The position numbers were made by a program, and so were the translations under genes. Below, piece by piece: positions 1 to 64,000 of a stretch of DNA of 64,000 nucleotides; positions within the stretch are counted from its first letter, which is position 1, and each line of letters starts with the position of its first letter. The DNA comes from Hormiphora californensis (taxonomy: Eukaryota > Animalia > Ctenophora): NCBI GenBank assembly GCA_020137815.1, contig CM035350.1, positions 6,572,001 through 6,636,000 of the forward strand. The letters run 5' to 3'. The notes under the pieces are model-generated. The model was not told the DNA's origin. It saw only the letters and a program-made list of their open reading frames with translations, and did no database searches.

Positions 1-1974
1 ATTACAGAGAGCACGAGAGAGAGAGAGAGGTAGGAAGAGGGACCGCAGTAGGAAAGGAGATGAAAGAAAGCGCAAGCGTTTTTAAAGAGGGATTAAGGTA
101 AAATGGTAAAACGTATCGATAAAAAGTGAAGGGAAAGGAATTAAGAAAAATAAAGAGAAAGATAGAAAGTAGGAATAAAATAATAAAATACCTACCTCTA
201 GGTTGGGAGGTAGATAGTTGTAGGACACATATCAGTATTGATACGTGGAGGATCATGCTACCCATGGTATCCCCGCCATGGCTACTACCTGTTAACATTT
301 GGAGTGTTTAACGTGGGTTGTAATGTGCGTTAACGTGTTGGGGCGAACGTGTGGGGATGGAATTTACTTCAAATTTTGCCCAATTTTCTTCATTGTGAGA
401 GAAGCGTGACAGAGAATAAAGGGTGCTAAATGACTTGGCCGACAAAAATTGTACAATGAAATTCTGAGAAGTCTGAGAAAATTAAATTTCTCTAAGAAAC
501 CTCCCATATATACCAAGAACATGATAATGAACAGTGGAAGAGTCGGCAGAGAAACCATCGAGAAGAGATCGATATAATAGTGAGAGACAATGATCATTGC
601 AGATCATGTATATCCAGCTGCATGATTGCAAGTTTTCATTAGCAATTGCAACTGCGTGTACACCACACCAGATAATGGCACCTAGATACAACACCCCCAT
701 CTGATCCTTGGAAGCAACCCCCCCCCCTTGGAGGAAGTAGGTGGACCTATCAGGGACCAGTATTTCCTAATTCGGTCGGTTCCAGGTGGACCTTATACAA
801 AGAGTTATGAAAGGTACGATAAAAGGTCATTACGACTGATGAATGGGGTTTGTTTGTGAATTGTGCCGCTCAAAACTGATCAAACTCAAAGTCAGTGTCG
901 AACTAAAAGGATGATCTGGCACTGCTGTCTCGCCTCCTGTGTGACTGATTACAGTCCCAAACCAGAGCAACCCAAACCAGAGCAATCAACAAACCAAACT
1001 TGACTCTCGGGAATATATGGACTAGACGAAAAGTAATAAATTACCCACACACCCGCATACTCTCTCTCTCTCAACTCACTTATCTCAAAAGTCAACGTCT
1101 CCCACTCTGACTGGGCTCAAGTGAGCGCTCACACGTCTTTTTGTGCCCCTAAGCGCAACAAGTGCAGTGTTGATTTCGATAAGCTGCATTGCGTCTTTTC
1201 ACGGATTATTATTATTATTATTAAATCTGTTTACAATAACTTGACACTGTCAATATATATATATATATATATATATAGTACATAACGTTCTGCACGCAGT
1301 GCAAGCGCGCCATATACGCTCTGCACTGCAGAGCGTATATGGAGGTGAAATGCACGACAGCGGAGCTAGGCTGGAGTGCATTTCACACCTATATTGCACG
1401 AGTGAAACGAGTGCGATATAGGGGCGCTTGCACATGCCGTGCAGGACGTTATTGAGTATATATTCCGCGAGAAAACACATGACAAGCAAAACAATCATAA
1501 TTTTGGGTGATTACACACAGAGAGATGTGACAAAACAAGGTACAAACTAAGCAAAACTACACAAAAATACACTTTACACCGGTTACACACAAGGGAGAGA
1601 AGGTCTGATAGTTTGAAACAGTGAAAAGAAGAGAGAGATAAAGAGAAAGATGCGAGAGAGGGAGATTGGAATTCTTGGAAATAGCAAACAACAAAACGTG
1701 TAAGGGGATAATTAGTGAGAGAAAGAGGGAGAGTGAGTGTAAAATGGCAGACTGTGTGTCGTGTAGTACCTTGTCAGTCATATTTTGTGTGTTTGTGTGT
1801 GAATAAGGTGTAAAAACACATTTCTCACTTATATCCCGCTACCTGTATATCTGCACGCTCCCGCGGAAGCACAGTGCATATTTCAGCGTGCAAATGGTCG
1901 CGCACAGCGGGAGTGATATGTGCACTCGCGGTATATATATATATATATTTTTTTTTTTTTCACGGATGAATGAC

Positions 1975-2590
1975 ATGGTCTCAGCGTAACACTCCTTTGC
2001 CTATCACAAATCTTCCTGGCCGCTCGCTCCAAAACCTTCCCTACTTCTCCGGCAAAATCACCCGATGTAGAGAATACGAGAGGCGTGAAGGAACCCTGCT
2101 CCACGTCTTGCACCCTTCGCATATAGGCCAGTTTCTATTGATTTTGGTGTTGCTTATACAGGTTCGTGATGGGCACCTTCAGGTAGAATGGGGCGTTTGG
2201 ACGGAAATCCATGAAACTTGCCTGCATGTCAGGCCACAACAGACTATATGTCCATTCGTGCTTCAGCTTTGATATTTGCACTGATTGGCAAATTGAATCC
2301 TTCACGGGGCAACATTGGCTGTTCAGTGTTAACGGGTTTAAATCCCGCGTACCGGAGGATATCGGCTAGGGTATCCCGAAGGTGGTCGTGTCTCCACATG
2401 TCAAAGCCTCCAACCTTGCAGATCAAGGCGTGGTCACTGCTGTTTTGTGCCCCACAGCCGCATTTCCCGATCAGGTCCGGGAAGTGGAAGCCGTATCTAA
2501 GCCGAATGGCATCAACAAACTCAAGCTGGTTGATTTCATGACCGAGTTTCTGTAGCGGCTGAGCAGTTAGCCAACTAGAAGCACCGGGTT
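1975..2590 (-). mobile_element. Degenerate 3' fragment of an RLE-type (CRE-like) non-LTR retrotransposon: zinc knuckle plus restriction-like endonuclease region
   Basis: Minus-strand translation GASSWLTAQPL...EFVDAIRLRYG...CGCGAQNSSDHALIC (CCHC)...RHDHLRD...EARMDI, then after frameshifts FTPLVFSTSG. These motifs are typical of the C-terminus of CRE/RLE-clade ORFs. Confidence 0.8.
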
Positions 2591-3178
2591 CAGAGCATAA
2601 TTAGCTCCATCGCACGCTGTGTCAAATTTAAAAAAAAGAAAAGTTGGACTTGAAAAGTTTCAGACGCGGCGCGGCGACTGAAATTGAAAGTTTTAATTTT
2701 TTTATCCCTTGCGCGGCACTTTTTAGTATAATGCGCGTTTATGATTTGCGCGTAAGAATAAATTACTGCGCTGGCAAGTGCTCCCTGGCCTTTAATGGAG
2801 GTATGGGGGCAAAGCAATGAAAAATCGCCTGAGTTCATCGCATTCGTATTGCATGCATAACATGCTGATGACCGATGCCATGCTGAATTGAAGGATGATA
2901 TGCATATGGATCATCATATAATATTAACCGAAACGGAAAAGAAATAGACTCAATTTATGAAACTTTGCAAGTCCAACATATGTCAATCTAAGTACAATAA
3001 AATCTAAACCGTAAAAACTTAATGGTTTAAATTCCACACACTGAATGAAGTTTTATGATCATCATCAATCAAACAGATCATCTCGCACTCAATTTATGAA
3101 CAAATTTTGCTATAAAAACCGTCAATTCTTTTTCAACATCATAATCATATCTGAATAACTTAAATCCCCTAATTAAAA

Positions 3179-6100
3179 TCACCGATTTTTACCCTTCTTT
3201 CCCGATTTTCCCTTATCGTCTAAAGATACATGTTTGGTGATTTTAACTTTCGATTTGTTCCCATTCCGGTGTGAGGTATTGTCTAGTGTCTGTGCCCTGG
3301 GGATTGGTTTAGGGCTCATTGGCCCTACTTCATCTCCCCTCTCCTCATCCTCTCTCTTCTCCTCGCTCTTTGAGGTTTTCTTCTTGAATAAAGCTGAAAA
3401 CATGGTCGGTTTCTTTTTTGTTTTTTCCTCCTCCGAAGAGAGATCTTTCTCCTTGTTGAACGATTTAGATCTCTTCATGTTGTTAGTTTGTAGCGGGGGT
3501 GTCGGTTCCTCATCATCCTCATCAGACCCCACCTCATCATCGTTATACTTGAAGGAGGCAGAGCTATCAGCACCACCACCAGCCGCTATACTGGACATGC
3601 TCTTACACTTGCTAACCTTCCTCTCAGGGGACAGTCCCCTGGACTCGTACGGAAACTGGGAATCCGAGGTCTTCCTACCAAACTTGTGTGGTGGAGGTTT
3701 AGCATTGTACATTTCTCTGAGTGCCTCCTCCCTCTTTCTCTCCAGCTCTTCAAACGCGTTGGTTTTCCTCAGATTCTGTGATTTGAAGTTGATTTCTGCA
3801 GTAACGATGTCTGTGTCTGATTTGGTAAACTTCCTCTGTGCAGCCCGGATCTCTTCTGTCTCCTGAAGGAGAGGGTGGGGATGTTAGGGATAGCCAGTGT
3901 AGACCTACTCAGAGTAAAATTGTAAATAATATTGATTCGAAGTGTTTTCTGAGGCTGCCAGATGAAGCCACAAAATAACACTGCACCCATTATCAAACAC
4001 AGCCAATAGACCGCGTTTTCAAAACTCCAACTCCAACTACTTATAATCCAACTCCGTTCTCCAACTTCACCTATAACACAAAATACACCTACAGTCCAAC
4101 TACTCCAACTCCGTTCTCCAACTCCACCTACCTGGATAGACATGATCCGTTCCTCATGATTAGGTATCAGTTGACTGATCTCAAATATCAAATTCTTCTT
4201 CTCCTCGTGGATATCGTACTCGCTACCAGTGCTGATATACAGAGGATTGGTTCCTCGCATCTGTTGGTGTTGTGCTACTCTACAAGTAGGAGATATATGG
4301 GTTAGAGGTGGGTGGAGGGAGAGAGCTGGGGGGGGTGTACTGGGGTAACAAGAAAAGGGGCATGTTCCAAAGAAAATATGACTCATATATTCTAGGGAAC
4401 ATATATTATGAGCCCACAATGTTCTACAACAGCAATATAATGTCGAGGGAAAGATATCTTTCGTAGAAGCGCACTGAGACGTGTCGGATAGTTAAAGTGG
4501 TAGCGTGAAACATCCCAACTCACTTTTTCAATGACTCCATTAGCACATTAAGATCTTGGCATCTGACGGTGACATCTTCCAACATTGGTTCCTCATCTCC
4601 CAGGAACTGTTCCTCATTGACAATGATCTCTAGTTCCTCCTTCATCACTATCTTTAGATTCTCCTTCAACCCTTCAAACATCGCTGTGGAGGGAAGGTAG
4701 AGGCTGTTGAGGTTGAGAGTTGATGAAAGAACAGTTCATCAGTTTCAATAATTGGGGTTTTCTTCCAACCCCCCTCCTTTACATTTGAAACAGGGTCGAG
4801 CAAAGCAAAACTGGGGGTACACGGACTCCCACAGAGCGCGTATAGAAACAAGGTAAACTTACAGTTCATTCGAGTTACTTGGTCGGTATACGTCTTTAGC
4901 TCAGCCTCCATGGTATCTAGTTGACCTGGATCCAATCTCACCTTCCGCTTTACTACATCAGTCCTCAGCACATCGACTGCTTTTTCCAAATCCCTTGGGG
5001 AAGGAAGGGGGTCAGTGTCCACAAATCACAGAGAAATTATTTAGGTATAACGATTAACGAGGTGGGAGGGGTTCCGGTATAACAGGACAACAGCACTAAT
5101 ACTAACTTGATATTTGTGTAAGTAGATTCACTCTGGTTCCTATATTCACCCTCCACTTTGTCAACCTCCATCCTCAACCTCCTGATCCCCTGTGGCATGC
5201 TACCCTGGATGTGTCTCACTATCGCCTCCCTGGTCTCCCTAACAATGGCATCCATCTCCGCCCTCCTCTCCAGCTCCTTCCTTTTCAAGTTGATCATCTC
5301 AGTTTTAGTGTCCTGTAGTTGGGAGTGCAGGGACCTGATGATGGCGTGGAGGTGGGCTGTGGGAACCTGGGGACCAAAATCTGTCTGGCTGGAGACGGTA
5401 GACCCGGCATCGGATCGGAGGTGATGCATCTCACTTGTGATCATGGATAGTTTCTCCTCCACTAAACTCAACCGGGACCTGGGGGGAAGTGGGGTGTTAG
5501 AAGAGAGAGGGTGTATAAAAGAAGGGGAGGTGCTAGAAGAAGGGGGTGAGTAGAGAGGGTGTATAAAAGAAGGGGAGGTGTGCAAGTCAGCGGTGCTTGA
5601 AGAGAGAGAAAGAGAGTTTCACAGCTGAGAAAAGTCTAGAAAACAAGGTATAAAGATAAGATAAAAGAGCTGGTGTGTGTCGGTCAATTATTACTCAGAT
5701 TGTGTGTCTGGATGTTTCTGGTCTGTTCGCCTGTTTGTCTGTCGGGCACCCGTAACCCCATATGCAAGGGGTGGTCTGAGAGAGAGAGACAGCTATTATA
5801 AAGAGTGCTAAACTGCTTTGAGAGTTTAAGACACGCACACACACACACAAAAGATATACTTTCTTACTTTCGGTTCTCTCGTTGGCGGCTCACACGCCTG
5901 GACGCACAAATTTAACAATCAGAAACAACATTTTGGAAAAAGGTTTTTGACTAACTATAGGTTTTGTCCCTAACTAATTCAATAAAGATGGTCCAACTTA
6001 CTTTCCAGGTCGTTTGATGATGGAGGGAGGCATCATGGGCTGAGCTGGGATAACAAACCCGCCCCCAGAGGAGGATAGAGAGGAGTTTGAGGTGTTATGA

Positions 6101-7844
6101 AGGTCCTCTAGACTCTGACTACTACCTCGGTCTATCGTAGCGTTAATAAACTCATCGTGGATCTTCAGGTGGGCTCCTTTAGGGAGTGGGTGGAGGTCAG
6201 GGAGTGAGGTTCTAACCCTCCTTTGTAAGGGGAGGGGGGTCAATAAACAATATATCCCCTTTAGGGAGGGAGGAGGAGGTCAATAAACATCTCCCGATTA
6301 GCAGAGTACATGACACATCCAGATTCTAATACCAATTGTTACCTTTTTTAACGTCGTTTTTGTCATCAAGTTGGTAGAATATCTTGGTTTGTGGGTCCTG
6401 GATATAGATGGCTTTGAGGGGTACCATATCAGCAGTAAGGAGATCTGTATAGGCATTGATACACTTCTCCAATAGCTTGTCGAGAGGTATAGGCAGGGCT
6501 GGTACCACTACTCTTCTTACTTCTTTACCGTATTGGGCGAATATGTGTTCTGAAAAGAGGGGGGGGGGTGAGAAAATAATCCCTTATCTCTCCCAACTCT
6601 GTCTCCCTGACTCCCAAAAGTAAATAACCGAGTTATTTACGTTTGCACCGGATATAACAAGATCATCATATCCGGGTTGAATGCGTCACACACAACACCC
6701 TAACAACTCCCTGAAAACACCCTAACAACACCCTCAAAACACCCTCAAAACTCCTCACAACACCCTCACATGTAAGAAACACCCTAACAACACCCTAACA
6801 ACACCCTCACAAAATGCTAAACAGTGCACGCTCTGTAAAATGCTGACACCCTGTAAAATGCTGATCACACCAGCTCACCTCTCAGCACCACCACTCCATG
6901 GTCTTGCTCTGCAGTAGGTGCGGCACTATGGTGCAGGTGACTGGCACTATGGAATCTCTTCCTTATGGCTGAGGGAGACGAGGATGTCCGGGAGGCGACA
7001 CAGAAAAATGCGGACCGTAGTGACCGGCGGGTGATATTGAATCGGGATAGTTTGGTGTCAGGAGGGTGGGAGTCTGGATGGTTGTAATGTCTCATGTGTG
7101 TGCTATTTCGATATACAAGAGTTAGAAAAGATACTAAACTAACTAAGAAGCCGGACAAACAAAAGGCTGGAAGACCACTGGAAAAAAGCTGGAGCAGTTT
7201 AATTATAACCATTAGGCTAAAAAATCGCTAGGAATAAACTATGTTGTTATTGTAAATTACATCTATTTCTCCCTCTCTATCTTTCTATCTTTCTTTCTCT
7301 CTAGCATGTGTAGCTAAGATTAAACCATTGATGGCGGTGGTAGCACAATTAGAAAATTAGAAAATATGTTCAGCTCGTCCTATAGCTTTGCAGTGCAGCT
7401 CCGCATTTCTCTCTCTACCTATTTATTTTCCCTCTGCGTCTATCTCGCTCTAAATTGTACCGCACGCGTCTGAGGGAATTGTCTCGGCGAGATACAAAGA
7501 TGACAGGGGAGATAGAGATATTTAGATAGACAGAAACAGTATTACACCCCTAGTGAGCTGTGAAACAGTTGCAAAAGCTACAAAACAAGACATGTGATCA
7601 GATCTGCGGAAGATAAGATAAAGAATCATGATCCTACAAGGTGATCCCTACAAGACCCCAAGCTACTCGCCAAGATCGTGCCCCAGATTTCAAAAACACT
7701 AACAATCCAGTCTGAAAAATTATACCAAATATATCAACATTGTAGCAGTGTCCCTCTTAGAGGGGGTTATAACCATCAACTACAGGACCCACACTCATTC
7801 TCATTATGATACACAATGGGACGCATATTTGATGAGGTAGATCT

Positions 7845-7890
<46 letters not shown>

Positions 7891-7952
7891 AATCTCTCTC
7901 TCTTTCTCTCTCTCTCTCTTTCTCTCTCTCAATCTCTCTCTCTCTCTCTCAA

Positions 7953-8012
<60 letters not shown>

Positions 8013-8018
8013 TATCTA

Positions 8019-8068
<50 letters not shown>

Positions 8069-8336
8069 CATCTTAAAACCCACTCTACCGGATCAAGAAG
8101 ATATGCATGTTACATCGCCCAAACAGACCCACACTGCCCCCGTTCTAAACCAACATCAGGTTATTCCCTACTCCTCTCTCTCTGCAAGTGTCACTACTAC
8201 ACGGTCAAGACACAAGGCAAGATTTGACAAATGTATCGGAGAGGGAAGGGAGTAACTAGTACTCAGAGTTCAGAGTTGCCAAGCAATGTGCCCCCCTGCG
8301 AGATATTTATTATTGAGTTGTGCTGCGTGGGAAATC

Positions 8337-8372
<36 letters not shown>

Positions 8373-8381
8373 AAGAGAGAA

Positions 8382-8457
<76 letters not shown>

Positions 8458-8520
8458 AAAGAGAGAGAGAGATTGAGATTGAGAGAGAGAGAGGGAGAGA
8501 GAGGGAGAGAGAGAGAGAGA

Positions 8521-8612
<92 letters not shown>

Positions 8613-9686
8613 AGAGAGAATCTATCGTATTGAGTAAGGTGGTACGTCGTTGAATGACTGAATACAGAGTACAGGCCCTGTGCACATTGCACAACGTATA
8701 TGCATGGTGCACATATGTTAATCACCAACCTCTCGACATGAAAGACAAGCAAGAGTGAAAAGGCAATTTAATATCAGCAGTTATGTCGACGTCAGCACAA
8801 AGCATATTATATACACGCCCTCTTCACTCCTATTTCACCCCGGCCCCCCATTTCGGTAGACTGTCCAATAGAGATGCTACCGAGCACTAAATAATCGCTG
8901 AATTCCAAGCTGAGGGGCTATTTACAAGGGACAAGTAGAAAGCACAGAGATTGCGACAAGAGAAATTACTAAGCTTTTAGCTGCGTAAAGTGCAAGAGAG
9001 AAAATGTGAAAGAGATAGGAGAGAAAAACAGCTAATCTCCATTCTTCAAAAGGCATGCATGTTGCCTGCTCAGCCACAGAAATTCTAATAAGTTTTGTAA
9101 TTTTGATATGTCGTACATAACAAAAAGAGATTACAGGAAGAAAGCAAGTGCGGTGGAAGCGGTTAGAAGAAGAAGTGAGAGGTGGCTAGTCGAGAAATAT
9201 GGGGCCAGGTGTACAGTAGATTATACTGATCGAATAAGCCATGGAATACTTTTAGTACATATTACTAAAAGCATGTTGACCCAAGTCGAATGATATCTTA
9301 ATATAGTTGGATCAATGGAGTGACGTGTGTGATCTGTTAATAACGACACCTCGCACATATATCGTGCATCGTTGGTGGGTCATTGGCTGCATACCAAGTG
9401 TGATACGGTGTAATTAAAATATAGAGCTCCTCATGAGGAGAGATATAGAGTCGCTATATCTCTATTAGAGAGATATCGAGTCTCTATATCTCTATTTTAG
9501 AGAGCAGACGGAGCTCCATGATGAACTAGCCGCGTCTGAGGGGAGACACTGCACGACAACACGCAGCAAGCCCCCTAGTTATATACTTCTCTCATTCTCT
9601 GGTGTACTCTGTGAGTTATAAATTCACATATCAACACAAGCTCATAGCTCTCACCTTACCATCAGACACGCTTATCAGGCTGAGAT

Positions 9687-9718
<32 letters not shown>

Positions 9719-12328
9719 CCCTCTCTCTCTCTCTCCCTCCTTCCCAGACAAAGTAACAACTCACCATTAGGGGTCCGCTGCTGGACAGCCTTGTAGAAAT
9801 CTTCAGGAACCTGAAAAGTAGAGAGTTAGAGATTTATTGTAATGACCATGAGCCATCATCATGATAATGGTAAAAAGGGTGTTTATTGGGGTGTTTGAGG
9901 GGTACCTTGGGTCTGTTTTTCTTTTTGCTTTTTTTCACCGTGTCTGATTCGTTCTGTTTGTCTAGTTTGAACAGTATAGCTCTCGCGTCACTCTTGTTTT
10001 TCTCAATGTGTTTCGATGCAATGAGAAGATTCTTTTGACTGACAGCCGGGGGAGTGCTAGTCCTTCTTGCTGCCTCTTCCCTTCTGTGTCTCTCTTCTGC
10101 TTTTGCCCTCGCCTCTGCAATCTCCCTCTCATATGCTGCTTGTTTCCTCCTCTCCTCTTCCTCCTTCCTCTCCCTCTCTTTGAGGGCTCTCTCCATCTCG
10201 TTCACCCTCCTTCTCTCTTGCTCCTGTGCTTCTCTCGTCTCCTTCTCCCTACTTCTCCGTACCTGCTCAGCGAAAGTGAGCCCGGGCTCCAATCTGATGG
10301 GAGACACTGGTCTGGGAGCTCCTAGTGGAACATTCTCCTTCACAGTGTCCTCTGAACTGGAACTGGAACTAGCATCTCTCTGTTCATTCATTCCAAAGAG
10401 ATCAAACAAAGACCCACTTGCCCGGCCAAACAGACTCTTCCTTCTCAACGTCTCCTCCCCTTCCTTCTTCTCTAAATACTTTGCTACAGGGTCTCCCCTC
10501 TTCTTTACCCGTATACTACCAATATCCCCCACAGAAATAGTCTTCTGTAGCGTCTTCTTTTCTGAGGGGGACACCTTGTTAGACCCAGAGGTCCGTTGTG
10601 AGTCTCCAGAAGAAGAAGAAGACGAGTGTTCCTCAGATTTGTGTTTCCTCCTCTTGCCCTTCCCTGGCCCCTTGTTCATCTCCCTCCGCAGCTCTCCCAT
10701 GTAGGGTTGTCGCTGCTGCTGAGGGGGAGGGGGTTGTGGTTTCTCTGGAGGAACCCTCTGTTCCCTACCCCCACCACCACTACTACCACTACTACCGTCA
10801 CTGTGTCTGTCGTATATCATACTGTTAGGTACTAGGTTTCTCTTCTTGTGATCATTATTGTAAACAGGTGAGGGTTGACCCCTCATCCATTCATATGGCT
10901 CAGCCTGTCTGTTATCTTGTTTGATTTGGTTTGGTCTGTTATCCTGTCTGTCAAAAAGGTTCTGTAGCCCTACCGCGCCCTAGGGAAGAGAGAGAGGGGA
11001 ATGTCAAGGCATGCTTTTATATTGAAATGTGTTGATGGGTGGGCGTGTGTGAGGGAATGTTCATTTGTATGATTTAGCGACAGGCTGGATATTATTAAAG
11101 TTGGGGAGGGGGAATCCTACATATTAGTAAAGTTGGGGAGGGGGAATCCATCATATTAGTAAAGTTGGAGAGGGGGAATCCTACATATTAGTAAAGTTGG
11201 GAAGGGAGAATCCTACAAATTAAGTTGGGGAGGGGGGTATAGCACACCCACAACATCAAAAGAGAAGCATGAAGTTTCTTGCTTTGTTCGACCCTAAAAT
11301 AAAAAGGGTTTGAACAAAACAAGATGTTTCTTACACTAGCAAGATAGTTCTCAACATCTTCGTTTCTCTGGTGATATCGCCCCTCTTCTAGAAAGTGGTC
11401 CTCAGAGTATCTCCTCTCCCTACCAGCATGAAGACTATCCTCCCCTCCTCCCTGGTTCTCCTTATCACTCTCCTCACCAGGCCAGGGTACTAGGGCGGCT
11501 GGAGGGGAGGGTACTATGGACGGGATGGGGGCAGCTGGAGGGGAGGGTACTACATACTCCTTCTCTGTACCACTACTACAGTCAGATTCTACCCTGGATG
11601 CCTGAGGAGTCACTCTCTCCTCCCTGCCATCAGAGGAGGACAGAGACTCCCTGGACCTCCCCTCCCTTCCCGTAGTTTCCATGTATATCGAGAGAGGGTC
11701 TAGTGTTGCGGGCACCCTCACTTTACCCGCTGAACAAGGTCTCTTCCTCTGGACACCCTTCTTCCTCTCACTCCTCCTCTCACAAGACCTGGCCTTCTTC
11801 GCCCGGGGTTTCCTCCTCGTCCTATCAGGGGGAGCTAGACCCCCGGGGGGATGGGGATGTAACCCGTGGATACAGGTTACCCTTGCCAGTGCTGAGACAT
11901 GGGCACACCTCTTCTTATCCACTACACGAGGGACGTTATTCTCGAACTCAATAAAGATCCCGTCTATACTCGTCTCCATTACATCCCCCTCCCCCTCGTC
12001 TCCAGAACTCATGTGATGAAGCACCCCTGAAGTACCGTGGTGGTGACTGGTGCTGATGAAGATGTTGTTTTTACATTGGCTCCACCGCTTCCTGGTACGG
12101 GGTGTCAACAGCTCCTCTCCTCCATCGTCCACCTCCGGACGGTGGGTGTTCAGTACAGGGATGGGCTGTTGTTGGGAGTCAGTAGAGGATAGTTTGCGGG
12201 GTTGTTCTATAACAGTATCTTGATATGAGGAGGTACTACTGGAACCCAGGTCAACTGCAGAGGAGGATGTTTTCCCAGGAGGGGTTGAGTAGGAGCTGCG
12301 TAGGGCGAGTAGGAGCTCGTTCATATCT
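3179..12328 (-). CDS. Multi-exon AIP3/Bud6-domain protein, SRCIN1 (p140Cap)/KIAA1217-like; core exons about 11335-12328, 9906-10979, 9765-9810, 6343-6549, 6002-6220, 5107-5478, 4863-4993, 4524-4683, 4132-4279, 3179-3862
   Basis: Exon 6343-6549 reads IFAQYGKEVRRVVVP...LKAIYIQDPQTKIFYQLDDKNDVKKG, matching the AIP3 N-terminal motif (YLQYG...IYI.D....FYEL.D...I..G). It is followed by coiled-coil exons (DLEKAVDVLRTDVVKRKVR). Exons have GT-AG boundaries; joining of the 9.8-12.3 kb exons to this gene is inferred. Confidence 0.7.
7844..8616. repeat. Facing (CT)n and (GA)n microsatellite tracts (7844-8065 and 8339-8616); many more GA/CT tracts occur throughout the window
   Basis: Directly visible dinucleotide runs. 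They generate the spurious SLSLSL/ERERER ORFs in the ORF track. Confidence 0.98.
11095..11235. repeat. Intronic minisatellite, about 32-bp unit (TTAGTAAAGTTGGGGAGGGGGAATCCTACATA), about 4 copies
   Basis: Direct tandem copies visible. Confidence 0.9.
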
Positions 12329-12702
12329 CTAAACGGCCACACAAGGGTCAGGTAAAGGGGGGAGATATGACAAAGCAGGGGATGGGCTACAATTAGAAGA
12401 GAATCAGAATGCAAAAGGAGATATTATACAGCATGCAGCAGGCTGACCAACATAGAGAGCTAGCGGACACACACACACGCTTAACTAGGTGCTAGTGAGT
12501 TGTTTAATACACGCTAGAGGGGGGTTGTATATGTTAGGTCATTGACCTGACTTAGAGGGGGTAGGTACATATCTCTCACCTGTAGCCACCGCATCACTCA
12601 CTCTCTCACATACACACACGCCCACTTGTACGCCCTGTCCTTTCGAGAAATATTATTACTGAGCTGCAACTTACTAAACGAACTCTGTCACAACACGGTG
12701 CA

Positions 12703-12782
<80 letters not shown>

Positions 12783-13210
12783 TGAAAGCTACAATTGGAT
12801 TACTGACTGGCAACGCACTCTCTCAAAGTCACTGTACTGGGGATAGGAGGAAATAGACACAGCTATAGTCAAATACACGGCAAACGGAGGAGAGATAGAG
12901 GGTGGAGAAGACAGGGAGGGGAGATAGAGGGTGGAGAGATAGAGAGAGGGCTCCTCACTCAGAACTGCGAATTGGCGGCCCCCAAATTAGCAACGCAGTG
13001 CGAAGTACGATGTGGTTTTCACAAACTAACTGCTGCTAATTTTCGCAACCCGTCGAAATAGATGTCGAGAGGAAGAGAATAAGAGGGGAAGAGAGGAGAG
13101 AAATAGGAATAAAGATAGAGAGAAGGGGGCAGGGAGGGGGAGAGATAGAAGCTGCCCGGCCAGCTGCGCAAATTGGCTGCCCCATTTAGCACGAAATCAC
13201 AGCGCTTTAA

Positions 13211-13641
13211 AGGTTGACAAGATACCTAAAACTTTTCGTATATCGTCTTATTTTGATTTATCATTAATTTTCAGCATTTTTTCAGAATTTTTGTCGGCTA
13301 GAAAAAAAAATCGAAATAGGGGGGTCTACCGAGTATTGTCAGCACTGGTTTTACTGGGGGCCACTCACTGCGTCTCCAAATTATTGGTTCGTATAAGGCA
13401 TCAAAGGATAAAGTAGTATGGTTGGTGAGTTGGTCAAAACACCTTACAACTACTGCCAACTTCCAAGAGATCATACAACAAGCGAACCTGATATTACGGT
13501 TGTATTTAAACCACGCTCCCTCAGTTTTTGGTACCCCAATTTAATATTTCTAGCCGACAAAAAATTCTGAAAAAATGCTGAAAATTAATGATAAATCAAA
13601 ATAAGACGATATACGAAAAGTTTTAGGTATCTTGTCAACCT
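13211..13641. mobile_element. MITE with about 90-bp TIRs and TTAA target duplication (Kolobok-like termini AG...CT)
   Basis: TTAA|AGGTTGACAAGATACCTAAAACTTTTCG... and ...CGAAAAGTTTTAGGTATCTTGTCAACCT|TTAA form a near-perfect inverted repeat with no ORF. The superfamily is assigned from the TSD and termini only. Confidence 0.9.
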
Positions 13642-14301
13642 TTAACAACTGCAATAGCTGTAGCATTAGAAGGGGAAGAGGCACTTAGGGGAGTTTCTCA
13701 CTGACGTAATACCCCGAGAATTAGGTGCGAAGAGGTAGGCAGGAAGAGAGGGGTTTTTAGCGACGTGATGTAAACAGGGTTTACCCAGACAATTAGCATA
13801 GACAGAGTCCATTGGACCTAGCCTTTCTTGGGAAATAGAAGAGACACGACAGTAACAAGATATATTGGTTAGTGCTATAAAGGGCATGCGAGGTATGCCA
13901 AGGTAGTATGTGTGGCAGTAGAAGGAAACACACATACACACTACAGTGGCTAGACTCCAAGAGATCAAACAACAAGAGGTCTGATGCCTGATATATAGAG
14001 GTTGTGTAGCTCAAACCACGCTCCCTGAGGGTTCGGTAGATCAAGGTAGAGATGCTTTCAATACAGAATAGTGCTGTATGGCGACTCACATTGGCTGGCT
14101 TAATAATCTTTGTCGGAATGGAGGGGAGGAACAGAACTGAACTCACCGGCCGAAGAATGTTCAGATACAGGTTGAGAAGACGGTTTAGGAACATGACTAG
14201 CAAATAATGTGGGTTTAGACAACTCTAGAAATACTTGAACAATCGTCTCTCACACAAACACACGCTATCTATCTTTCTCTTTCTCTCTATCTCTCTATCT
14301 C

Positions 14302-14339
<38 letters not shown>

Positions 14340-14464
14340 TCTCTCTCTCTCCCTCTCTCTTTCCCTGTCCGCGCCCTTTGCCAACTGCACAGAGCTCACA
14401 AGGGCTGTCAGACGGGTAGGCAGTAATAAGATAGTACATAGCGGCCATATATGTGTGTGACTTA

Positions 14465-14898
14465 GGCCGGGTCCAGACGAGTGGTAGGTAGCTACTATGG
14501 TAGGCTACCATGGTAAGCTACCATAGTAGCTGGGAACTGACCAGACGAGTGGTAACAAAGCTACTATGGTAGGCTAGCTACCACTCGTCTGGCCACCCTC
14601 TGACACATCTACCATGATACTTCTGTAATCATCGGGGGTATCAAGTTTCTTATGCCCCACAGTAAGATGTGACAACAAGTTACAATGGTAGGCGGTCAGA
14701 GGGTGAACAGACGAGTGACCACCTACTATAGTAGCCTACCATGGTAAGCTACTATAGTAGGCGGTTATACCTCGACCTATAACCGCCTACCATAGTAGCT
14801 TATGGTAGATATAGGTGTACAGACGAGTGGTAGCTGTGGTAGATATCTACCATAGTAGCCTACTATAGTAGCTACCTACTACTCGTCTGGACCCGGCC
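14465..14898. mobile_element. PIF/Harbinger-like MITE (TTA TSD, GGCC termini)
   Basis: TTA|GGCCGGGTCCAGACGAGT...ACTCGTCTGGACCCGGCC|TTA, with internal repeated CAGACGAGTGG and CTACCATAGTAG motifs. Confidence 0.9.
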
Positions 14899-15156
14899 TT
14901 AGTTTATAACTTTGCTATCACGTGACTATTGACTGATTCGTCATCGTGATTTGATCGTGATGCATGATTCAAGAAAGAGGGCAGAGAGAGAAAGAGGGAT
15001 TAGAACCTAGTATTGAGAGCTTGGAGGAGGGGGTTGAAACTAAAGTTAGACTTGTCATTAGTCTTGACAATTTTGTGGCAGATGACTCAGATGTTCAAAG
15101 GATTACAAACGTGACCCAAGGGGTGGCACGGAGAGGTGACCCCGCTGCAAATGTCA

Positions 15157-15249
<93 letters not shown>

Positions 15250-15607
15250 AAGAGAGATGTAGAGAGCAATGTGGTTATGTATGAGCTATAAAATTGTGAT
15301 GTGTAACACTGTTGCAGTAGGTCATCTCTCAAGCATCTTCTCCAGATCCTATATCGATCACAAAGAGAATCAAGAGACAGATGGGTATACGATGTAATGA
15401 TAACTCTTACTAACGAATATAAATGTAAACTGCGATCAGTCCTCTCTATGTCGTATACTACTCGACTCTCTCTTAGCTATAAGTCATCAGTCTCTCTTTC
15501 TCTCTTATCCTCTCAATGTCTTGGCCACTGTACTCAATGTACGAATTTTCATGTGAGTAACGCATATATGCCGCCGGGAGGTTCCTACTATCTCTCTCAC
15601 ACACACA

Positions 15608-15662
<55 letters not shown>

Positions 15663-17178
15663 TAGCAGGAAACCCGACTAACTCAGTAAGTCTCGAGCAT
15701 GAATCCTAGGGTTGCTGTAATCCAAAACACGAATTGGGTAACATCGAGCAGACTAGTAAATTACCAAGAGCGAAGTGAATTACTCCATACCAAGGGCGAA
15801 GACTTTAAAGAGGGCACAGAAACACCTGGTAATAGGTTTGGAAGTCTGTATAACCAGGAAAAAACAGGATATGCAGGAACTACAAAGATCGGGTTAACTA
15901 GTCTAGTAATAAACTTGATCTAAGAGCAAAAGGAATGCGAGCATTAGATCATACGCTTTCTACTTGTGAAATATACGTGAGCGATAACCGACCATTAGAT
16001 ATCTCATAGCCATCTGTTTCTCTTCCTATACTCAGATAACACAGAACAGAACATATGTTTCTGAAAGGTAAAAACTTCAAAGAAGGTTCTGGGATGAAAG
16101 AAATGGTGGCAGAAAGCCAACAACTTCTCTAGGGGGGCAAGGTTCCGTTCTCCTAGTCCAAGCCAGCCAGACAGTCAAAAGGAACCAGGCAATACCAACC
16201 AGGACTAAACGCCATCGTGTGGAGGATCTTAGTTGAATGGTTATCAGCTCTCCCAAACTCCGTCTCCGCTCTTCCCGTGGTAGCCTGTTGTACAGGACTT
16301 ACAAAGGGAGGGAGTGAGGCCCGCTTTAGGATATTCGAAACTTCTTCCTCCGCCAAATAAGGGTGAGAGAATGCGCTAGAGACACATTTAACGATGGGAT
16401 TCAAGGGTTCCCTGATGACTGGAAGAAGTTCTTGTAGTGCAGGTAACCTGTCTTGTTCTGGGACACTGCTAGTTGAGTTACGAGAGATATCTTCGATTAG
16501 CAGAGAGTTGATTAACTCGGCCTCTATCTGTGACTTGGTGAGTTGGAAGAGAGCCTTCAGGTAGGCCTCTCGGGGATCAAACATCGCACACTCTCCCATA
16601 CATCTCACACATGCTGCTATCTAGACTACTCCTTCATAAAACTAAACATTGAACAATTCAAATGCGGGTATAAAACTGAAAGAGTCTAGACTACAAAACA
16701 ACAAGTGGTAGGGGTGTGCTACAAGTACAAGGCGGGGGAGGGGGCAACTGCAGCAGCAGAGGGGGATCTCTAGACTTTGAACTCTACATATCAAATGTTG
16801 GAGCCAGCTGTAGCCCGCCACACTCACACCCTCACCAGCCAATCACAGCACGGTATTACAGCACGTGACTACACCCAACACCAATGAGTCTCGATCTCGC
16901 TTACTCATGCCTATTAGGTTTCTAAGTAAGGGCGCTCTACACCACGTGATTACAAGGGACTGAAGCTCATTGGCTATCACCATATCACGTGATTGAAGGA
17001 AGGAACTGTGATTGGTCGAGATCTAGGAGCAGCTGCTTACCCGTCACAATCCGGGAATATGCTGATGCATTGAAAATCCAATAAAATAAGGGGGAGGGAG
17101 GGAAGATGATTCTACTTCTGGATTGAGGGGGGCCGAGTGATGTGATATTGTGAAATATTGGTTGCTATGGTTACTCAC

Positions 17179-21013
<3,835 letters not shown>

Positions 21014-21049
21014 CTGCATGGGGTGTTCGGGAGTCAGCATTATGCACAT

Positions 21050-21260
21050 GGGGTCTGGGTCTGAAAGTGGGGTCTGAGTCTGAAAGTGGGAGCCTGGGTC
21101 TGAAAGTGGGAGCCTGGGTCTGAAAGTGGGAGCCTGGGTCTGAACGTGGGGTCTGGGTCTGGGTCTGTCAGTATAAGGGTCTTGGACTGTCAGTGGGGTC
21201 TGGGTCTGAAAGTTGGGTCTGGGTCTGTCAGTGGGGTCTGAGACTGTCAGTGGGGTCTGT
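21050..21260. repeat. Minisatellite, about 20-bp unit (GGGTCTGAAAGTGGGAGCCT and variants)
   Basis: Direct tandem copies visible. Confidence 0.9.
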
Positions 21261-22128
21261 TAGAGAAAGGAAGCTATCTGCTTGTCTGTTGCTATGTTTA
21301 TCTGACACTTCACACCGTTTAGTCTGTGTAGTAGTCTGATAGTCAATTAGAGAGGGAGTCTGGCAGTCTGGTTCATGCTTCCCACCCGATCCATCAAATG
21401 ACCGACAAAGGGCTGTGTGTATGGCAAGCAGTTCTGACACTGATTCTGTGTATTTCAACTCATTCACAGTTCAGAAGGAGTAATGGTGAGAAATTTAAGA
21501 TTCCATTTATTGTAAAACTGCCTTTAACCATTCTAAGTTCTCACAGCATATAGTCACGGTAAGATGTCCACGAGGCAATGACGGGGAGACAAGAATACTG
21601 AATAGTGTTGAATGGGTAAAAAAGAAGGGCAAGAATCTTGTTCGCCCCAGAGGGTAAGGGTGCGGCTTTATTGCAAACATTTACCACAGCTTCTACTCGA
21701 TTGAAATATATGCCTTGTGAAACCAACCTACTAAATAGTTTAAGTTTTAACTTGGGAGGCCCCCTCCTTATTATATGATTAGATGACTGGTTAAAATGGT
21801 CTATTACTTTTTAGTGCACGAGGCCGAAGGCCGAGTGTTCTAAATACAACAATAATGAACCGAGACCGACAGGTCGAGGTAGATCCTTTTACTTAGCTGC
21901 CGAGCCTGCGAGGCACGCTAAGTGTAACTACCGAGCGAGCCTGCGAGCTCTGTAGTTGTACTTTTGGGCCGAGCCTGCGAGGCCTAAAAGTGAAAGAATC
22001 TTTAACATTATTGTTGTGTAATAGAGCATGTAAAAGCAGTCATCTAATTTTATTAGATGATTTTGGAAACAAACTGAGTGAAAGAGATAAAGATTGAGTG
22101 AGAGAGAGAGAGAGAAAGAGAAAGAGAA

Positions 22129-22195
<67 letters not shown>

Positions 22196-22373
22196 TGTGC
22201 AGTAGTCACTACTGCATAGTGCACACGCCCTAACCCTTATCTTTTCTCCCCCTCTGCAACTATAGGTCACGTGATCGTCACGTGATGGCACCACGCCAAT
22301 GAGCGTCCTGCATCTGCTTTCCCTCTCTGCCTTCGATTCTCTCTTTTCCTATCTCTCTCTCTCACACACACAC

Positions 22374-22453
<80 letters not shown>

Positions 22454-23398
22454 TCTATCTCTCTCACTTAATCTTTATCTCGTTCACTCAGTTTGTAATG
22501 TTTGTAATGCTCACACTGTGTGCGTGTGACTAGAAAGTGTCTAATTTTTCACATACCACTGCAACGGTATTTTACTTTATAATTACTAGTGTTTTTGCAG
22601 TGGTCTAAGTTTTCACAGTACACTGTAACCGGTGGTCACGGTGTACTGTGAAAACTTAGATAACCGGTTAAAATTGTCTAATATGTTCTAACCCTCCCTT
22701 TACATAAATGTAACACAGTCTAGCCAGGCAACCCCCTCCTTATTATTTATCATCCTCTCAAAATAGGCATGTTTCCAGTGACATCATGACAGCAGACAGG
22801 TGAGCAGGAAATGCACGCATTTTCATGTGCTTATTATTGTTTTTCTGCCGCACGCTCCAAACACAAGCTATCTTTTATATGTCGTGATTTTAATCTCACC
22901 ATCCTCTCGCTCACTCTCTGTTTCTCTCTCACTCTCTATCAGTCTCAATCACTATCTCTCTCTCTCTCACTCTCTATCAGTCTCAATCACTATCTCTCTC
23001 TCTATCTCTATCTCTCTCTCATCAAAGTTTTAAGGACACTCTCTTAACAAGAACTGCACGTGTGAAGCTTGCACGCTAGGTGTGCTGGAGGCTCCCAGAG
23101 TCGGAGTATTCTAGCAGTACAGGATACACAGGTGACCCTTAGAGTCGGAGAGAAAACAACAAGGGCATGACGAAATCACAAAGTAATGTTTCTATATCAG
23201 ATTTACCACTGTTAGCAAGGAGAAGTTCCAAAAAGAATACATACCACTCTCTCATCTTGTATTTCTCATCATCGCCATCTTGTGTTTCATAGTTTAACTA
23301 CATTCGAAAACAGCTGTCAAAATATATCCTTCCTCTGCAGCAGGCTTATTAACTTCTTCTATTTTCTTTAGCTCACTTCCTTTCCGCCCTTTCTGTCC

Positions 23399-23460
<62 letters not shown>

Positions 23461-23474
23461 TCTATCTCTCTATC

Positions 23475-23554
<80 letters not shown>

Positions 23555-26500
23555 CCCTCTCTCCACCCTCTCTCTTCCTCCCACCTCACAATGTCCCAGG
23601 GAGGAAGAAGGGTTAAGTGGGTCTGATTAGGGGCTCTCCCACCTTAATTGCAGCTTCTAATTTTCGACATGCATGAATGGGCGTACGATTCTCTCACCTC
23701 TCACCCCCCTGATAGTTTAGGCAGTAAATTAAATCCCCTCTCTTCTCACGCTGTACTCCTTGAAGCAGGTAGATATCAGTTTCAGTTCATGATAAATGGA
23801 CACAATGAGGCTTGTCTGACTATTGACCAGTGCTTGGTAACCGAGATATATAAACAAGGGGAGAACTGAGGGAGAGAGAGAGAGGGGGATGGGCCTGGAA
23901 GTAGCAAAGATAGAGAGAAAGGTTCTCGAAAGTAGTAGAGAGAGAGATGGTCACAGAAAAAGAAGACACCACGGTAGCCCTAGCAGCCGATCAAGGGGGA
24001 CCGCTAAGACAAGGACTTGTGTAAACACATACACGCACTGACAGAATGGTGCAAATACCAGAATAGTAGTACCAACATATGCCAAGAATATCCTTCAGTA
24101 GCGTTATCACCTCATGTGTGATGTGAGAAACACACAGAGAAACTATTGGTAGAAGATAAACCTAGCCAAAGATATACGTAGTGGTTTGTGAGAGACGCAC
24201 AGACAGACCATTGGTAAAACCCTTAGATCATCAGGGTGGTTCGGTGTATCTACCGAAGGCTGAACAAGAAATCTAGGATGAACAGGGGAAGGGAGGAACC
24301 GGACATCGCTAACTAGCGGTACTAACACCTGTGTGTGTTTACCCAGGTGATCTGTTACACATGAACATCATAATGATGGGAAATATCCCATCCCAGTAAT
24401 TCATAATTGCAAGGTAATGAATCATGTCTTTCTGTCTGTCTGTCTGTCTGTCTGTCTGCCTTCTAGTCTGTCTGTCTGTCTGTTTGTGTCATATTGAGCC
24501 CCCCTCCGGTGGTGGTTCCGTGTACTGTGCGAACGTGTGAATAGAGGGGTGCATGATGGGGAAGAGTACACACAAACAAACACACATTCCTCATGCAGAG
24601 AGAGGGGAGAGAGAGGAGGGAGGAGAGATAGAAGAGGAACGAGAAGCTTTATGGAAGAATTTTGGGAGCTCCAGATGACAACTTAGCATGCTCTGTAAGT
24701 GATCCACTGATACACACATTAATTATTGGGGACGCAGGAATTTGCTAAACGTAGTCATGACGTGAGAACTAGAAGAATGATGACGCACTTCCCTAGAACA
24801 TATTCTCTGACAGTATGACTCCTAATTTTAAGATTGCGCCCTTACACCATTGCCACTCAATGTAATATGACGGTATTGAAGGAGGAAGGTAATATTAGAG
24901 TGAACTATACACCAAGTATCTGGTCATGATATAGGTTGTGTAGTTGTTAGAGAGATTTAGATGTTGAGTGTTGAATCAGAGTCAATGACTCTCTCTCTCT
25001 CTCGGGGTCATTTGAAGAGGATCGATTAGAAGAGAGTGGTACGGTGCGAGAAAAGACCAATATACTATATTTGACCCCCACACCTGGTGTCATTGCAAAA
25101 GTGGCATGAAGAGAGAAGGGGATGAGGAGGGAGTATGAAGGAGAGTCTACTACAACACGAGGGGGGCATGAAGAGGGGATGGTGACATGAATGGGACATG
25201 AATCTACAATCTATGAGGGGGAATTGTGTATAACACTGTCACAAGTCACTAGCAATAACACAGCTGCATCCCTTACCCTGTCCAGTGGCTGTTGTGGGAG
25301 TTATCTTCTCTCTTCAGTTGCTTAGTCATCATTGACAACAGGCCTGGAGGGAGAAAGGGGACATTTTTAGAGAGATCATTATTAAAATGTGAACCCAATA
25401 TTGAAATAAAAAATAAAATAAGAATTAGCTAGGATAGGACGGTTTTAAAAGTAAGATAAGAAAGCTTGACCAGTGGATAGGTTAGTGAGACAGAAAGAGA
25501 CGGATTGGGTAGAAAGTTGGAGGAGGATGGATAAATTTGGATAGAAAACTTGAGAAAGGGGTAGAAAGTGAGAAATTAAGCTTTAGTCTAAAGCCTTTAG
25601 AAGTGGGTAGACAAGTAAGTGAGAGGGGCAAGCTTGATAAATAGGGTAGAAAGCTTGAGAAAGGGGTAGAAATGGTAAATAGAAAGTTGGAGAAATGTTG
25701 AGAATGAGGGAGGAATGCGGATGTGACAATTGGTCTAACTGGGTTACAGCGGGGGGAGCAAACCAATAAAAAGTCTCACACTCCCTACACTAACACACCA
25801 CACACGATGTGGTTATATTAGTGTTTGACAACTACGGCCCGAGGAATATAGGAACGGGGTATAAAACATTAAATATTATGCAGTGGTGGTACTGAAAAGA
25901 AGGAAAAGGAGGTTGTTACTACTACACATCGGGTGTGTAGTATAATTGTAAGGCCTACATATACACAGTATACTACAGTACAGTACAATGAGCTGCAAAA
26001 AGCACACAAGATAAAACACTAGACACACAATAACAGAGACAGAGACAGAGACACCTGGATATAATTGGAAGAGGGCCCCAATTGTTTCTAGATCATGTAT
26101 TTATAGCACTTCCAACATAGAGATATGTGTTATAGAGCTCTACTCTCTAGTTTTAGCAAGCACCCCTAACTACCTACCGGTGAGGGCATGTTGTCAGTAT
26201 GTCTGTCACTCAGTCATCACCATACCATACTTAGAGAGTATCGGTCGTCAAATATGTCGAAACACAAATTAATCAGTTTGTAATATTTTGTAAACCTCTC
26301 ACAACGAAATAATACAACTGTATTTAGGACCTCTCACATGATAAATTTCAATGCTAACTTACTACCACTACAGCATTGTTCCAGACTAGTACTGCTCCCT
26401 GAAATGTCAGGAGGTAGGACAGGGGAGTCCTGCTCCTCTATCAATTCGATAACAAGCATAGGTAAATCAAGGTATACACAGAGCACAGATATGTGCAACG

Positions 26501-27640
26501 GGATTGGAAAGTAGACAAGTCATTTCCTAGTGCGAGCAATGTGAGCTAATCACGGTAACGATTACTTCACACACACACACACAAATGCTAACCCTCTCAT
26601 ATCCACATACCTGTCAATCCGATTCTTGGCTCTCGTTTCACTTCTTAATATGCTAATGGAATTACAAATTAGAGCTGAGAGCATATGATTTTCCACAGGC
26701 GTGCTTAGACTTATGTTTACAGTACACTCAATTGGCTCTAACCACCAAATCACTTGACCGTTTTGACTGAATTAATAAATTATTTGACAGCCCATCGAAA
26801 CCCCTAACCTTAACCCTGATTCTATTTGACAGTGGTGCTCGGTCATATTGGCCGCCTGCACAGCGCCGTCCAGTGTCCACGCCGTCTAGAACGCGGGAAA
26901 ATGCAAGCAATATCAATACTGACTAAATCTTTGACGTTGTAGACCGCGTCGCATGAAAATCGTTATGTGGGCAGCCAATCAAAGAGCCACTATCGTCTGT
27001 AAGAGGAGTTTTGTTTAGAGAAATCAGAAAACCGAAATTTTTGAAAAAAGAGCACAGGACGGGATTTTTTTGGATTTCAAATAAAAAAGATTTGCATGTG
27101 CGAACGCGCGCAAACAATTAAAAATTTAACCTTTACGCGCGGCTTGATGTTTGCGCGGTCGATTTTTGAGCTGCGCGCTCACTCCATTCTGCTCGCGCGT
27201 CAGCGTGACCGTATTTGATTATGCGACCCTGCGCCCTACAGCAAGTACAGTCAGGTGACTTCATAAACACTGTTCAAATGAAGTGTTCACTGTTCATTGA
27301 ACGTGCCCTGCCATGGGAATGCCACGTGAGTAAACTTAAAACTGCATAATTTTTGGCAACAAAATCACTTTTATTCAAACAGAATCAATAAAAACAAAAA
27401 CAAAATATACATAAAAAGATGTGTATAGCTGGTCTTCAAAACAAACCCAAACTGTAAATACACCTAAACACTCTTCTCTTATTTGACTGTAAACAAAAAA
27501 TACAATTAAAAACATTCACTCAAGCAAGGTCACGGTATCTACTGTTTCTCAAGTTCATGTTTCCCAATGAATAGTCTATCTATTATATAATGTATCTCTG
27601 GTACCGCTCTCTAAATATATATTGTCCATCTCGTACCCCC

Positions 27641-30600
27641 TCAAAGAAGGAGCGGTGTTCGCTCCGATGAATTCCTCTCCTCCTCCTCTATCTTCCCGAA
27701 CCCAGTAGACTTCTCAGCAACACTGGAATTCCGGGAAGGCCCAAAGAACGTAAGGAACACCGGGAGGAACACAAGGCCATGCAACATACCTAGGGCAACA
27801 ATACAAACATACATCCGGAAGTAGTATATCTCAAAAATCTGAGATTTAGCGAAGGCCAAGACAGAAATTCCAATAAGCTTGGTCATAAAGATTCCACTGA
27901 GAACGGAGGATCCTGTTTTGGCGAGGGCCTCCTTAGCCCGCTCCACTCGACTAAAGTGCCGGGAGAGAGCAAATGACCGAGTGATATGGGAGCAGAACTC
28001 AACGGAAATTCCCACACTCATAACAAGGTTCACCAGAGACACCGGGTTGATGTTAATATCCAGGAGATACATCATTCCGAACATGTTAACTGTTATCATC
28101 AGAACCGGTGGTCGTTGTGATGACTGCTGCCATAAAGTTGAAATTTAGAAGGACAAAACTGACGATGAAGACAGCCACGATACACACCGAGAGATTGATG
28201 GCAACTTGTTCCACCATCGTAACATACATCTCATAGTAGACGTAGAAGACGCTGTACGGGTAAATTGTAGCATTTACATTCTCCATCATCAGATTGGAGA
28301 GGTTGCGGGCTTGGTTGTAGGCTGATATGAAGTCGCTGCTGTTCCGGCATGTTGTGTGGTATGACATGAAGAGAGATGCCGTGAATTGTGATACTGCACC
28401 GGTGGTAGTGTTGGTTGTGTAGTTAACAGCGTTCCCGTAAGCAGCGTGCCCTCCCTTCGGTACAACTGTCCAGATCTGGGTTGTCGTGAAGAAACCAGGA
28501 GAGATACTTGTTAAAATCATCCGCACCCGGTCTGTTGTGGGTGTACTCTCCCTCAATACAGGGGGTACAGAAGGATCCAAAATCGCTGGCTGGACAGAAT
28601 TTCCCAGGTTCATCATCGTGGTATCGACAGCAGGACTGGTCAGCAGCGGGTTCCAGCCAATCAAAGTAGTCGTCAATCCAGGAGTTGGGTGGCTGGGCTA
28701 GTCGGGAGAAGTCAGAGTAGTTGCTGTATACATTGACAGTAGAGACGAGGGAGTCCAGGTTACACCCATGACACCCCGCAAATCTGGTTCTGAGAGATGA
28801 GGTCGCTTGGATCCAAACCTTTGTCATGTTCTACAACAAAGTAAACGGGGGCACCCACCTCCAAATACTCAGATAGGTAGTCAAAGTAAGGGACCCATGT
28901 AGGAGTCCTTGGGTAGAGCGAGTTGTTGATCCAGTCCTATCTCTAGGTGAGGGATAGCAGCGATGGAGAGACAGAATGTCAGACCAAATAAGGACATAAC
29001 CAGGAAGCGGACCACAGGTGGTGTTTAGAAGAGCGGGTACCCAACACTTGCTTACAAAGAGGTATAGATGGTGATCTGGGTCGTGCCTCTCCCTCCGCTA
29101 GCTGGATCTCCGGGGAGGCCTTCACACAACAGAAAATATCTGCCCTTTCAGCTAGTTCCCGTCTCCTATCCCACGCGACAAGAACCAGAAACACCGATAT
29201 TTGAAGAAGGAAGTTAATGAGAACAGCAACTGATGCGTAGAGTGAGAAATCATGTACCGCTGGTTGAGAGGAGAGACTGCCACATGCGAATGCTATAACT
29301 TCACTGGCGGCAGAGAGGAGCATGGAGGGTCCCGATCTTGCCAACAATCCTAACCAACTGAGTATCACTAGTCTCACCGGGACTCCTGACATCTCTTTGT
29401 AGTGCCTGGACCAGGATGAAGATGTTATCGACACCCACAGCCAACACTAGGAAGGGTATCACCTCGAGGACAATGACGGTACTCTTAAACCCTGCATAGG
29501 AGAATATCCCCAGGGAGCAGATCACTGACAGGAGAACAAACAATACACCCGCTAATCCGAGAGATATTTTAGCGTCAATGAACCACCTTCTGAAGCAATA
29601 CATGTGAGCTGTACTCTCCGCAGCACAGCTGACCTTGCCCAACATGAGGGCCTACATAACCAAACATCAGGAAGTAGCTGAGGGCGACCGTGAAGACATC
29701 CTGGTTTGCCTCCCTCTCCAACTCATCCTTTATGGACCGTTCAGCTTGGAACTGCGATCTTTAGCACGTCTTGTCCGGCCGTATAATTCAGCATGAAGTT
29801 GATGAATTCCTTCTCCCACAGTTCTGCGTCACTGTTCAATGCCTCGTCCACGTGGTTATTGATTGGGATTGTTATCACCAGGGCCTTAGCATGGAGGGGG
29901 TCTGGCTCCCCGTGGAAGCCACCTAGTGCCACATTGGCAGCGGCTGGGCCAGTGAAGGAGGTGAGACAGGATACAGAATCAAAGGAGCCATCGAATGTCT
30001 CCAAGGGGCGAGTTGACACATTTAAACACGTGGTCTAGGTAGGTAGTCTTGTCTGACGTCACTTTATTGATCTTATCAGCCGTCATTCTGGAACCACTGG
30101 AAAGGAGATATTAGGGCACATTCCTGGACATCGGGGGCCAGGGGGATGAAGCAGACATCCTTGATGCCAATGGTCCTATTCCCACTCTGGGCTGTAAGGG
30201 ACATTATGGAGTCTTGTAACTGGAACACCTTCTTGAAGACATCCTCCTGAAACACTCCCCCAAAGGTCTGAGTGGTGTTCCTCTGTACATCGTCCCTGTG
30301 GAGGGTGTAGTTGAAGGCTGGGGACACTGGGAGCTGTCACAATCACCTGGGTGGTCCTGTAGAATGGAACAAATGTATCATCGAACTTGTTCTTTTCCAT
30401 TCTCGTCTGGCTGGATGGGGCACTCCACAGATCGATTGGGGCACTAGTCATGACGAAGAAGTACATGCCCCCACAGGCTCCACCAACCAGCACCAGTGCT
30501 ACAACTATTACCAGCCAGGGTTTCCTGATAGCGAACCCAGCCCAGGCAGTAAAAACCCGGTGTAAGATCTCGTCAACCCTCCTGCAACCCTTATTTACAC

Positions 30601-32490
30601 GATTCTGCATGGACGCGATGTGGCGCTCACTAATGCTGCTAGGCGATCGATGCGCTCCGGGTCATCGGGTCTGTCTGGTTTCTCCGGCGATAGTGAAGGT
30701 TAATAGGAGAGATGTGCCTAGGACACAGGAGGAACAGTGACAGGTAAATGATCATCAGGATAACTAGAGGGCCGTCAAATCCAGCGATGGTGAACAGTTG
30801 TTTAGGAGGGGGTATCTGTGGAGGAGCAGCACAGGTGTACTCCGAGACACAGTCCTGACATGAACACAACCAACTATCCTCCGTCTCCTTCTCCCAGCAG
30901 TACTTGAGTTGATCAGGTCCCAGCAACTCTCCCGTTCCGTTATCCGTTTTCACATCAGGGACCTGGAGGAAACAACAATATAATACTATTATTTTCTTTG
31001 GCACGTAATATAATTGAGGACTATATGTCACTGCCTGTACTATAATAATAGTGGTAACTTACCTCGTCTAGGTACTGAATAGGGAACGGGGACAGCGGGT
31101 TATTTCCCATAAAGTTGAACAGACGTTTCTCGTCACAGTTGGTAGAACCACACAGCGCTACGATGGCCTTCATGTTAGCGGCTGGTAGGGACACGTCCTT
31201 CAGGGAGTTGTAGTACTTTGATTGGAATTCCTCGCTTAGGTACATGTCTACACCCAGGACGTTATCGTAATCACCCTCTGAAGGAGGGGGAGGAGGGGTT
31301 TAGGAGGAGGAAGGAGGGGGTTTAGGAGGAGGGAGGGGGTTAGGAGGGGGAGGAGGGGTTTAGGAGGAGGAAGGAGGGGGTTAGGACGAGGGAGGGGGTC
31401 AGGACGAGGGAGGAGGGGTTTAGGAGGAGGGGGTTATCATAATATTGATCAATGATAATCCGATATTGTGGTAACTGACAACAGATATTCATTATTCAAC
31501 CAATAGATCCACATACCAGTGCTCTTCTCGATCTTGGTAGCATTGATGTAGAGACTCTGATCAGGGGAGCAAGTGAAGGTGCAGAACAGGGAGATAAAGT
31601 TCTTCCAGGACACTTCACACTTGCTAAGCAGGCTCTTTGCTTGGAGTGTCTAGGGGGAGAGGGGGATATGAGAGATGGCTGAGAGGGATTATTGGTTCAG
31701 ATGTTAGTCTGTAAATCTGTGTCAGACCCTGTTCTAATGTAACTAGGAACCAAACGACACAAGTAAACAACCAATCAGAACTCGTTATTTAGGTCACGTG
31801 ACTGGTTATCAGCCAATCAGGGACCTGTATTTCCTGATTCGGTCGGTTCCTGAATGTAACCCTCCTTTAAATTTGTAAGTTTCCCTGTGACCCGTGTGGG
31901 GCACGGTGAAACAGGGTCGAGCAAGGCATACCATGCCAATTATAGTAGGGCAAGAAATACTTGCAAAGCTGTGATTTGAGTAAATACTAACCTTAGTTTT
32001 GAGGTCTATGAATTGATTTAGATCACAGCAGATCTTATCTCCTGTCGCTAGCTCGGGGCATAACTCTGAAAATAAAGAAAATAAATCGATGGCAGGCATC
32101 AATAAAGGCAAGTTTCGTATAACTTTTAACTTTATTTAGACGCCTCAAACATCTGAAACTTACGAGGAAGGAATGCAGCCATGGTAGGGTCTATATCAGC
32201 AGCTGGGGCATTGTGAAACTTGACAAAGTTCCCTCCCGCCTGATGAGGAGGGATAGTGGTTAGGAGAGCTGAAAATTCGCAAAATCTAGGGGATCTACAA
32301 CAAGCAATCTTAGAAGAGAACCAAGTACAAAACTAGGAGATAAACATACAGGGTTGATGGTTGAAGCGTCTCCCTGTCCATACATCATACAATAACCGGG
32401 AGCATGGATCCTTGTGTTGTTATCATCTTGGCCCGTAACCACATCCCAGTAACCACACGCCACAACCACCAATAACCACATTGGTGACAT
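27641..32490 (-). CDS. NPC1: Niemann-Pick C1 cholesterol transporter; 5' exons about 32350-32490, 32164-32240, 31993-32065, 31518-31649, 31063-31277, then one long exon about 27641-30962 broken by several frameshifts
   Basis: Signal peptide; NTD cysteines ([16 protein letters not shown]; CSCQDC); [29 protein letters not shown]; sterol-sensing domain ([18 protein letters not shown]); [10 protein letters not shown]; [19 protein letters not shown]; C-terminal dileucine signal ERTPLLL. Confidence 0.95.
31744..31852 (+). mobile_element. About 108-bp hAT-like MITE with 8-bp TSD AATGTAAC, in an NPC1 intron
   Basis: AATGTAAC|TAGGAACC...CCAATCAG...CACGTG...GGTCGGTTCCTG|AATGTAAC. A second copy lies in inverted orientation at 36327-36434 and a deleted copy at about 749-786. 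Confidence 0.85.
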
Positions 32491-32706
32491 GGCTATACAA
32501 GAGAGAAGCGGTTTAGATTGGGGAGGGGGTAGCAAAAGATACTAGGGAGACAGAAAAAATTGTTAATTGAATGCTTGAAAATTAAAATTTAAAAACCCAA
32601 GCAAAGTGTTGTTATAAGCAAGACACACCCTCGCAAGCGGAAGGACAGTTGTTGAATTCTGAGCTGATAGTCGCACGATAAAACGTAGAGAAAGAACGAG
32701 TGCGAG

Positions 32707-32748
<42 letters not shown>

Positions 32749-33222
32749 AAAATGGAAGGAAGCAGGTACTAGTATAAGTAAGAGAATGGGTAAAGTAATA
32801 AGTTGGGCCCAGATAAAAATGAGGCGACTCTAGCGACTTGATACCAAAATGTAACATAAAACCATCACGTGATACACAAATACACATGTTCATACCACCC
32901 CTAAACAATAAATTAGCCTAAAAACACATCTTTCTCTGAACTCAGTGAACGTTTGTCATATTTAGTTCTCGAGACGATCTCCGTTGCTTTTTCCCGGCCT
33001 CCTTTTTGGAAAACTTTTTACTGGTACCCTTTACGTTTAACCTGGCCCCCTTTTTGGCGGGGTTTGGAGCTGATTCACCGTTCTAAGAGGAGAGACAATA
33101 TGATAATGATGGTGATACTAAATACACGAAGGAAAGAGATAAGAGATTCTTTGCAATATTGCGAATGAGTAGACATTGTAAGACAGCAGGAGAAATGAAC
33201 ATTAGGCTGACCGCCAGATATT

Positions 33223-34471
33223 CTACAAACATACCGGTTCTGTGTTGTTTTTAGCAGCCCTTTCTTTCTGTTTTAAGTCCATGGCTTTAGGAGCTGGTTT
33301 CCCGTTAGCACCGTCCTTGTTCCACTCGTATTCAGTGATGATATAGGCATCAGGATCGGTGGGATCCTCCCCTGGTACTACCACCTCGTCCTCGTCGTCC
33401 ACTAGTATAGACACCTGGAGAGGGGCAAATCTCTTTTATATACAGTCGGACCCCGATTTAGGGACACCCTCGGGGGAAAGGCTCTTGTCCACTAAATCGG
33501 TGTGTCCACGAAATCGGGGTCAAATAAGGTTAATTTCCTATTATATCGGGGGTATAACAAATAATATAGATTTTCAAATGTGAGTGTGAACAATAGTAAC
33601 ACCGATGTTTTACCTTTTTCTTCTTCTTCTTTCGCGGTACGGGTAATATCACTTCTTCTTCGTGACTCAGGGAGGAGTTGTGAACGACCGAGGGGTCGAG
33701 GGGAGTGTAATCCTCATTAGGGGACAGGTAGCTGGAGACACTGTCACTGGTCCTGGCCCGGGTATTGGATAGGAGGTGGACTCTGACATAGTCCAGCAAA
33801 CTAGCTATCTGATATAGGGAGGAGTAATAGTTAGTAAAGTAGCTATCTGAAATATGGGGGAGTAATATTAATACATAGTCCAGCAAACTAGCTATCTGAA
33901 ATACAGAGGAGTAATAGTTAGCTGTTAGCAAACTTTTGATGTAAATGTAAATTTTCAGTTACACGATCAGGGACACTAAGGAGGGAGATAAATAAAACTG
34001 TGGCATAGTAAAGGGAGGAAACTAAGAAATAAGAGCGGTGTACTGAGAGATATCTCTCATGGAAACTTTCAATGCGACCTTGGAAGTACAAGTGGAAGTA
34101 AATGCGTGACATGATAAGAAAAATCAGCCGAGTCGCTCAACTCAGCTAGCTATGTGACGGGAGAAGGCACGCGTCAAAAGTATACAGTCACATATAATAC
34201 ACGTCACAAGTAGCGAATGACGTCACAAGTAGCGAATGACGTCACTCATGACGTCATAATATCCTACCTGTGTTTCGGTATATCTCTCTTCACATTCCTC
34301 TATGACAGCGTGTAGTTCTACATGTGTTGTGGGGCGGAGGTTCACGAGCTGCAGCAACTCACTTTTAGATAACTGGTACTCCTTCACCGACTCGACAAAC
34401 TCTGCCGGATTAGAGAGGTGGTTAGAGAGGAACATAGAGAGAGAGAAAAGAGAGAGGGGAGAAGGGAGAGG

Positions 34472-34549
<78 letters not shown>

Positions 34550-37064
34550 GAGAGAGAGAGAGGGGGGGTTAGATTTGTGAAAGGAAAATAAGCAAACTGA
34601 GAAAGTATTCTAGGAAAAGCACATGACCTGCATTTTTGATACATTTTATCATCCCTTGTGTTCCATTGAAATTCACTAAATTAAATTTCTGCTTTATCAA
34701 TATACTGGCATGTCAGCTGTGTGCAAAGTGATAACCGGTTGACACCAGCAGCTGCAGATCCCCAGTTGCAGAACCCCAACTGCAGAATCCCAGCAGCAGA
34801 ATTCCAGCTGCAGAACACCAGGTGTTCAGCACCTGGGTGTTCAACACCTACCCGGGAACACCCGCCCTACCGAGAATCTTTGAATCTTCTTACAACCCAT
34901 CTCAAAGAACTTGAATAATTTAACCTTTTGTTACGTAGGGAGAGCATATATTCAGAACAAAGTCCCTCACTACTACAGACTCAATCAGAAGCTAAGAGAA
35001 TCACTCGGTGTCTTTTGTTATTAAAATTATGAATGAAGCGGTTGGGATCTGGGATGGAGAGAGGCAGTAAACATGGAGAGAAAAGAAAAGGAAGAATGAA
35101 TGATAGGGAGAGAGAGATAAATCGAGATATTCTAACGCAGGAGAATAATGACTGTGGGAGTTTGGATAGGTCGAGAAGGGAGAGCAATTTTTCCCATTGT
35201 TGTACACGGGAAATGTCATTGCTCTCTCTCGGAGTTTGTGAATTCCCCTCTTGCCAGACAAACCACCATGGCTTGTCTTTCTCTCGTTGTGCTAGCACAT
35301 ACCATTGGGCCTCTTATCGCTATAACTGGTACGTACCACATTAAATCCACGACTAAAGTACAGATCCAGTTATAAAACCCCATAAAACCTTGTTATAATG
35401 TTCTAACCCTCCTTTACATTTGTGTTTCCCGGAAGGGGCGCGTGAAACACAGTCTAGCTAGGCAAATAAAACCATGTAATGTGTGACCATCATTATTACT
35501 GTCGGTGTATTTCAGTTTGGAATCCAGTGGAACTAGGCGAGCGCTACACCTGTAATCTAGTTGGGTTGCAAATTACCACTGACACCTCCCTGGGTAGTTC
35601 TGACAAGATTGTGGTAGGTGCGATCACTGCTGACGGGGACACAATAGCTTCCATCAGAATATCCGCCTTCACCATACAGTGGAATTACCATATAGGACAG
35701 TGTATGGGAGCCTTCGTCCCCCTTCCAGTTCAACCCTCCAGTGAGACAGATCAAAAGGTCTGGAACCTCACCAAGACAGACAACACCCTGATAATCTCGT
35801 GTAACGGTGTGGAGCTGCTGCAGTATGATTTTACATCGAGTAGTGATAGTGATTGTGAGGTGTGGAGAGGTGATATAGTTGAGGAAATCAAGTTCTCGTC
35901 CAACTTTGATACCGCTTCTAATACATTCACATGTGGAGATACACCACTTGGTAAGAAATCTGTCAATTGTGATATCAAGACCAGGTATAACAGGTGTACT
36001 TCTACTATCGACCAGGTACCTGTAATATATGCCAGGTACCTCTAATATATGTATATTACCTGTTTGTAGTACATTGAATTGTACAACTGTAATTATTGTT
36101 GTGGGGGAGGGGTGTAAATTACCCATCATGCCCCCATGAGTTTCTCTGCAAAAGTGGCTAGGGCACTTTTTGCAGAGAGCAAGTTTGAAAGACGACAATA
36201 GGATACACATTAAAAGTGCAGACTGCTTCTGACTGGCAAACTACTCAAGACGCAACTGTAACGAGACTTGTTTGTGACAATGCAGACCATCCTTTTCAAT
36301 CGTGAATACAAACTGTAACCACCTTCTAGGAACCGACCGAATCAGGAAATACTGGTCCCTGATTGGCTGATAACCAGTCACGTGACCTAAATAAAGAGTT
36401 CTGATTGGTTGTTTACTTGTTTCGGTCGGTTCCTCCACCTTCCTTCCACCGTTGATAACTTTGCCAACTAATACAACCCCCTTCCACTTTCCATCGTCCA
36501 CCCGTATAATCAACACAATTCTGATATAATGGTAAATGAAGGTATACCGTACCTGGTACATAATACTGTGAACACCTGTGGTACCTGGTACATGCTGGTG
36601 TGGACCTGTGGTACCTGGTACATGCTGGTGTGGTAGTTGGTACATGTTGGTGGGTACCTGGTACATGCTGGTGTGGTACCTGGTTCATGCTAATGTGGTA
36701 CCTGGTACATGCTAATTTTCAATCAATCACCTGGTATTGCTGAGTCAGTTGAGTATCTGCAGGGAGAAACATTCTCAAAGTATTTCAAAGTCTCATATGC
36801 TATAGTGTTCAGGTTCCGCAGGTTGTTCTTCATGATATTGTTCCGAATCTTCTTTTGCTCCTCCCTGAAAAGAGTGAGACAGGGGATAGTGTGATAATAC
36901 AACTTCAAATATGGTAAGCTGCCAAATATACCAGTATATACCGTGTGAGCCAATAACCAGATCTAATTATATGTTTATATCAGTGATACTCACCTGGTCT
37001 CTTTCAGGATCTTGTAAACCTCATAGTTGGAGAGGAGTGCGGCACAAGGGTTAACTACCTCCAT
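33223..37064 (-). CDS. CRCP: RNA polymerase III subunit RPC9 / CGRP receptor component; exons about 36994-37064, 36731-36864, 34268-34410, 33615-33807, 33223-33414
   Basis: MEVVNPCAALLSNYEVYKIL, NLNTIAYETLKY and LSKSELLQLVNLRPTTHVELHAVIEECEERYTE match RPC9/CRCP motifs. GT-AG boundaries. Confidence 0.92.
33443..33530 (+). mobile_element. One end of a Tc1/pogo-type MITE
   Basis: TA|CAGTCGGACCCCGATTTA... with internal AAATCGGGGTC inverted motifs. No complete second terminus was seen. Confidence 0.55.
35268..35950 (+). CDS. Nested antisense gene in CRCP intron 2: signal-peptide exon 35268-35328 plus a 435-nt domain exon 35516-35950 (possible last exon about 36176-36201)
   Basis: MACLSLVVLAHTIGPLIAIT G|GTACGT (phase 1) joins TTCAG|TT TGG... 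(phase 1). The domain has LQITTDTSLGS, LPVQP, KVWNLTKT, ISCNGVELL and DTAS motifs with four central cysteines, and ends G|GTAAG (phase 1). Confidence 0.75.
36327..36434 (-). mobile_element. Second copy of the about 108-bp hAT-like MITE; TSD CCACCTTC
   Basis: CCACCTTC|TAGGAACCGACCGA...TCGGTCGGTTCCT|CCACCTTC; reverse complement of 31744-31852. Confidence 0.85.
36570..36712. repeat. Minisatellite built on GGTACCTGGTACATGCTGGTGT
   Basis: Direct tandem copies visible. Confidence 0.88.
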
Positions 37065-37291
37065 TCTGAGTTGAAGGGGTGGGATATCAATAAACTACCT
37101 AGTTTGTATTGACTGTAAAATAATGAATTCGCAGTAAAAGAATTACCATACTTTATGTGATTACATTGTACAAGTTAATCAAATATATATATTCAATATA
37201 TCTCATGATACATTACTATGTAAAGGAGGGTTAGAACATATAAACAATGAAAAACACATGTTTTATCCAGGAGACCTAGTTTCCTCTTTAA

Positions 37292-38283
37292 GGCCAGAGG
37301 GGGGGGTCGACGGGTTTTTTGGGTTGTTTTTTGAGGTATACGTTATATGAAAGCGCTGGGCAAGGCGGATCGATTAGAACTGATGCCGTCGATGTTGCGC
37401 GCACCGTTTGGCAAAAATTTGGGGGTTAACATTTGGCCTATAATGGATGTTAACCCCTATAAATCAGGATTGGTGGGGTCTAGAACATCCATCATTGTAC
37501 CAAAGGCTTCGTCTTGTCTTGATACAACTTCCTGAAAAGTTTTATGTCGTTACTCCAACTACTTCTTGATTTTTTGGGGGTTTACAAAATATGCGGAAAA
37601 AGCCCTTTTTGCCTCTAATTTTGCTCTTTTTTGGGACATCCTGCCTCACTTCCTGAGATAACGGCTAGGACTCAGACCTTGCCGTTTGGCATAGTTGTTC
37701 TAGAGACCGTGTTCTTCAAATTTGATGTAGCGATTTTTGATTAAGGCCCCCGTTCAAAATTTATAGGGGTTTACATAAAATTTTCATGGACAAAACAAAT
37801 GTTAACCCCTATAATTTTTGAACGGGGGCCTTAATCAAAAATCGCTACATCAAATTTGAAGAACACGGTCTCTAGAACAACTATGCCAAACGGCAAGGTC
37901 TGAGTCCTAGCCGTTATCTCAGGAAGTGAGGCAGGATGTCCCAAAAAAGAGCAAAATTAGAGGCAAAAAGGGCTTTTTCCGCATATTTTGTAAACCCCCA
38001 AAAAATCAAGAAGTAGTTGGAGTAACGACATAAAACTTTTCAGGAAGTTGTATCAAGACAAGACGAAGCCTTTGGTACAATGATGGATGTTCTAGACCCC
38101 ACCAATCCTGATTTATAGGGGTTAACATCCATTATAGGCCAAATGTTAACCCCCAAATTTTTGCCAAACGGTGTGCGCAACATCGATGGCATCAGTTCTA
38201 ATCGATTCGCCTTGCCCAGCGCTTTCATATAACGTATATCTCAAAAAACACCCCAAAAAACCCGTCGACCCCCCCCTCTGGCC
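37292..38283. mobile_element. 992-bp foldback element (two arms of about 485 bp, spacer of about 22 bp) with TTAA TSD and GG...CC termini (Kolobok-like)
   Basis: TTAA|GGCCAGAGGGG...CCCCTCTGGCC|TTAA. The mirror ORFs 37347-37535(+) and 38040-38228(-) differ by only two residues. Confidence 0.95.
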
Positions 38284-38897
38284 TTAACGTCACTAGAATT
38301 CCCACTTCCCTCTGCAGTTGCATTAACAGGACCCGACTGTAACATAAAGTGTTTGTATCGCACAGTCAATATCTCAATCAAATTGTCCACCTCATCCTTC
38401 TGAAACCTGGACGATGCCTCGACCCACTTCTTCTCCTCCTCGCTCTTTTCCAGCTTATCAAATGACCAATAATGTCCCTTGTTTGGATCGAACCTGCTCA
38501 TCGCGAGAGTCTTATCAAGGGCTTTCTGCATGTGGTGAAGGGACCCCGCGAGCCGGGAATTCAGGACATTATACATGTCAGGAGCCTGGTAGATGGTCCC
38601 CTGTAACACGTAATAGTTTGCTAGGGGTACCACATGGGAGGAGCTGTGACGCTCCTGTTTCCGGATTATCATCAGATCGCTCTGCTCGTCGACGTGTAAC
38701 AGCGTGTACTCCACTCCCTTCATGTTCTGCAGTTGGTTGGGGTTGAGTCTCTGCATCTTGGCAATCTCGTTATTACACGTCTTATCGTAGAAGGGGTTGC
38801 TGCGTTGGCAGAAGTACGCCAGGACATTGTGTGGTGACAAGTGTGGGATCCAACTGCTCTCTTTCCATGATATACTCAACTTATTTTCCAGTGCCAT
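38241..38897 (-). CDS. MED6: Mediator subunit 6, intronless; last 13 codons come from the foldback insertion
   Basis: LSISWKESSWIP, NVLAYFCQRSNPFYDKTCNNE, IIRKQERHS, PLANYYVLQGTIYQAPD, NSRL...LH, GHYW and SRFQ are all MED6 motifs. Confidence 0.96.
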   Translation of the reverse strand: MALENKLSISWKESSWIPHLSPHNVLAYFCQRSNPFYDKTCNNEIAKMQRLNPNQLQNMKGVEYTLLHVDEQSDLMIIRKQERHSSSHVVPLANYYVLQGTIYQAPDMYNVLNSRLAGSLHHMQKALDKTLAMSRFDPNKGHYWSFDKLEKSEEEKKWVEASSRFQKDEVDNLIEILTVRYKHFMLQSGPVNATAEGSGNSSDVKARGGGRRVFWGVF

Positions 38898-39404
38898 GAT
38901 CTATGGAGTCATGGTGTTAATTCGAGACGTGCTAAATGAGGGAGTCTTCAAACGATATCGTTTGTGACCCACAAACCATTTAAAAAGTGGTTAAAATTTT
39001 AAAATTGTAACGTTTCCCAGTTCAGGCCTCAGGGGCGGCTCGTAGGCCGTAGCCCTTACCGTCCGGGGCTGGACTCGGGAGCCCTGTTGAGAGGGTGACA
39101 CCCATCATAAATAGGGTCCAAGGGGGCGTAGCCCGGATTGGGGTGTTTGAGAATTACCCATTGGGACAGCCGACAGCGCAAGCAAGGAGCCACAGACTTT
39201 GAAAAACTGACTCAGCTCCAAACGCTTGCGAGCTTTTTTAAAACTTTTGAAAATTCACTAACCCCAACACCGATTGGCATCACTTTCCGACAGCCGAAGA
39301 GAAGCTGCCGAAGAGAGAAAGGGGGTAACCGTATGAAGAGTTAATCGCGATGAGTCTCATTCACATTGGGTTCGATCATTTGCCCCCGGTGTTGGGGTTA
39401 GTAA

Positions 39405-40129
39405 TCCATATAATAAATTCCAAAATGTTAGTCCGATAATTGTTTTCTCCCTACTCCTCCTACAGTTTTTGAGCTAGACCCCTGAAAATTTGTACACTGG
39501 TACTTTGGACCAAGGCGGGTGTAAGTACGGGCTCAGATTTTTGATCCGATCTTTACAACAGTGACGTCACGGGGTGACGTCATTGCGCCAAAAATACTTA
39601 CATTTTTCAAACGCTTCTAAGACCCTGAAAACGGCTCTAAATCAAAAAACTAACGCAATAGTGGGGAAAGAGAATCGTTTGAACTTCATTTTACATGATA
39701 GCGATTTCCCGTAACTCAATGTTTAAGGGTCGTAAATCGCGTCGGGAAAGTTAAAAATGCCAAAAATACGATATTTTTCACCGTAGCCACCCAAAATCTT
39801 ATCCAATCGATATGAAACTTGGTCGTTATGTGAACTTTAATGTCCTTTGGCCAGGGGTTCCCGGAAAACGGATTGGCAAGATGAGAACTGACCGGAGTTC
39901 TTATAATTCTAAATTCACGAATTTGGAATTTTTCGTCGACTTTTTTTGGCGACATAAAACGCGAGGAAATTTTCAATGAATTTTAAAATTTTACACTGCG
40001 CGCGTAATTCTAGGTTCCGCGCGCGGCGTAAAAAAGCAGCGCTTTTTTGGAAAAATTCGCGCGTTACAGTAAATGATTTACCAATTACCATTTACCAGGT
40101 CACGGGTTCCCAGCAAACGGGTACTCTAG
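39405..40129 (+). mobile_element. Non-autonomous Helitron, copy 1 (725 bp)
   Basis: A|TCCATATAATAAA 5' end; 3' end ...GGTTCCCAGCAAACGGGTACTCTAG|T with an imperfect hairpin and CTAG; no TSD. Confidence 0.85.
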
Positions 40130-40131
40130 TA

Positions 40132-41953
40132 TCCATATAATAAATTCCAAAATGTTAGTCCGATAATTGTTTTCTCCCTGCTCCTCCTACAGTTTTTGAG
40201 CTAGACCCCTGAAAATTTGTACACTGGTACTTTGGACCAAGGCGGGTGTAAGTACGGGCTCAGATTTTTGATCCGATCTTTACAACAGTGACGTCACGGG
40301 GTGACGTCATTGCGACAAAAAGACTTACATTTTTCAAACGCTTCTAAGACCCTGAAAACGGCTCTAAATCAAAAAACTAACGCAATAGTGGGGAAAGAGA
40401 ATCGTTTGAACTTCATTTTACATGATAGCGATTTCCCGTAACTCAATGTTTAAGGGTCGTAAATCGCGTCGGGAAAGTTAAAAATGCCAAAAATACGATA
40501 TTTTTCACCGTAGCCACCCAAAATCTTATCCAATCGATATGAAACTTGGTCGTTATGTGAACTTTAATGTCCTTTGGCCAGGGGTTCCCGGAAAACGGAT
40601 TGGCAAGATGAGAACTGACCGGAGTTCTTATAATTCTAAATTCACGAATTTGGAATTTTTCGTCGACTTTTTTTTGGCGACATAAAACGCGAGGAAATTT
40701 TCAATGAATTTTAAAATTTTACACTGCGCGCGTAATTCTAGGTTCCGCGCGCGGCGTAAAAAAGCAGCGCTTTTTTGGAAAAATTCGCGCGTTACAGTAA
40801 ATGATTTACCCGCCTCGCCAAAATTGTAATGGCCGTTTTTTCAAAAAAGCCGGCTCAATGACGCAAAATCATTTTTCGAAAATTTTGATTTTGCGTCAAT
40901 GCGCCACGTCGCCGGCTCAATGACGCAAAATCAACATTTTCGAAAACATGTTTTTTTTCCCAAAATTTTGATTTTGCGCCAATGCGCCGGCCACGTGGCG
41001 CATTGACGCAAAATAAAAATTTTCGAAAACATGATTTTGCGTCATTGAGCCGGCTTACGTGGCGCATTGACGCAAAATCAAAATTTTCGAAAACATGTTT
41101 TTTTAAAAACATGTTTTTTGAAACACGTTTTTTTATTTTTTTCATGTTTTTATTTTTTTTGATTTTGCGTCAATGCGCCGCCATAAAGGTGTATGATATA
41201 GTAGGAGCGGTTAGATCACCACGTGGTTAAAGTCGCATGCCACCCCTTTTTGCGCATTGTCATAGCTCCTCGAGGTCGCATCCAATCGGTAGGCGGTAAA
41301 TGTTAACCAGATCTGAGAGAAAACGTACGTGCAAAACCACGTTTTTGTCCATAACTCAGTCATTTCTTGACCAATTTGCAAAATCTTGGGCGCGTTGGAA
41401 AGAGGACATTGAGCTCTTTCAAATGAGCCCAATAAAACTAAAATCGGCGCAAAATGCGCGGCGTCATGGCGCAAAATGCGCGTTTTCGCCACCACGCCGC
41501 GCAATTTGCGCCAATTTTCATTTTCTTGAGCTCATTCGAAAGATCTCAATGTCCTCTTTCCGATGAGCTAAAGATCTTGCAGATTGGTCAAGAAATGGCT
41601 GAGTTATGGGCAAAAACGTGCGAAATTCTCACAGATCTGGTTAACATTTACCGCCTACCCATCCAATCATTATCAAGAAATGTCCCTCAAGTTTTCGCTT
41701 CTCCTTGAGGAGATCTACAGGTTTGATGAAGGTCACTTTTGGATTGGATGCAAAATGAAGCCGTGAGAGTAACCTGAGATTAGGGTGGCGCGCGACTTTC
41801 TGCACGTGCTGATCTAACCACTCCTACTATGAGACTCATTGCTCTAAGGAACAAACAAATTATCTTTTAAAAATCAAACACAAATGTCACCGGTTATATG
41901 AGGATAAATTACCATTTACCAGGTCACGGGTTCCCAGCAAACGGGTACTCTAG
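40132..41953 (+). mobile_element. Non-autonomous Helitron, tandem copy 2, carrying about 1.1 kb of extra sequence (about 40812-41905)
   Basis: 40132-40811 is nearly identical to 39405-40082, and the same 3' terminus reappears at about 41907-41953. Confidence 0.85.
41201..41827. mobile_element. TA-flanked TIR element nested in Helitron copy 2
   Basis: TA|GTAGGAGCGGTTAGATCACCACGTG...CACGTGCTGATCTAACCACTCCTAC|TA, plus a long imperfect internal palindrome (about 41280-41670). Confidence 0.75.
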
Positions 41954-42453
41954 TATAAATAAATCTTAAAATCACTCACTCAAATAAACAATAAATATTA
42001 CAAATAAAAAGTCAGTCAGTAAAATCACACATTGCGATGGGAGGTGGAGTCGTGAACTTTTTCCTCGTGCCCCTCAGTGAGACCCTGTCTGGCGCCGCGA
42101 CCCATCTGAGCGCACTGATTGAGAATCAAATGGGGTATGGCGCCGCTCATACAGACTACGTTTGACTAATGTATTAATTGATTAAAATTCAATAATTGAA
42201 TATAAGTCTGTAGTGCAGTGTTTCACTCTGCTTCAATTCGCAATTTATATTTTAGAAATAAAAATGAAACAAAAACATCAACGGTTAATAATAATACTTT
42301 TCAAAATCATTAATTTTATGACATTAATACTAATAGAACTCTTTTTAATTGCATTCTACACGCCGTGTAGTACACGGACAGTGGACAGTGTCCACTGGAC
42401 ACTCATTAAAGCATGATTGTATTTGTGTGTGACTGTGTTTATTTTTCCCGGAA

Positions 42454-43293
42454 TCAGGTTTCCTCGCACACCTTCTGTGCCCAGAGAAACAGGCTCAAAA
42501 TGGATCTGTCCACATTGGCCACATTTGTCTGTTTTAGTCCAGCTAAAAGTCCCCTGACCTCATTCACCACCGTCTCGTTCGGTGGGTTACATCTCCCAAT
42601 TCTACTAACTAACGAATCATCCTTTGTACTCAGCATCAAAACATGGATATCATCCCAAGTTTTCAGCTTCTTTCTCGGCTCTCCCAATATCATGTAAACC
42701 GCCACCATGATCTTGAAGACTGTATCAGGAGGTTCTTTATAACTTTTTAGTGCTGCAATCAGGGGCCTGGATAAATCCTGGATATTCGCTGTTAACTCTT
42801 CAACTTCCTCGGCTTTACGATTACCCTCTTCTTCAACCAACTTTTTACCAGTTTCTTGATCTTCTACAGGCAACATCTCAGTAGCAGTAGGTGAGACGCT
42901 TCCAGAGGCTACCTCACCGTACCGTAACTTCCAAACAATATAGAGGAAGAGGATGAACATCGAGGCAACAAGACAGCTAGCAAGGCCGACTATGATGTAT
43001 TCTACCATTTTCACGGCACCATCAGCCCCCTCAACCTGTAGTGCAAGTCAATGAATAACACCGGGGTTAGCAACTATACATATACAGTGACAGGTTTACT
43101 AAAATAGGACAATGGCAGCTGGAAGGTGTGGGTGACTCACTCTGCAGAGCTCTGTGAGGGAGACAATGGGGAACAAGGATGGTACTAACTACTAGTACTC
43201 AGGTAGGGGACCGCCTTGTTAGAGAGGGGGCTAGATAAGACATACCTGGTCCACCAAAAGGGAGGAACAAAAGATGAACAAAACGACGGACAT
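42454..43293 (-). CDS. Type I single-pass membrane protein (about 209 aa) with a cytoplasmic dynein stalk/microtubule-binding-like domain; exons 43246-43293 and 42454-43035
   Basis: MSVVLFIFCSSLLVDQ|VEGA (signal peptide, in-frame phase-0 GT-AG intron); TM IIVGLASCLVASMFILFLYIVW followed by KLR; then IAALKSYKEPPDTVFKIMVAVYMILGE...TWDDI...SLFLWAQ. Confidence 0.8.
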
Positions 43294-43762
43294 GACAGTG
43301 TACAGCGAGGTAACGACACTGCGAAAGAGAGGGAACTGAGAGAGAGAGAGAGAGAAATGTATTATATCAGTGCTTGCCATCCAGCCATTCCTTGCTTAAT
43401 GGATTGTTGATCTCTTACCGCGGTCTCTCTCCCTCTCTCTCGTTGCTTCTCTCTTCTCTCATCTTCTCTTCTCTTTACCTCACTATATTAGTGCGAAGAT
43501 TCTCCGGACATTTTTTTCTACATCACAATGCAATCCTTTGACTTGTAACCAAGACAACTCATGTATAACAGATCGGTTAACAGGTTAAAATAGCAAGATA
43601 CGAACTGATTCTAAATATAAATCGTGCTTGTCCTGATCAGATCTCATTCATAATAATTTCCAAAACCCGCTCAGGGGAATACTCCTGTGTCACACTGTCT
43701 ATACGTCATATTGAGTTCCCTCACACATTCTCAAACATGATGCTACGTAACAAAACAAACCG

Positions 43763-53382
<9,620 letters not shown>

Positions 53383-53861
53383 GCACTGATAGTCTTTATT
53401 TGTGCTACTGTGTGGTACGTAACGTTATCAATAAGTTAAATAGTTCAGTTCAAGAATTTGGGAAAGACAGGATACATCAAAATAATAAGCGGTGAGCCTC
53501 CTAAAAACACATAGTCAGCTCAGCGAACATAAAACTACATAACTCCAGCAGGGGTGGCGGAATAATTTTTCTCCCCCCCCCCCCCCCGGGTTCCGCCACT
53601 CCAGTATAGGTTGCTAGTGGATTGAGCAGGGTTGAAGAAGTTAGCTTTATTTTTTAAGTAAATTTAAAATAAAAAATCGGCGTTGGCCATGGCCTACGCA
53701 GTATGCAAATACAAATACAATTATAATTTATATCCCGCTTTTGGGCCTATGCATTGTTAGTGCTAGGAGAACGCCGTTTTAATCAGTCGATTGAAGCAAC
53801 GCACCCACCACTAACAAGCCTTCTAAAGCGGCTGGCTCCAGTTCTCTATTCAGTGCCCACA

Positions 53862-54978
53862 TAATAATAAATAATAATAATAATAAAAATGACAGTTTAT
53901 ATCCCGCACTGACACAGTTTGTATACAGACAACTCGTTTTCCTTAATTTGAAAGGGACTGCAGTAGACTGCCTGCTCCTAGCACGGTTCTCTGATAACGG
54001 TGAGTTAGTGGGGAACTATCCCACTTGGATAAGATTATTACGGATGAAGTAGCAGCCGTCAGGATCTTCTGATCGTATCCGCTTTAAAGTGGACCTTAGA
54101 GCTTTTTGCTCTTTCAGTTCAGAGGGCGTAAGATCCGGAGAGAGATAAACAGCCGAAAACTGTTTGGAGTCTTTGAGGTTTCGTGCCTTTCTGAGGAGTG
54201 CGAGGAGAGTCGCTCTCTTCTCCAGGGATACTAAGAGCGGTCTAGGGCGCTTCTCATTTCTTTCGCCGATGCGTTTCATCGTAGTCACTTTCGGTTTCTC
54301 ATTTAATTCCTCAAAAAGTTCGTCTAAAGTAGTTTTAGCTACTCTATCGGTTGTTTCTGGGAGACCAAACACAACCATGTTCTTCTCTCTTCCGGGCTGT
54401 TGGACGGGAGTAGGATGACTCACTGGTAGTGGTTTTCCCACTTTGGGGGAGGTTGCAGCACAATTCTGTGCTAGCACAGTAGAGTAGGCTTTCACCTTCT
54501 GCACCGATGCTGTCACTGTACTGAGTTGTTGCTTCTGGTGGTTGATAACCGTTTGCTGAAGCTCGATTACGTTAACCCGATGGCGGTCAAGTTCTTCTTT
54601 ACATTCACGCAGCTGTTTCTCGAGGTTTTCCACACTGATAACCGTTTCAAAATTGTTCATTGTTGCTCGGGCAAGTTTCATACTGGAGAGAAAAATACGC
54701 GAAGTAGCCTCGATTATTTCACTCGTAGTTCGGTCCTTGAGACAATGTCTAAAGTACGAACCCCAGTGCTTGCTAGGCGAAGCTAAGCTGTCGTTGGTTA
54801 ACATTGAATCGGGTGCAGCTTGAATCGATCTATAACATTGAGTAAACTCATCTGGTGTGATGCTCGTCGTGTTGTCCGAATTCAACAGGTAAACTTCAGA
54901 AACAAAGTCATCCACCGTCTCTTCTAATCGTTTTATCATAGGGTTATCGCCCTCGTACTTCGCTTCCGACATTATCAA
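53862..54978 (-). mobile_element. ORF1-only LINE-like element (L2/CR1-type ORF1, 320 aa at 54016-54978) ending in an L2-like tail with (ATT)n
   Basis: Coiled coil followed by REKNMVVFGLPE...RIG...RPRPLLV...VYLSPDLTPSE (LINE ORF1 RRM/CTD pattern). About 110 nt after the stop comes GCGGGATATAAACTGTCATTTTT(ATT)n. No EN or RT sequence. Confidence 0.8.
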
Positions 54979-55786
54979 CGTTTCGTTTTTCTGCCCTTCG
55001 GGGCTGTTACATCGGATTCATCTTCCTGCTCAAATTAATTTGTTTAAAGTAGTGTTGAAAAGTTTGAAAAGGACTAAAAAAGTCAGCACACTCTTGACAT
55101 ATGCTAAACTGAGCTCTAGTCTTTGGGTTTTCATAGCTTTAAACTTTAAAGGAAAAAATGACGACACAAGTCTTGGAAGACCAACTTTAGAAAACAAAAA
55201 ACAGAAAATGTTCAAGATCAAGTTGCATTTTGTATTTTGAGCGATTGGAAACTCAAAGCGCGGCGCTAAATGCAGCGTATTCTTGTTGACAAATACGCCG
55301 CGCAGGTGTTATTGCATCTCGCGCCCCAACAAATTTTTCAAATTTTTTCGCCCCTTCGAAATTCGAAGATCGAAGTCGAATTTCGAACCCCACCGGGGCT
55401 TACAGGCTACAGTCTACAGACTCCAACGCCCTTAAGACAGAATAATTCAGTACCGGATACGATATCTCAAAAACAAATTGGCAATATTTCATCTTCAGGC
55501 TAATAAAAATCTCTGTCAGCAGTCAGGCCAATGCTCTTGGTCTTAATATTTTTATATTGACTTTGTGATAAATAGTGATTAAACTTAAACTTAAACTTAA
55601 ACTCTGACCACAGTTCTCGTGCGCTCCTTCTTATTTGAAAGAAATGAGAATAGGGTCAGGCCAATGCTCTCAGCTCTGACAGTGAAATCTAAAGTTCGAG
55701 TGTCGGACGACCTAAAGAATTGCACTGAAAGTATTAAATTTTTAAACTATTCATAATAGCAAATGGCGTGAGGGACTTTACAAACC

Positions 55787-58639
55787 ATGGGACGGATACA
55801 GATTGATAACTTTAAAACAATGAGTCCGGAGGGCAAGTTGATGATGCATGTCGGCCTGCCACCGCCTTTGACTGCCTTTAGCGCAAGCAAGAAGGTGCAG
55901 CGTAGATCACGGTAACAGTTCACACTTCACTGCTTCTATCAAGTTACTTGCATTAATCTTTTGAGTACAATTCTATAATGAAACCCCGTTTGCACAGGCC
56001 ATCCTCTACCAACACGGTTAAGTTTGTGCCGTCCAAGTCCAAGATGCATGACCTACCTCCTCGGGCTTCGGACGATTATATTCGGCGACTCAATATTGGT
56101 CTCTCATTCTCACGTAAGTAATAACTAAATCTTGAGTGGCCCATAATGCAGTGTGTGTGTGTGTGTGTGTGTGTCTGTTCTCAGCATGCGAGTACATTGT
56201 ATGGTCGCTCATTAATTCTCTCCCTTCAGACGATGTCGTATCGGAGAGTGCACCTGGTGCTTTGGCGTTTGAAGAGGTGCATCCGAAACAAATTTACTCC
56301 AAACCTAAGAATCTCTTTTCGCATCGAAGGGCACCAATCTCTAAAGGACCCCAAGGACGGCATAATGCTATCGGAGACCCAACAGCTCATCGACCATGCA
56401 CTCTGAGTGGTTAGTCATAACCAACCAATCTTTCTCTAGTCTCAACCTAACAAGTTGAAGTTGCTAACCATCTCCTATTTTTCAGTGCCAAGAGATATTG
56501 CTGACATTCGAAAACACAAGGCGTACCCTGTAAAACCATTTCTTAAGAAAGTTGTAAGTGTTAGCCATGCGAACTCCATAAATTAGCCACTCTCATTACT
56601 TGTTCATCACTCTCATTGCATTACTTGTTCATCACTTCACCATTACATTCAAATTCCAATGTGTTAACCATGTGACCTCTTTACTTGTCCGTTATTCACT
56701 TCATCATGCATGTAGTATGGAAACCTCTGTTATTATCCTCTATCATTACTATATAATTTATGGGGGACCCACTATGGGAAGCCCTTTTATTGTATAAAAC
56801 TATCTATTTGTAAACCATTTTAAACCATTTGTTCCAGGTGCAAGAGGAACAGAGTGTTGCTGGGCAGACGAGTGTTGCTGCTTCCACCACCCACTGGGAT
56901 GAATTTGTCCTCAACAAACTAAGTAATGACACTGCAGACTTTATTGTTAACAAACACTCCCACGGACAACAACGTGAGAGACTTCAAAATAAGGTACACA
57001 ATTCCTGCTGTTCGCTCTTATTATGTGACAATTAGTTAACTTTTGTTTCTCCAAAAAATACTGTTTTATTTGGAGAAAGACTTTTCCAATATTTCCATTG
57101 TTTTCCAATATTTCTGAACTGATCTGATTCTCATTTAGGTGTTGAGTGATAGTAAGGAGGAGATATCGAGTGAGATCTTCAAGGAAACTCAACATTTCTC
57201 CGTCGAATCAATATTCTTGGACAGGTCAATAACGTTCTATAATGCATGTGATGCTTGTGTATCAATATAAGTTCTGCATGACACACGGTTTGAATGTTGA
57301 AGAGCTGAAGCCCTCTAACATACTTACACAGGTCAACTTATATTGATTCTAATACAGATACACTTACACAGGAAGGCGGGTATTGATCATAGAACGACGA
57401 AGGGGTCCGTTAGTAGTTTTGTATTGTCTGAACATGACAAGGAGTCGGTAAAAGCGGGAACCCAAAAAGAGGAACAAACTCAGGACGAAATACAGGAGGA
57501 ATACATCCCAAAATATCTCGGTTAGTTCTTGTTGTTGTCATCTCCCCAATAAGTAGCAATATAATCACTGCGCTGGCAAGCGCAAAGGTGACCCCATCCA
57601 TCCCCCGAAAAAAATTTCCCCCAAAAACGGCCCGCTTGCTCACAGCGTATATATAGTTATTTCATACTTTTAGCCCATTTTGGCACTTTTTGACATGCCA
57701 TAACTCCCGAACCGGAAGAGCTAGGAAGCTGAAATTTTGTACTTAGAAGCTTCTTGTAGACCTCTATCGATGGTAAAAATTTCAAGTGGCTAGCTCTTTT
57801 TGTTCAAAAGTTATAACACCACCCCCAAAACAGAAAATTCAGTGTGGGGATAACTAGGTTGATACATACATACATACATACATACATGGATAGACGCTTT
57901 GTTACCTTCCGTTTGGTCCCAGTTTGAGACGAACCAGACATCGCACGACCTTAAACCAAGCGGCATTCGACAGATAATTGTCTCGTGCATGTACCCATCT
58001 GGGTCGCGACTCTTTATCTTAACTATGACGCGCGCAATGACGTCACGAGTGACGTCATTGCGCGAGACCGACTAACTTTTTTCAAACGCCTCTAGCACCA
58101 TGAAGACGTGTTCCGATTTCTGATTTGACGAAAAATCGTTACCGGCAAATTATCTGAACTTTCAGATACTATATAGCGAATTTTTGTAGCTTATCATTTT
58201 GAGCCCTTAAATCGCGTCGGAAGTCAAAAATTTGACGAAAAATTCAGCAAATTGAACGTTTTTCTAGCAAAAACTCCCTTTCCTGACCACTGTGGTCAAT
58301 GAAACTTTACAAGCTCCTTTGGGGTATTGATTCACAATATATCGTGATGCAATTAAGTCGTTACGACGTCACTAATTACGTCAAATGACGTCATTATGAC
58401 GTCTAAAATACGATTTTCACAGAAATTCATCTCGTTTCTCATATAACGCATCATTTCGACAATATTACATCATGAAATAATGTCATGCTGCGATTAGAAA
58501 CCAAAAAGGGACCTAAATTAAGCCAAAAACTAATTGAAATTAGTTGGCGGGAAAGGTGACCCACTTACACCTTTGCCTGCTGCCGGGATCAGGGATATAA
58601 GAGGTGAATATAATGGAATAAGACAGTGAAAGAGAGTGT

Positions 58640-58709
<70 letters not shown>

Positions 58710-59952
58710 CTTGGAGTACCTTGGAGTCGGATCCAAGGAAGGATCCGTTCGGCCATCTTGTAGCCAGGACGTCACTTTAGTAGCGGGCCCTTGAGTATCG
58801 TTTCCGGAAATTGGTTTCCAGGAACGAGGAAAGAAGAAACTTAAATGCAAGAAATAAAAGAAGAAACTTATATGAAATTTAATGAATAGCACCAGTTCAC
58901 CAGTGCTATTGTCTCTCAGGTGAGACCTCCACGACCTCTCGGCCTCTGATTACAAAGGACTTTCCGGGATGCTGGGCCTTCCTCTCCTTCATTTCTTTCA
59001 CTAGAATTCCTCGAGCTTCTCTTTCTTCCGGTGTAAGATCAGGTGAAATGTACACCCTTCCAAATATCTCACTATCCCTCAGCTTTGTCTTCTTTCTTAG
59101 GATCAGGAGCTGGGTTTCTCTGGACGCGAATGAGATCTTCAGAGGCCTGAACCGGTCCTCTGAATATCTACCCAATCGTTGAGCACTCTTCACGACAGGT
59201 TTCTCAGATAGCTCGGACCACAAGTCCGGGAGTTGCTCCTCTCCAGCCCCAGGGCTGTCCTTCAGACCATACACAACGATGTTGCAGGTACGGTCCTCAG
59301 CAACAGTAGCTTTCGCAACTGCTCGCTGTATTCTCTGCGGTGCAAGAGCGGTGTCACATTCTTTTTTCAACACAGACGAAAATGAGATGATTTCCTCTTT
59401 CACGGTAGTTTGCACTTCAGCAATAACATCGTCTCTCTTCTCAAGGAGCTGGGCCTGTAATTTTACCAGCTCAGCCTGTGCAGCAACCAGAGCTCTCTGA
59501 GCTGAGATGACCTCCTCCTGACGTTCAAAACACTTCGTCTCCATCTCCCTACACTTTCTTGCTTCTCTGAACGTTTTCTTCATAGCGGGGTACGCTCTCT
59601 CGATAAGCAGCTTGGAGGCTTTGGTTACCCATTCCACCAGCTCGACTTTGTTGATGCTGCTAATTTTGGATTTGGTCGGTACAGGAAGATCATCCCACAG
59701 TCCAACCTCCTCAACATCATCGTACTCGGCACCAAATATCTCCTGCTTCTTAGTTCCCGCGAGAAACAAAATGTCCTCAGTCAAACCCACCATATCATGA
59801 CGTAGAGAGTCATACTCATCAAAGCTTAACTTTCCAATGTCTCTCAATTTGATTCAAGAGAAACAAAGAGTAACGGTTATTCTCTGTGCGTGATCAGATA
59901 TTGCAATGTGCAAGATAACGAGACAAGCAACCAAAGCAAATTAACTTCCTAC

Positions 59953-60021
<69 letters not shown>

Positions 60022-63000
60022 AGACAGGGAGGAGAGAGAGGGATAGAACGAACAGGAATAAGTTACCCTCGAAAAATAAGGTATTGAGATACCGAGGGAT
60101 AGAATGAGAGTTCGTGGTGATACCCGGCAGTAGCAAAAGGTGTAAGTGGGTCACCTTTCCCGCCAACTAATTTCAATTAGTTTTTGGCTTAATAAGTAAT
60201 ATAATAAGTAATGTATTAGATTTTAGTTTCACACAGAAATTACAAGGATCAAAATTTAATTCTTTAAATTGCCGCTTTTTGTTTCTTCTGTCCCTATCAA
60301 CCGTGTGCATGTGTTGTAGCCCCAAACCACACCCCCACACCAACTGCCCATATCTTGAACCTGACAATCTAGACCCAGGTAAACCGCTGGAACGAAACTA
60401 CATGAGCCGCTTCCTCACAAAAGCGCAACAAAAGCGTGAGGATGGCGAGCAGGAGGATCCCCGGTTTATAAACAGCAAGTATAACCAGCACAAGTTGTTA
60501 AACAACCTGGAGCCCTTCACTGAGGACATGTTGAACGGTCGGTACTCCCTCCACTGTCCTGGGAATACTAGCAGGATTATATTTGACCAGCAGACACAGT
60601 ACCGAAAGAACCTGATCCCATGTTTCCCTGAGGCACCCGGAAAATGGGGACCTAAACAGGGCCTCAGAAAGGTTCCTGTTAGAGGTCATCGACCCTGGAT
60701 GGAGTACCCCAAATTAATTATCGTGAGTTAATTACTGTAAATTTTACCTTGTTTTCCTTGAGTGCAATATATTAATTACTCGACCCCGTTTCAGACAACA
60801 TACCAGCGTCAAGTGCTAAGTGAGACAGATGGTGGAACCCCTAACATGACTGAATCGGAAAGTATAGATGAGAGCGAGGAACTAACGAGTGACCTCCTGC
60901 TGGCAGCCCTGTCCACATGGCGAACAACCTGGTACATGGAGAACAAGTGGAGGGATGGATCTCTAGAGAACATAAACACGGTACATATATCGGGGTGGGT
61001 CGCGAAGGGGGGTTGGGGGACAGATCGTTTTTAAAGAGTGGAGGCAAAAACAGTTCTCTCTCCCTCGCCTGTTCTTTTATAAGCGAAATTTTCGTTTATT
61101 TCACAATCCTCCTGATGTGGGGGGGGGGGGAGATGGCGGGCTAGGAAGACCCAAAATCCTGTTTGAAAATAAATGTCAATAAGATTGACTGTGATTATTT
61201 TATGTGATGATGGTTTCCACAGGATATGAAGGATATATCTGAGCATGTGAGGATCACGGCAGCCATTGCGTGTGGGGCTGCACTGGGATACCGGTCAGAT
61301 TGGGACCTGGATGAGCCCCAACTAATATCAGAACACAGCTCAGACGGAGGGGGCAGTGAGGAGGGGGATCCAATCAGTGGGTTACATAGAGCTTACAGTC
61401 CTAGTGAACATCGCTCATCTTCCCAAAGGTAAGGAGGGTCCCCTTCTTGGCCAATTGCCTCCCCGCGAGAATGGTAAAGAGAGAGTATCACTCTCAGTTC
61501 TCACGACTCACCCTCTTATATACCCGCGTGGCCCAAATTAAAGGGAGGGTACGTTGGCCTTCTTTTCACCCAGAAGTTTAATTTCAATCACTCTGATATT
61601 TTGACACAATGTCTGCATGGGTACTCATTCGAGGAATCCGAAGTTTCAAATCATAAAAGTTGAAAGTTCATTAAGGAACTCAATTTTTCGTTTTTCGGGT
61701 TTTTTGAGGTTTTCTCTTGATTAAATTCGATTTTATTATTTTAAAAACCGCCATACAATAGAGCAAGTATCAACAAATGGCAATCTGCATTTTTATTAAA
61801 ATTGAATCAAGTTTAGTGGGTGAAATAAGTTATTTAAAGATGATATTTTTTACCAAACATCGATTTTGACCTGTTTTGACCAGAAATCGGTAAATTCAGG
61901 CGCTAAAAATCTGTACGGCCACTACACTTGATCAATTTTGATGTTAGCCGGAATTTAAGCTCTCTATCTTAAAATTCATTTTTCCGACTGGAATGAATCC
62001 TGAATGAACTTGAAAACAGGAATGCTTTTTGGAACCGGAATTTCACAGTTGCCTTCGGGTATCGATTTCCTTTCAAACGCGACTAATTTGAGCTCAATTG
62101 GACCACCACAAGAGACACAGTGTCTAGTTATCTAACCCTAGGTTTGGTCATCTGACACCTAATGAGACGATAGCGTCATTACTAAGTGCCAATAAGCAGG
62201 TGTAACGGTCGAGTATCACGTATCACGTCTGCTAATGAGGATGGTGTACCGATACAGCATCCGTTAAAATGTAAGCTCTCTTGCTAACACGTCATAATTT
62301 GATGGGGATCACATGACTTACCCTAGGCTTAGAAAACGGATCACTGTGATTCTTGTGGTGATCCAATTAAGCTCAAACTGGTCCCATTCGAAAGGAAATC
62401 GATAGCCAAACAAATTTGTGAAACTTTGGTACCGAAATATGGTCCCATATTGGTGTTCATTCAATGTTCATTCGGTCGAAAAAAATGAACTTTTATCCAG
62501 AGGGCTGAAACTTCGGATTCCTCGAATGAGTAACCATGCAGACATTGTGTCAAAATATCAGAGTGATTGAAATTAAAATTCTGGGTGAAAAGAAGGCCAA
62601 CGTACCCTCCCTTTAATTTGGGCCAGGCGGTATCTCTCACTCTCTATCTTCCTATCACTGAGCCCTCACACGTGTGTTCTAGGAGTGCCAGTCACAATGT
62701 TGTTGATAACCTAGTGCGACTGCTTGTTGATAAGTCCGAACGTGTCCAGGTTGCAGCAGCTGTCACGCTCCTCGCGATCGGGGCCTCCGTCGAAAAGGTA
62801 AGGCGCGAACTACGAAAGTACCGTGCGCGCTCATTGTCAGCATTTAAATTTTCCGCGCGTCCCCGTAGCAACAACCTCCCCGAACATGTGCTTTTATTGA
62901 TCCCCACGGCGGACAACTCACAACACCACCGCTTCCTTTTTCAGGCTAAATCCATCCTGCTGAAGTCATTGGGACGACCCGATACAATGCAAGCTGATGT

Positions 63001-63429
63001 GTGGGCGGCTGTGCAGTGTTTGGCTATGGAGAATGTAAATGAGAGGATCGTGATCGATAAGTTGATCATCATGACCCAGTCCCTCGACCCCCTAGTTCGT
63101 GTGACATCTACCAAGTTGCTTGTTAGACTGAGCCATCAAAGTGTACGTATAAAACATGGGGGGTCTTGCTGTCATAGTGATACCCGGGGTGGTATAGGAA
63201 ATGGGAGACAGGCCGGGAGGTAGGAGCGTCTGTGGGATGTTATAATACCATCTATTTTGTCCTGGCGAGGAGGTGACACTCTCAAACACATTGCTTCACA
63301 AAGGCATGGATGTCTAACTAAAGCTACTCTCTCAGAACGTTGTGCTGTTTATGGTAGCGGACATTCTGAACAATAAAATGTGGGCGAACAGATACATGGC
63401 CTGCAAAGTAATCCAGAAAATTAAAACTC
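55787..63429 (+). CDS. HEATR4: HEAT repeat-containing protein 4-like, multi-exon, probably continuing past the window (exons about 55787-55912, 55998-56113, 56230-56409, 56486-56553, 56839-56992, 57139-57224, 57373-57520, 60320-60722, 60795-60980, 61223-61428, 62683-62797, 62945-63143, 63337-63429)
   Basis: HWDEFVLNKLS..TA.FIV; PVRGHRPW; AALSTWRTTWYMENKW...DMKDISEHVRITAAIAC resembles the HEATR4 segment as I recall it; HEAT repeats (LLVDKSERVQVAAAVTL; DPLVRVTSTKLL). GT-AG boundaries. Gene name is from recollection of the family. Confidence 0.75.
57561..58516. mobile_element. Intronic non-coding repeat element with terminal hairpin, AAAGGTGACCC motif and (TACA)n tract (Helentron/HINE-like)
   Basis: TGCGCT-GGCA-AGCGCA hairpin next to AAAGGTGACCC; (CATA)n at about 57862-57886; internal segment homologous to the 39.4-kb Helitron; a similar hairpin end lies at about 2760-2785. 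Confidence 0.55.
58517..60193. mobile_element. Unit bounded by about 72-bp inverted repeats (TTAA at both ends), containing a split (GA)n tract and an ORF1-only retroelement
   Basis: ATTAAGCCAAAAACTAATTGAAATTAGTTGGCGGGAAAGGTGACCCACTTACACC at about 58517 and its reverse complement at about 60138-60193. Confidence 0.8.
58706..59955 (-). mobile_element. Second ORF1-only LINE-like element (313-aa ORF at 58906-59847) with a 3' hairpin and tandem-repeat tail
   Basis: EDRTCNIVVYGL...RLG...RPLKISF...VYISPDLTPEERE; minus-strand 3' end CGGATCC-TTCCTT-GGATCCG then (ACTCCAAGGT)x2 running into (CT)n; (GA)n on both sides; no ORF2. Confidence 0.8.
61523..62630. mobile_element. Tc1/mariner-type non-autonomous element, about 125-bp TIRs, TA TSD, in a HEATR4-like intron
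   Basis: TA|CCCGCGTGGCCCAAATTAAAGGGAGGGTACG...CGTACCCTCCCTTTAATTTGGGCCAGGCGG|TA, with further degenerate inverted repeats inside (about 61975-62125 versus 62340-62490). Confidence 0.9.
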
Positions 63430-64000
63430 GTAAGTGAAAAAAACATCATTTTCCAATGCTTTTTCTCCCTGTATGGCGGTGCCAGACCCCGATTTGATTC
63501 TCAGATCGACAGTACATGCAAATGGGGTCTGCGGCGCCAGACAACTATCTCCCTCATATCACTTCAAATATGAATTATTGAATTCGGTTTAATTCTGTCA
63601 ACAATGCCTCGAGAACAAATTGACAACAGAATTAGAGTGAGAGTGAGTAGTAGAGTCGATAACTACATCGACCTCTCCCAATTGTTCCAGTTTTTGTCAC
63701 ATCAGTTTGGAGCCTCGACACGACCTCTAAACAGGTGTTACTTTTTCACAAACTGTTTTCATCTTGGTGTAATCAGCAGTTGAAATGTTGTTGATCATAA
63801 CAAAAACCTGACTAAATTTTTTCAACTTGGGGTAAAACCATGGGTGTCAAAAGTTAGCTCTAGGTCCCCTGAGTAACCATCCGGAGACTCCAAGAGATAT
63901 TTCAAGCCGTTCTCCTGTAATCATTAATCCCGGTAGAGCACATATTTGAGTATGGACGTACGTGCAATTGCCTACAACCTCAACTTTAATGTATAACGTT

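What the first reader, a model, noticed from the sequence alone, without database searches (positions are those of the whole stretch)
42454..43293. Membrane-anchored stand-alone dynein microtubule-binding-like domain
Seen: a two-exon gene encoding a signal peptide, an ectodomain of under 10 residues, one TM helix, a short linker and a C-terminal domain of about 110 aa (IQDLSRPLIAALKSYKEPPDTVFKIMVAVYMILGE...TWDDI...SILSLFLWAQ). Known: the dynein heavy-chain stalk tip has the pattern L..L....I.E(L/V)(K/R)S...PP..V..V..AV..LLG.....W...and ends S.A...L..W. Inference: this is a dynein MTBD with no AAA motor, tethered to a membrane with the domain facing the cytosol. It would be a minimal membrane-to-microtubule linker, plausible in ciliary membranes or comb-plate compound cilia. 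I know of no described protein with this architecture.
Basis: partly seen in the sequence, partly recalled or inferred. Interest (0 to 1): 0.85.

Follow-up and report, generated by a model that had tools for sequence, protein, structure and literature searches.

The report
Membrane-anchored motor-less dynein microtubule-binding domain
A small ctenophore gene encodes a single-pass membrane protein whose cytosolic tail is a true relative of the microtubule-gripping tip of the dynein motor but has no motor. It belongs to an uncharacterised family found across marine invertebrates, so it may be a passive membrane-to-microtubule tether.

Summary
The minus strand at 42454-43014 carries a 186-codon open exon. 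It encodes a 23-residue transmembrane helix, a disordered acidic linker and a C-terminal domain of about 125 residues.

The dynein reading also holds:
- Alone, the protein hits Pfam PF12777 only weakly (E 0.0098, below cut-off).
- A profile of 30 relatives hits solved dynein heavy chains only, at their microtubule-binding domains (MTBDs), with a best E of 1.1e-14.
- The AlphaFold model (pLDDT 90) superposes on the mouse dynein-1 MTBD at Z 15.7, 1.8 A over 121 of 127 residues. Unrelated folds score Z 5 or less.

The protein is not a lone oddity. At least 115 clusters at 50% identity carry the domain, 101 of them at the C-terminus and 20 behind a transmembrane segment. Sources include ctenophores, a sponge, molluscs, tunicates and a hemichordate. 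All are uncharacterised, and I found no paper on them.

Not shown:
- Exon 1, the signal peptide and the splice junction. RNA contigs cover exon 2 only.
- Microtubule binding. Two basic H1 contact positions are kept and the H3 one is not.
- Any link to cilia or comb plates.

The return coiled coil (CC2) is absent, so dynein-style allosteric control is impossible. If the domain binds microtubules, it does so passively.

The parts
43246..43293 (-). Candidate exon 1: ATG plus 15 codons (MSVVLFIFCSSLLVDQ), a hydrophobic signal-peptide-like stretch ending at a GTATGT donor
   Evidence: Direct reading and translation by reference. Mean hydropathy of residues 2-14 is 2.63. No ATG lies between 43294 and 43345. 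No RNA support obtained.
43036..43245 (-). Candidate intron of 210 nt (GTATGT ... CTAAC at 43066-43070 ... CAG)
   Evidence: It keeps the frame between exon 1 and exon 2, and the unspliced reading stops after 20 codons. Inferred, not shown by reads.
42454..43035 (-). Exon 2: 193 codons plus a TGA stop at 42454-42456. It carries the transmembrane helix, the linker and the MTBD-like domain.
   Evidence: ORF list. RNA-library contigs cover 42433-42999 with 14 synonymous and 7 non-synonymous differences. Orthologue-like P0001 is 85% identical.
42931..42999 (-). Transmembrane helix (YIIVGLASCLVASMFILFLYIVW), flanked by an acidic N-side (VEGADGAVKMVE) and a basic C-side (KLRY)
   Evidence: Hydropathy and flanking charges. 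AlphaFold helix 2-35 with pLDDT 86-94. An aligned transmembrane segment is present in P0001, P0004, P0005, P0007 and P0008.
42838..42930 (-). Cytosolic linker, acidic and predicted disordered
   Evidence: pLDDT below 50 for residues 36-59. Composition. It is the least conserved part against P0001.
42775..42837 (-). Single helix equivalent to the last turns of dynein stalk CC1, leading into H1
   Evidence: AlphaFold helix 2-21 of the domain model, aligned to mouse dynein 3276 onward. The conserved CC1 proline of dyneins is absent.
42457..42774 (-). Core of the dynein MTBD-like domain (H1-H6). The protein ends 10 residues after the invariant H6 tryptophan, so there is no CC2.
   Evidence: PF12777 E 0.0098. 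Family profile against solved dyneins E 1.1e-14. Fold Z 15.7, rmsd 1.8 A. Alignment with this genome's own dyneins.
42438..42443 (-). AATAAA polyadenylation signal, 10 nt after the stop codon
   Evidence: An oligo-dT metatranscriptome contig ends at 42433. Its function is inferred.
43329..43367 (-). 5' region: TATAA at 43362-43366, then a CT-dinucleotide run ending in CAG. This could be a core promoter or a trans-splice acceptor just upstream of the exon-1 ATG.
   Evidence: Direct reading. Read laying flagged 43329-43367 as a skipped repeat. Its function is inferred only.

Best explanation
The gene encodes a small (about 190-210 residue) single-pass membrane protein with a tiny extracytoplasmic N-terminus. 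Its cytosolic part is a roughly 30-residue disordered acidic linker, one short helix and a C-terminal domain that descends from the same ancestor as the dynein heavy-chain microtubule-binding domain (MTBD).

Shown here: the open, selectively constrained coding exon; the transmembrane helix; homology and fold identity with the dynein MTBD; the absence of any AAA motor and of the returning stalk helix CC2; and membership of a metazoan family in which this domain is almost always C-terminal, often behind a transmembrane segment or a long coiled coil.

Inferred: the domain docks on the microtubule lattice as dynein's does, mainly through H1, whose two basic contact positions are kept, and perhaps through the lysine/arginine-rich H2-H3 loop (PRKKLK). 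Dynein sets its affinity by sliding CC1 against CC2. The protein would then act as a passive tether that holds a membrane (plasma, ciliary or vesicular, not determined) against microtubules. Which membrane and which cell type are unknown.
For: Coding exon and selection.

Transmembrane helix and topology: with aligned transmembrane segments in P0004, P0005, P0007 and P0008.

Homology: PF12777 is the top Pfam hit. The best pairwise hits among solved chains are dynein MTBD regions. The family profile finds only dyneins, best E 1.1e-14, and includes isolated MTBD constructs 6kjn and 3err. Thirteen of 30 members hit PF12777 on their own. The sponge member P0014 passes Pfam's cut-off (26 against 24 bits) and hits dynein chains pairwise at E 1.8e-5.

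Fold: pLDDT 90.3; Z 15.7, rmsd 1.8 A over 121/127 residues against 5ayh; Z 12.4-15.4 for the other four dynein MTBD representatives in the Foldseek-independent search of 48,161 chains; unrelated chains Z 5 or less.

Contact positions: the column of mouse K3299 is R and that of R3306 is K in this protein and its clade. K3299 and R3337 are named as microtubule contacts in PMC6629372. R3306 as a contact, and the mouse numbering, come from my memory of the mouse sequence.

A precedent for a motor-less domain of this fold sitting on a microtubule: chain 9ya2_L, Z 10.3. By its residue numbers it is ICMAP2, described as a globular domain bound to intraconoidal microtubule 1 (PMC12819142).

Recurrent membrane anchoring: 20 of 115 family representatives have a transmembrane segment before the domain and none after it. 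Paralogue L002 and its Pleurobrachia orthologue P0025 have an ectodomain, a transmembrane helix, a coiled coil and then the domain.
Against: No experiment and no structure shows that this domain binds tubulin.

The basic H3 residue that contacts tubulin in dynein (mouse R3337) is replaced by H or hydrophobic residues across the family. The H6 arginine (mouse R3382, numbering and role from memory) is kept in only part of the clade and sits one position off.

The domain's net charge is -3.

The same fold also occurs in a radial-spoke subunit (7jtk_C, 7jrj_I). From my general knowledge of radial-spoke architecture, the head and neck lie away from the lattice, so the fold alone does not prove microtubule binding.

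The protein by itself fails Pfam's gathering threshold (15.4 against 24 bits).

Exon 1 and the junction have no RNA evidence.
Confidence: 0.55

Rival explanations
1. The domain is a true dynein-MTBD homologue but has been re-used as a protein-protein interaction module that does not touch tubulin. The protein would then anchor some other cytosolic partner, for example an axonemal or cortical complex, to the membrane.
For: The same fold occurs in radial-spoke chains 7jtk_C and 7jrj_I. The H3 contact residue is lost and the H6 one is variable. The domain is mildly acidic overall. The large sister clade has its own conserved motif, GKxSLKRR, which is absent from dyneins. That suggests a family-specific surface.
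Against: The two basic H1 positions and the PP, G and W core motifs are kept. The H2-H3 loop is basic. In axonemal dyneins an insertion in that loop, the flap, adds contacts with the microtubule (PMC6629372). The other non-dynein chains with this fold come from microtubule-based structures, and one appears to be lattice-bound ICMAP2.
Confidence: 0.3
2. The domain binds the dynein footprint on tubulin, and its main role is regulatory. As a membrane-localised competitor or roadblock, it would locally exclude or stall dynein (or other lattice binders) near a membrane rather than provide mechanical tethering.
For: It superposes on the microtubule-bound dynein MTBD (6rzb_C, Z 14.0). It lacks CC2, so it cannot be released by a motor cycle. 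This is otherwise speculative.
Against: Nothing specific supports competition. The single-copy, short-linker geometry fits a tether equally well. This rival depends on microtubule binding being true in the first place.
Confidence: 0.08
3. The exon is not an independent gene. It would be a 3' exon of the copine gene that lies upstream on the same strand, or a decaying or unexpressed copy.
For: The copine gene runs on the same strand. Its last Copine-domain exon is at 44309-44419, and a possible Gly/Pro-rich tail exon lies at 43766-43978, only about 470 nt from the candidate ATG. No read shows the 5' end.
Against: The exon begins with its own transmembrane helix and has the same layout as the independent short proteins P0001, P0004, P0005, P0007 and P0008. 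A TATAA, a pyrimidine run with AG, and an in-frame ATG exon with canonical splice signals sit directly upstream. Oligo-dT RNA-library contigs cover the exon, and the differences are mostly synonymous. There are no stops or frameshifts.
Confidence: 0.05

Closest known systems
Dynein heavy-chain microtubule-binding domain (tip of the stalk; Pfam PF12777 'MT'; e.g. mouse DYNC1H1 residues 3276-3401 in PDB 5ayh, 3err, 6rzb)
   Same: Same six-helix fold (Z 15.7, rmsd 1.8 A, 121/127 residues). Detectable sequence homology (family profile E 1.1e-14). Shared signature I.E(L/I)(K/R)S(Y/F)..PP..V...M.A...LLG.....W ... S.....(L/F)..W. The basic residues at the columns of mouse K3299 and R3306 in H1 are kept.
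   Different: No AAA+ modules. No CC2, since the protein stops 10 residues after the H6 tryptophan. The CC1 and CC2 prolines that delimit the dynein MTBD are absent. The H3 arginine is not kept. The H2-H3 loop is 3-4 residues longer and basic. The domain is C-terminal and attached to a transmembrane helix through a disordered linker. It scores below Pfam's gathering threshold.
Uncharacterised metazoan proteins with a C-terminal MTBD-like domain, e.g. Pleurobrachia bachei EP00116_P002106 (P0025), Oscarella pearsei P011354 (P0014), Pinctada imbricata KAK3098481.1 (P0002; KY-like transglutaminase and Ig domains plus three copies of the domain), Clavelina LOC143460016 (P0062), and Ciona F7ARZ0 and a protein labelled 'dynein-1-alpha heavy chain-like'
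   Same: Same domain (phmmer E down to 1e-24). It lies within 40 residues of the C-terminus in 101 of 115 representatives, and a transmembrane segment precedes it in 20 of them. Four further paralogues are in this genome.
   Different: This protein belongs to a separate, well-supported sub-clade (SH-aLRT 96, quick tree) of short proteins, most with a transmembrane helix and a short linker instead of a long coiled coil. The named members above fall in the large sister clade. Apart from this gene, every member of the sub-clade is known only from environmental assemblies, mostly marine by their records.
Toxoplasma gondii ICMAP2 globular domain on intraconoidal microtubule 1 (PDB 9ya2 chain L; PMC12819142)
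   Same: A motor-less protein whose resolved globular domain has the same fold (Z 10.3, 120 residues aligned). The paper describes it as bound to the outside of a microtubule.
   Different: No detectable sequence similarity by the tools used here. ICMAP2 is a 1,678-residue soluble protein. It is reported to bind as a dimer between protofilaments 3 and 4, not in dynein's intradimer groove. I assigned the chain from its residue numbering, not from a chain table. The paper does not mention a resemblance to dynein.
Axonemal non-dynein chains with the same fold: 7jtk_C and 7jrj_I (Chlamydomonas radial spoke), 9fqr_Xl (bovine sperm doublet), 9e5c_2e (Trypanosoma brucei doublet)
   Same: Fold match at Z 7.9-12.7 over most of the domain, except 7jrj_I, which aligns 74 residues.
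   Different: The family profile and the pairwise searches did not list them by sequence. One search shows only the best 60 of 81 hits, so weak hits are not excluded. I could not establish which proteins these chains are. None is membrane-anchored as far as the entries show.

Membership tests
Dynein heavy-chain MTBD/stalk (Pfam PF12777 MT) | Scores above Pfam's gathering threshold for PF12777 | tested here: not met
   15.4 bits against a cut-off of 24, E 0.0098, residues 66-128 on profile positions 85-150. Some relatives do pass or come close (P0014 26 bits; best E 8e-7 among 13 of 30 members).
Dynein heavy-chain MTBD/stalk (Pfam PF12777 MT) | Significant profile-level sequence homology to bona fide dynein MTBDs | tested here: met
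   A profile of alignment A1 against all solved chains gave 81 hits. All 60 shown align at the MTBD of a dynein-length heavy chain or an MTBD construct, although a few carry other deposited names. Best E 1.1e-14, with the alignment running from the end of CC1 through H6.
Dynein heavy-chain MTBD/stalk (Pfam PF12777 MT) | Six-helix MTBD fold (H1-H6) | tested here: met
   AlphaFold pLDDT 90.3, pTM 0.84. Z 15.7, rmsd 1.8 A, 121/127 residues against 5ayh. Next unrelated fold Z 5.0.
Dynein heavy-chain MTBD/stalk (Pfam PF12777 MT) | Antiparallel CC1/CC2 coiled-coil stalk with conserved flanking prolines, which couples microtubule affinity to the motor | tested here: not met
   The protein ends at ...WAQKVCEET, 10 residues after the H6 tryptophan. 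There is no CC2 and no CC1 or CC2 proline, whereas this genome's own dyneins have ALP.. and ..EPKR.
Dynein heavy-chain MTBD/stalk (Pfam PF12777 MT) | Embedded between AAA4 and AAA5 of a heavy chain of about 4,000 residues or more | tested here: not met
   The whole gene is about 840 nt and contains no AAA domain. True dynein loci of this genome show AAA_8, MT and AAA_9 in one frame.
Dynein heavy-chain MTBD/stalk (Pfam PF12777 MT) | Conserved tubulin-contact residues in H1, H3 and H6 | tested here: inconclusive
   H1 is kept: R at the column of mouse K3299 and K at that of R3306. H3 (mouse R3337 column) is not kept (H or hydrophobic). The H6 arginine is shifted by one position and variable. K3299 and R3337 as contacts come from PMC6629372. 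R3306, R3382 and the mouse numbering come from memory.
Dynein heavy-chain MTBD/stalk (Pfam PF12777 MT) | Binds microtubules | not testable with these tools
   This needs co-sedimentation, TIRF or cryo-EM.
Stand-alone C-terminal MTBD-like domain family (undescribed; metazoan) | Significant similarity to family members, with the domain at the extreme C-terminus | tested here: met
   117 representatives at E 0.001 or better, 10 at 1e-10 or better, none of dynein length. The domain lies within 40 residues of the C-terminus in 101 of 115. The window's own protein ends one residue after the domain envelope.
Single-pass membrane protein, N-out / C-in | One hydrophobic helix of about 20 residues or more, with more positive charge on the cytosolic side | tested here: met
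   A 23-residue segment, KD19 maximum 2.49. Flanks: 1 K/R and 3 D/E before it; KLRY directly after it, with 2 K/R and 1 D/E in the next 15 residues. AlphaFold helix 2-35. No dedicated topology predictor was available.
Single-pass membrane protein, N-out / C-in | Cleavable N-terminal signal peptide (type I) | tested here: inconclusive
   The exon-1 peptide is hydrophobic. However, it has no basic n-region, and I saw no clear small-residue cleavage motif on reading it. The junction is unverified. The closest relatives lack a signal peptide. No signal-peptide predictor was available, and the joined product was not built.

The most novel reading that the evidence does not exclude
The dynein microtubule-binding domain is not exclusive to the motor. 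Early in animal evolution, or before it, the domain was freed from the stalk and spread as a C-terminal, ATP-independent microtubule-docking module. Animals attach it to transmembrane helices, long coiled coils, KY-type transglutaminase/Ig arrays, EF-hands and CARD domains. The ctenophore gene here would be its minimal form: a single transmembrane helix plus the domain, acting as a direct membrane-to-microtubule rivet.
Probability: 0.45. Interest if true: 0.8.

Novelty: new variant of a known kind. Interest (0 to 1): 0.65.

Why it matters
The dynein MTBD is normally treated as a part found only at the tip of the dynein stalk, with its affinity set by sliding of the stalk helices. A family of motor-less proteins that carries the same domain at its C-terminus would give a new class of microtubule-associated protein. 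The family occurs in ctenophores, sponges, molluscs, tunicates and hemichordates, and many members are membrane-anchored.

It would also give a natural experiment on what the MTBD does when uncoupled from CC2, and a clue to how the domain arose or escaped.

For ctenophore biology, it names a candidate for attaching membranes to microtubule arrays. The claim can be tested directly with a 127-residue recombinant fragment.

If binding fails, the result is still useful. It would show that the MTBD fold has been re-used for other contacts, as the radial-spoke example hints.

Tried and rejected
I could not fetch the DNA around P0001 or the environmental relatives, so I could not test whether exon 1 is conserved.
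- RNA evidence for the junction: only four short contigs from marine metatranscriptomes lie on the stretch, all inside exon 2. The run with the same species label had nothing.
- The word-indexed protein search with the single protein found only P0001. With alignments it was swamped by 8,000 candidates and returned few rows.
- Foldseek E-values were all above 0.001 despite correct top hits. The VIA alignments gave the clear separation.
- The ESM Atlas scores (0.76 and 0.89) are leads only.
- The bacterial promoter and terminator scan is irrelevant for a eukaryote.

Chain identities:
- I tried to name chains 7jtk_C and 9fqr_Xl by sequence, using P0010 and P0014 against solved chains, and through the literature. 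I did not succeed.
- My guess that 9fqr_Xl is an EF-hand protein remains untested and is not used.

Literature searches for a described stand-alone MTBD family found nothing relevant.

Rejected readings:
- The weak Pfam hits to YhdB, Trypco1, Rbsn, DUF460 and YSIRK are noise. Of these, only YhdB recurs, in 2 of 30 relatives.
- The methionyl-tRNA synthetase C-domain hit is chance.

Exon 1 and exon 2 were handled separately, by reference.
Full report
WHAT IS THERE. The minus strand of the window carries an open frame at 42454-43014 (186 codons from a GTG). It stays open upstream to a CAG acceptor at 43036/43035. Its product starts VEGADGAVKMVE. A 23-residue hydrophobic segment follows (YIIVGLASCLVASMFILFLYIVW; Kyte-Doolittle 19-residue maximum 2.49), then KLRY, an acidic stretch (12 D/E against 6 K/R in 45 residues) and a helical C-terminal domain.

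AlphaFold on the exon-2 product, using 10 relatives, gives a long helix over residues 2-35 (pLDDT 86-94). Residues 36-59 are disordered (pLDDT below 50), and a confident helical domain follows. The flanks of the hydrophobic helix carry a net charge of -2 on the N-side and +2 in the KLRY directly on the C-side. By the positive-inside rule, the C-terminal domain is cytosolic whatever the true N-terminus is.

IS IT A REAL GENE?
- One protein in the 5.8-billion-protein collection is 85% identical over the whole length (P0001, 182 aa, from an ENA assembly).
- Four short contigs from three marine RNA libraries, two of them oligo-dT metatranscriptomes, lie on 42433-42999 at about 96-97% identity. Of their 21 differences, 14 are synonymous and 7 are not. 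That is the signature of a constrained coding frame. These contigs come from a close relative in the sea, not from this animal, so they support expression of the exon only indirectly.
- An AATAAA sits 10 nt after the stop (42438-42443), and one oligo-dT contig ends at 42433.

THE 5' END IS NOT SETTLED. It has a GTATGT donor, a CTAAC at 43066-43070 that lies 30 nt before the CAG acceptor, a 210-nt intron that keeps the frame, and a stop after 20 codons if the intron is retained. Upstream lie a TATAA (43362-43366) and a CT-repeat ending in CAG.

Of the closest relatives, P0004, P0005, P0007 and P0008 have a short hydrophilic stub before the transmembrane helix and no signal peptide. P0001 starts at the methionine just before the helix. 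A further in-frame ATG lies at 43380.

The two exons were treated separately, by reference.

INDEPENDENCE FROM NEIGHBOURS. A copine gene runs on the same strand upstream. The Copine domain starts at 47550-47918 and ends at 44309-44419, and a possible Gly/Pro tail exon lies at 43766-43978. The MTBD gene follows within about 0.5-1 kb. Its own transmembrane start, the upstream signals and the identical layout of independent relatives argue that it is a separate gene. A foldback-type repeat lies downstream at 41198-41830.

IS THE DOMAIN A DYNEIN MTBD? Four lines of evidence agree.
- Alone, the protein's best Pfam hit is PF12777 (the microtubule-binding stalk of the dynein motor). It scores only 15.4 bits, E 0.0098, under the 24-bit cut-off. 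Its best pairwise hits among solved chains are dynein heavy chains at the MTBD, E 0.28-1.1. That is suggestive but not significant.
- An exhaustive phmmer of residues 60-186 against 1.84 billion representatives found 117 proteins at E 0.001 or better, none of dynein length. A profile of 30 short members (alignment A1) searched against all solved chains returned 81 hits. The 60 shown all align at a dynein MTBD, from the end of CC1 through H6. The best E was 1.1e-14, and isolated yeast and mouse MTBD constructs scored 1.7e-9 to 3.4e-7.
- Thirteen of the 30 members hit PF12777 on their own (best E 8e-7), and only one other family matches more than one member (YhdB, 2 of 30). The sponge member P0014 passes Pfam's threshold and hits dynein chains pairwise at E 1.8e-5.
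- The AlphaFold model of the domain (pLDDT 90.3, pTM 0.84) aligns to the mouse dynein-1 stalk tip (5ayh, residues 3276-3401) with Z 15.7, rmsd 1.8 A, 121 of 127 residues. It also aligns to inner-arm, outer-arm and dynein-c MTBDs at Z 12.4-14.0. In a Foldseek-independent scan of 48,161 chains, unrelated chains stop at Z 5.0. Foldseek's own E-values were weak (0.02-0.3), but its top list was the same.

HOW IT DIFFERS FROM DYNEIN. I aligned it with four of this genome's own dynein heavy chains. Two of them were confirmed as AAA_8, MT and AAA_9 in one frame.
- It keeps the signature L.(K/R)..I.E(L/I)(K/R)S(Y/F)..PP..V...M.A...LLG.....W ... S.....(L/F)..W.
- It has no proline in the CC1-equivalent helix.
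- It stops 10 residues after the H6 tryptophan, so CC2 is entirely missing.
- Its H2-H3 loop is 3-4 residues longer and basic (PRKKLK). Axonemal dyneins carry their 'flap' at the same site (PMC6629372).

On the tubulin-contact positions:
- The H1 residue at the column of mouse K3299 is arginine here and throughout its clade, and the column of R3306 is lysine.
- The H3 position (R3337) is histidine or hydrophobic.
- The H6 arginine (R3382) is shifted by one position and is variable.
- K3299 and R3337 are named as contacts in PMC6629372. R3306 and R3382, and the mapping to mouse numbers, rest on my recall of the mouse sequence. The mapping agrees with the near-gapless structural alignment ranges.

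Dynein tunes affinity by sliding CC1 against CC2 (PMC6629372). A domain without CC2 cannot be regulated that way.

THE FAMILY. Of 115 representatives with the domain, 101 have it within 40 residues of the C-terminus. Twenty have a hydrophobic transmembrane-like segment before it, and none has one after it. The N-terminal parts vary: long charged coiled coils, KY-type transglutaminase plus Ig-like_KY arrays, EF-hands and a CARD. The Pinctada protein P0002 has three copies of the domain.

Named sources are Pleurobrachia bachei, Oscarella pearsei, Pinctada imbricata, four gastropods, Clavelina, Ciona and Ptychodera. The ESM Atlas clusters are mostly molluscan, and some are auto-named 'Microtubule-binding stalk of dynein motor domain-containing protein'. 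I saw no vertebrate or arthropod member, but the searches were not designed to exclude them.

This genome is 110.7 Mb in 45 contigs. Besides the window's gene it holds four further non-dynein copies:
- L002, at C1:3.49 Mb, has a Cys-rich ectodomain, a transmembrane helix, about 330 residues of coiled coil and then the domain. It is 94% identical to the Pleurobrachia protein P0025. That also places the genome among pleurobrachiid ctenophores.
- L003 lies 286 kb from the window's gene.
- L004, on contig 11, has a transmembrane-like ORF upstream of the domain.
- L005 is divergent.

In a quick maximum-likelihood tree of 105 domains, the window's protein groups with P0001, P0003-P0008 and P0054 (SH-aLRT 96). 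This clade is apart from the large coiled-coil/KY clade and from the four dyneins. The tree has few columns and is midpoint-rooted, so it says nothing about the donor dynein class. The sources of P0006 and P0054 were not looked up.

That fits L004.

OTHER MOTOR-LESS PROTEINS WITH THIS FOLD. The fold searches also returned non-dynein chains from microtubule-based machines:
- 9ya2_L (Toxoplasma intraconoidal microtubule 1, residues 1207-1452, Z 10.3);
- 9fqr_Xl (bovine sperm doublet, Z 10.9);
- 7jtk_C and 7jrj_I (Chlamydomonas radial spoke, Z 12.7 and 8.8);
- 9e5c_2e (Trypanosoma brucei doublet, Z 7.9).

By residue numbering, 9ya2_L can only be ICMAP2 (1,678 aa). The paper describes its resolved globular domain as bound to the outer surface of the microtubule, between protofilaments 3 and 4, and does not mention dynein (PMC12819142). 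So there is a precedent for a motor-less domain of this fold sitting on a microtubule. The radial-spoke case is a counter-example in which the fold probably does not touch the lattice. I could not name the other chains.

MOST LIKELY MECHANISM. The shown facts are a membrane anchor, cytosolic orientation (by charge), a flexible linker, a dynein-type MTBD without CC2 or a motor, and retained basic residues in H1. I infer a passive, ATP-independent tether between a membrane and microtubules (confidence 0.55). The main rival is that the domain now binds a different partner (0.3). A dynein-competitor role is a sub-case of microtubule binding (0.08). A mis-modelled or dead gene is unlikely (0.05). 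Nothing here speaks to cilia or comb plates.

NOVELTY. Seven full-text searches found no description of stand-alone or membrane-anchored dynein-MTBD proteins. The only public trace I met is automatic naming. I class this as a new variant of a known kind: a known domain in an undescribed, conserved, motor-less architecture. It appears right in the sense that nobody has characterised them.

LIMITS.
- No reads from this animal were available.
- No signal-peptide or topology predictor was available.
- The structure is predicted, not solved.
- The family's taxonomic range is known only from the minority of members that carry names.

Noticed in passing
L002 / L008 (G000:C1:3484691-3488236); ORF L002:52-1890: A paralogue encodes a much larger membrane protein: a Cys-rich ectodomain, a transmembrane helix, about 330 residues of highly charged coiled coil with repeated 'AIxxxDxxxLxxAI' modules, and a C-terminal MTBD-like domain. 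It is 94% identical to Pleurobrachia bachei EP00116_P002106, which places this genome among the pleurobrachiid ctenophores.
   Followed up: partly
L003 (G000:C1:6898802-6902140), L004 (G000:C11:5877933-5881235), L005 (G000:C1:1081659-1084976): Three more non-dynein MTBD-like exons. L003 lies only about 286 kb from the window's gene, behind E/K/R-rich coiled-coil exons. L004 has an upstream ORF with a transmembrane-like helix and a Ser/Thr/Pro-rich ORF. L005 is very divergent. L004 probably corresponds to the scan's note s1-872998.
   Followed up: partly
window 43766-47918, minus strand: A copine gene lies directly upstream on the same strand. The Copine (vWA-like) domain starts at 47550-47918 and ends at 44309-44419. 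A second ORF with a similar '...E(L/V)PGQV...' start and a Gly/Pro-rich tail lies at 43766-43978. It may be an alternative or additional last exon. The gap to the MTBD gene's candidate ATG is only about 470 nt, so co-transcription with trans-splicing is conceivable.
   Followed up: partly
window 40847-41830: Dense inverted-repeat DNA lies downstream of the gene. A foldback-like element at 41198-41830 has 48-nt terminal inverted repeats and 138-nt inner arms (41338-41475 / 41483-41620, 86% complementary). A cluster of 33-74-nt palindromic repeats lies at 40847-41180. The mirror-image ORFs at 41211-41708 are a by-product of the inverted arms.
   Followed up: no
window 43231-43380, minus strand: An ATG at 43380 is in frame with the exon-1 ATG at 43293 and would add MASTDIIHFSLSLSQFPLFRSVVTSLYTV. 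If transcription started further upstream, the hydrophobic exon-1 stretch would be internal, not an N-terminal signal peptide.
   Followed up: no
PDB chains 9ya2_L, 9fqr_Xl, 7jtk_C, 7jrj_I, 9e5c_2e (fold-search hits): Several non-dynein proteins in solved microtubule-based machines have a dynein-MTBD-like fold (Z 7.9-12.7). One is probably Toxoplasma ICMAP2, whose publication does not mention the resemblance. Together with the family here, this suggests the fold is more widespread outside dynein than is generally stated.
   Followed up: partly
P0002 (Pinctada imbricata KAK3098481.1), P0027, P0043: In molluscs and other animals, KY-like transglutaminase and Ig-like_KY proteins end in one to three MTBD-like domains. 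P0043 also carries a CARD domain. These combinations are unusual and unexplained.
   Followed up: no
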